Under the pieces are notes generated by a model that did no database searches, was not told the origin of the DNA, and worked only from the letters and a program-made list of their open reading frames with translations. Position numbers and translations under genes: made by a program. A stretch of 64,000 nt of DNA, from the NCBI GenBank assembly GCA_951406725.2, contig OX597826.1:17546001-17610000 (forward strand). Direction: 5' to 3'. Positions within the stretch are counted from its first letter, which is position 1. Every line of letters begins with the position of its first letter. This document shows, one piece after another, positions 1 through 64,000 of this stretch. The stretch is from Octopus vulgaris. Lineage: Eukaryota.

Positions 1-104
1 AGTTATTTTATTGTCAGTTTTATTCTGTTTAATAAAATGGCTGGTAGACAAATGCAACACATCTGTGAAATTGTTTTTATATCAAACAAAGTCACCATTG
101 TTAT

Positions 105-325
105 TGGTTTCAAATTATGGCACAAGGCCAATAATTTCAGGGGAGGAGGTAAATTGATTACATCCCCCACCCCCGTACTCAACTGGTTTTTATTTTATCA
201 GTGGCAAAATGATGAAAGGCTAAGTTGACCCCTATGGCATTTGAATTCAGAATGTGAAGTCACAAGAAATGCCACTAAACATTTTTCTTCCCAGCACAGC
301 AACAATTCTGTCAGTCACCGCCTTT
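105..325 (-). mobile_element. Degenerate SINE, Nin/Deu-domain-like family (family C)
   Basis: Diverged reverse-complement match to the cleaner copies at 4776-4980 and 35838-36056 (ctgaattcaaatgcc...ggtcaacttagcctttcatc). Confidence 0.55.
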
Positions 326-1069
326 CAAAGTCAACTTTATGATTATCATTGTTCTATGTCTATTTTCCCATGCTGGTATAGGTTTGACAGGTGTTCTGAG
401 AGAATGGTTTATAGCTGGATCCCCTTCTTGTTGTTAACCCTTTTAGTCGTCTCTTTGAAGAAGTGTGGTTTGTGTATTCTAAAACTAGGACACACAGGAG
501 CATTAAGAAAACTTATCTAAAAAAATGTAATTTACTGTCAGAAAAAAACCTTGAACAAAAAGATTAATTGGGCATCAGATCAGATTCATAGAATACTGTC
601 ATAAAGTGATATGCAGTACACGGGTCTCCTCCTTTGACACCAAACTACCTGAAATAGCTCTTAGTTCAATGAAGCAAATTCACTGTTTTAATATTTCATC
701 AAAATTTTGTGTTAATTTATGTTCTAAACACCAGCTTAATCATAAAATTATTTTACTAAATTCTTTTTTTTTTTTTCAAAAATTAACTCAAACAAAAGCA
801 GTGTATTTTGATAGAGATATGGTGTCAAAAAGGATAAAGTAGTTATGGTGAAACTCTTAACAGATATATCTAGATTAAGTAGAAAGATTAGTCCAAGCCA
901 GATTGTTGCGGGGCAAAGAACAAAGCTGACAGTTCAGAGATAACATAAGACAATGTTAATAAACTTTGCCACCCTTAAAACATTTCAGATGTCCATAAAG
1001 GATTGGCTTTTGGTGACTGTACGAAGAGTTTTATTTTGTTAAACCCTTGAATTCAAGATGATGAGTCAC

Positions 1070-1406
1070 TAAGCTACATGGTTCCAGGTTCCCACTGCAT
1101 GACACCTTGGGCATGTGTCTTCTACATAGCTTCAGGTCAACTAAAGCATTGTCAGTGGAATTCATAGATGGAAACTGAAAGAAGCCCATTGTATATAAAT
1201 ATGTGTTTGTTTTTGTCCCCCACCACCACTTAACAACTGGTGTTGATATGCTTATGTCCCTGTTACTTAGTGGTTCAGCAAAAGAGACTGATAGAATAAG
1301 TGTGAGCTTTAAAAAATGTATACTGGGGTCGATTTGTACAGCTAAACTTCTTCATAGTGATGCCCCAGGATGGTCACAGCCTAATGACTGAAACTAGTAA
1401 AAGATT
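1070..1406 (+). mobile_element. tRNA-derived SINE, family A (CORE-like ccttgggcaagtgtctt block)
   Basis: Same body as copies at 3733, 5324, 8719, 22585 and 42236; ends in a gaaactagtaaaag tail. Confidence 0.85.
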
Positions 1407-1477
1407 AACATGTGTTACTTCTCTTGTCTTATATCCATTCCTCTTCTCTCAGTAATTCTTATTTATCCATCAATACT

Positions 1478-2080
1478 AAGCGTCGCCTAAACATCTTTCA
1501 CCTGCGCTGCCTCCGGAAAATCCTCCGCATCAAATGGCAGAACCATATCCCCAACAAAGATGTCCTCAAGCAAGCAGGAATACCAAGCATGTTTGCACTC
1601 CTCACACAAAGACGTATGAGATGGCTTGGGCATGTTAGCCGTATGAAAGATGGCAGAATCCCCAAGGACATAGTCTACGGAGAGCTTGCTAGGGGCACTA
1701 GGTCTGTGGGAAGACCATTCTTACGTTACAAGGATGTTTGCAAAAGGGACATGAAGGCCTGCAACATCAATATTAGCAGTTGGGAAGCAATTGCCAGCAA
1801 CCGTGGAGATTGGCGACGTACCGTAAAAGAGGGAATACAAAGGAGTGACAGAGAGAGAGAGGAGAAATGGAAAGACAAGAAAAGACGTCAACAAGAAACT
1901 ATGACACTACAACCAGCCAGGAATAGTCTTCGCTACATTTGCGGTACCTGCCAGAGGGAGTGTTTGTCCAGGATAGGACTACACAGCCACAGCAGGAAAT
2001 GTATCAGGACATGAAATGTAAAAGCCGGACTAGACTAGACTCTCCCGAGACAAAAAGGATGCCAACACAACACAACACAC
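1478..2080 (+). mobile_element. RTE-clade LINE, 5'-truncated 3' end (ORF C-terminus with zinc finger, 3'UTR, (CAACA)n tail)
   Basis: ORF 1412-2014 contains FHLRCLRKILRIKW...RRMRWLGHVSRM..GRIPK..YGEL..G.RS.GRP..RYKD and a terminal CxxC...H...C, typical of the RTE/BovB C-terminus; short tandem tail at about 2063-2080. Confidence 0.9.
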
Positions 2081-2510
2081 TAGTAAAATATTTCTTCACT
2101 CCTTAACTGGTTCCACCCGGATAGACTTCTAACAATTTATTTCACTGTTTAAACTTATTTGCATTATTTCACCCATACAAATCCTCATTCATTTCCTCAG
2201 GCAGAGCCCAACCTTCACAGAACTTCACCCAGTGAGCCCACGATAAATCAGTTACAATATTTCACCTGTTAACAGAAGTAGTAAGCCAAGGACATTCACA
2301 CAGCTACAAAAAAATGTGACCTTGTCAAGCCTTCCCCCACCTGCAGCAATTTGAATTCATGTCCAAGAGGCATGGCTAAACTCACCTTTTGTTCAGAGCT
2401 GTACAACCTCTTACTTCCTCTCCCCACTCCCCATCTTCTGCTGCTTAACTCTCCCACCTTTTTTATTTTCTTTTTCTTTGTTTCCTTGGTGAGAAAGTTA
2501 TTAGTTACCT

Positions 2511-2873
2511 TTTACCTTTTGCTAGTTCCAGTCATTAGACTGCAGCCATGCTGGGGCACTGCCTTGAAGAGTTGTTAGTCAAATGAATTGACCCCAGTAC
2601 TTATTTATTTTTTAAAGCCTGATACCTATCCCGTTGATCTCTTTTTCCCTGAACTCCGAAGTTATGGGGATGTAAACATACCAACACCGGTTGTAAAGTG
2701 GTGGTTGGGGACAAACACACACACACACACACACACACATGGGCTTCTTTCAGTTTCTGTCTACCAAATCCATTTGAGGCTTTGGTTGGCCCAAGGTGCT
2801 ACACACAGTGGGACTGAACCCAGAACCATGTGGTTGGGAAGCAAACTTCTTACCTCACAGCCACGCCTGTGCC
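2511..2873 (-). mobile_element. SINE family A
   Basis: Reverse complement of the family A body with internal (CA)n; tRNA-like head near 2873. Confidence 0.85.
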
Positions 2874-3732
2874 TTTGGTTGTTTTTGTTTTTACTTGATA
2901 ATTTAATCTTTTATGCTTTTAATGGGGCTTTTTTTTTTCCTGTGAAAATATGTTGTTAAATTCATCTTCTAACACCCATCCTTCCAACAACCTTCTCACT
3001 GTGGTCCTTACTAGGGTGCTATAAATGCTACCACTTATTCCTCTAAACTTCCCATTGTATCCTTACCACTGTCCCTTATCCCCTCCTCCTCGTCTTTGAC
3101 CCATTCCTATTTTCTTTCCTTCATTTGTCCTCCTCCAAACTGTCCCCATCTCTCATCCTCTGCCACCCCATTTTCACTCTAGTGCACTTACCTACCCACC
3201 CACCTTTTTGTCCCTCTATCCCTATTCTTTCTCTCATATTCACCTTGTACCATGACTTCACCCCCTCTCTCTCTCTCTCTCTCCACCCCACTCCATTCCA
3301 GATGGGAAGCCATGTGTTCCCCACTTCAGCAAGTTGCCTGCTCCTGTTACTTTATCATATTTTTACATCTCTCAGTATTATGTCCCACTCAGTTGAGGGG
3401 GGTCTTGCAAATGCCAAGTGACCTCACCAGTGCTGGTGCCTCAAGAAAATAACTCTCAATAAGCTCTATACAGCAGTTGGCATTAAGAAGGACATCCAGC
3501 TGTAGAAATCATACCTAAAACGACATTAGGGTTCGGCACATGCCCCTTGGCTTGTCAGTTCCTATCAAACTAGTCAACCCATGTCAGCTTTGTGGTATTT
3601 CAACCATCTTTACATTCTAAATTCAAATTCTGCCAAGGTTGACTTCACTGAAATTGCTGGCCTTGTATCAAAATTTGAAACTAAATATTGGTGATATGTG
3701 TGTGTGTGTGTGTTTATATAAAGATATACATA

Positions 3733-4092
3733 GACATAGGAGTGACTGTGTAGTAAATAGCTTGCTTACCAACCACATGGTTCAGTCCCACCGTGTGCCT
3801 TGGGCAAGTGTCTTCTAATATAGCCTCAGGCCAACCAAAGCCTTGTGAGTGGATTTGGTAGATGGAAACTGAAAGAAGCCCGTCATATGTATGTGTATCT
3901 GTGTTTGTCCCCCCAACATTGCTTGACAACTGATGGTGGTGTGTTTATGTCCCCGTAACTTAGCGGTTTGGCAAAAGAGACCTATAGAATAAGTATTAGG
4001 CTTACAAAGAATAAGTCCTGGGGTCGATTTGCTTGACTAAAGGCGGTACTCCAGCATGGCCACAGTCAAATGACTGAAACAAGTAAAAGAGT
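3733..4092 (+). mobile_element. SINE family A, full length
   Basis: A-box-like gtgactgtgtagt head, ggttcagtccc B-box-like motif, CORE-like block, gaaacaagtaaaagag tail. Confidence 0.9.
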
Positions 4093-4477
4093 ATATAATG
4101 AAAATAAATACATAAATACACACACACACACATATATTGCAAATTAAATTATTGGTGTCTGTTAACTTAAAGGTTGCTATACACCAAATACTAAAGTGTG
4201 CTGTCACGTAGTCATAAACAACTCATAGATCTTAACTCTATATATTGACATAGTGCGTTTTCCTCTCTAAGCTTTATGAACTTTCAGTTAACATTTATTT
4301 CCTGTTTGATGTTGAATGTTAAGTAAATCTTGAAAATGATTTTAAGATAGTTTTGCATAAAACATAGACTTGAAAGCATTTGTTTTTGTCTGCTGTTGAG
4401 TATAAAGATAAGTTTGATGATGTTTAAACATTTAATTGACATGTTTTATTCTTCAAACCTGCAGTTAAGAAAGAGCA

Positions 4478-4515
<38 letters not shown>

Positions 4516-4775
4516 GATTTATTCATTTCAAGTTTCATTCATTTACACATGTTTTTGGAGACACTGGTTTCCATATAAAACTAGTGATTTGCTGCTGTCC
4601 TATTGCACACATACGCAATCTCTAATGAGTCAACAAAAATATGTACAAAGCCACTTTCTTTATTGATATAGTTACAAACACAAGGCATTCATTGAAAACA
4701 TGTCAGCTAACCATAAAAGAAATTCCTTGCATAACTGGTATGGTGATTTGAAATAATAAAAACAACCGAGAAATA

Positions 4776-4980
4776 GGTGGCCAGCTGGCAGAAACGTTAG
4801 TATGCTGGGCGAAATGCTTAGTGGTATTTCATCTGTCTTCACATTCTGAGTTCAAATTCCACCAAGGTCGACATCCTTTCGGGGTCGATAAATTAAGTAC
4901 CTGTTGTGTACTGGGGTCAATCTAATCGACTGGCCCCCTCCTCAAAAATTTCTGGTCTTGTGCCTAGAGTAGAAAAAAGA
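4776..4980 (+). mobile_element. SINE family C (tRNA-like head plus Nin/Deu-like domain)
   Basis: agctggcagaaacgttag head, gagttcaaattcc B box, catcctttcggggtcgataaattaagtacc block resembling the Deu/Nin SINE domain. Confidence 0.8.
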
Positions 4981-5323
4981 ACAATGGGAAATGAGAGGAA
5001 TTCTTTTCTGTGTATTTGGACTAAATTCAATTCCATTAGTGACCGAAGATAACCATAATCTTCACTGATCTACATAACCAGTCAGTTTTCTAGTGTTGCT
5101 TCTGAAAGTACTTTTATACATCTTAAATATGACATAAGTCCCCTCATATATAACACTTGGGAACCAAACATGTGCCTCTCATATAAGAACTAGTCACCCT
5201 CATACTTATACTCTCATCTAAGACCTGGTGGTGTTCTTTCTAAAGTTATCATAGTTTCAACAGGGTCACATTCACTTCTACTCTATCCACGTTCTAACTA
5301 TTTTTTACTCAGATGAACTAATA

Positions 5324-5697
5324 GATGCAGGCTCAGCTGAGTGGTAAGAAGCTTGCTTCCCAATGACATGCGACCGGGTTCAGTCCCACTGCATGGCACC
5401 TTAAGCAAGTGTCTTCTACTACAGCCTTGGGCTGACCAAAGCCTTGTGAGTGGATTTGGTAGACAGAAACTGCAAGAAGCCCGTCATGTGTGTATGTGTT
5501 TGTCCCCTACCACTGCTTAACAACTGTTGTGTTTACACCCCTGTAACTTAATGGTTTAGTAAAAGAGACTGATAGAGACCAGGCTTAATAGAAATAATAA
5601 ATACTGGGGTCAACTCATTTGATTAACAACTCTTCATGGCAGTGCCCCAGCATGGCTACAGTCTAATGACTGAAACAAGTAAAAGATAAAAGATAAG
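5324..5697 (+). mobile_element. SINE family A
   Basis: Full body with an (aaagat)n tail. Confidence 0.88.
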
Positions 5698-6069
5698 AAA
5701 TCACATATTTAACAAAGTAATAAAAAGGTGAGACATTTAGAAGTGTACGGTTTTTCTTTACCTCTGACAACAAGTATGATAATATTTTACCTAAAATCCA
5801 TGCATACCTTCAACAACCAGGACAACCCTACATTCCAAAAATGTTGTTGATATTCTGAACAGATTTCTTATCAGACCTTTCAATAATTTCCATCCACTTT
5901 GACCCATCCTGTATTTAACGACAGAAATAACTGAATTCAAGCAACAAAACAAATAAAAAAAATGTATATATCTTCTTCTTCCTCTTACTGTTGAGATAGT
6001 CAGTTGTTTACAGTAAAAGTTTATCTGTCATTTTATTGTACTCTTTGACATATTTTCCTGAACTAAACT

Positions 6070-6252
6070 CATCATCATCATCATTATCATTATTTAACGT
6101 CTGCTTTCAATGCTGGCATGGGTTGGACAGTTTGGCTGGAGCTTGTAAGGCCAGGGACTGCACCAGAGTCCATTGTCTGGTTTCTATGGCTGGATGCCCT
6201 TCCTAATGCCAACCACTCCTCAAAGTGTACTGGATGCTTTTATGTGGCACCA
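6070..6252 (-). mobile_element. 3' terminus of RTE-type LINE family B with (ATC)n/(GAT)n tail
   Basis: tttaacgtc...catgggttggac...ctggatgcccttcctaatgccaaccac; the same tail is physically joined to an RTE ORF at 37027-38027 and 52640-53850. Confidence 0.8.
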
Positions 6253-6313
6253 ACCCCAATATTGCTGTTTATATATATATACATTTTGCCGTTTATATAG
6301 ATATGTATATAGT

Positions 6314-6541
6314 GAGCTTCCTTCAGTTTCCATCTACTAAATCCACTCAAAAAGTTTCCATCAACCAAATCCACTCAAAAGGTTGGCCCAAGGCTATAGT
6401 AGAAGACACCTATGCCACATAGTGGGAGTGAACCCAGAACCATGTGGTTGGAAAGGAGACTTCTTACCGCATAGCTACACCTATACTTTACTCTTTTATT
6501 TGTTTCAGTCATTTGACTGCAGCCATGCTGGAGCACCGCCT
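6314..6541 (-). mobile_element. SINE family A fragments (a 5' half plus a separate 3' end)
   Basis: Reverse-complement matches to the family A head/CORE block (6314-6486) and tail (6487-6541). Confidence 0.75.
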
Positions 6542-6795
6542 GCAATTTTATATAAATAATACAATATCTCTTCTTTTATCAAATGCTAATGTATATTGAG
6601 CCAAGCAACTCTATTTACTGAATATCATTTTCACAGCAAAAATGTGTTGGGTAAGAAAATTTGGGATGTCGGTAGGATTAGGGTGTGCAATGTTGACCTC
6701 TCCACTTCACTGCCAAATTTTCGTGCGGCAACTGCTCAGATATTTTAATTATTTTCTTATTTTCTCTATATTATTGTGTTGATTTTTTTTTCCAG

Positions 6796-6876
6796 TTCCG
6801 TCAGGTAATGAAACAATGTATGAAGCAGAAGACAAAAGCAAAACTCTGGTAGAAGGAAATTCTAATACTTTAGTGG
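6796..6876 (+). CDS. Internal coding exon (81 bp, phase 1-1): extracellular stalk of a type I membrane protein
   Basis: Polypyrimidine acceptor tttttttttccag|, donor |gtaagt; only one frame is open: (x)PSGNETMYEAEDKSKTLVEGNSNTLV, with an N-E-T glycosylation sequon. Confidence 0.8.
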
Positions 6877-7059
6877 GTAAGTTAATTAACAAAAATAATC
6901 AACTCTTTATTTATTAGTTTATCTCACTTTCAGTTCTTATGAGTTACATTTACTGTCTGTATGGCTATCTCATATGTTTGATATACCTGTACTTGTACTT
7001 TTGTGTAGGCAGATTGTACTCTGAAAATTCATGTAAATATCAATTGTAAATCAACTGAA

Positions 7060-7251
7060 ATCATCATCATCATCATTGTTTAGCGTCCGCTTTCCATGCT
7101 GGCATGGGTTGGACGGTGCAACTGGGGTCTGTGAAGCCAGAAGGCTGCACCAGGCCCAGTCTGATCTGGCAGTGTTTCTACAGCTGGATGCCCTTCCTAA
7201 CGCCAACCACTCTGTGAGTGTAGTGGGTGCTTTTTACGTGCCACCGGCACC
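7060..7251 (-). mobile_element. RTE family B 3' terminus (intronic)
   Basis: (ATC)n followed by the conserved tail block. Confidence 0.82.
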
Positions 7252-7526
7252 AAAAAAAGTAAAAGTGGTTGTAAAAATGCCCCAAAATCAAACATTTCTT
7301 CCTTTTTCCCATGAATGGGGCAGCACTTTTAAAGAGCTAATTGTTATTCTAAATGAATATAACCAAAGTTTCAGTAGAATCTGTTCTCACTGAGCCAAGC
7401 AGAGTTATATATCAATACTTCCTGTGGCTAGATTCGAAGTCATGACCATGTTGTTCATTTTGTGACTATCTACAATTTTATAATGCTTAAAGAATGTTTT
7501 TCTTTTTTTTTTTTTTTTGCTTTCAG

Positions 7527-7605
7527 TTGTTTTATTGGTGATGGGATGCACTTTCCTGTTTGCCTTTTTCCTCAGTTTTGTTGCTGTTCTCTACAGATAT
7601 CATCG
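7527..7605 (+). CDS. Transmembrane exon (79 bp, phase 1-2)
   Basis: Long T tract then gctttcag| acceptor, |gtgagt donor; reads VVLLVMGCTFLFAFFLSFVAVLYRYHR (hydrophobic helix plus basic stop-transfer) and joins both neighbouring exons in frame. Confidence 0.88.
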
Positions 7606-8489
7606 GTGAGTTTTTCTTCTTATTTTCCCTTCATTAATTTATTAAACATCTACATCACACCAGCACAGAAACCTTTTCATAGTTTTTAACCTATTGAAAA
7701 TAAATTGATGCAATATAAACATGAAATATTGTTCCTCATATAGAGATGTGTAACAAACTCCATAGATTTTTTTTTTACATAGTTAATACAGTGTAACCAA
7801 AGCGGCTGGAGATAAGATAGTTTGACCAAACGAACCGGCAGTTGCGAATAAAAATAAATATTGAAAAAAACGCATTTGGCCAAATTTGGACATACGACTG
7901 TTTAACATAACAGCAACAATATATATATGGATATATCTGTGTGTGTGTGAAGGCATGTGGCTTAATGGTTAGGGCATTCAGTTCACGATTGCAAGGTGGT
8001 GAGTTCAATTCCCAAATAGCAACCAAATTTCTGTCACATCACACTGTATCATCTTTTCAAAATGACAATCTACATTATATAACATATTACTAGATATCTC
8101 GTGCCTGAAAAAGCAGACCTGGTGTTGATCATGACTTTTGATCATAGGTTTGCTCAATCTGGGCTGATTTGGAGCTAATTTGTACAGTCGTTTAACCCTA
8201 GATCGGAGCTGATCAAGCAGATCTATAATGAAGTGTTCCAACCAAGACCAACCCATCTTTTTATACATCTATGACTACATTTTCCAATGTCTTATATTGT
8301 TTTTAAGATGATAGTGTGATTTGAAGGAGAGTTGACTTCTATTTTTATCAATTGTTGAACAACTGTGTAGAGGCACCCTGATTAGGGTGATAAACCCTGA
8401 TTAGGAAGGCATGAACAAAACTACTCCAACCATAATCATAAGTACAAGTTTAGTAATCAACTAACCCACTCCCCTTAAAATTTCTTGCA

Positions 8490-8710
8490 AGCTGGCAGAA
8501 TCATTAGCATGCTGGGCAAACTATTTCGTGGCATTTCTTCCAGTTTTATGTTGTGAGTTCAAATTCCACTGCAGTTGAGCTGACATTTCAGGATTAATAA
8601 ACTAAAGTACGAGTCAAAATAAGTACCAGTTGAACACAGGTCTATGTGCCCTGAAATTGCTAGCCTTGTGCCAAAATTTGAAATCAGATTGTGCCAAAAT
8701 TTGAAATCAT
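8490..8710 (+). mobile_element. SINE family C, degenerate
   Basis: gctggcagaatcattagc...gagttcaaattcc...aagtaccagt...ccttgtgccaaaatttgaaa (end duplicated). Confidence 0.65.
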
Positions 8711-8718
8711 TGCTAATA

Positions 8719-9080
8719 GGCACAGGCAAAGCTGTGTGGGAAGAAGCTTGCTTCCCAACCACATGGTTCTGGGTTCAGTCCCACTGCCTGGCACCTTGGG
8801 CAAGTGTCTTCTATTCTAGCCTTGGGTTGACTTGTGAGTGGATTTTGTAGACATAAACTGAAAGAAGCCTATCATATATGTGTGTTTGTCCCCCCACCAC
8901 TGCTTGACAACCATTGTTGGTGTGTTTATGTCCCAGTAATTCAGCAGTTCAGCAAAAAAGACCAATGGAATAAGTGCTAGGCTTAAGAAAAAGTAAGTCC
9001 TGGGATCAATTTGTTCAACTAAAACCCTTCAAGGCAGTGCCCCAATATGACCACAGTTAAATGACTGAAATAAGTAAAAG
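8719..9080 (+). mobile_element. SINE family A (intronic)
   Basis: Full body matching the other family A copies. Confidence 0.85.
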
Positions 9081-9502
9081 AAGCTTTATTGTTGAAAACT
9101 GGGTTTTGGGATCTACTTTAGCTACATTCTTTACATCAAATACCATTTTGTTAATTTTCTCTAAACTTTTCTTTAACTAAAAGTTAAATTTTGTAAAGTA
9201 AAATCAAAATGTTTTTTCAACTTATGGAGAACACATTGCTTGTGGTTTAGTGGTCTGCTAAAACCTGGGGCTAAACGATTCACAGTGTTTCTGCCTACCA
9301 CTGACTCTGGCTAGTAACCTCAGTAACCTCTTCATATTATTATCTGTAATGAATTAAAACAGCATTTATCATATTAAATGATCAACTTTGACCCTCAAAC
9401 CCTTACTACATTGGATTGTATTTCCATGCCTGACTAACAAAAATTATCTGCAAAAATATAATCTTTTATTAGTGACTAAATAGTTTGTTTCTCCTTTTCC
9501 AG

Positions 9503-9698
9503 CCGTAAGACTGCTGAATACCAGCGTGCTGCACAGGCCCATATAACATCAACACGTAATGCTGGCATCTACATGGACCTTGCTATGGATTCTCCAATGT
9601 CTAAATCTGGCTTACCTATTGGTGCACCAATCTATAATTCATTGAAGAAACATCCAGAACAGTATACATTTGTATCAGATGATGAACTTGACTTATAA
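9503..9698 (+). CDS. Terminal coding exon: cytoplasmic tail of the type I membrane protein
   Basis: Acceptor ctccttttccag|, phase 2; reads RKTAEYQRAAQAHITSTRNAGIYMDLAMDSPMSKSGLPIGAPIYNSLKKHPEQYTFVSDDELDL with TAA at 9696-9698. Confidence 0.85.
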
Positions 9699-10427
9699 AC
9701 CAAACATAAATATATTTGTCGATTTCTGTAACCACTGTCATGTTTTTTAATCCAGAATTCTTGTGAAATGGATTGAGATTTTAATAAGAACTTCTGGTAA
9801 TCAATCACACAGCTCATTCCAAACTAATATGGCCAAAATCCCTATTGTGTTGGACATTGTACTACATATTCCAAGTTCTGAACTGTATCACCATCAGCTT
9901 AAAATAGTGTCATTGTGAGATTCCTCTAAGTTTTGGAGTTTGGTTGGTTTTTGTATTCTCCTGGATTAGTGATGACTGGGTATCAGACTCTACAACAACA
10001 ACAACTGTAGGAAACATATCTGTTAATTAAATAATCAACTTAAATTATCAATTAATTATGCACTAAACATCACACTATGTTATATCTGTAGTATGAGGCA
10101 AGCTAAACTTTTGGTGGGGGTTTTTTGAACACATAGGACCTGTCCCTATGTTGTAACAAACAAATGTTGTTTTCTTTCTGCTGATAGATAAGATCTACCT
10201 GGTTTGTTTCAAATCTTGTTTGATTTACATCAGTGGGAGAATATCATTCAATTTGCTCAAGGAAAGAAACATAGCTAATAGCTATGTATAACAACTAAAT
10301 GTAGTGAATACTGCTAAATCAATTATTTTGATTTGCATTATGTATTCCTTTCTATGGACAAATCAAATGGTATTCAATTTCTGATAGAAGAATTGAAATT
10401 GGTCAGGTAGAATGTTTGTGTGTCCTC

Positions 10428-10800
10428 AAGTGTAGGTGTGACTATGTTATTTGGAAGCTTACTTCCTAACTGTGTGTTTTCAAGTTCAGTCCTACTATGT
10501 TGAGACCTTCAACAAGTATCTACAGGCCTGGGCCAGCCAAAGTCTTAAGAGTGGATTTGGTTGACAGAAACTGAAAAAAGCCCATCATGTATATATACAT
10601 ATGTTTGTGAGCACCCTTGTCTTGACATTACAAGATGGTTGTTAAATGAACATCATTGTCATGCAAGTGGTGTTATTAATCTCCAATCTTCCTTGGAAAT
10701 ACATCTGGCCCTTGGAAAATATTACTTTACTTGTAAAGGGCATCCGGCTGTAGAAAATGTGTCTCAACCCATGAAATCATGGAGAATTGAACAATAAAAC
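10428..10800 (+). mobile_element. SINE with a family A head/CORE block but an RTE family B-type 3' tail
   Basis: Head matches family A up to gaaactgaaaaaagccc; the 3' part has aagggcatccggctgtagaaa...acccatg, matching the family B LINE terminus. Confidence 0.6.
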
Positions 10801-13149
10801 AACGAAGAGGTGTGAATTGAAAAGACATTTATCAGTCATAAGCAACAGCTCCACTATTACATTAAAAAAAAAGTTTGCTCTTCATCACTCTGCAGGTATA
10901 AAAAGTGAAATTGCCAGGTATCAACTGATGAATATAATCAAACAATCAAATAAACTTCCTGATTGACCTTTAGGGACCAGTGACTAATCTCATCCTTACA
11001 CCTCAGCTTATACTATAGGCATATACTGGGCATATGCCTATTGTATATATTGTCCCCTCACCCAGTTATCCTTATTCTCAGTATATGCTGTTGTCTTTTC
11101 CCAAATTAATTCAATGAAAATACAAGCAATCCTCGGTTGATTTCTAACCAATTTTTTTACAAACAACTGATACAGCCTTTCCTTTCCAACATTGTGCCTC
11201 CTCACTAAAAATGTTAGTTTCTACTTCATCTAACAGCACACCAATATGTATCCTTTCAACCTTTTGTTATACTTCCCAATATATCAGATTGACCAACGAA
11301 TTAATTATTCAATCACTTTGAAATATTGTTTGTTCCTACCCTCCACTCATTCACCTCTACCACCAATCAGTGCCATTGTTAAAACAGTAACTAAAACTTT
11401 TATCATAATGGTTGCCACAATAATGGCACTTCCACCCCCTATCTCATCACTGACTTTTTAATTTATATACATATATTATATTGACCTTCCATGGTGTACT
11501 TTTTCATTATTGGATACTTTACTACCTTACTAATTACATTAATCAGGCTGCCCAGTAGGCCCTCACCTGTAGACTCAATTGGTAATCATGGTTTCTTTAT
11601 GTCTTTTCAAAGAACTTTATAATCAAATATTTCTACATTTTGCTCCAGAAATTCTTCCATTCTAAATCTTACAAATACTACAGCAATAATAATGATGATA
11701 ATTTGTTGATTTTATTATGAAATAAAGCCTGGAGCAATTAAAATACCAATATCTTGCTGAGGGAGATAACAAGATGCCTGCTGTATAAATATGGGCTCCA
11801 GGTACCCAAACCAGATGTCCATTACCTTTTTACATGGTTATTGTGCCTCATATAATAATAATTATAATAACTTATTTTGTGTACACGTCACTTTACTATG
11901 AAATATATTTGAAGAAGACATGAAATTTGTACCTAAATTTTCCTTGTAAAACTTCTAGCCAATCTTTGAATATTTAAAAATGAATCACTGTTAAGTATTT
12001 TTTATTGCCAAAGCCCCTCCCACACAGTTGTTCTTTGTGAACTTCAGGTGGTTGACTCTCATGCACAGATATACATATTCACACTTGAAGAAGGATGATT
12101 GACTCATAATTGTTTATTTCTATTTTTGTTAATTTATCATCTTTCATGGTCAACATTTTCTCTGTGTTATTAAACTTCTGAATTTCAGGAAAGATTTAAA
12201 AAATAATTAATAAAATAATTTTAAAAATAGTATTGCTTTTTTGTTATCTTTAATTTAAGCATTATCCTCGATCTTTAAACCACTTAACTCAGAACTGTGG
12301 TGCCTACAATGTTTGGCTATATCCCACAAGCTCATTATTTCATTCTGTTACTTGTTTCCGTTTACCATGAGTGTGGGAACGTAATTTGCTTAGAGGTGCT
12401 GACCCAATTTTTCAGGAGGATGTTCAAAGCATTTTCATCAACCCCACCACAAAAAAAAAATTAAAATTTAGTGGGTGCACTTGCACTTCCTGCACCTGAG
12501 CCTATGCCATTTACTGCTAGTATTTACCTCTACATGTTCTTTCTGTATCAATTTTCAACAATTTTACATTGTACTTCCTGAAAGCATTGGCCATGATTTT
12601 TACTAATATGTTGCATTAAAAAATGGCCATTAAGCAGGTGAACATTTTACTTTTTAGTAATGACGGCAAGAAATTAGTATCGCTTTAATTATGACCGTGA
12701 GTGATTTTTTTAAAGTGAATATAACCTGGAAGATGGTAGGGAAATGTTGAGGTCCAGGTGCTAGAAGATTTAAACTTTGTTTGATCCAGTAATAAGACCA
12801 AATAATCAATCATCTAGTTTATTTGACCTTGTTGAAATTTGAACTCCCAACTATGATATAATCAGTTTGCAATTATGAGTATCACACTACAGTGTTGTGT
12901 GATTTATAAATCAACCAATCAACATGAAACTGGTATGATATGGCTTCTCAGATATCCTAAAATTCGTCTTTTTTTTAACCTAGTTAAACATAACTAACTC
13001 GGTTAGCTTTCAATCAAGACAGGTCACAATATACCTTAATCAGCCCTCAACAAGACACTGCAGTTCTCTTCTCCAAGCTTTAACAATGTCCAGCATTTAT
13101 TGTATCTGTGTTCCCCACATCCCAAATAACAAATCTTTTCTGCTTGGCT

Positions 13150-13928
13150 GCTAAGATTTTAAAAAATTAAAGTTTATCAAAATTTTTTTAATTTGGTACA
13201 TTAGTGTAGTTTTCCAAGCTGAATTGCTGGAGTTATTTTGTCTTTTCTCGAAAAATTTTTTCAAAAAGTTATAGAGGTTTAAAGTTCGATCATTTTCACC
13301 CAATCAGAAAACAGGATTTGGAAACTATCATTTTCTGTATAACTACATTTTATCAACATCCTGAAAATAGCAAGTGTTATCAATATTTGTATTCTACATG
13401 CAAAAACGAGTAAACATGTCTTTTGTATGTTTAAGCACTCAATATGCATTTAATACAATAAACATCACATTACAAATTAAATATTTTTAAAAAACAAACA
13501 TTTAAGCATTCAATCTGCATTTAATGCAATAAACAGCACATTACGAATTAAGTATTTTTAAAAAACAAATATTTTGTTAACCAGTTCATTGAAAATATAA
13601 GATAGAAATACATTCAAGCAATTTCTCAGACGAAATCACAATTTTCATATCTCCTGCACCACATAAATTCATGGAGATATGAATCTACCATAGAACAGTG
13701 TGTGCCACTGCATCGTTCATTACCTCCACTTGTATATATATTTCCAAATATCGGTTCCTAGTATAATATGGAGCAGCTTGTAGCATGTGGCCAGTAAAAT
13801 CTTATACGAATCACAAAAACCGAAAGCTGTAACCTTACGAGCTATTAACCACTCACACATTCCCATGTACAGTGAGAAATCTCAATTTGCAACACCAATT
13901 CAAGTGTTTTTTTTTTATTATGGATCTT
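13150..13928. repeat. Unclassified non-autonomous DNA-type repeat with an internal ~71-bp tandem duplication
   Basis: 13430-13500 and 13501-13570 are diverged direct copies; composition resembles non-autonomous Helitron/DNA elements; family not established. Confidence 0.4.
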
Positions 13929-13932
13929 CCAT

Positions 13933-14277
13933 CTCTATATATAAATGGCAAGATGTATGTCTGTGTGTGTGTGTGTATCCTTTATACAAATCCACAATTT
14001 TTCAGTTAGAGGGCTCGCACTTTCTATGGTCATTCAAAACCGTCCAAGGGTGGTCGTGCACATCTTTACATTTCCCCAGTCACCCCACAAAGCCATTCAA
14101 AAATCAATAGAAGTACTTTTTTGTGAATTTTCTATCCAAAATCCAAACAAAATGCCTGAAACTTGATATGCCAGCTAGCTGTATGTGATTGGTCGGAGAT
14201 TTGGACAGTACTCGCGTGTATGTGTGCACGCACGCAGCTGTATATGCATGCACTAGCACTATGACCCGAGTGCTAGA
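13933..14277 (+). mobile_element. Non-autonomous Helitron-like element (5' part)
   Basis: Starts a|TCtctatatataaa followed by a gtctgtgtg microsatellite; ctagcact-N8-agtgctag hairpin near the right end. Confidence 0.45.
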
Positions 14278-14278
14278 A

Positions 14279-15312
14279 TCCTATTATTGGTGCAGATTTC
14301 CTACTTTGCTTTGACTCTGAAACGTATTTGTCAGCACATGGTATGAGCATTAAATCTGCCACTGTCACTCCTCTTTCTTTTTATCCTCTAAATCTAATCA
14401 TCATCCCGCAATTCTAAAAAAATTTCCAAACATTACTTGCACCATTTTTGATAACAGGAATCCAACGCACTTGGACCGCACCATGGACTAACAAAAAATA
14501 GCTCAGGACGAATTTAGCCACCTGTTGAACCTCGTAACAGTTTGTCCCTCCAGTAGTAATTGGTCTTCTCCACTAGATATGGTTCCCAAGATAACTGAGG
14601 GAGATTAGCATCACCATGGAGACTACAGAGACTGAAATGCTTTGACTGTTCCTAATAAATAACCAATTCTTCATATCTGTGATTTCTCAGCTTTACATGG
14701 TTGTACTGTTTTTTCGAAAATCAGTTTTGTACATGCCTATAATCAGAGTTCCATAGAATCTGCTGCTGTCCCAAAAACTTTTTTAATTACTCTTTTTGAA
14801 TTTCTTAAAACACCTTTTAGTCTTAGAAATGCAGTGAATACTTTCCATGGTTTAGACTTTGTGTTTCTCTATACCGACTTGTTGATTGCTAGTTCTACAG
14901 AAGAGCAGCATGAACAGCATTTGCACAGAAGGGTGTCATAATTAACTCCAGTAAATGTCTTATTGGTGTTTCTTCTATCATGTTCTTGGGACATATTGAT
15001 AAAGAGGGAATCCAGCCATTGAAGGAAAAAGTAGATGCGATTACAAATATTTTTGCTCCTACATCACGAGGAAGTTACGAGAATTTTTTGGTCTTATTTA
15101 TTCTGCACTGCACAGAGACTATACATCCACTAACAGAATTAATACGTAATCGTAAATGAGAAAATGAAACTGTTTCTCTGACAGAATTAGTCTTTTAACA
15201 ACATTAAAAAATAACTACAGTTACCTTGCTAACCCATCCAATACCAGATGTACCCCTACCACTAATGTGCGAATTGGAGGAGTACTGCAGCAATATGCCC
15301 AAAATTCTTGGC
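14279..15312 (+). mobile_element. Decayed Gypsy pol fragment, lineage 1 (CsRn1-like): protease end, RT, start of RNase H
   Basis: PIIGADFL at 14279; PSSSNWSSPLDMVPK..GDYR; CTVFSKI..VHAYNQ; FLGHIDKEGIQPL.EKVDAI; many stops and frameshifts. Confidence 0.8.
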
Positions 15313-16955
15313 CACTAGCATAGCCAGAGTGTGTACCACCCCAGGCTGGGGGAGCCAGAAGTGGAAAATTGAAGGGCGCCAACTGTGAACATTAAGAAAA
15401 AGAATAATAAAATCAGAGTGTGTGCTGAATTTTGCCTTGGGTTAAAGGAATGTCTTAAAATGTTTAACTATGTACTATCTGCCCCAGAGAATATTTTTGT
15501 GAAATTAAATGGTGGCATGGATATTTTCTAAATTGGAACTCTCTGACATGTATCTACAAATTAGAGTAGACGATGAATGCTCTAAATACCTAACAATTAA
15601 CACAAAGGACTGCATAAATACTACAGTTTACCATTTGGTTTAAAAGTTGCACCAGCGATTTTCCAACTGATTATGGATGCAATGTTAGCAGACTGTGAAT
15701 TTGCAATTCCATATATGGATGATATACTCATTAAGAGTGAATCCAGGTACCAACATGTAGAGCACATAAAATATGTGCTCAAAAAAATTAGGGATTACGG
15801 CTTTACTTTGAGTGAAGAAAAGTGTGAATTTTTCTTACTGAAAATAAGATATTTAGGACAAATCATTGATAGAAATGGATGTTGGCCAGATCTGTCAAGA
15901 GCAGACACAATTAAAAATATCCCCCCTTCAACAAATATTGTGATTATACAAGCCTTTTTGGGACTGGCAAATTATTACCAAAATCATATTCCAAATATGC
16001 ATAAGGTGAGGGTTACACTGAATAATCTGCTAAAAAAAGATGTGACGGAATTGGTCAGAAAATTGTCAAAAGGCATTTGACAAAATAAAAAAATATTAAC
16101 ATCTGATTTGTTGTTAGCACACTTTGATCTTGCAGCAGAAATTTTTGTAGCTTCAGAGGCCTCTAAGTACAATATAAGAGCAGTAATGCTACATAAATAG
16201 AAAGATGGTAACATGATGGCAGTGGTTCATGCTTCCCGTTCTCTGATATCAGCAGAAAAAATTATAGTCAAATCAAAAAAGAGGCCATAAAAACATTTCA
16301 TAGATTTTTACATAGAAGTTTTCAACATCCCATGGGTCGAAGAAAAAAATCCCTACCCATACTGTTAATAGGTTGAAATTCTGAGTACGATATTATTAAA
16401 CTATGATTTTTAAGATGGAGTATATACCATCCAAGAAATTAGGTCACACTAATTATTTATCAAGACTGATTTTTAAAAATGCCGAACCATTTGAAGATAC
16501 CTCGATTGCTGCTTTGTGAGCTGAAAATGAAATTAAAGATGTTTCATGTAATGTCATACGTGAACTACCAGTTATTTTACAAGACATAAAATCAAAATTC
16601 TAAAATGATAAATTCATTTAAAAAATGAAAGAAATACTAAGGTGATAAAAACATGCACAACACAAATGCAAACCATTTCTCAATGTGTGACAACATGTTG
16701 ATGTACACACAAAGAGTCACAGTACCAGTCACACTACAAAAGCAATTATTAAAGGAATTTCACATTGGCCACCCAGGGATTTCATGAAAGAAATCGTTAA
16801 TAAGTTATGTATATTGGCCAACGATGGACCATGACATTGAAGAATCAGTGAAAGCATGCAGTGGGTGTGCCTTACCTGCAAAAAGCTCCTACACTAACCA
16901 TGGCCAAAAACAGATATTTTATGCTCAAGACTGCATGTTGATTATGCAGGTCCAC

Positions 16956-17200
16956 ATCATCATCATCATCATCGTTTAACGTCCGTTTTCCGCGCTAGCA
17001 CGGGTTGGACGGTTTCGACCGGGGTCTGGGGAGCTAGGGACTGCCCCAGGCTCCAGTCTAGTCTGGCAGTGTTTCTACAGCTGGATGCCCTTCCTAACGC
17101 CAACCACTCCGCGAGTGTAGTGGGTGTTTTTTACGTGCCACCTGCACAGGTGCCAGAGGGGTCTGGCATCGGCCACATTCGGATGGTGCTTTTTTTTATG
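16956..17200 (-). mobile_element. RTE family B 3' terminus inserted in the Gypsy integrase
   Basis: (ATC)n begins immediately after the VDYAGP codons; CpG-rich, so probably a young copy. Confidence 0.85.
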
Positions 17201-17887
17201 TGGGGGGGGGGGGCAGAAATATAGGGGAGCACCAGTGGGGAGGGGTGGTTCAGAGAAATGATGACAGGTTCTTAGGCAAGTAGAACGTAGGATATCAAGA
17301 GGGTAATGCATGGTGAAATAGCGTATTGAGGAGGGGGGTTGAAGAGTAGACACCTATAATGGTGGTGGGAGAAACAACATCCGGTATAGATGGAGCAAAA
17401 ATATAGAGATATCCGGTATTGGTGGTGGGGGTGGGCAGGGTGGGTGCACCGCGAATACGCGAAGGTTGAAAAAGATGATAGAGCGAGACTTGGTCGGGCA
17501 GAGTTAATAGAGGAGAAATTAGATACAATAGTTAGATAGATAAATAACAACAGATAGGAAAACATGTATGATTGGTCGAGAAGTGAAGTGAAAAATAAAT
17601 AAAAATAAAATAAGCATTCAAACTTAGCTGTGCTCGAGATTATTAGCTGCTAGGTGAATGAATGAGAGAGCACATGTTGTTGCCTTAAGTAAAGAAATTG
17701 ACCGGAAAGGAATTTTTGGACAAGGCGGAAGTGTATTAAGGGAACAGGCTTCAAGGATGGCGGAGATCGATAGACAAATACGCGAGGGTTGAAAAAAAGA
17801 TGATAGAGCGAGACTTGGTCGGGCAGAGTTAATAGAGGAGAAATTAGATACAATAGTTAGATAGATAAATAACAACAGATAGGAAAA
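17200..17887. repeat. Unidentified insert with a ~109-bp direct repeat (17454-17562 / 17777-17887)
   Basis: aatacgcga..ttgaaaaa.gatgatagagcgagacttggtcgggcagag...acagataggaaaa occurs twice, nearly identical. Confidence 0.8.
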
Positions 17888-18722
17888 GGGTGCATATTAT
17901 CTTGTTGTGAAAGACAGTTATTCAAAGTGGCTGGAAGTGCATAAAGGTAAAAAACTGACATTTGTGGTTAAAATAAGCTTTTTACACAAATTGTTCGCCA
18001 GTTATGGTATTCATGAAACCATTGCATCTGGTAATGGAACTCAGTTTATATCAGACAAGTTCAGAAAATCTTGTAAAATATTCATCATTGAACATTTCAC
18101 CACTGTATCATCCTAGGTGAAATAGACAAGTGGAGCGTTTTGAAGAGGGCGTTGGAAAAGGTAAACAATGAAGTAATGGATGAACTTGCACTGCAACAAT
18201 TTCTAAGAGTGTACCGAATAACACCTAATTGGAATGTATCTGGAATGTCACCCACAGAATTAAAGTTTGCTTGAAAGATCAGATCCATTTCAGATGAGTT
18301 GATACCGAGTGAAAATAGAAAAAAGACAAACAACAAAAACACTTCAAAATTCTTCAAGTTAGGTGACAAAGGTTTTTTAAAACCTATAGATATGGTAAAG
18401 AAAGCTTGGTGGATGGTGTAATTATTAAACAAATTGGAAGGATGTCATTCCTGGTAAAAGGGGAAAATGTCAAACATAAAAGACACATTAACCAACTTAA
18501 AAAAAGATTCACAGAAAAAACAGTCATGAGAAATAAAATCCCCATGGAAGCAATGTATGACCCGTTTGAGATACAAACACCCAAACAATTTGAAACTACC
18601 CATTCTAGCACCAGAAAACGGAAAAGAACGGAAACACTGGAATTGAACCCTAAGCGTAAGAGATATTAAAACTCCAAACAAAAGGAGAGATGTGAGGGGA
18701 GACTAATTCTAAAAAGGGGAGA

Positions 18723-18932
18723 TGTTGTGGAAGGATTCCGACAACTCACCAAGTGACTAAAGGTGGACTGACTCATTGTTATAAAATAAAGAACTGTGAG
18801 CAATTGGCAGTTCACCATGAGCCATTGGCAGAGAGTATTGACTCTTATGTAATAGTAACCGTATTGCATCTTGAAAATATTTCTTTCCCCCTGCTTTGTT
18901 AAATTACATATCCAACACCAGGATATAAAACA
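18723..18932 (+). repeat. Probable 3' LTR of the lineage 2 Gypsy copy
   Basis: TGTTG start directly after the PPT; AACA ends at 18917 or 18932; no 5' partner in the window. Confidence 0.6.
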
Positions 18933-20421
18933 GTCCAAAAAGTGAATTGTAGATGTGCAAAGGTAATCTTTCTAATATACTAACAATACTTACTATGAGT
19001 CAGTTCTCAGTGAAACATTTTATACAAGCAAAATCCCATTCAATTGAGGTTCTTACATACTAAGTCAACTGTGATTCAGCAGATCTCTGATTAAAAGTAT
19101 TCCACACACAATTCAGTTTATCTTGCTAAACACAATGAATCTAGGACTACATTACTGAATGTGTGCTTTCTGTATTAATACAGTGGATATAATCTGAAAA
19201 ACAATTTGACGGCTATGGCTATCATGTCCAAAAATCACACAGAGCTTTGTCACTGGTTTACTATCACCACCCCAATATATATCTCAACCTTTTGGCAAAG
19301 AACAGAGTGTAGTATATGTATGTATGCTTGTATGTAAAGTTACAATGGTTCCCTGTAAAGTGAGTTTTCGGGGGGGCGGGGGTCTTCAGTAGTAAACACT
19401 TTTCACTGTTTAGTCAAATGAGGGAAAAAGTACCAATGAATCTTTACAGGGTCTCTAAGAATGGTGGGAGGGAGGAAAAATGGTATCCATAAACAGGGGA
19501 CCTGGCTCAGGCAACAAAATAAGCCTATCACCCAAGTAGGCCACAGCAGAATTTGAACTTACATACAAAGAACTAGACCAAGTATTGCAAAGCATCCTCT
19601 TTGATGTTCTATTTCACCAAGCCATCACCCAAGACTAATATCATAATTATCAACTCAAGAAGGCAGGTCCGTCACCAGACTTTGATGCCAGGAGGTGCTT
19701 CAAAATATTCTGGGTAGGAACTAATTTGTAATAATGCTAAAGTAGAGCTTCAAAGTTAGTGTATCATTGGAAATCTGAGGGTGCACCATTGAATAGTGAG
19801 GAGGCAGTGCCATCCCTTGGCAATGGGTATGCAAGAAGAACAAAATACAAAGTTGATCTTCATCAGATTTGAACTCACAAAACAAAGAGTCAGAATAAAT
19901 ACTGCTAGGTATTTCAGCTGCTTCTTTAACAACCCTACCAATCTATTTCCCCTCTTCGGTGTTTCTTTAAGGCCTTCATAACTATTAAATCTATTTTCTG
20001 GCTGCTGCAGGTCAAGATCTTCATTCAGTAACAACTGAACTGAATTACCTCTGCTCATACATTTGCTGCTCTACTTGACTCACATGAAATCTAGTTCTGA
20101 ATAAAGTTTACACCTGGTTTAATAACCACATGGAATATATGTAGAATAGAATGGTGGAGTGAAAGAGAGTGAGAGAATGGTGGGGAAGCAATGGATTCTC
20201 TTCCTTACTTCTATTCCTTTAATCCTTGACTGGTTTTTGCCACAGAAGTATGGCCAAGCGGGGACACTGCAGTCACTATACCAACTCCAGGATTCATTTC
20301 ACTTTGATGTTTATTTTGCTGATTTTTATTAGTTAAACTAGATGTGGACAAATTATATATATACATATATATATAATAAAATACAAAATGGGACAAGAAC
20401 ACAAAACATCTGGACAACTAG

Positions 20422-20457
<36 letters not shown>

Positions 20458-20627
20458 TATACACACACATATAAATATTTAGAAGATTTGTTTGTCATAG
20501 CCGGTCAGAAAGTGACTGTTGATTCTGCACCTATAAGGAACTTAGCTGTACAGAGGACTCTTCAAACTCAAATGGCAAGAGGTACATAACCTCTCAACCT
20601 TTGTGTATATATATATATATATATATA

Positions 20628-20793
20628 TGTTTACGTCCCCGTCACTTAGCGGTTCGGCAAAAGAGACCGATAGAATAAGTACTGGGCTTACAAAGAATAA
20701 GTCCCGGGGTCGATTTGCTTGACTAAAGGCGGTGCTCCAGCATGGCCGCAGTCAAATGACTGAAACAAGTAAAAGAGTAAAAGAGTAAAGAGT
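20628..20793 (+). mobile_element. SINE family A, 3' half between (AT)n tracts
   Basis: CpG-rich match to the family A 3' body with an (aaagagt)n tail. Confidence 0.85.
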
Positions 20794-21033
20794 ATATATA
20801 TATATATATTTATATAGCTAGATAGATAGACATATGTAAGCGCATATGTATATACATATAGTTATATATATGTATGTGTATATACAATAAGAGGCTTCCA
20901 AATAAGAAAGCAATGTGCTAGAAAGAGCAGTAGAAATCTCAAAACTACAAGAAAAAGGATAAATTCTCGAAAGGAATGAAAAAAAAAAAAACGTTTACCA
21001 TCTCAATAACTGTATATGTGTATATATTCATGC

Positions 21034-21036
<3 letters not shown>

Positions 21037-21069
<33 letters not shown>

Positions 21070-21095
21070 CGGGAGGCTAAAAGACGAAGGCAGGT

Positions 21096-21180
<85 letters not shown>
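21037..21180. repeat. (AT)n microsatellites
   Basis: Directly visible. Confidence 0.95.
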
Positions 21181-21182
<2 letters not shown>

Positions 21183-21434
21183 TTAGAGATTCAAGTCAAT
21201 CAGGTACCTAAATAGTAAAGCACCAAGTTCAGATCAAAGAAATAGCAATCATTACAGACTAGGTTAACTAGGGCAAGTGAATTGTTGTGGCTGAAGCTAG
21301 TTGCACATAATGTTGCTTCTTTCATGCAGATTCACCTGAAAATGGTTTTCTTGCATGATGAAATTACTTTATTCATCAATAAAAAAAACTCGTTTGAAAC
21401 AGCTATAGTCAATGAACCAATTTCCATCTGTTAT

Positions 21435-21468
21435 TTGTGTGTGTGTGTGTGTGTGTAATACTCGTACA

Positions 21469-21540
<72 letters not shown>

Positions 21541-21560
21541 TGTATGTATGTATGTATGTA

Positions 21561-21591
<31 letters not shown>

Positions 21592-21682
21592 ATGTATGTA
21601 TGTGTGTGTATGTATGTATGTATGTATGTATGTATGTATGTATGTATGTATGTATGTATGTATGTATGTATGTATGTGTGTG

Positions 21683-21714
<32 letters not shown>

Positions 21715-21726
21715 TGTATGTGTGTG

Positions 21727-21758
<32 letters not shown>

Positions 21759-21774
21759 TGTATGTATGTGTGTG

Positions 21775-21806
<32 letters not shown>

Positions 21807-21846
21807 TGTATGTATGTATGTGTGTGTATGTATGTGTGTGTGTGTG

Positions 21847-21878
<32 letters not shown>

Positions 21879-22052
21879 TGTATGTATGTATGTATGTGTG
21901 TGTATATGTATGTATGTATGTATGTGTGTGTGTATGTATGTATGTATGTATGTATGTATGTATGTATGTATGTGTGTGTGTATATGTATGTATGTATGTA
22001 TGTCTGTGTGTATGTATGTATGTATGTATGTCTGTGTGTATGTATGTATGTT
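21435..22052. repeat. Compound (TG)n/(CT)n/(CA)n/(TATG)n microsatellite, about 600 bp
   Basis: Directly visible; source of the MYVC/HTYI ORFs. Confidence 0.97.
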
Positions 22053-22149
22053 ATGAAATAACATTCTTGTCTGAACCCCTGTATATATGTTGCGGCTTCT
22101 CCACCTACTTCAGTAAAAGTCATTGTTACATCCTTATAAATAATCCATC

Positions 22150-22425
22150 AGTTTGAAAGGGATTTCGCTTCTGTGCTTGGTCTGCAAGATTCTTTATGTG
22201 AATTCATATTTGATTATGTCTGGGGAGAGTCATTCTCTTTTAGTGCCTTCATCATTTGACACACTCACTGGTTGGATTGCTACTCATTTATTTATTTTTT
22301 CTAAAATTTTTGCAACGAAAATTTTAGAAAAAAATAAATAACTAAATGAGTGGAAATTGAACAGGTGAGTGCGTTAAATAATGAGGCACAAAAAGAGAAT
22401 GACTCTCCCCAGACACAATGAAATG
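22150..22425. repeat. Fold-back (palindromic) copy of interspersed repeat family D
   Basis: Arms about 22212-22312 and 22316-22422 (gtctggggagagtcattctc...ctaaaattttt / cgaaaattttag...gagaatgactctccccagac); same family as 60463-61560. Confidence 0.85.
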
Positions 22426-22584
22426 GGTTTATATTTCAAGAAGCGTGTTGTGTAATAAGATACCTGGAGTGAATAAGCTTAACACAAAATGTTTTTATAG
22501 GTTGTGAATAAGTAAGGTTGTTGAAATTAACACTTAGTCATCTCCAAATAAGAAAAGTACAAATAAATAAATAAATAAATATAT

Positions 22585-22978
22585 GTGTGGTAAGTAGCTT
22601 GCTAACCAACCACATGGTTCCGGGTTCAGTCCCACTGCGTGGCATCTTGGGCAAGTGTCTTCTGCTATAGCCCCGGGCCGACCAATGCCTTGTGAGTGGA
22701 TGTGGTAGATGGAAACTGAAAGAAGCCTGTCGTATATATGTATATATATGTATGTGTGTGTTTGTGTTTGTCCCCCTAGCATCGCTTGACAACCGATGCT
22801 GGCGTGTTTACATCCCTGTCACTTAGTGGTTCGGCAAAAAGAGACCGATAGAATAAGTACTGGGCTTACAAAGAATAAGTCCCGGGGTCGAGTTGCTCGA
22901 TTAAAGGCGGTGTTCCAGCATGGCCGCAGTCAAATGACTGAAACAAGTAAAAGATAAGAAAGATAAGAAAGATAAGAT
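22585..22978 (+). mobile_element. SINE family A, young copy
   Basis: CpG-rich full body with an (aagataagaa)n tail. Confidence 0.92.
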
Positions 22979-23228
22979 ATGTATAGATACATATATACAT
23001 TTATATATAATATATTAATAAATAAAATAAAACATATGCATATATATAAACATTTATGTACGTACCTACCTCTACATGTACATATACACGCATATATGAG
23101 TACAGGACACCAAAAAGGACGTCGAACACAATGAGAAACGAAAACATAAAAAATAGAATACAGGACAATTAACACAAGGAAAAAACCCTTCTTCAGTCGC
23201 TAAAGCTTTCATATATGTATAAATACAT

Positions 23229-23261
<33 letters not shown>

Positions 23262-23700
23262 GAAAATAGTAAAAAGCAAAAAATACAGAAGACTGAAATT
23301 AAAAATATATATATTTGCAATATGTCTGAAGAATATTAAAATTAAAAAAATTTTTTCATATATTTATAGCTTTTCAAAACGTATTTGATAAAGCGAAACT
23401 ATATGTCATTTAAGGAAAAATTTTTTAATTTTAATATTCTTAGACATACATATATATATATAAGCCTAGTTTTCACTTTTTACTATTTTCTATATATTCA
23501 ACCACGTGCTTTCACAAACCAACTTTCTTATCTATATATATATATATATGCATATATATATACATACATACATACATACATACATACATACATACATACA
23601 TACATACAGACAGACAGACAGACAGACATATATATATATTTATATATATATATATTTTTATAAATGAGGATAATATCGATATTTAAATATCATTTTTAAT

Positions 23701-23732
<32 letters not shown>

Positions 23733-24818
23733 AACAGAGCAAGCATAAAATTTAATTAAGTTAATGCAAAACAAATTAAATAAAATTAATCAAGTTAAAT
23801 TGAATTAAATCAAACTATTAATTAAAAAAAAATTAATAGTGTAGCGGGACCTGTGAATGTTTCATGGATTTAATGGTAAACCTATCGGGTCATTTCTGAA
23901 AATTTTATCCAAAAAACCCCAAAGCGTAACCTATGTTGTGTTTGTATCAAAAGACAGTTGCTCATCTGGCACTCATTGAGAAGTAAAGGAAATTGGAAAA
24001 TGATGATTATTTGATTCACTTTATATACTTTATGCACAATTTTTTAATACACAGCACTCGTAAAATAAATATTCACTCTTATTTTTCCATTATCCACATA
24101 AGTAAAAAAAAAAAAATTACATTTTAAAATTTACATTGTCACAATTTCATACTTAGAAAACAAAAAATTTACAATAAGAAAAATTATTTTAGATGTAAAA
24201 TATAAGGATCACAATTTCATGGGAGTAAAAATTTAATGCAGCATGGCATAGTCTGAAAACCACATCGTTGGTAAAATATTAGCCAAGATAATAAGTCAGA
24301 GCCAATACATATTTCAATTTGTGTACACGTTTTAATTCACCACCACCACCACCACCACTACCATCACCACCATCATCATCATCATCATCATCATCCCCAT
24401 CATCTCTCTCTCTCTCTCTCTGTGCCTTTCTTTAACCTCACCATCAGAACATCACCCCACTGCTAAAGTTATACGCCTAACTCTCTTCCTCTATATCACT
24501 ACCTTCAACTAACATTTTTAACCACATGGTAAATATTGCATTCCCACTGCCTCACATCATGGACAGTTCTCCCTCCCTATTTTTCTCTCTCCTCTCTTTC
24601 TTTCTCCTTCTTTTACTCTCTCCATCTTTTTATTCTTTCCCCAATTACTTCTTCTGATACATTCTAAATTATAGTAGACTTGACAAGGTATGCATTACTT
24701 TCTAAACTCATTCTGCCAGAAACAATGCAACAGAAACAATGCAAATATTTTGAGTTCCATTATTGATGGGAATATGTTAAAGTTGTGGTTTTATCCTGTA
24801 TGTTTGAGGTCTGTGTGG

Positions 24819-24901
24819 TCATCTGAAGAGAACAGTTTCTTTCAAATGATGTAATGTCTTAATTAATCAATTAAAGGAGTCACTTGAAACAGCTGTAATG
24901 A
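24819..24901 (+). ncRNA. Type I hammerhead ribozyme motif, PLE-type (probably decayed)
   Basis: tcat-CTGAAGA-(long, poorly paired stem II)-GAAA-cagctg-TA-atga: both core boxes, palindromic stem III, GUA cleavage triplet, stem I tcat/atga. Confidence 0.55.
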
Positions 24902-25204
24902 ATTAACACCTGTACATCTTCATTACTCATTTATATTTTAATCACCTACCTTGAAATCTGCACTTCGGAAATACTAAAGGAAGTATCTTTATATAAAGTA
25001 CATGTCTGAACTACCAAGCATAGATCTCTTCATTCAGCTGGGTTGCATGGTCTGCACACACAGCAGGAATATCAAGTGCAAACACTCCTGCACAGAGTTA
25101 CAATATCCAATATGCAATTAATATTGTTTGTGTGTGTGGATTATACCAACCTAACAAGGTGTCTCAATTTAAGTACCCAATTCAATGGAATCTTAATTAT
25201 ATAA

Positions 25205-25237
<33 letters not shown>

Positions 25238-25288
25238 TGTATGCATGTATGTATGTTTGTATATGTATGTATATATATATATATATGT

Positions 25289-25690
25289 ATCATCATCATC
25301 ATCGTCGTTTAACGTCCGTTTTCCATGCTAGCATGGGTTGGACGGTTTGACTGTGGGCTGGCGAACCAGATGGCTGCCCCAGGCTCCAGTCTTGATCTGG
25401 CAGAGTTTCTACATCTGGATGCCCTTCCTAACGCCAACCACTCTGAGAGTGTAGTGGATGCTTTTACATGCCACCGGCACGGGGGCCAGCCAGGCGGTAC
25501 TGGCAACGACGTTGCCCAAATTTTTTCTCTTTTTACACATGCCAACGGCACAAGTGCCAGTAAGGCGATGCTGGTAACGATCCCGCTCGAATGGTGCCTC
25601 CACCATGCCACCGGCACGGAAGCCAGTTAGCCACTCTGGCAACGATCACGCTCAGATAGTGCTCTTAGCACCCTACTAGCACGGGGCACA
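25289..25690 (-). mobile_element. RTE family B 3'UTR with tandem ~65-bp subunits
   Basis: (ATC)n tail, conserved terminus, then 3-4 subunits also seen at 37220-37490 and 52770-53085. Confidence 0.85.
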
Positions 25691-25712
25691 CCCACACACA
25701 CACCCACACACA

Positions 25713-26125
25713 CACTGTGATCAAAAGTATCCAGAAGCCCACCTCATAATGAAGTAAAAGTTTAGACCCCCCTCTATCAGAGTAACACTGACATTCAATA
25801 TGGTGTTGGCCAACTCTTAGCCTTGATGACAGCCTCCACTCTTGCGGGTATACTTTCAGTCAAGTGGCAGAAGGTTTCCTGGGGAATGGAAGCCCTTTCT
25901 TTGTGGAGGGCCAAAATGAACAAGAATAGCAATGTGGGTTGGTGTGGTCTAGCACGAAGTCAGCATTCCAAAATATCTGAGATGTTTGATGGGGTTTAAA
26001 GCAGAGATCTGCACAGGCCAGTCCATTAGTGGTTTTTTTCTTAAATGGTTTATAAACACTTTCCACGCTGCAATTGTTTTCGTTCCAGCACACGATCTCA
26101 GATCAGGTCACTTGATATGCAAGTA
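25713..26125 (-). mobile_element. Tc1-like transposon 3' end (transposase C-terminus plus TIR)
   Basis: Minus strand reads DWPVQISALNPI and IPQETFCHLTESIPARVEAVIKAKSWPTPY; terminus cactgtgatcaaaagtatcc. Confidence 0.82.
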
Positions 26126-26188
26126 CATCTCCGTAATACATATAAGTATGTATGTATACCCACACAGACACATATACATATGTGTGTT

Positions 26189-26191
<3 letters not shown>

Positions 26192-26260
<69 letters not shown>
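26192..26260. repeat. (AG)n microsatellite
   Basis: Directly visible. Confidence 0.97.
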
Positions 26261-26263
<3 letters not shown>

Positions 26264-26690
26264 CGCATATATTCATGATACTGACTTAATATATCCCTGC
26301 GACATACAAGGAATAAATATGTGAACGGGCTTTTCTCCCAAATAAAAGCGTTATCATTAAAGGGAGGTCACTCTGTTTTCTAAGTTGTTTCCCTTGAAAG
26401 CTTCTTTTTCTTTTGAATCTGACACTAAATTTGATTAAGTAGTTTAAGAACGTTCCAGCCAGGACCATCGTGCCCTTTAATTACCCAAAATGTCATTGTT
26501 CAGTGTATCCTTTCTTTTCTAAGGTTGTCACCTGGGATAGATTTTGCTGTAGTTTAAGTCCTTCGCAGGCTTGATAGTATTTTATTGTCATTTCAAACAA
26601 ACGAGAGCCTTACGGTGGTCTTTTACCCTGCTAGAATCAACTGTCAAATCTCCTTTAAACCTTATCCTTACTGCATAATAAAAGGAAGGT

Positions 26691-26819
26691 GGCGAAAGTA
26701 AAGAATATGCACACCATCCGTTTTCGGCGTTTAGGGTTAGGGTTAGGTTTAGGGTTACGGAAACGGTTAGGATTAAGGCTACGTCGAAAACGGTAGTGTG
26801 CGTATTCTTTACCTCCGCC
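26691..26819. mobile_element. 129-bp MITE-like element with ~40-bp TIRs enclosing TTAGGG-like repeats
   Basis: Left ggcgaaagtaaagaatatgcacaccatccgttttcggcgt is nearly the reverse complement of right acgtcgaaaacggtagtgtgcgtattctttacctccgcc; core ttagggttagggttaggtttaggg. Confidence 0.8.
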
Positions 26820-27118
26820 GGAAAGGTCATACTGGATAATGTAATCCTAGATTGTCTGTATCTACACAGAAAATGGAATGTTCCCAGGCGGAACCCGTTC
26901 GCTTGATCAGGGCTGACCTGAGGCTAAGCAATAATTTAATCTATTCTGAGGAGAACAGCAGGAGGACACTGTGAATATATAGCTGGCAAGGTCTGAGTGC
27001 ACGTTCTCCTAGGTATCTGACCTACTCTAAAATCATTCACACTGTGGCTCTGTTAAACCAATTTTATCCCTGCAAGACTAATTTTTCATTTTTTTTTTAA
27101 TCTTTTTCTTATCCCTGA

Positions 27119-27285
27119 CATCATCATCATCAACATTTAACGCTGTTTTCCACACTGGTATGGATTGGATGGTTTGACAGAAACCAGCAAGGCAAGGGGC
27201 CACTGGCTTTCACAGTCTATTTTGGATGCCCTTCCTAACACCAACCACTCCACAGAGTGTACTGGGTGCTTTTTACATGGCAGCA
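27119..27285 (-). mobile_element. RTE family B 3' terminus, diverged
   Basis: (ATC)n plus ggatgcccttcctaacaccaaccac. Confidence 0.7.
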
Positions 27286-27827
27286 GCATACACCAATAAT
27301 ATTTTACAAGTGTCAAAAATAACCAGTAAACTGTCAACTTATTACATTATTAAATTCAGTAAATTGTATTTCATTTGGATATTTGGTCTTGCAGTTTGTG
27401 GCCATCAAGCATGGTTGCATGGCTAAAATATATCACTACACTACTATTTTGTTTTAGGTTCAAAAGCATTGTGCAGCATCTTGGCCTGTATGTAGACTCA
27501 GAGGAACTGAAGTCTTGTATATTAAATTTGGTAGATGGAAACTAAATAGAAAGCTCACTGAGTTTTAAACTTAATATAGCATCAAACTCCACCTGTCTAA
27601 CACCTGTGGACATGTTTACAAATATAGTATCATGTTTAGCATCCACCACTTGGCAATTGTCATCAGAGGATAACTTACTTTTCCACCAGACTTAGAGGTT
27701 CTAAAAAGATCAAAGATACTACTCTTCTTCCTCAGGTTAACTCATTATGAAAGAAGAAAATGAAATAAACATACATGAGATTCTTATTTGAAAACTATTT
27801 GACTGAACTCTATGCTTGAAACTTAAT

Positions 27828-30725
27828 ATATAATAATGAAATTATTGTATACAGTGCTCAGGTGCACCACAACTTGTCAAAAGTGCATATAAAGCATATG
27901 CAGTAATGTACAAATGTCTGGGAAGTGAACAGTGTATGAGTCAGATACATGCTTGCGTGTGTATGGAGGGGAGAAAATCAGGTGTGGTGTTGGCGAATCT
28001 CAGGAAGCATGGAAGTTTTGAAGGATGCAGTGCTCCAACAACTAACAACTGATGCCAGCAGTTTGTTCCATGCTTCAGCAACTCTTAGCGTGAAAAAATG
28101 TTTCCGAAAGTCATGGGAGCCATGCTGTTTTCTGACTTTGTAAACATGTCCACAGGTGTTAGACAGGTGGAGTTTGAAAAGGTGCTCAGAGTTATTGTTA
28201 GTAAGATGGTTAATAATTTTATGGGTGTCTGCCTAGTCAGCTGCCAGACGTCGGAGTTTCAATGTGTCCATGCCCAGGGAAGTAAGACGTTCAGAATATG
28301 GCAAATGCCTGATGGAGGGTATTCTCTTGGTTGAACGTCGCTGGACAGCTTCCAGACGATTAATATCCTAGGCAAGATAGGGGTTCCAGACCGGTGATGC
28401 AAATTTCAGGTGAGGCCGCACCATAGCTATAGTTAGATAGCCAGAGAGCGGCTCACAAAGGACTTGGTAAATGATGCCAAGACACCCTCAGCCTTCTTGG
28501 TAATTTTAGCAATGTGTTTGGCCAACGCAAATTGCTGTGGATAATAATGCCCAGGTAACGTTCACACGAAGACTTTTTGGGATTAGTGTTGTGGATGGAG
28601 TAAGTAGACGCTGGGTTTTTCCTCCCAAAATGCATGGTGGTACATTTGTCCACAGCCAGCTTGAGTTGCCAGTCCATGATCCACTGCTGCATTGTGTCCA
28701 GGTCTGATTGCAATAGAGATCTATAGTGTACAGGATCTGACCTCTTTATTTCGAGGTACAGCTTGATGTCATCTTCATATTTCAGCACTGTGGCATTCTT
28801 TAAGTTGGCATCTATGTCATTAACATATGCAACAAATAAAAGGGGGCCAAGAACAGATCCCTGTAGTACACCTGATGTCATCTCATAGGGTGAAGAGTGC
28901 TGTCCTAGAACTGTGACAACCTCTTTTCGGCCGATAATGAAGGACTTCAACCAGTTATAGAGATCATCTTTTACACCCATTGCAGAGAGTTTCACCATAA
29001 GTCTTTTGTGTGGCACAGAATTAAAAGCCTTAGCAAAGTCCAGGTAAACAACATCCACCCAGGAGCCACCATCAGTGATTCGGGTAATGTCCTCAAGAAA
29101 CTCGATGAGTTGATTACAGCAGCTGGAGTTAGGAATAAATCCAAATTGCGACGGCTGGATGAGGCTGTGAGACTTCCAGAAGTTCCAGAGGGTTTCCCTG
29201 ACACTGGATTCCATCAGTTTGGCAATGCAGCTAGTAAGACAGACAGGGCAATAGTTGACAGGCGATGTGCAGTCACCTTTTTTGAACAGAGGAATAACAC
29301 TGGCAGTTTTCCACTGCTCTGGAGTAACACCATTGTCAAGACAGAATTGAAAGAATAATGAAAGTTGGTTTAGAAGAAAGTACCCACCGCATTTGAGAAG
29401 TAGGTATGTAACACCATTGAGACCAGGAGAGGCATAGTTATGTTTATTTTTAAGGTGGCGTTGTAGCATTGCTGGTGTAAATTTCATAGTAGTTATAGAG
29501 TCCGATGTCAGAGGTGATGGAGATGGAAGATTTTGATCTTCGACTGTAAAGACGCCTGCACAGCATCCAGCAATGATTTCTGCACATTCTTTGGGATTGT
29601 CAGTAATCTGGCCTGTGGGGGGGTGGATTGCGAAGGGGGCCAACTGGAGAGTGAGGTCTCTGTTTTGAATGTACATACTTCCTGAACACTTTGCTGTCAG
29701 GGTTGGTTGCTATGCGCTGTTCGAATTCAAGCACTGCCTTTTTTGTCACCTGCTTGAGTGGTTGGCTGATCTATTGTGCTTTTTCCTGTTGATCTCTGAT
29801 TTGTGCAATTTGTATTCCTGTTCAGCCTTACGGCATTCTTTCCTGGCAAGTCGGACTGCTGCAGTCTCCCAAATTGCACTATTGGGTGGTTTTTTGTGCT
29901 TGCGTGGTACTGATGCTGCACATGCCGCCCATATTGAATTCAGAATGTTCTGAAGTATAGTATTTTGTGCCTCCCAGAGGCATAAAATTTGAGCCAGTTT
30001 GGGCGTCGCAGCTCGGTACAATAAGAGCTCCAATCTGCTTTATTCCAGTCAAAGCAGGTAGTTTGAAGATGGTTGTGGTTTTTGTTACAACCAATCAGAG
30101 ACAAGTCGGCCATGATCATAGAATGATCAGAGTCATCTAAAGGTTCTTCAGTAGTGACACTAATAATTGTTTCAGGAGAAACGGTAAATAGCAGATCCAA
30201 AGTGTTGTTACCCCTTGTGGGGGAGGTAATGACTTGGGACCAATTTGAATTCAGCACCAGTTCAAGGAAAATGCCTGCACTTTAGGGCCAATGGAAGGCC
30301 TCCCAGTCAATCTCAGGGAAATTGAAGTCCCCCGCAATATAAACATAAGTGGCTGTTTTCATGGCAGCAGCTCTGAGGATATCAAAAAGTTGTGTGTCTT
30401 GATGATAATTTGGTGGGCGATAAACAACTCCAAGCAGAAGTGTTGACATGGTCATGTGTATATTGCAGGAAAATACTTCCTGTTGAGATTGGTTCAAATC
30501 ATCACGAGGAATTGCCGATAGATTTGAACAAACGTAGACCATCACACCCCCACCACAGTGATTAAAGCAGTCTTTGCAGAACAGGTTATGCTGAAAACCC
30601 TATTACAGAGTGCAGGATGTGCCCATGTTTCCGTGACTGTGATGAAATCTGGGTCGATACTTTTGACGTAAGAATCAAAAAGATGTACCTTGTTGCATAA
30701 ACTATGGGCATTTGAGGACAGCAGT
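27828..30725 (-). mobile_element. CR1-clade LINE, nearly complete but frameshifted ORF2 (APE endonuclease plus RT) and 3'UTR
   Basis: NAHSLCNK...VTETW, VVYRPP, GDFN, TRGNNTLDL and SDH (APE); QFGF, YLDFAKAFNSVPH, GVLQGSVLGPLLF and YEDD (RT; ORF 28453-29676); 3' end near gtggtgcacctgagcactgtatacaataatttcattatta. Confidence 0.95.
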
Positions 30726-31039
30726 TTCTATCTGGATTTCAGATGACGATGATATACAGGGGATGGCTGATTGTTCTTGTTTAGTTTCCCATGATTTTCA
30801 TATTGCCAGTTATTGTGGGTGCAGTATGCTCAGACCAACTGATATCCCTTAGCCATGACTCACCAGACTTGAAGAATTTGAAACTGAACTTATGCTTCTT
30901 AAACTCTTGCATAAAGCACAAGAGTCACAGTATTCCGTTTCTCTTCTGTTAAAGGCCTTATGCTTTTAGTTAATAAAATTAGTATAATTGGTGAAATATT
31001 TCAATGAAATTGAGCAAATTTTAAAAAAACAAGTCTGTA

Positions 31040-31160
31040 ACCCTTCAAATTTCTCCTTGGCATTGTGGAACACATTTTGAAGCCTTTCAGGAATTAGTTC
31101 CTGCACTGCCGACTGAATGTGTTCTTTAAGCTCAGCTAAATGATTGCTCCATCTTGGAGA
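31040..31160 (-). mobile_element. Tc1/mariner-superfamily transposase C-terminal fragment
   Basis: NHLAELKEHIQSAVQELIPERLQNVFHN resembles the L.ELK..I......I..E.L..V..N helix of Tc1-like transposases. Confidence 0.55.
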
Positions 31161-31834
31161 TGGAGATAAAGAAAATGATTGCTGCCAAATTGAAAAAAAG
31201 CTGTCATGGACAAATGAGAAGGGTCCAACAGGAATGAAAATAAAATTATAAACAAAATTCAAAATTTATACCCTTTTAACAACATATTAAACATGATAAA
31301 CATAAATAAAAGTGAGTTTAAGAAAAAAATGCATCCGATTTCACTCAAATCATCACCTTGTGTTTAGTTTGTCCAACTAAATGGGGGAGGGAACACAGAT
31401 GGGGGGACTAATTGCAGGTGGGGAGTGTAGCTTCCGGAAGTGGTCACAGGGTCCAACTCAAATGGCAGTCACAACAGCAGTTTGTTTTTTTGTATGAACA
31501 TTTTGCATTATATAGTTCAGACAAGGATGACATAGAAAGCAGACATGCTGCTGGGCCATGCTGCATTGCACAGGATTGGAAACGTGAAACATCAACAGGG
31601 CACTTCTGGAGAATGGATGAATGGGTTTGTGGTGCCTTTACCCAGCCACACACACAAGCACATGGCATGGTGGTGCATGGGATAACATGAAGCATCAACA
31701 GGGCGCCAACAAAAATTTTAATGTTCTCATTTCCTCTGCCAAACTGAACAAAAATATTTTTATGAAATACTATACCCTACTTATAATGCATAAGTAGTGT
31801 CAATATTTTATCATCGGAAAATAGTATAAAATAA

Positions 31835-32200
31835 ATATAAAACCCAGTGCAGTATATCTGCATTTTGTGAGGACCTGTAGTTGGCGCTGGAAATTTTTTT
31901 AGTCAACAGCAATTTGAGGATCCTGATTAATGTCTGTTGCAAATTTGGAGGAAAGTGACTGGATACTCTTCATGTTACAGGCCTTAACACTGTGAAAATG
32001 CTTGAAAAATGCAGTTTATCTGCCCCTGCACCAGCACTGGGCCAGAAGTTGAAAATGTTTTTGGCGCATGACACTCCGTAAACCTTATGTAAAGCATGTG
32101 TAAAATTTCATTAAAATCGGTTGGGTGGATCTTGAGTTATAACGACATGACAAACACACAGAGAGATACATATCTTGTGTTTTATATATATATATATAGA
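31835..32200 (-). mobile_element. Non-autonomous Helitron/Helentron-like element
   Basis: Minus strand begins tctctatatata..aaaacac with a gtttgt microsatellite and aaccgattttaatgaaatttt; tgcag-tatat-ctgca hairpin near the other end. Confidence 0.5.
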
Positions 32201-32839
32201 GAGAGAGAGATAGATATCTGTGAAATTAAAACAAACAGAGAAAGGGATTTTTTTTATAAGTGTCTCTATGTGGGGAATGTTGTAGGAATTGTTTATGCTG
32301 ATCCCTGATGGAAATCACTTTGTGGATACTTATCCTTTGTAATATTTGAAAATTACATCTGATAAATAATAGTTTAATAATAAATATATTTGACTCATTT
32401 CATAAAATAAATCTATTAAAGGATTTCATCATGAATGTTTTCTAAGCTAGAACTTAAAGCTGGTTAATGTACTAATACTAAGCCAATCCTTATAGCTCAC
32501 AATCACTATGTGTGTGTGTGGGGGGGGGGGGGGCAAGCATATAAGTCTTACTTTGAACATACCAGTTGAAAGTCCAACCTATTGTTAGTTGCCTCAACAG
32601 CAACAGCTGTTTCTGCTGTTCTTCTTTGCTTCGTTACTCCTACTTTGCCCAAAAATATTTTATGCACTTCTGTGATCCACTAAACATCAGAAATTTAAAG
32701 AGGTCCCAGTTGAAGCATTTGATGAAATGGAGGAGAGACAGACATATAACAGAGAGGACAACTGGAAGTTCCTGTGAAGCAATCTACTGAGGGACACGGG
32801 CGAAATTAGTAGTTGGGGCAAAGTTTTAACTTGAACAAA

Positions 32840-33292
32840 GGTGATAAGGTGGTGCAGCATGGAAGTAGACAAGGCCATAAAAGCAAAGAGACTGGTTTTG
32901 AAACACTGTGGAAATGGGGGCAGCAAGGAATTATATCAAGTAGCTAGAAGAGAAGCTAGGCAACTGGTTTATTTAGCCAGGGAGAAAGTAAAAAGAAAGA
33001 GGTTTACCAATGCTTTGCAGTGTGAGGATCAGAGGTGTGAGATATTCTGGAATGCAATGCAGAGTATCAGAGAAAATTGAGATGTTGTGGCTGAAAAGTG
33101 TGGATAGATGGATAATGGTATGCTTGCACTTAATGATTCTGAAAAGAAAGAGGCATGGAAATGATACTGTGAAAAGTTATTAAAATGTGAAAAATGCAAA
33201 GAAGAAAAAAAGTCTTCCAAACGTGGACCCAACAGAGGCACCAGCTATTCTTATAGACATCAGTTTAACAGACAAGCCAACTAAGGATATGA
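32840..33292 (+). mobile_element. RTE family B LINE fragment (region between APE and RT), decayed
   Basis: W.SMEVDKAIKAKR...YQVARREARQLVYLA...KSLPNVDPTEAPAILID; homologous to 33760-34110 on the other strand. Confidence 0.85.
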
Positions 33293-34120
33293 GGGCTCTC
33301 ACTAACCATTCATCTATCCCTAGTTTCCTCATTGAACACCAGATAAGGGATCAGAGGATCCTGTCAAAGGCTTTCTCCATGTCAATGAAAGCCAAGTACA
33401 GAGGTTTATCTTTAGCAAGGTATTTCTCCTGCAGCTGTCTTACCAGAAATATAGCATCAGTGGTGCTTTTCACTGGCATGAACCCAAACTGCATCCCTAA
33501 TTAGTTGGGCTATGACCCTCTCCATGACCTTCATTACCTGATCCAACAGCTTGATACCTCTGTAATTATTTGTATCTAAAGTGTCACCATTACCTTTGTA
33601 GCAGTTGACAATGGTGCTGCTACACCAGTCATTGGGTATGACTCCTTCATATATCAACAGATTAACTATACGGGTGACTAGGCTATAGCCGACACCACCA
33701 GATATTTTGAGCATCTCTGCAGTGATTCCTGATGAGCCAGGGGCTTTCCCTGTCTTCATACCCTTAATTGTTTTATCTACCAAGAATTTAATATCAATTC
33801 GGATTGCTGGTCCCTCTGTTGGGTCAACATTTGGCAGACTCTCTTTCTCCCATTCGTTCTCTTTATTTAGCAACTTTTCACAGAGGCATCTCCAAACCTC
33901 CCTCTTTGCAACCTCATTTAATGCAAATGAACCATCATCCATGCGGACACACTTCTCTCCTACAACATCACAATTCTTTCTCACACACTAGTTTGCAACA
34001 CGAAATACTTCAAGTCTTTGGTCCTCACAGCACAGAACATTGGCAAATATTTTCTTATTTGCTTCCCCTCTGACTAAATAGCCTGTCCCCTAGCTTCCCT
34101 TCTGGCAGTCTGATACCATT
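33293..34120 (-). mobile_element. RTE family B LINE fragment including the RT N-terminus
   Basis: MKTGKAPGSSGI.AEMLK, IPNDW, YKGNGD, NYRGIKLL, YLAFIDMEKAFDR. Confidence 0.92.
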
Positions 34121-35214
34121 CCCAGATAACTGAATTAATCTTAGTGCAGAGATACACATAGTTCATCTCCCAAACTGTACTGTCAATTTCCTCTCTTCTT
34201 GGAGCCACCATGGTATCTACCTCACATTCTCAATATCAACCCATACCACTATTGAACACCATCATTGACCACCCATCATATTTGTTTGCCACTCTTTCTC
34301 TACTCCGACATCCTTCTGATCTCTGCCTTTATTACCGTACATCCTCCAGCTACCCCCACACTTCATATCATCTCCCTATTTCACATCTTTAGAGTTTAAT
34401 ACAATGCTACTCACCCCTACTCCCCTTTTTTGTTCTGCCACTTATCCTATCACTTCCCCCTATCAAACTGATATTCACCACTGACCATGCCACCCACCTC
34501 TGTTTACTATTTGCTGCATGAGCCATATCCCTACATTCCCTGTCTCTAACTCTCTGCTGCTCACCTCACATTCTTGCAGACTTATCTGATCCTTTGTCCC
34601 TGTCCTTCTCTACTATTTCTCTGCACCAATTCCCCAAACATTCACCCTCTTGCATTGTGAGGGTACGACCTGACATTTCAAAATCACCATCTCCTTTTTC
34701 CCATCTGGGGTAGCTTTATGTCTCCTCTACAGCATGACCCCCTCTATCATAACACTTGTGTCTCAACACCTGGCATAAGCTATGGCTCTCAATACTACAC
34801 CCTCTCAATCAAGTCTTGTTAACAACTTGGCAACCTCACAAGAGCTAGTAACCCCCCATCCCCCCAAAAAGTACCCAGTACAATGTATGAAGGGATTGAC
34901 TGGTATTGGGAAGGGCATCCAACTGTAGAAACCCTGCCAAAACAGACTTGGAGCTCAACACAGTGCTTTGACCAGTCAGATATTGTCAAATTGTTCACCC
35001 CATGCAAGCACGGAATATGGAGTCTAAGTAATGACAGACAACAGTGGTAGCAGCAGCAGGGGTGGCAACAGTAGTGATGATGACAATGATGATGATGATA
35101 ATGGCAGAAGAGGAAGAGGTAAGGAAGGAAGAGGAGGAAGAAGAGTAGGGAATTAAAATAATACTGTAATTATTATTTAAATGATGAAATCTTATACATA
35201 AAAAAAAAACGCAG

Positions 35215-35399
35215 TTGTTGCCAGTACCACCTGACCGGCACGTAAAAGCACCTACACTCTCGGAGTGGTTGGCGTTAGGAAGGGCAGCCAGCTGTAGAAA
35301 CTCTGCCAGATCAAGATTGGAGCCTGGTGCAGCCATCTGGTTCACCAGTCCTCAGTCAAATCGTCCAACCCATGCCAGCATGGAAAGCGGATGTTAAAC

Positions 35400-35443
<44 letters not shown>
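35215..35443 (+). mobile_element. RTE family B 3' terminus with long (GAT)n tail
   Basis: Conserved terminus followed by about 14 GAT units. Confidence 0.88.
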
Positions 35444-35444
<1 letters not shown>

Positions 35445-35837
35445 ATGCAAATACATACAGGCACACACACACAGATATATCATGCATACAACACATATAC
35501 AGACTCATACACATCGCTTCATCAATTCCATCAGATTTGTAAAACATTACAAACAAAAAGAATTTGTCCTGCTACTATTACTACCACACCACCACTACCC
35601 CTACTGCTACTACACTTACATAACTTCCACCCCCATCATTACAGTCACTATCACTAGTACTATCATCACCACTACAGTCTCTGTCCCCAATACTATTAAC
35701 ATGACTTCACATACACCACTGTTACCATCAACACCACTACACATACATTATTACTGATATCACAACATTACTACCATCAACACTGCTACATATGCACTAC
35801 CACCACCACCACCACCACCACCACTATAATCCTTACT

Positions 35838-36056
35838 ACCTATTTCTTTACTACCCACAAGGGGATAAACACAGAGGGGACGAACAAGGACAGACAAACG
35901 GATTAAGTCGAGTATATCGACCCCAGTGCGTAACTGGTACTTATCTATTTGACCCCGAAAGGATGAAAGGCAAAGTCGACCTCGGCGGAACTTGAACTCA
36001 GAACATAACAGCAGACGAAATACGGCTACGCATTTCGCCCAGCGTGCTAACGTTTC
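35838..36056 (-). mobile_element. SINE family C, young copy
   Basis: CpG-rich; reverse complement contains gaggtcgactttgcctttcatcctttcggggtc. Confidence 0.85.
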
Positions 36057-36765
36057 TGTTACTACCATCAACACCATCGCCATCACAATATCATGCATAT
36101 TTCTCCCATTGCAACAGTACCAACATCAACACCACCACCACCAATCAAAGCTATCGTCACATCACAATCAAAACACTACAAATAAGAGACAAGAGACCTC
36201 TATGTGGCAACCAAATCCATAAGAAATAGCAGCCAAATTTTTATTACATTGCACATTATCATCTTGAACAAAGAAAGATACAATAGACAATGTAGTTCCT
36301 AGCAGACAACAAAATGATGAGATGGTCATAACCTTTGACCCGAAACTACAAGTAATCAAGGCTGGACAACAAAGACCGAGACCTAAACAACAGGTAACAG
36401 TATTATACATACTAACACCACTATTATCTTCAGACTACTATAACTACTATTACTGGCCATACAATGCTACCCACCACCAGCACTGCTATGACCCCATCAC
36501 CAACTCATTCATACCAAAATGTTTAAACCATCACCACCACCACCTCCACCATCTCTCCCACCATGTTATTCCCGCCGCCACTTCACTTCATGCATGCTTC
36601 ATCAAAACTACAATTTCCATCTAATTAACTAATTATTGTATTGTTGTTGAGAAATTAGATCTAATCAATGTGTGTGTGTATATATTTGTGAGGGTGAGTA
36701 TTTGTGTAAGTATATATGAGTGGGTACTTGTGTGTGTGTTTAAGCATGTGAACAAGTACTTGTGA

Positions 36766-36817
<52 letters not shown>

Positions 36818-37025
36818 AAAGGAGAGAGGGGGCAGAGAAAGAGGTTTGGGGTCAGAGTTGCAAAGAGTGCAGTTTCTTGTGTCATTGTATATTTATTGAT
36901 GTGATATGTTGTGTTGTCTTCCTTGATGATGGAGATGAATTATCGCTTCTCATGCATGAGTGGCATAATTAATAATCAATAGGTAACACACATATACACA
37001 TGCCCATGTCTATATATATATATAT

Positions 37026-37026
<1 letters not shown>

Positions 37027-37070
<44 letters not shown>

Positions 37071-38027
37071 TTTTAACGTCCGCTTTCCATGCTAGCATGG
37101 GTTGGACGATTTGACTGAAGACCGGCGAACCAGATGGCTGCACCAGGCTCCAATCTGATCCGGCAGAGTTTCTACAACTGGATGTCCTTCCTAATGCCAA
37201 CCACTCCAAGAGTGTAGTGGGTTATTTTACGTACAACCAGCACGAGGGCCAGTCAGGCAGTACTGGCAACAGCCATGCTCAAATGATGTTTTTTACGTGA
37301 CACCTGCACAGGAGCCAGTCCAGCGGTACCGGCAACAATCTCGCTCAAATATTTTTCATGTGTCACTGGCACAAGTGCCAGTAATGCAACGCTGGTAACG
37401 ATCATGCTCAAATGGTACTTTTTTACGTGCCACCGGCACAGAAGCCAGTCTACACTCGGATGGTGCTCTTAGCGCTCCACTAGCATGGATACCATTCGTT
37501 GAATTTGATTTCGATTTCGATTTCACTTGCCTCAACAGGTCTTTGCAAGCAGAGTTTAGTGTCCGATGAAGGAAAGGTACGTATAAGTAGGCTGGCTACA
37601 TTCCTGGTAAAGGCCATGGGTTATGGTTTCACTTGGCTTGCTGGGTCTTCTCAAGCACAGCATATTTCCAAAGGTCTTGGTCACTAGTCATTGCCTCAGT
37701 GAGGTCTAATGTTTGAAGGTCATGCTACACCACCTCATCCCAGGTCTTCCTGGGTCTACCTCTTCCACAGGTTCCCTCAACCGCTAGGGTGTGGCACTTT
37801 TTCACACAGCTATCCTCATCCATTTTCACCACATGACCATACCATATGTCTCTCTTGCACACCACATCTGACGCTTCTTAGGTCCAACTCTTCTCTCAAA
37901 GCACTTACACTCTGTCGAGTATGCTCACTGACATTACACATCAAGCGGAGCATACTGGCTTCATTCCTTGCAAGCTTATGCATGTTCTCAGCAGTCATGG
38001 CTCATGTTTCACTGCCATGTAGCATGG
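37027..38027 (-). mobile_element. RTE family B LINE 3' kilobase (ORF C-terminus, 3'UTR, tail)
   Basis: MLHGSET.AMTAENMHKLARNEASMLRLMCNVS...VKKCHT..GRGRPRKTWDEVV, continuous with the tail block. Confidence 0.92.
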
Positions 38028-38239
38028 CTGGTGCATGTATGCATGCATATGTGTGGGGGCGCAAGCATATAAATGCAAAACAAAAGGGAGAAACTAGTAT
38101 TTCAATAACAGATGTGGAGTCAATTATAAAATTTGAAAGAATCTGAAAAAAATTCACAAAGCGTCAGTCCAAGTTTCACATTACCAACACTTGGATGAAT
38201 ATCCATCGAAGGCTTCTTAAGTTTTATCAACTTCAGTAA

Positions 38240-38270
<31 letters not shown>

Positions 38271-38475
38271 TCTTCTTTTTTATTTCTTTCAGTCACTTGA
38301 CTGTATATATGAATATAAATATATATATATATATATTAGAAATATTGAATTTCTAAATATCTCATAGAGATATGTGCGGTAGTGGAGCGATAGAGTGGTT
38401 GAATACTGTCAACTTAACGAGACAGTCCTGTAAAGTTGACAATATACAACCACTTTATATATATATGTATGTATA

Positions 38476-38511
<36 letters not shown>

Positions 38512-38591
38512 TGTATGTATATATAAAGGGGTTTGTATGATTGTGTATATATTTTACTGTTCTTATTGTATTAGTTTAACTCATCTCCATC

Positions 38592-38635
38592 GTCTGGAAA
38601 TCTTTCGTCACACGTCTGTGACCTCTTCAGTGACA
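38592..38635 (-). ncRNA. Compact hammerhead ribozyme motif, PLE-type
   Basis: Minus strand tgtca-CTGAAGA-g-gtcac(agacgt)gtgac-GAAA-gatttc-cagac: intact core boxes and a perfect 5-bp stem II; stem I imperfect. Confidence 0.6.
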
Positions 38636-39320
38636 CTTTGCGTTTCCATGTGTGCTCTGCCCCGCTTAGTCCATTCTGTTCTTCTAAGGTGTGTATCCTT
38701 ATGTCTGCATATATTTGTTTCCTTGTGTGAGTGTGTGTGTGTGTGTGTGTGCACATGTGCATGTGTGTATGTGTGCCATAGTTTTTAACAGCAGTGTGGC
38801 CTTCCCCTCAGCAGCCCCATCCTCTCATCCGCTTGTGCTGCTGCTGTCCTAATGCCCGAAAATATGGTACAGTTCTTGTATTCCTCTGTGTACGCGTGTT
38901 CGTGCATGGTGTTGCCATTGTGTTAATTGTTGTTGTTATTGCCATCATTGTCACCATCACTGCTGCTGTTGTTGTTAATTGTGTTGTTGATATTGTTGAG
39001 GCCGTCCATGAAATTTCTTGTGTGTGTGTATGGCTTCTCTTCATATGTTGTATGTATCCATGCCCTTTATATTGATTTATTTATTTATTTTATCTATCTC
39101 TATATCTATTATTTATCCCAGGTATGTGACAAATACATATAAATATTTGTTTATTTCTCTATTTATTTATTTATTTATTTATTTTATACATCTATCTGTA
39201 TTTCTCATAAGTATCACAGGTAAGTGCATATATGTCTATTGTGTGTGTATTACCCTGAATCTTTCTGTGTATTATTTATGTTTTTTTTTCGTTGCGTTTT
39301 CGTTTTTCCTCTCTCTTCTC

Positions 39321-41620
39321 ATCCACCAGAGTATAGAAATAATGATAGACCACCCTAGTAAGCACCCTAACCATAGATTACCTGTTTTAGACACTGAATT
39401 CTAGTTAGAAACGAAGAACGGTAAGGCCCAGATCCTTCACACTCAATATGCCAAAGCCATGGCCTCTAAGTATTATGTCATTAAGTGCGAAATTTGTAGT
39501 AAGGTATAAGGTAAACTTTGACTGCTACTCATTTTGTGCCATTATTATGTTTTAACAATCTTCATTTTTTGTTAGGAAGCTGACACATCTATTTCTTTAT
39601 TCTAACTCATTTTGCATTTTATAAAGTATTTATAAATTGTTTTTTGCTATTTTTGTTTAGAGATGCATAGGTCAGAAATTCATACAGTTTGAAATATGAG
39701 TTCTTTCTTGGAAATACAGCATCACAGACAGCTCGAAATATTAATGGAATATTTCATTCTGATGTTATTACACAGCAGACAGTATCAAATGGGTTTGCAA
39801 AATTTTGTTCTGGTAACTTTGACCCCAGAAATGAGCAATGCGGTTGAACAGAAATAAAGGTGGATAATGACGAACTAATAGTCACCGTCGAGTCAGATCC
39901 ATCTTAAAGTGCCCATAAATTATCGTTGTTGTTAGGTGTTAGCAAGCAAATAATACTGACTCACCAAGTTCAAATTGGTAAAGTGAAAAAGTTGGATAAG
40001 TAAGTTTCACATGAACTCAATGAAAATCAGAAACAGCAACGTTTGGAGGCTTGCATTATGCTACTTTCATTTTTGAATCGAATTGTAACATGTGATGAGA
40101 AATGGTTCCAATACAACAACCGTAAACATTAAGAACAATGGCTGGACAAAGACGAGCCACCAAAATACAATCCAAAAAGCAAAATTCATCAAAAGAAGCT
40201 GATGGTGAGTGTTTGGTGGTCTGGCACAGATGTGATCCATTATGATTTCATTAAACCTGGCTCACCAATCACAGCCGAAGTATACTGCAGTCATCTGGAC
40301 CAAATGATACAGAAACTTACTAAAAAGCAGCCTAGATTAGTCAACAGATCCACTTCTATTTTATTGCAGGACAACGCCAGACCATACGTTGCAAAAATGA
40401 CATTAGTGAAACTACAGAAGTTGGAGTTGGAAGTTCTCCATCATCCACCAAACTCACCTGATCTTACTCCCACTGACTGCCATTTCTTCCAGAATTTTGA
40501 TAACTTTTTGATAAGAAAAAAATTTAATTCTGACAATGCTGTAAAACAGGCCTTCCAAGATTTTATTGACTCTAGATTACCAGGCATTTGCATTTCTGGG
40601 CTGGACAAGCTACCACTGAAATGGCAAGAGTGTATTGACAATATGGGTGCATAATTTGATGAATAAAACTATTCCTTGTATTAATATAACAGCAAACATT
40701 TTATCTTTTCTACAAATTTCGTACTTGATGACCTTAATACCTTGTTCACAAGAATGCAGTGATTGCAAACAACACCAAGTTCAGTGTTCTTATAGCTTGA
40801 CTTGGTGAGAGTGATGAAGAATGTGTCTTGTAAGTGTGACCCTATGGAATTGGAAAGACACATATAACACTACATCCACTGCATGCAGTTCTCTGGCTAC
40901 AACCAAAGGGACAAGATTAGAGTGCACAAAGGAGCCAGGACTAAGTACAATGCCATCATAGAGAGTGATGCTAAAGGGATCAGCCTGATGTACAGGAGTA
41001 TATCCTGGAACAGCACAGAAAGGACCAGTAATAAGATAAATATGGCCAATACTTGGTATGACAAGAAAAAATACCAGAGTGTCAGGTTCGTCAATGCTAC
41101 TCCTGGCAGCGAACTAGCATACCTTTTTAGAAAAACATTAAGTAAAGCTAATCTACAAATTAAAGTAGTAGAGTGGCCTGGTGCCCCATTAAAATCCCTG
41201 ATCTGCAATACCTATCCCTTTAATAAGACCCCCTGTACAGAGTACCATTGTGTTGTATGTAGGATGAACCGACGGGTTAACAGTAAGATTAGGAATGTAG
41301 TGTATAGCTTACGATGTACTGAAGGACGGTGCAGAAACATGACAACTGCCTACATTGAAGAGACTGCACGCAGCATAGGAGAGCTTGTAGGTGAACATTG
41401 GTGAGAGCCCAAAGAAGGGAAAAGCTCCTCAGTGATCTACCAACATGATTAGGCAGAACATGGAAGCTCAGTTAATAGCATAGAGGTTAAGGTATTATCG
41501 ATATATAGAACTGACACGACACTTAGACAGATCACAGAGTCTATACACATGGCAGTAGACAGACCGAGCCTCAATAGAAAACACGAATGGAACAGTAACA
41601 GCCACCACATGACTAAGGAC
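39321..41620 (+). mobile_element. Penelope-like retroelement fragment (RT thumb, linker, GIY-YIG endonuclease), split by a mariner
   Basis: DHPSKHPNHRLPVLD...YAKAMASK|YLVHKNA...MQFSGY...FVNATPGSELA...CVVC...NVVYSLRC...AYIEETARS...EH...LRQITES...LNRKHEW. Confidence 0.85.
39473..40737 (+). mobile_element. Full-length (1265 bp) inactive mariner transposon, DD34D
   Basis: ~27-bp TIRs (ttatgtcattaagtgcgaaatttgtag / ctacaaatttcgtacttgatgaccttaa), TA duplication on both sides; transposase pseudogene about 39663-40654 with IVTCDEKW, LLQDNARP and SPDLTPTDCHFF. Confidence 0.95.
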
Positions 41621-42235
41621 AGAAGGGATGAGAAGAGAGAAGAAAAATGAAAAAGCAAAGAAAGAAAATCGTAAATGATACACAGAAACATACAGGATAA
41701 TACACACACAATAGATGTATATGCACTTACATGTGATACTTATGAGAAATACAAACAGATGTGTAAAATAAATAAATATATGGCTTACTATAATTGGCCT
41801 TATGTCCGTCCATCAGTCTGTGACCTTTTCACGGCCAAACGACTGGTCACATTTGCACAAAACTTGGCAGACTTACTAAGGACGTCTCAAGAATGGTTTA
41901 TATTAGGTTTAAAATCTTTTATTGGAAGGACTTGCTACACTGCTTCGACTCTATGAAACTAAGGAAGCTATTTCCGTAAAAGATTTTCTTTATTTATTTC
42001 TTTTCTTTTTCTGTGTGTGGCAACAAAGGGACATTGTTTGACAGGAAGTGTGTTGATGGGGTGTGCGACACAGAGAGTGTGTGATAGAGACACAGAGAGA
42101 GAGACACACACACAAATAGAGAAAGAGAGACAAAGACTACATGTATGTCTATGTGTGCGTTTTTTTTTAAACCCATAAACACTTTCTCTATAACGATGTC
42201 GATTTCACCCAGTACCCACAACAAAAACACACATA

Positions 42236-42398
42236 GGCACAGGAGTGGCTGTGTGGTAAGTAGCTTGCTTACCAACCACATGGTTCCGGGTTCAATATCA
42301 CTGCGTGGTACCTTGGGCAAGTGTCTTCTACTATAACCTCGGGCCGACCAAAGCCTTGTGAGTGGATTTGGTAGACAGAAACTGAAAGATGCCCATTG

Positions 42399-42431
<33 letters not shown>

Positions 42432-42640
42432 TTGTATGTGTCTGTGCTCGTCCCCCCAACAACGCTTGACATCCGATGCTGGTGTGTTTATGTCCACGTC
42501 ACTTAGCGGTTCAGCAAGAGAGAACGATAGAATGAGTACCAGGCTTACAAAGAATAAGTCCTGAAGTCGATTTGCTCGACTAAAGGCAGTGCCCCAGCAT
42601 GGCCGCAGTCAAATGGCCTAAACAAATAAAAGAATAAAAA
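42236..42640 (+). mobile_element. SINE family A nested in the Helitron
   Basis: Full-length copy starting ggcacaggagtggctgtgtggtaag. Confidence 0.92.
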
Positions 42641-42943
42641 ATAAAAATACATAAATAAAAATAAATTATATGGAAATCGGCCACAGTAACAAAATAGAAA
42701 CAAAACCCTAAATGGCATTTATAGAAGTTCAAACAGTACTTTCAGTTCTTATTTCCTTATCCTCTCTACAACGGTCCTGGGTGTTGATGGGATGTGTGAC
42801 ACACAAAGGGTGTGAGAGGCACGCAGTGACACACAGAGAGACAGAAGCAGAGAAAGACAGAGAAAAAAGCAGACACACAGAAACAGAGAGAAAGACATAG
42901 TGTGTGTGTGTGTGTGTGTGTGTGAGTGTGTGTGTGTGTGTGT

Positions 42944-42974
<31 letters not shown>

Positions 42975-43189
42975 CATTTTCTTTTACCCCATTAACACAC
43001 TGATGGGGTGGGCAAAACAGAAAGTGTGTGACAGAGAGAGAGAGATAGAGATAGAGAGAAACACAGACAAACAGAAAGAGAGAGAAAAAGGCAGTGTGTG
43101 TGTGCATTTCTTTTTAACCCATCAACACATTTCCTTTACGATGTCAATTTGGTGCAGCACCCAGGACAAATAAATAAATAAATAAATAG

Positions 43190-43756
43190 AAGCAATAATG
43201 TTAATGACCACATGATTAACCACTTCCCAGGAGAAAGTCAACAATATCTAAGTTCGGACACTGTAGTCGATGGAAATTATCGCCAGTATCCACAGGATTT
43301 CCTTAACAACTTGAACTCATCGGGATTACCTATGCATAGGATCTCACTGAAAAAGTACTGTCCTATAATGTCCCTACGAAATTTTGACCCTGCCAATGGA
43401 CATTGCAACGGAACAAGATACACCGTCACACAACTCAATTCTCACGTCATCGAGGCAGTAATAGCAATTGGCCCTCACGGTGGTAAGCACCTGTTCATAC
43501 CTCGGATACCACTGGTATGCTCCGACAACCACTTTCCCTTCTAATTATGATGCAGGCAGTTTCCCATCAAACAAGCCTTCTCATTCACAGCTAACAAGTC
43601 TCAGGGTCAGACTTTAGACCGAGTTGGTGTGCTCAGCGCACTCCGATGTTTAATCTCGGCCAGTTGTATGTTGCTATGAGCAGAGTAACGGACTCAGCTA
43701 ATTTGAAAATTAGTATTGATCAAACACAAAATATTGTTTACAAAGAAGTTTTGTAA
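43190..43756 (+). pseudogene. Helitron Rep/Hel PIF1-helicase C-terminal fragment
   Basis: YPQDFLNNLNSSGLPMH.I.LK...PIMSLRN.DP.NGHCNGTR...LFIPRI...RQFPI..AF..T.NKSQGQTL...GQLYVAMSRV...TQNIVYKEVL*, with stops and a frameshift. Confidence 0.93.
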
Positions 43757-43959
43757 ACGTAATAATATCATGAATATGTACTATATAAAGCCATACATAA
43801 GTATAATCAAAACCAACCGTTATTTACATTTTGCTACATTTCCCAGGCCATATTTCAGTATAAATACATTCATACTTGAAGTTGTTATTATTTTCCACCT
43901 TCCTTTCATTTCCCATCATAGATGGGTAGGTTTGCTAGTTTATATAAATAGATGAATAA

Positions 43960-46900
43960 GTTTAATCTTAGGAAAATTGGTAGTCAGAGAACATGAATGT
44001 TACAGCAATTATGTGCTCCTGAAAAACCCTTCTGACATAAACTTTAAAAATACAATAGACATAGCAAGAAAAGCTCATTGTGCAATACATGCTGGAAATA
44101 TTTGAACCTAGAAAAGAACAACAAAGCGGACTACGTCGCAGAGAATGTGAAATGTTTAAACTGGACAAATTAATACCAGATACGTTCAAGTGCCTGATAT
44201 TTACTCAGGGATTAACTGCAGAAAAAGACAGAAGTAAGAACAAGAATTCTCACTAAGCTGGAAAAAGACTAAGCTATAACCTTACAACAAGTATCAAAAA
44301 GTATGAAAGAATAGTAAATTTGAGGCATGATACAGAGAAAATTAAATATAAAGATTGCACTCAAGTGACACATGTGCATTGGAAAATACAAAACAGGCAG
44401 AATAGAAATCAAGTGTGTACTAAGATACAGTACAGACAGGACAAAAATCATGTTTTGCATGTGGAGGTCTAGACCTGTGAAAAAGCTACCCATTCAAGAA
44501 AGTGGAACGCTTCCTTTGTGGAAAAATTGGACATGTAAAAGTGCACTGAAAAACCAAGACGATAAAATGTTGGAATAAAGGAAAAAGAATAAACAAGATG
44601 TCATCGAAAGAAAATGATAATATAACATAGAAGAAATTTGTAAATGTGAAAATTGAAAAAGAGTAAAAATGCAGTTAAACAATGGAAGTGATATTACCAT
44701 TGTGAGTGAAAAAACTTGGAAGTATATCAGTATGCCAAAATTAAGGAAATCTACAAGAGTAGCACACAATGTTATGAGCAAAAGACTGTATTTTGGAGGT
44801 GAATTTGTGTGTAATGTAACTTTTGTGACCAAATGAAAACAGCAAAAATATATTTGTTCAAAAATTCAGTTAATCTATTCGGCACAGAATAGATGGAACT
44901 ATTCAAATTGTGGAATATGCCCATAAGTGTTTTGTGTGGGAATATAGTCGGTTCATTCAAAGGTTCAAATGTGGCTGAGCGATTGAAGCAAGCAAATAAA
45001 ACATTTATTCCCAGATGTTTACTTTGGAGGAACTGGGCAACTGCACAAAAACAAAGTCAAAAATTGTAGTAAAACAAAAAAGTGCAATACCTGTATCTGA
45101 GCCAAAATAGAATATATCGTTCACAGCAATAGAACAGGTAAATAAGGAACTTGAAAGATTTGAAAGCCTAGGAATAATCGCGAAGACAGATCACTCAGAC
45201 TGGGCAGTACCTATGCTCTACATAAAAGAGAAAAATAATAAGTTAAGAGTTTGTGCAGATTTGTCAACAGGGTTGAATGATTGCTTAAGCTCACATAATT
45301 ACCCATTGCCAAGTCATGAGGAAGTATTCGCAAAACTGAATGGAGGGAAATTCTTCTCAAAATTAGATCTTTAGGAGGCATATCTACAAATCCTAATAGA
45401 AGAATGCTCACACTTATTAACTATTAATACACACCGTGACTTATTTAAATTTAAGCAGCCTCCCTTCAGTGTAAAAGTGGCTCCTTCCATATTTCAGAAA
45501 ATAATGGATGCAATGCTGGGTGACTGTGATTTTGCTATCACCTATTTAGATGATATCCTAATAAAAAGTGAATCACATGAGCAACATGTGGCACACGTTA
45601 AAAGGGTATTCAAGAAGATTAGAAAATACAGCTTGAAGTTAATGGAAGAAAAATGCGAGGTCTTTTTGAAAAAAATTAAATACTTGGGCCAGATACTAGA
45701 TAAAAATGGACAGAAACTTTTACCATCTAGAGCAAATACAATAAAAGATATGCTCACACCAAATAATGTGACTAAGCTACAAGCATTTTGGGGTTTAGTA
45801 AATTCATAGCAAATTTATATTCCCAATATACATAATGTAAGGACTATGCTAAATGATTTGTTAAAGAAAAATGCAAAATGGTGCTGGACTGATAAGTGCC
45901 AGAAGGCATTTGACAAATGAAAATATATTTTAATACCAAACTTATCATTAATGCATTTTGACCTGAAGTTGGAAATTATATGGGCTACAGATGTGAGTGA
46001 TTATGGTGTAGGAGCCATGCTTCTGCACAAATATGATGATGGGACTAAAAAGGCTACAGCTCATGTGTCATGATTGTTATTACCAGCTGAAAGGAACTAT
46101 GGCCAGATAGAAAAGGAAGCATTGGCGGTCATATTCAGTGTGAAAAACTTCCATAGATTTATTCATGGAAGAAGTTTCTGTCTACAAACAGATCATCACC
46201 TACTACTATCAATATACGGTTCTAAAAAAAGGAATACCAACACACACAGTGAATAGATTACAGTGATGGGACACTACATTATTAAATTATGATTGCAAAA
46301 TAGAATATTTATTATAAAAAAACTAGGGCATGCGGATGGTTTATCCAGACTGATACTGAAACACTGGGAACCAACCATTCAAACATATGGCAATTACAGC
46401 ATTAAGATCAGAAGGAGAAATACAAAATGTAATGTGGAATGTGGTATGCGAATTATCGGTAACCCTGGAAGACATAAAACAAAATGCATTGTTGGCATCC
46501 AAGAAGTGATAGTGTCTGACAATGAAATGCAATTTGTGTCTTTGAATCTAAAAAGTTTTGTAAAATGTTCACTGTAGAACATGAAACTACGGTGCCATAC
46601 CATCCCAGATCTAATGGAGAAGCAGTACACTTTGTCAATGCATTCAAGAGAGCCCTAAGGAAGTCAAATAAGGAAGTCATGGATAAGGTAGTTCTACAAC
46701 AATTCTTAAGAGTATACCATGTGACACGAAATTCAAATACACCAGTAGGTATGTCACCATCAGGTATGTCACCAGCAGAGCTGATGTTTGCAAGGAAAAT
46801 AAAAGCAGTCTTCAACAAATTACTACCTGGTAAGAAAAGAAAAATTGCAATGGAAAATACAGCAAGATATTTAAAAAATGGTGAAAAGGTATTTCTTAAG

Positions 46901-47583
46901 GTAAACAAAGCTGGGAAGTTGGTGTGATTACCAAATGCATAGGAAAAATGCTATATGTGGTAAAAGGAAGAAAAGGGGAATACAAGAGATATATGAACCA
47001 ACTAAAAAAAAAAAGATTCATTGAGAACAAAGACAAGGGAATGGAAGAACCAATGGAATTGTTATATGATACTTTTCAAGTACCAACACAACTACAAATA
47101 ATTGAACTCAGATGTACAAGTGTAAGAAAAAGAAAATGTTCAGAGTTTCTAGAAATGGATGCCAAATAAAAAATATATTAAATGTGTAACTGTATGAAAG
47201 AAAAGAAAACTCAATAAGAGAGGTGTGGCTGATGTAAACATTATTCTATTAAAAGAAATAAAATTACTCTGATTCAGTATATTACTGGTAATGGTATATA
47301 AGTCATAATATTACCATCAGTTTCATGCTGACTATTGCACTGATGCAATATTGACAACTCTTCTGACATACTAACTGGAAGCTTACAGAATCTTTTATGC
47401 TATAAGTATATATAAACTCTGATTGGCTCAGTGTTGGTTAAAACAAAGAGAAACATGGTGAAAAATTATAATACATTTTTCAGAAGGAAAAGAAGTTATT
47501 TCTCAGGAATTGATTTAGCTATGTAAGTTGTACATGTGTAAATAAATCATTCTTTAGTCCAAAAATAGATACAACCAACCACA
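43960..47583 (+). mobile_element. Decayed Gypsy (Mag/K02A2.6-like) element: gag-PR-RT-RNase H-partial IN plus 3' LTR; 5' truncated
   Basis: gag (RKL..EH..YSNY.L, LIPDTFKCLIF.QGL), zinc knuckle CGKIGH, protease MQLNNGSDITIVS, YLDDILI, NYGQIEKEALA, PYHPRSNGEA; same lineage as 15385-18932. Confidence 0.92.
47224..47583 (+). repeat. 3' LTR (about 360 bp)
   Basis: Follows purine run aagagagg; TGTGG...CCACA termini; tatatataaa near 47408 and AATAAA at 47541. Confidence 0.7.
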
Positions 47584-47584
47584 T

Positions 47585-48050
47585 TGTCAAAATGAATTTC
47601 TGCTCATGAGTGCAGTGTCCAAGTATCTTGCTTTTTGGGTTTAGCAAAGCATTCAAGTCATATGTGTTTTTTAGAATGCTTCTCCACTCTGCCAAGCAGA
47701 GCCTGCAGATAGGGCACAGACCATTCTAGCGACTTCCAGTTGATTTTGCATGACATTGCTTCCCCTTTTATTTGCTATATATCTGGCTAACATTGGAACA
47801 TTGCAGCTTTCTTGGGTTCTAAAAGAGGATTTGTGATTATTCAGCTTGGCCTTCAAGATCTGTCACTCTGACATATTTCTTTCTGTGTTACTCCATTGTT
47901 GGAGGACACCATCTCTGCTTCATAGATCCCAACTTCTATGTTGCAACTGTAAACTCTACATAAGCATCTTATCTCTCCCCAGGGCTGGGCCTTGTGGGTA
48001 CATATTAATATTTTTTTGATACATGCCTATTGCATATTTTCCTATATCTA
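47585..48050 (-). mobile_element. Penelope-like (Naiad-like) GIY-YIG endonuclease fragment
   Basis: Minus strand reads GIYEAEM...KYV.VT...KAKLNNHKSSFR...LARYI...LLNPKSKILGHCTHEQKFIL. Confidence 0.7.
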
Positions 48051-49017
48051 TGATCCTGTGTAAAATCCTTATCCTCTAATCTAAAGAAGGCCCTTCCTAT
48101 ACAGGTTTTCATATTGAGTGAGAACAGGGGAGGAGGCAAACCAGAAAACTTTTATGACTGTGCTTTCTCATGTGGGTGTTAGACTTGGATAGATAAATGA
48201 TGTGGTCTTAAACCCGCTGGCTGCCAGCTCTTCATTGTAATAAGGTGTCACAGCATCAGAAACATCTTTTAGGATAGGCTTGAAGTCCTCCAACTGACAC
48301 CCTTTACAAGTCTTTTAAACTCTATAGGTAGGTGGCAGGTGGCCTTTTGTTTGATTTGCAGTTGTGTGTGTACATGCGTGCATGCATGTGTGTGTGTGTA
48401 CATGCATACATGTATGTGGGTAAGTATGTGTGCACGTGTATAATATATACAGATAAACAACTTTACAACTAATGAGTAACTATCTAAAATCTGTTTATAT
48501 TATCATAACATTATCTATTTTTATCAATGTTTTTCATTATAGTCTCTAGGTCATAATTTCTGTTCTATTTTTTTCTGATTACAATATTTCATATCTAATA
48601 CCTGAATATAACCTGTATTATACATAAATATGCACTTGCATATACATGCACATACATGTAAGTGTGTGTGTGTGTGTGTTCATTCTGGAGCAATGTCAAT
48701 CACAATAAGGTGATAAATAATGTAGCATGATGTAACAGGATAGCTAGATTCATAACTCTCAAATCTGTTCACAATAGTTGAACAACTAGGATTGTACATT
48801 GACCCTGTCTTGTAAATAACCACCTACAGATATATCAGGTCATAGTGACAGCCTTTTCCATCATACTAACCACATAACTAAGGTTTTAAGTTAATAAATC
48901 TTAATAATATCTATAATAATAATAATATTAATAAGATAAATTTCAACAGGCTTTAATTTGTTTTGACTTACTTATAAACCTTTTTATGAAGTAATGTCAA
49001 TATTTGACTTCTTTCCT

Positions 49018-49066
<49 letters not shown>

Positions 49067-49077
49067 ATGTGTGTATA

Positions 49078-50008
49078 CGAGGTCTGATCAATAAGTATCT
49101 GGACTGTTGCCATAGTAATAAAGCTATGGCACATAGAGGAAAGTCGCTTGGCAAAGATTGGCTTCGAACTCTGCTGTACATACACACTAAGTTTTTACAT
49201 TCTAGTTCACTTTTGCTGTTTACAGCAGTGCTTGGAGGGAAGGTGTGTAGTGTGTGATCATCACATTGACTATGACAGAGTAAGTTGTCATGGCAATATC
49301 TGCTCAAAAGCCTATGCAAAGTTGCAGAAAGTGTATGAGCCGCACATACAAGTGTACGAGTGGTTCAAACATTTCCAGGATGGCTGAAGAAAAATGTCGA
49401 TATTGACGAATGTTCTGGGAGACCCGCAACCAGCAGAACTGAGAAAAACATCACAGATGTGCGTGCAGCTGTGAGGGGAAATTATCAAATCATCCATGAG
49501 TTATCAGAGGATGTGCAGATTAGTTAAGGTTCAGTTCAGTCCATTATTACTGAAGATTTGGATATGAGAAGAGTGTCTGCAAAGTTTATGCCCAAACTGC
49601 TTTCAGCTGACTAAAAAGACACTCGGGATTCAGTTGCACAAGATCTCCTTGATTGTGTCGAGAACAATGAAAACTTTTTCGAAACTTTGCATAGGCCTTC
49701 GAGCAGTTATCGCCAAACTTTAGCAAAATTTGATGCAATTTCTCTGCTCAGTTTTCTGTCATGGTCAGTGCACAGTAATCACACACTACACATGTTCCTT
49801 CAAAGCACTGCTGTAAACAGCGGAAGTTTTTCATTTTCATTTAGCGTCCGCTTTCCATGCTAGCATCGGTTGAGTTAGAATATTAAAACTTAGCATGCAT
49901 GCACAGCAGAGTTCAAGGTCAATCTGTGCCAAGTGACTTCACTTTGCATACTTTAGATTTGTCACTATGGCAACAGTCAGGATCCAGATACTTATTGATC
50001 AGACCACA
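49078..50008 (+). mobile_element. Mariner-derived fold-back element with long TIRs and TA flanks
   Basis: TA|cgaggtctgatcaataagtatctgga ... tccagatacttattgatcagaccaca|TA; internal HTH remnant VYEWFKHFQDG...SGRPATSRTEKNI. Confidence 0.88.
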
Positions 50009-50712
50009 TAAATGGAAGCTGTAAGTATTTGGTCTGTTTACATATTGTGACACACCCAACTGAACTCATCCCAACACATTCATTTGGTCAACTGTGCCTT
50101 CAAATCATGACATCTGAGGAAGCAAATAGACTATAGGATAATTATTACATATTTCCATATATCATGGCATGATTTACATAACACTGTATCAATTGCGTAA
50201 CATTGTATGAGACACAGAATAAGAATACTGTCAGAAACAATAGTAATGTTAATTTGACTTCTTCGTTCTTCCTTTAATTTAATACTTTTATTACTCACTC
50301 TGCTGGGCTTATTTTAAGCTGACTGGATCCTACCTTGGAGTTGAGTCGTGCTTCTGTTTGCATCAGTTGAAGTCTTATGGAACTCCTTTTGATATTGGAA
50401 TATTATGCTATAGCCAAGGACCAGCATGGAGTACTTGTGAGGGGAATATCCAGAATTATAATTATCCCTTCTATCAATCAATCAATCAAAATATTTGTGT
50501 GTGAGTGTGTGTGTGTGAGAGGGGGAGAGAGAGAGAGAGTGTAAAAGCAAAAGAGATGACATATGAAAAATGAGGATTATGTTATGAACTTCATTAACTT
50601 ACAGCTATTTCTGCCATAAAATGCAGTGGATTCATAGTTGAGTGACTGAATAACAACCTATAGCTTTATTGAAGCTTCGAACATGAAGTGCAATATACAT
50701 ACATACATACAT

Positions 50713-50920
50713 ATCATCATCATCATCATCATCATCGTTTAACGTCCGTTCTCCATGCTAGCATGGGTTGGACAGTTCAACCGGGGATCTGGGAAGCCAG
50801 AAGGCTGCACCAGGCTCCAGTCTTATCTGGCAATGTTTCTACAGCTGGATGCCCTTCCTAACGCCAACCACTCCGTGAGTGTAGTGGGTGCTTTTTACGT
50901 GCCACCTGCACAGGTGCCAG
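50713..50920 (-). mobile_element. RTE family B 3' terminus
   Basis: (ATC)n plus the conserved block. Confidence 0.85.
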
Positions 50921-51024
50921 GGAAAATCAAAAATAAGGGTGAAAAAATTGGATATTAATTTAATAACATCAATTTAACACCAAGTGGTTTAGCACATAAA
51001 AACTGAGATTCAGTAAATATTAAT

Positions 51025-51375
51025 ACACAAATATAAGAGAGAATCCACTATGTGGACGCTCCTGCACTAAAAATAGATCCGCAATGGTCTCAACGACCAA
51101 GAATTGTTCTCAAGAAAAATTAGCACAACTATGAACGTAAGCGAGCAGGACAAATGAAAAATAACAAAAATGTAGATTAACCCTAGACAATTGTTTCACA
51201 GTGAAACAATTGTCTAGGGTTAATCTACATTTTTGTTATTTTTCATTTGTCCTGCTCGCTTACGTTCATAGTTGTGCTAATTTTTCTTGAGAACAATTCT
51301 TGGTGGTTGGGACTATTGTGGATCTATTTTTAGCGCATGAGCGTCCACATAGTGGATTCTCTCTTATATTTGTGT
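51025..51375. repeat. 351-bp palindrome centred on base 51200
   Basis: 175-bp arms, 1-nt spacer; inner ~104 bp perfectly complementary, 6 mismatches in the outer part. Confidence 0.95.
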
Positions 51376-51376
51376 G

Positions 51377-51424
<48 letters not shown>

Positions 51425-51514
51425 TGTATGTATGTATGTATGTACACACATACGTATGTATGTCGTATGTATGTATATATATATGTATGTATGTAGCAGA
51501 TCCTGAATGCCTTC

Positions 51515-51847
51515 AACCAAGGATACAGCAGTCTTGGTTTCACCATCCACTCTAAGAAGACTCAGATTCTGTACCAACCAACCCCAAATGGCTCAACCAG
51601 AAGAGAACCATCAATCAAGCTTGGTGAAACAACCCTTAAAAGCATGGACCACTTTCCTTATCTTGAGAGTCATCTCTCATCAAATATTGACCTGAGTGAT
51701 GAGATTTAGCATTGTCTGAAGTGTGCTAGGACTACCTTCAGCTGTCTCCATGCAGAATCTTTGAAGACCGTGACATCAGAACTGACACCAAAATAGTTAG
51801 GTACAAAGCAGTGGTCATCCCAATACTCCTGTCTGCATCTGAAACCC
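51515..51847 (+). mobile_element. RTE/BovB-like LINE fragment (RT C-terminal region)
   Basis: LYQPTP...LKSMDHFPYLESHLS...TKIVRYKAVVIPILLSASET. Confidence 0.75.
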
Positions 51848-52639
51848 AGCCAAAGATACTTGCTCAAGACACCATGCAGTGGGGACCAAACCTAAAATTA
51901 TGAGGCTACAAAAATAGCCATGCCAGCCTCTGTACACACATACATCAGTTTGGCAATATATATCAAGGCCTATTGGTAATACTCAAGTTAAATAGTAATC
52001 TTATTTGTTGTTTATAGTACTTTTTTCCACTTAACACCAATCTTCTAAAAGGGAAATTTTTATCCTTTAATTTAACCAGAGGAAGATTTCAACCACAGGA
52101 CTAATTACAATAATCCTTATAAGAAGTTTTAATAGGAGAATAATATGACAGCTATAGTCAAAGACAACAACAAACTGATTGCAAAATGCCCTATTCGAAA
52201 ACATATTAACAGGTTTTGAAAAGTGAAGAGAAAGCAATGTCTTAGAAGTTTAAATGCATCTAAAGTAATTTCTTAATAAAATCTGGTGAGATCAAACAGT
52301 GTAACAGAATAAGAAAAATCACATTTGAGATTGTCCTGTCAAAGAGATTCCTTATGTCCTTGATGGTACTTACCAAGGGATTAACAAACAAAAAGAAGCA
52401 ATTGAAATGAATTGAACGAGCTTGTTGATAATGGTTGATAAATGTTATTCACACATTTGAACTGCTGTTACGTAATTCTTTTTTAAATAATCAATAAATA
52501 CAGTTGGTAGGACATGGCTGACTAAACAAAACCTTTACAGAGTTGTAATCTGAATTTTACACACACACACACATACATGAGTGCCTGTAAAAATACATAC
52601 ATATATGTACATACACTTATGTAAAACATACATATCTAT

Positions 52640-53850
52640 CTATGCTGGCATGGGTTGGACGATTTGACTGAGGACTGGTGAGCCAGATGGCTGCACCAGG
52701 CTTCAGTTTGATCTGGCAGAGTTTCTACAGCTGGATGCCCTTCCTAATGCCAACCACTCCAAGAGTGTAGTGGGTGTTTTTACATACCACCGTCACAAGG
52801 ACCAGTCATGCGGTACTGGCAATGGCCATGCTCAAATGGTGTTTTTTATGTGCTACCTGCACAGGAGCCAGTCCAGTGGCACTGGCAACGACCTCACTCA
52901 AATGTTGTTTTTCACTTGCCACCAGCACAAGTGCCAGCAAGGCGACAGTGGTAACAATCACGCTCAAATGGTGCTTTTTACATGCCACCAACACGGGAGC
53001 CAGTCAGCGGCCCTAGCAACAATCACACTTGGATGGTGCTTTTAGCGCTCCACTAGCACAGATGCCAGTCATGCGGTGCTGTCATCCAATCTAATTTTGA
53101 TTTCACTTGCCTTGACAGGTCTTCGCAAACAGAGTTTAGTGTCCAATGAAGGAAAGGTACGCATAAGTGGGCTGGGTACACCCCTGGCATAGGCCATGGA
53201 TTATGGTCTCACTTGGCTTGCCGAGTCTTCTCAAGCACAACATATTTTCAAAGGTCTCAGCCACTAGTCATTGCTTCGGTGGGACCTAATGTTTGAAGGT
53301 CATTTTTCCCACCTTATCCCAGGTCTTCCTGGGTCTACCTCCTCCTCAGGTTCCCTCAACTGCTAGGGTGTGACACTTTTTCACACAGCATCCATTCTCA
53401 CCACATGGCCATACCAACGCAGTCGTCTCTCTTGCACACCACATCTAATGCTTCTTAGGTCCAACTCTTCTCTCAAGGCACTTACACTCTGTTGAGTATG
53501 CACACTGACATTACACATCCAGCAGAGCATACTGGCTTCATTCCTTGCAAGCTTACGCATGTCCTCAGCAGTCAGGGCCCATGTTTCACTGCCATGTAGC
53601 ATGAACCCAAACTGCATCTCATCTAAACTGACTCTCTCCTTAATTAGTTGGTCTATGACCCTCTCCGTGACCTTCATTACCTGATCCAACAACTTGATAC
53701 CTCTGTAATTATTTGCATTTAATGCATCACCTTTACCTTTGTAGCAGTTGACTATGGTTCTGCTACACCAGTCATTGGGTATGACTCCTTCATGTATCAC
53801 CTGGTTAATTATATGGGTGACTAGGCTATAGCTGACACCGCCAGATATTT
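52640..53850 (-). mobile_element. RTE family B LINE with an internal RT deletion, full 3'UTR
   Basis: ORF 53381-53800 fuses the RT start (NYRGIKLL...EMQFGFM) to the C-terminal domain (LHGSETWALT...RRLRWYGHVVRMD). Confidence 0.92.
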
Positions 53851-53961
53851 ATACACACACACACATATATATACATATATATATATGATAGGCAGACAAA
53901 CAGACTGACAGGCAGACAGACAGATAGATAGATAGAGAGAAAGAGAGAGATAACCAGAAAT

Positions 53962-54066
53962 GACTCTGACGAAAGTAGCATTAATTTTTTTAGGTTGTTC
54001 AATTTCTCAACCAATCAACTGACGAATGTGTAAACCTATAATGACTACTGGAAACAGCCGTAAGCC
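53962..54066 (+). ncRNA. Type I hammerhead motif, PLE-type (decayed)
   Basis: gact-CTGACGA-a-agtag...ctact-g-GAAA-cagccg-TA-agcc. Confidence 0.5.
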
Positions 54067-54354
54067 AAATTTGCTCTAATAAAGGAGTCCAATGTAGACA
54101 GTTGCGTTCGGAAGTGCTGATCACTTAAAGCGGATGAAACTCATTGGAACTCATGGAAGAGGGAGCTCCAAGAGAACATGGGATGTAATACTGAAGGCCA
54201 ATCTCAAGACACTTCAACATCATCATTTAGTGTCCATGTTCCATGCTGGGATGGGTTAAGGGAGCAGTGGATAACAACATTTCTACATTTAGTAATATAG
54301 ACAGAAGATAATTGTTGATGTTGGTCAATATGGTAATATTTAACTAAACAGAAG

Positions 54355-54565
54355 GTGGTCAGTTGGGTGAATCATTAGCACACCATGCAAAATGCTTAGC
54401 ATATTTCATCTGTCTTTACATTTTGAGTTCAAATGCCACTGGAGTCAACTTTGCTTTTCATCCTTTTGAGGTCGATAAAATAAGTACCAGTTGAGAACTG
54501 AGGTAGATGTAATTGACTTAGTTCCTTCCCAAAAACTGCTAGCCTTGGGCCAAAATTTGAAATCC
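54355..54565 (+). mobile_element. SINE family C
   Basis: gaatcattagca...gagttcaaatgcc...cttttcatccttttgaggtcgataaaataagtaccag. Confidence 0.75.
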
Positions 54566-55079
54566 ATATTTAACTTAGTATGTCTAATGTTAGCTTGCTT
54601 GGTAGGCATGCTAACCTAAAGGAAAAGTTTAATTTTTATGGCAAAAATTGCTTGCAACACATTCAAGAATTTTCTGAAGAAAACTTATAAAAAGGACCTG
54701 GGTTCAACTTTGAGGATATTTAGCTTATTAGAGCTGGAGACTGTGTTTTCAGTTTCATAGTTAATAAGACAATTTTCATCCCACAGCATTCTAGCTGCAA
54801 CTATTCTGTCTGTTTCAGGTTATCAGAGACCACATTATCAAATATATCCATCTCTTAAAAGATGGTAGAGTTTGATTTGATGGAAATTTAACTGCTTTTT
54901 TAGCAAGTCCAGTGACCATATGTCGCCCCTTATATTGTTGGTTCAAGACCCCTATAAAGAACAGGATCAGGACTTCTCTTCTTTTTCTGTGACACTCACA
55001 AGATAAAGACCATGCATATAAATCAACTCTGTAAGCCAGTAAATTGTTTGACAGTTTTACAATATGCTATCAGTTGTGG

Positions 55080-55575
55080 AGCTTAATGTCAGCTCTGACT
55101 GAACAGATCTATGATTAAAAGCATTCCAATAGTGACCATCTTGCCTCTTATAAAGTAGCATATACTGTATACTACATTATCCAGTAAAGTCTTACATATC
55201 ATCATTTTTAAGATGACAGGTATGCGTTAATGGAAATATGGCAGCCATCACTAAATTTGCTAAACAACCACATAGAGTCTCCTTTGTTGAGTCAAATGCT
55301 GTTAGCAATTATGATAGGAAATCAGACCACCATCAGATACCTGCCTAAATGCAGCCCCTATGCAACCACTCAGACTGCTAGAGGAAGCAAGCAAATTTCT
55401 CTCAAAACACACTGTCCCATCTTCAAAAAACAAACACCAAAAACAAAAATAAAGGAAAAGACAAGACACACAACAAAATGTAACTCTAGATATACAAATT
55501 AAAGATTGGATAGTCACAGACAGATCACCTTTGATCTTAGGTCAGCTAGAACAAACCAACCTGGGGTTAAACATT
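55080..55575. repeat. Old fold-back repeat family E (also about 26410-26935; partial arms near 8100-8370, 19060-19260 and 58480-58680)
   Basis: Diverged complementary arms sharing actacattatccagt / ctggataatgta and acctggggctaaaca-like motifs; read by eye. Confidence 0.45.
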
Positions 55576-55960
55576 AGAATCATATTTTCAGCAAGGCAAG
55601 AAAGGTGACTAAGATCTAAGTGACAAGGTCATGGATATATTGCAGTCCTCATAAACTGACTTTAGACATTTTATTGTACCTTTGAGCATATTGCTTTATT
55701 TTACATGTAGTTATTAATTCACTTGGCTGTCAGGAATCGGTATCGGATTGGCTGGAGGTGGCTGACCTAAAATATAGTTAAGTGGGACAGGTAACATATA
55801 TAGGAAAGTAGAGAGCAAGAAAAACACAAGAACAAAAAAAGGTAATTCTGGTGTCCAAATTAAATATGAATCAGAGAGAGAGAATAGGTGTAACGCAGGA
55901 GGAAGAGAGTCTAGTCTTTGACCAATAATACAGTGACCACTATAGACATGATTATCACCA

Positions 55961-56143
55961 ATCATCATCAGCATTAATGTCTATTTTCCATATTGGCATG
56001 GATTGGATGACCTGACAGGAACTGGCAAAGCCAGGGGCTGCACCAGGTTCCGTAGTCTGTTTGGGCTTGATTTCTACAGCAGGATGCCCTCCCCAATGCC
56101 AACCATTTTACAGAGTGTACGGGGCACTTTTAATGTGGCACCA
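55961..56143 (-). mobile_element. RTE family B 3' terminus, diverged
   Basis: atcatcatc...catggattggatg...ggatgccctccccaatgccaacca. Confidence 0.7.
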
Positions 56144-57013
56144 TGTTTCAATATTTTCACATCTCATCAGAAAAGCAGAATTTTATCAATACTTACCAGA
56201 CCTTTAGTGAGTGAGAGATATAAAGATTTGGAGTGGATAAATATTGATTGACTGATTTCACAACTCAAAGTTAATGACTGGTGGAAAGTTCTCAGCTCTT
56301 TCTTCTGCATGAAGAACATAAATTCAACTTAGGACTAAAATAGTTAATGTAATGAGATCTGCAAAGCATTCACTTAATTAGAATTACATATGTATCTAAG
56401 AGAGAAGCTATTAACTTTAATAATTATTCTTCTAGTTGATGCAGACAAGATAAAACAACTCTGAAACCCAAATTAATTAAAAATTGATTGGAGGCATGGA
56501 GTGGAGTGAGAATCAGATCTTCAGCAAATATAGTGCAAACTTGTTTCAGTCTTATTATAACTCCTCAGTAGTCTAATATGTAATTGATACATTTTAGGTA
56601 ACCATCTTTCAAGGAGGAAATATGTGTCATTGCTTAATAGCTTGAAACACCAGAATTTGTTGCTCTTGTACACTTAGAGGAATATTTACAATATTGTACA
56701 GATAAAATTTCCTTTGGTTGCCTAATCCAGTATGAATCTAATTTGTAATTTAACAGATTAATTTATTATCATAACAGGAACTGATCTTGTCTATTGCACC
56801 AATTAGTCAATCAGATATCAGGATTTACTTAATAGGATATATATATATATTACAGTTTATCAACAGAATTTTACTTCCTTTTAATCTTTGAATCTTTTAT
56901 TTTAATCTTTGAATCTTTTATTTTCCAATAACTATTCCAACCATCTGCTTCATAGATTATTTTAATCTTATAGGGAAGTGAAAAATTATTGATGACATTT
57001 ATAATATGGATAG

Positions 57014-57044
57014 TATTATTATTATTATTATCATTAGTAGTAGC

Positions 57045-57098
<54 letters not shown>

Positions 57099-57142
57099 GG
57101 TGGTGGTGGTGGTGGTGGTGGTGGTGGTGGTGGTGGTAGTGA
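57014..57142. repeat. (TTA)n/(TAG)n/(TGG)n compound microsatellite
   Basis: Directly visible; source of the poly-Val ORF. Confidence 0.95.
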
Positions 57143-57248
57143 TGTTAACAGGTTATAAATTAAATAGAGTGTTGGTCAATTGATAGACGAATCTGGTTTT
57201 AGGATCCAGTTGTTGATAGAGTGAATACTGTTTCTGTAGCAAATGTAT

Positions 57249-57479
57249 TTAACCCTTTAGCATTCAGATCACTCCATCAAACATAATGCTTATTTATTCA
57301 CATTGATTTAAATTAATCATCCATTACCTTATAGCTTCAATATTTCAATGATATGATTGTTTATTTTTTGTATGACATTATAGGGTAATTGAGGAGCCCC
57401 AGATCAGATTGGTTTGGACATAAAACTGGTAGAAGAATATTTGAGCTGAACATGACTAGTTTAAAGAGTAAAGCACTAA
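57249..57479 (+). mobile_element. piggyBac-type MITE, copy 1
   Basis: TTAA|CCCTTTAGCATT left end; body homologous to 62613-62840; right end decayed. Confidence 0.65.
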
Positions 57480-57689
57480 TCCTCACTAACTCAGCTCTCT
57501 CTGCTCTAAATAGATGCCACAAAGAGGTAAAGGCACTAAATGAATAGCATGGCTTACAGAACTGTGTAGAAGAAACCTATATGTTACATTAATGTTGGCT
57601 TACAGGGATGATTAGAAGAAACACATGAGTGATGATGCAGTGCTTTTTACTTCTTTTTTAAAATTTTTAGTGAGGGAAAGAAAGGAACT

Positions 57690-58100
57690 CTTTTACTTAT
57701 TTCAGTCATTTCACTGTGGCCATGCTGGAGCACCGCCTTTAGTTGAGCAAATCGACCCCAGGACCTATTCTTTGTAAGCCTAGTACTTATTCTACCGGTC
57801 TCTTATGCCGAACCACTAAGTTACGGGGACGTAAACACACCAGCATCGGTTGTCAAACGATGTTGGGGGGACAAACACAGACACACAAACATATACACAC
57901 ATACACACACATACATACATATATATACATATATATGATGGGCTTCTTTTAGTTTCCGTCAACCAAATCCACTCACAAGGCTTTGGTCAGCCTGAGGCTA
58001 TAGTAGAAGATACTTGCTCAAGGTGCCACGCTGTGGGACTGAACCCGGAACCATGTGGTTGGTAAGGAAGCTACTTACCACACAGCCACTCCTACACCTA
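57690..58100 (-). mobile_element. SINE family A
   Basis: Full-length reverse-complement copy. Confidence 0.92.
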
Positions 58101-58794
58101 TAACTGCTCATGAACTTTTATTTCTTTTCAAGGACTCCAAAATTGGTGGGTGGAAAGGAATAAATTACCCTCAAACTAAAGATCTGGCCTAAGTACCCTA
58201 GGATCAGGTTGCAGTGTAAAACTGGGAGAGGGATTAAGTCGCTACTCTAAGAACTCAGAACATAAGAAGCCTAAACAAATACAGCAAAGCAACTTATTCA
58301 ATGTTCTAACGATTCTGTTAATCTGCTGGCTTGGATTAGCATTCAGTTTCATTGACCCTAAAACGATGAAAGATATAATTAACCTCAGGGATATTTGAAT
58401 TCAGAGTACAGAGATTCTGACGGGATACTTTTAGAGAAGCCTATAAATGGGCAAACCAATGGCTGTGTAGTTGTTTGATATGAGATAAAATAGCAGCTAG
58501 ATTTTTCTCAAGCAAAATCCATCTTAAAAAAGGAAGGACACACTAGATAATGTAGTCCAAGATACACCATGACTTCTTTTTGATCAATTGCTCAATCAAG
58601 ATACCTATAAAAATAAAATAAGACAGATAAGGAATTCTTTTAATTATAGTTCTGACAAGGAGCTAAACAACAACAGCCTGAAAAAGTGGATGCCAGTCAA
58701 GGAATCTGTGATTCAACAAATAACTGCCAAATCTCTCTGAGAGGTATTGATCATGGCTGGAACTTATTTGACTATTTGATCAACTAGTTAGTCG

Positions 58795-59408
58795 AGACTG
58801 GTGATGATGCTGTAGGTGAATCACCTGTTCGAAGGTAGTTTGCAAAATTTAAAGCTGGAGAGTTTAGCTTGGAAGGTGACAGTCGCAGTGGAAGTCCTTC
58901 AAAATTTGATGATGTTTTGAAGGCAAAAATCGAAGGAAACTCAAACATCATGACTAGAGAATTTGTAGAAGAGTTGGAAGTTTCTAAAAGTGTGGCTCAG
59001 GAATACCTAAGGAAGTTAAGATACATTTCTTGCTATAACGAATGGGTCCCTCACAAACTCTCAAAAAGGAATTGCTTGAACTGATATTCCATTTGTGACA
59101 TGCTTTTGAAACAAAATGAAAGCATGCCTTTATTAAAACAACTTGGGACTGGAAATGAAAAATGGGTTGTGTATGAAAGCATAGTGCAAATATGATCCAA
59201 GAGTTTACGTAAGGACCCCGCCAAAAAGCTATTCTTTGTTTTTGGTGGGATCATAATGGCATTATTTATTATGAGCTTCTCCAACAAAACCAAATCATTA
59301 ATTCTGATGTGTGCTATCGTCAGCTGGCTAATTTAAACCAAAATATCAAAGAACCGAGGCCAAAGATTGCCAACAGGAAAGGGATAGTGTTCCAACAAGA
59401 TAATGTCT
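58795..59408 (+). mobile_element. Mariner transposase fragment
   Basis: FAKFKAGEFSLEGDSRSGSP...WVPHKLS...TGNEKWV.Y...GIVFQQDN; broken off at the PLE insert. Confidence 0.88.
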
Positions 59409-59931
59409 GTCTATCAGTGCTAAAAAATGCTTGCTTACATTAAAGGTCACTTCGGGCGAGTAGTGGGATGTGAACCAGATAGTATTCCTATCCCTGTGTT
59501 TTCTTTTCTTTATTATTGGACTAGTGGCAGTCCAGAATAAGAATAAAGCGAGATACACGCAGGAAAAGTCTTGCCCAACGTATCGAGTAGGAATAATCCA
59601 ATAAGATTGCATAGGCCTGCTCCATCATATGACCCCATGCTCACATCGAAAGCACCCTCTGTATCGGTAGTCTTGACCCACTCTGCATTCCTGCTGAAGA
59701 GTAAAGTCTTTCTAGCATGGAAGATTATGTCCATATCCTGTTTACTGATTTCCATGAATTCGCTTGCGAAGGTGAGAGCTTTATCTAGCAGTTCCTTAGA
59801 GAATATCGAATTGCGTGTATCTCGCTTTATTCTTATTCTGGACTGCCACCAGTCCAATAATAAAGAAAAGAAAACACAGGAATAGGAATACTATCTGGTT
59901 CACACCCCACTACTCACTCGAAGTGACCTTT
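59405..59931 (-). mobile_element. Naiad-like Penelope element relic with 120-bp inverted repeats
   Basis: KELLDKALTFA...IIFHARKTLLF...WVK...FDVSMGSYDGA.LC.LIGLFLL and KRKHR.RNTIWF..HYS.EV..NVSKHFLALIDRH; arms 59442-59561 and 59812-59931. Confidence 0.85.
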
Positions 59932-60462
59932 GGTGTTTGTCATTTGGAGAACCGCTGGCCTACAAATGTATTGTATAATATTCTACATATAAAAATATTC
60001 TTATATATCTGCCTATGATTTCTGTCACTGGCAATGTTTATGTAAGCAAAAAATTTTTAAATCCTGACACAAAAGACTATTTAAAATCATCAAATGCAGG
60101 GCAGCCCAAAATTAAATACAGAAATTTTATAGAAAAATCCAAGGCTCAATGAGAAAACCTTAGTGGCCCTTTTATGGGACATAGTGCACTTATTGTTGAC
60201 TCCTTATTTAGTTCCATTCTACTCTGAAGAGAGAGAAGATTAGGGTTAAGTGAGTGATTAATGTACTTAATATTCTGCTTGAAATGTGGTTAGACACAGT
60301 GGAAACTCTGTATAAACTCTGCACTCCTTATACTATCTCTGCATTGTTCTGTTCACTCCCAAACTGCATATTAAACATTGATGCAAGTACTAGTTTAATG
60401 TTTCAAGCACTATGATAATTTAAATTAATCAAGATTTTATCAGTATCAAAGAAAAATAATCC

Positions 60463-61560
60463 TGTTGTGTCTGAGGAGAGTCATTTTCTTTTTGTGCCTT
60501 ATATTGTAACACACTCACCAGTAAAATTTCCACTTTTTTCTTATTTTTATTGTCCTAAAATTCTCGTTGCATCTTGCAACCTTTTCAATAGTTTTGACTC
60601 TGTCCCTTATTTACACTGCATTCCCTTTTGTTTGTTTGTGCGCATGTGTGTGGGTCAGTGTGTGTGTGTGTGTGCCTATACATGCATGCATGTACATATG
60701 TATGTATTATGTATGCTTGTGTGTGTATGTATATATGTGTGTGTATGCATATGTATATATGTATGTATGTGTGTGCATCTGTAAGTATGTATCCTGCATA
60801 TTTATGTGTTTGCATACATGTATGTATGTGTGTGGGTGTGAGTGTGTGTGTGTATGCACCCTTTTTTTTCCTGTATGTAAGCATATAGATATGAAAATAA
60901 ACAGATCAACATACAGACGGATAGGTACATAGGTTACAAGAACAGACACATATGGAGACACGGATCCACACATATAAAGATGCACATCCATACATACAAA
61001 CATGGTACATAGTTGCATAATACACACACACACACAGACTTGCACACACAAGGAGACAGAGGTGCATACATATACAAACACATGCTCACACACACATATA
61101 TAGAAAATACACAAGCACGGACAGGCAAGCACATAAATATGCAGGATACGTACATACAGATGCACACACACATATATACATACATACATATGCATACACA
61201 CATATATACATACATACACATGCAAACACACATATACATACATACATGCATGCATGTATAGGCACACACACACACACACACTGACCCACACACATGCGCA
61301 CAAACAAACAAAAAGGAACGCAGTGTAAATAACGGACAGAGTCAAGACTATTGAAAAGGTTGCAAGACGCAGCGAAAATTTTAGGACAATAAAAATAAGA
61401 GAAAAAGTGGAAATTTTACCAGTGAGTGTGTTACATAATAAGGTACAAAAAGAAAATGACTCTCCCCAGACACAACAGAATATGCTTCAATACACGAAGT
61501 CATATAAAGAATCTTGCAAACCAAATCCAAAAACGAAAGAAAAATAAATGTTATTAAATA
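60463..61560. repeat. Large inverted repeat of family D (arms about 60463-60812 and 61127-61477)
   Basis: Arms are complementary through both unique and microsatellite-like portions; spacer about 310 bp. Confidence 0.88.
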
Positions 61561-61654
61561 ATGTTTAACCAAATCAAAAAACAAGGGGAAAAAATTTTTT
61601 AATGATTTGACGCATCAGAATTCTAATTAATTATTTATTTCCACATACTTGTGC

Positions 61655-61852
61655 TTGTGCCACGTAAAAAAGCACTAAGTGCACTCTGCTGAGTGGTTGG
61701 TGTTTGGAAGAGCATCCAGCTGTAAAAATTCTGTCAAAACAGTCACAGAAATCTGATGCGGCCTTCTCCCTGGCCAGCTCCTGTCAAACTGACCCACCCA
61801 TGCCAGTATGGAAGGCAGACATTAAACGATGATGATGATGATGACGATGACG
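61655..61852 (+). mobile_element. RTE family B 3' terminus
   Basis: gtgccacgtaaaaaagcac...gcatccagctgta...attaaacgatgatgatg. Confidence 0.8.
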
Positions 61853-61870
61853 ACTTAAATGTGGATGTTC

Positions 61871-62113
61871 TACATTATTTACACTTGAGAGATATTTGTC
61901 CTCATCTTGTTTGTTGTTAACACAACATTTCAGCTGATATACCCTCCAGCCTTCATCAGGTGTACTGGAGAAATTTCGAACCTAGGTTCTCATTCCTAAG
62001 GTATTTTTCGATGTTATTATTATTATTATTATTATTATTCAGGTCACCACGGGCATATGGTGTAGTGGTTAAGAGTGCAGGCTACTAACCCCAAGTTTGA
62101 TTCCAGGTAGTGA

Positions 62114-62158
<45 letters not shown>

Positions 62159-62352
62159 CAGCAACAACATCGAAAAATACCTTCGGGATGAGAACCCAAG
62201 TTTGAAATTTCCCCAATACATCCGATGAAGGCTGGTGGGGTATATCAGCCGAAATGTTGTGTTAACAACAAACAAGATGAGGACAAATATCCGTCAAATG
62301 TAAATAATGTAAATAATATACATAATTCCTCGTCTCTTAAATACAGAACTGT
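61871..62352 (+). mobile_element. tRNA-headed, hammerhead-containing SINE-like element (62051-62352) with an inverted headless copy upstream (61871-62047)
   Basis: A box tggtgtagtgg and B box gtttgattcc at 62051-62108; (AAT)n; hammerhead cores at 62217-62263 (+) and 61919-61963 (-). Confidence 0.75.
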
Positions 62353-62612
62353 ATGTGGATGTTCTATAAGAACAAACATTTAAGTGGGTATAAATATTAT
62401 CTCTCCACATTAATACTGCCTGTATAGCTAATATATATTTTCAAATTAATAAATACTTTGTCCTAACATTCCCTTCAGAACAACACTTTCCATGGAAATC
62501 TTTTTCCCTCTGTCTATATTTACTCTCCATTCCCTGATCAGCAACAGTTTACAGAATATCAACCTTACCTTGTTGTCTTCTCTCTCTCTCTCTCTCTTAG
62601 ACTAGGAAGAGT

Positions 62613-62840
62613 TTGACCCTTTAGCATTCACTTTATTCGATCAAAAGTAATGCTTATTTGTTCACATTGTTTTGAATTAATCATGCATTATGTTGTAGCT
62701 TTGAGATTTTGATGAGGTAACTGTTAATTTTCTCAGTGATATTGTCGGGTTGGTGTGAGAGGCCAGATCTGATTTGTTCAAGCATAAAACAGGTAGAATA
62801 TTCTGGCCAGATATGGCTGGTTTAAATGCTAACGTGTCAA
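62613..62840 (+). mobile_element. piggyBac-type MITE, copy 2
   Basis: ttga|ccctttagcatt ... aatgctaacgtg|tcaa, consistent with decayed TTAA-CCC termini. Confidence 0.65.
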
Positions 62841-63788
62841 ACAAGAAGCAGATTTCAAACAGGATGTGAAGAGGAAACTTAATTCACTCTTAAAAAAAAA
62901 AAGAAATTTATAAAACCCTCAGAATAATTTATTATCATCACCGTTGACAAGTAAGTATGAGAGAAAGGCTGATTTATTACTTCACCTATGGTACAATAGT
63001 AATGGAAGTATGAGTTAATTCAATTTTTTATTTTGGCTTCTGAAGAGGAAAGAAGAGGTCATTTGAGACTAGTTGGGGTGAGATAGTGGGGGAGAATGAG
63101 GAGCAACACAACTCAATGGTTACTGCAGTAGGAAGTAATGCACCAAGATCAAGATTATCTTAATAAAGGAGATCTGATCTGAATGATTGCAACAGAGTAG
63201 ACTTCATTAGAGCATCAAAAGGCTAAACAGTAGAGTTAAAGTGAGAAATAGATCAGGTCTGTAGTTGGGAAAAACTGGTATAACATGAAATCCACCCTTG
63301 TATTGGAACTCCAAATGAGTGGGCATGCAGTAACATTAACAACAAGAGTGTCTTTAACTTACAGTAGCAGTTCAACTCCATCTGCAGGCAATGGGCAGTG
63401 ATCACTGAGATGAAGACACTTGTAAAGATGACTCTATTGAAGCTATTACAATCTACAGATGGTCTACAGATGAATTCAATGCAAACCAGCCATGAAAAAC
63501 AAACAACGAGGTAGATATAAACAATGAATAATGTTATCATCATCATTGCTGTCATCATTGCTGCCTTCACCACAATCATCATCACCACCACCACCACCAC
63601 CACCACCACATCCATCATCATCATCATCACCTTCACCATTATTACCCAATGCTCCAGTTACTACTGGTATTGTTTTCACCTTCATGCCTCACATTTTGAA
63701 TTCGCCAATTTTATGATCTTTGTACATTGACAATTTCCCCACGTTTTTTTGGGGGCAATATTTTGGTTAGAAGGAGCTGCAATGTCTA

Positions 63789-64000
63789 CAAGGGCCGGCT
63801 GAAAAGTTCATAGGCTGACCAAGATACTCTCACAGAATGTGACCTAATGAGGTTTATCGTACAACATAGTCCCTCTTGCAGTCTGCACACTTCTTCTGTC
63901 AGTGTTGCAGTGCTTTGATCCCATTGCTGAAGAAGCCTTTCACTCTGTTGGTCAAAAAATGTCAACAGCAGACATGACATTATCTCTGTGACACTAGTTC
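63789..64000 (-). mobile_element. Mariner 3' end running off the window
   Basis: TA|caagggccggctgaaaagttc terminus; minus strand reads FFSNGIKALQH..KKCADCKRDYV, a typical mariner C-terminus. Confidence 0.8.

Follow-up and report, generated by a model that had tools for sequence, protein, structure and literature searches.

The locus at 61859-62366 of the window (the whole 64,000-nucleotide stretch of Octopus vulgaris DNA analysed here) is a decayed two-armed copy of the pseudo-LTR (pLTR) of a Penelope-like element (PLE). The repeat unit, which the earlier note had read as a separate non-autonomous SINE/retrozyme hybrid, is the pLTR plus tail of an abundant ORF-coding PLE and not an independent SINE or retrozyme. 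The class of the element is known, and its unusual trait is a tRNA-derived head at the start of the pLTR. Taken as a whole, the locus is probably a decayed pLTR insertion of a coding PLE whose repeat starts with a tRNA-derived head, likely an RNA polymerase III (Pol III) promoter.

Anatomy of the insertion in the window

Inverted-repeat comparison within the window revealed two inverted arms, 61859-62039 and 62142-62323, around a tRNA-like head. The right unit, on the plus strand, runs from the head (62051-62118, counted from the tRNA +1 equivalent at 62051; 62048-62118 as annotated) through an (AAT)n/(AAC)n spacer (62118-62167) into a 187-nt body with the long tail (62166-62352). The left arm (61871-62048, minus strand; 93% identity to the family majority) is the inverted copy, made of about 12 nt from the end of the head, then the spacer, then the body for its first ~147 nt up to the short-tail site. 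The whole structure is bracketed by a perfect 14-bp direct repeat (61859-61872 and 62353-62366, plus strand), a target-site duplication (TSD) where none had been obvious to the earlier note. The locus has the textbook tail-out form of a PLE insertion, its two tails being one long and one short, with a TSD of 14 bp. The unit had also been called non-coding, but its body holds the first ~55 codons of a PLE ORF, the N-terminus, with the ATG at 62188 and the frame now broken by a stop and a 1-nt insertion.

The inverted arms, the (AAT)n spacer and the U4-to-C change in the downstream hammerhead core were all found as previously described, while two other features held only in part. In the head, the A box (62058-62068, plus strand, by motif) and a B box (62094-62104, plus strand) are present, but compared with the majority head the B box has lost its conserved C by CpG decay (C to T), and this copy has an 8-nt deletion. 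With this deletion and the decayed B box, the window copy is likely dead. The upstream minimal type I hammerhead (61919-61964, minus strand; core at 61953-61959; predicted cut between 61924 and 61923), which had been regarded as intact, keeps all its core letters, but C11.1 and C15.2 are changed to U, with a G-U pair closing helix II and a U-G pair in helix III, both unlike the family majority, and folding at minimum energy gives a structure other than the hammerhead. The downstream one (62217-62263, plus strand; core at 62222-62228) carries the U4-to-C change and, judged from its letters, is likely inactive. Neither the tRNA nor the hammerhead was called by Rfam or ARAGORN, and both were identified by motif and alignment.

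Three PLE coding relics had been proposed for the window, but tblastn with two PLE family proteins matched this locus alone; more distant PLEs may be present. The target site of the insertion (61851-61872 and 62367-62386) is an imperfect inverted repeat. Several other structures were also recorded in the window: another repeat family with long inverted arms (~91% complementary) around a microsatellite-rich interior at 60459-61481 and also 22215-22417, which is MITE- or fold-back-like; 125-nt inverted arms (94% complementary, 250 nt apart) at 59437-59936, which look like an internal inversion in another element; a near-perfect ~120-bp hairpin palindrome at 51077-51323, with a spurious miRNA-family match in Rfam; and 66-bp tandem units from an abundant interspersed repeat family at 37225-37450 and 52773-53020.

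A coding element behind the repeat

Motif searches covered the whole genome (2.8 Gb in 227 contigs). A 33-nt hammerhead motif gave 2,166 exact matches and a 34-nt head motif 1,122, with 0 for either reversed control. Since the hammerhead motif is exact in 13 of 105 arms gathered by other searches, the 2,166 matches suggest, as a rough estimate, a family of roughly 17,000 arms.

In 5 of the first 30 hammerhead-anchored loci, a common upstream sequence translates as the end of a retroelement ORF. A motif taken from this ORF end matches exactly at 316 places, and of 30 such loci fetched, 29 run straight into the tRNA head. In the other direction, upstream walking showed that the body runs on into the N-terminal part of the ORF in 8 or more of 30 loci. 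Head, body and ORF are contiguous in L197 and L206, and L183 contains a tandem of ORF end, head, body and ORF, so that the pLTR repeat is present both before and after the ORF, a feature of PLEs. From this contiguity at both ends, the unit is the pLTR and tail of a coding PLE, although a single intact pLTR-ORF-pLTR copy was not found among the loci recovered. The earlier note had called for a PLE whose pLTR shares the hammerhead region, and this is such an element.

The majority ORF has ~830 codons from the ATG inside the body (window 62188), of which 826 were counted without a stop over three segments. Two breaks in it are seed artefacts, since the copies mostly have the missing letters (27 of 37 at one break, 46 of 53 at the other). 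The majority frame is open through the tail region, so an intron there, which had been considered, is unneeded. One of five natural ORF pieces matches RVT_1 (Pfam, E=1.3e-8), in line with a single reverse transcriptase (RT) ORF, and the C-terminal piece has nine database proteins at 43-68% identity, six of them with RVT_1. At the C-terminus a motif read by eye, with no Pfam match, is a putative GIY-YIG signature, and the ORF presumably belongs to the Penelope/Poseidon clade, an assignment made from domain order and motifs.

The head is consistently joined to the body, as the earlier note supposed: the body lies downstream in 27 of 30 head-anchored loci. A reading in which the head would belong to a separate SINE, with the body inserting at the (AAT)n tails of other elements, was rejected, since head and body are linked and headless cases often have the 3' end of another retroelement in the (AAT)n. 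At least three other retroelement families end at this spacer (L008, L022, L060 and L232; L226, L235 and L247; L052, L231 and L254), which is apparently a landing site for them. One of these families looks Dong/R4-like.

The view nearest to the earlier note is that the short copies are Pol III-transcribed masters, a PLE-dependent SINE amplifying apart from the full element. Short copies outnumber ORF-linked ones by ~3:1, every short copy has the promoter boxes, and long arms also have both priming sites. However, short and ORF-linked arms show no fixed non-CpG difference, a subfamily search gave no diagnostic site, and the median divergence is 4.1% for ORF-linked and 3.7% for short arms (P=0.63); this comparison of 97 short with 62 ORF-linked arms was partly ascertained on motifs, and the CpG differences reflect that ascertainment. 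Moreover, the anole PLE protein requires RNA ~55 nt past the priming sites (PMC11167929), which solo copies lack. We consider an independent SINE improbable. As this head and body also make up the coding PLE's pLTR, and variants and age are common to both copy types, the separate hybrid of the earlier note is set aside, while its proposal of mobilisation by a PLE agrees with a unit that is the pLTR of a coding PLE with tail-out insertions. At ~4% divergence, the family looks inactive.

The tRNA-derived head and the 5' ends of copies

In the majority head (161 hits), both the A box, lying seven bases in, and the B box are perfect. The head is collinear with genomic tRNA-Arg genes (z of 7-8 versus shuffles) with tRNA-Ala close behind, and the comparison used 30 genes, an incomplete set in which the isotype is not firm. 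The cloverleaf is no longer formed by the head (0 of 30 loci). By its sequence, the head can be identified as tRNA-derived with A and B boxes, and a transcript start by Pol III at the head is probable; as the repeat begins with a tRNA-type promoter, the whole element was likely read by this polymerase. In three raw RNA runs the family is present, with the depth falling from ~2,000 to below 15 after the tail, and these runs contain no start or end pile-ups. Because they are unstranded and possibly from another species, they carry no weight for or against Pol III, and A>G differences in them are not readable as editing.

The 5' ends of 89 anchor arms fall in the body (13), in or at the (AAT)n (22), in the head (9), between -20 and +20 (34) and in the ORF (11), and several of those in the (AAT)n tract arise from other retroelements inserted there. 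When only arms reaching head +20 are counted, 34 of 45 end between -20 and +20 and 11 continue. In the head-anchored set, 26 of 30 end at the head start, and genome-wide motif matches point in the same direction (2,521 for the head start versus 955 for the ORF end). A control PLE family without the head, a single family from another clade with two loci counted by both arms, has 1 such end in 22 (Fisher P=2e-8 versus 34/45), and its highest share in any 41-nt window is 21%. This control family (L277-L336), of PLE type and younger, ends at (TA)n tracts, and its 3' repeat is without the canonical CUGANGA hammerhead core.

More precisely, 54 of 97 short-arm ends lie between -6 and +1 with the mode at -6. 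The pile-up marks the template start, not which polymerase made the template. The ORF-head junction is a hairpin (z=-2.0). Rotifer PLEs are known to carry palindromes where their pLTRs begin at the 5' end (PMC3846280), and by analogy stalling at the junction hairpin could contribute to the pile-up.

A Pol III transcript running end to end, if true, would require that the 2.6-kb unit has no T4 terminator. The sense strand of the majority unit has 0 T4 runs, and no site has T4 in 15% of copies. With its own codons permuted, 2.9 runs are expected (P(0)=0.025), and 4.4 with the codon usage of the control family (P=0.004), while the control ORF has 10 versus 10.6 expected. Under Markov nulls the depletion reaches P=0.056 (first-order) and P=0.20 (second-order), and TTTT is only the 10th most depleted among 256 4-mers. 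The T4 depletion is modest.

This weakness of the T4 statistics is one of the points in favour of an ordinary Pol II PLE with a passenger, in which a short tRNA-derived SINE ending in (AAT)n at some time landed behind the ORF, and the short copies are truncations at the junction hairpin or reflect a coincident Pol II start. The hairpin itself, fold-back junctions (about 7 of 24 arms scored) and the internal Pol II promoter known in the Penelope pLTR (PMC2377424) fit it as well. Nevertheless, the -6 to +1 ends heap beyond the 3' strand of the hairpin, and several arms ending at -6/-5 are joined to unrelated sequence. The majority A and B boxes are perfect despite the lost cloverleaf, and zero T4 runs stand against 10 in the control ORF. 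We regard a passenger head as unlikely, at perhaps one chance among several, and prefer the head as a Pol III promoter.

Insertion, hammerhead and wider meaning

Insertion anatomy was scored in 89 loci, drawn from the first 30 hammerhead-motif matches listed plus 60 of the 64 that followed, all on contig C1; two partner arms, two loci already in the set and L046 (the same locus as L045) were left out. The two-armed, tail-out arrangement is found in 59 of them, and in 57 of these 59 a long and a short 3' end are paired, ~35-40 nt apart. A flanking direct repeat scoring at least 10 is present in 30 of the 59 (three of low complexity); among 600 mismatched pairs the rate is 1.3%, and of 24 single-armed loci 2 have such a repeat. 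An inverted copy, a tail and a TSD are described for PLE insertions (PMC8557442; PMC3846280), and the anole element has two internal priming sites and cleaves both target strands in vitro (PMC11167929). With its paired ends and TSDs, the octopus family supports, from a large genomic sample, priming at two sites with both target strands used.

The family majority (105 arms) has a 5-bp helix I, CUGAUGA, an extra A, a 5-6-bp helix II, GAAA and a palindromic two-pair helix III, with the predicted cut after GUU, so the hammerhead motif that the earlier note expected in a consensus is there. All core letters are kept in 48 of 105 arms. The minimal type I hammerhead is described as having the core, a helix I of 4-5 bp, an extra base before helix II, G10.1-C11.1 and a palindromic helix III (PMC4209133). 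By sequence comparison the family majority corresponds to this form, and both window copies deviate from it.

Such a motif, together with head-to-tail repeats in 3 of 89 loci, is what would be expected of a retrozyme-like element spreading via hammerhead-cut circular RNA, the route suggested by the earlier note. However, there are no arrays, and within 2 nt of the predicted cut only 1 of 159 body pieces starts and 0 end. As the two hammerheads of a tail-out pair are on opposite strands, no monomer would be released from it. No cut-site joints occur among the joints listed from the RNA runs, which were made without circle enrichment. With ends off the cut site and so few head-to-tail loci, the circular-RNA reading is unsupported, and we consider it very improbable. 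For the anole element, protein was required for cleavage, and insertion in vitro did not depend on cleavage (PMC11167929).

Genomic copies follow an unbroken order of ORF end, head, (AAT)n, body, tail and ORF start, the insertions have tails and TSDs, and the short copies stop at the head. The following mechanism could account for these observations, and we consider it more likely than not. The RNA, most likely made by Pol III, would start ~6 nt before the head and, without T4 runs, could continue past the end of the ORF to reach the following pLTR. The protein of the element would nick both target strands and prime at two internal sites ~35-40 nt apart, as in the anole element. Priming in the first pLTR would give ~300-nt cDNAs running off the RNA 5' end, that is, the SINE-like copies, while priming in the downstream pLTR would give ORF-bearing, randomly truncated copies. 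Microhomology or fold-back would then link the two cDNAs, one from each nicked strand, in the tail-out arrangement. As for the hammerhead, it would depend on a dimer or on help from protein and would leave no mark on the insertion ends. First-pLTR priming of this kind predicts that short copies dominate yet form no subfamily. A bolder reading, which we put forward tentatively at slightly under an even chance, is that an autonomous coding Penelope with a captured tRNA-derived promoter was transcribed end to end by Pol III and shed thousands of SINE-like copies by internal priming, which would be a LINE-free birth of SINEs.

Compared with known systems, the family works like an EN+ PLE, with which it agrees in the RT ORF, the repeat on both sides of the ORF, the inverted copy with a tail on one end, and the hammerhead motif. 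It is neither non-coding and distinct from an autonomous partner, as an independent SINE would be, nor generally arranged in head-to-tail units as in a retrozyme. Like Penelope/Poseidon PLEs in the available descriptions (Poseidon_Ac, PMC11167929; Adineta Pen2a, PMC3846280; PMC8557442), it has an RT ORF of ~830 aa with a putative C-terminal nuclease-like motif, a pLTR with the hammerhead and ORF start, an inverted 5' copy, a palindrome at the pLTR 5' end, a 30-40-nt tail on one arm and a TSD of about 9-14 bp. Unlike them, the octopus pLTR opens with a tRNA-derived head containing A and B boxes, followed by (AAT)n; the promoters described for PLEs resemble those of Pol II (PMC2377424), including a TATA/Inr-like one (PMC3846280). 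Schistosoma SM-alpha and Sj-alpha (reviewed in PMC6765202) share a Pol III-type promoter followed by a type I hammerhead, but they are described as non-coding and often tandem with canonical hammerheads, whereas the octopus unit is part of a coding PLE, tail-out, with a minimal hammerhead. The TRIMp3 elements Helenus, Ajax and Cassandra likewise captured a small-RNA-derived Pol III promoter in a terminal repeat, yet are non-autonomous LTR elements while the octopus family is an ORF-coding PLE (PMC10886601). Metazoan non-LTR retrozymes have the type I hammerhead, pLTR kinship and PLE dependence in common with it, but are reported as tandem arrays and circles, in contrast to a dispersed, tail-out, coding family (PMC7229834; bioRxiv 10.64898/2026.07.22.740005). 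No description of a PLE with a tRNA-derived pLTR was found in a literature search that most subscription papers lay outside of, and repeat collections may already list the short unit among their unclassified SINEs. One octopus annotation contains 190 Penelope-like consensus sequences (PMC13282606).

In the literature available, autonomous retrotransposons are described as transcribed by Pol II (or co-transcribed with the host), and Pol III promoters are a mark of non-autonomous ones (PMC10886601). If true, a coding PLE under a tRNA-type promoter would break this split between Pol II/autonomous and Pol III/non-autonomous elements, and would pose the problem of how RNA lacking a cap comes to be translated. 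It would also show that repeats resembling SINEs can in fact be PLE end repeats, a point of importance for annotating repeats in the SINE-rich genomes of cephalopods.
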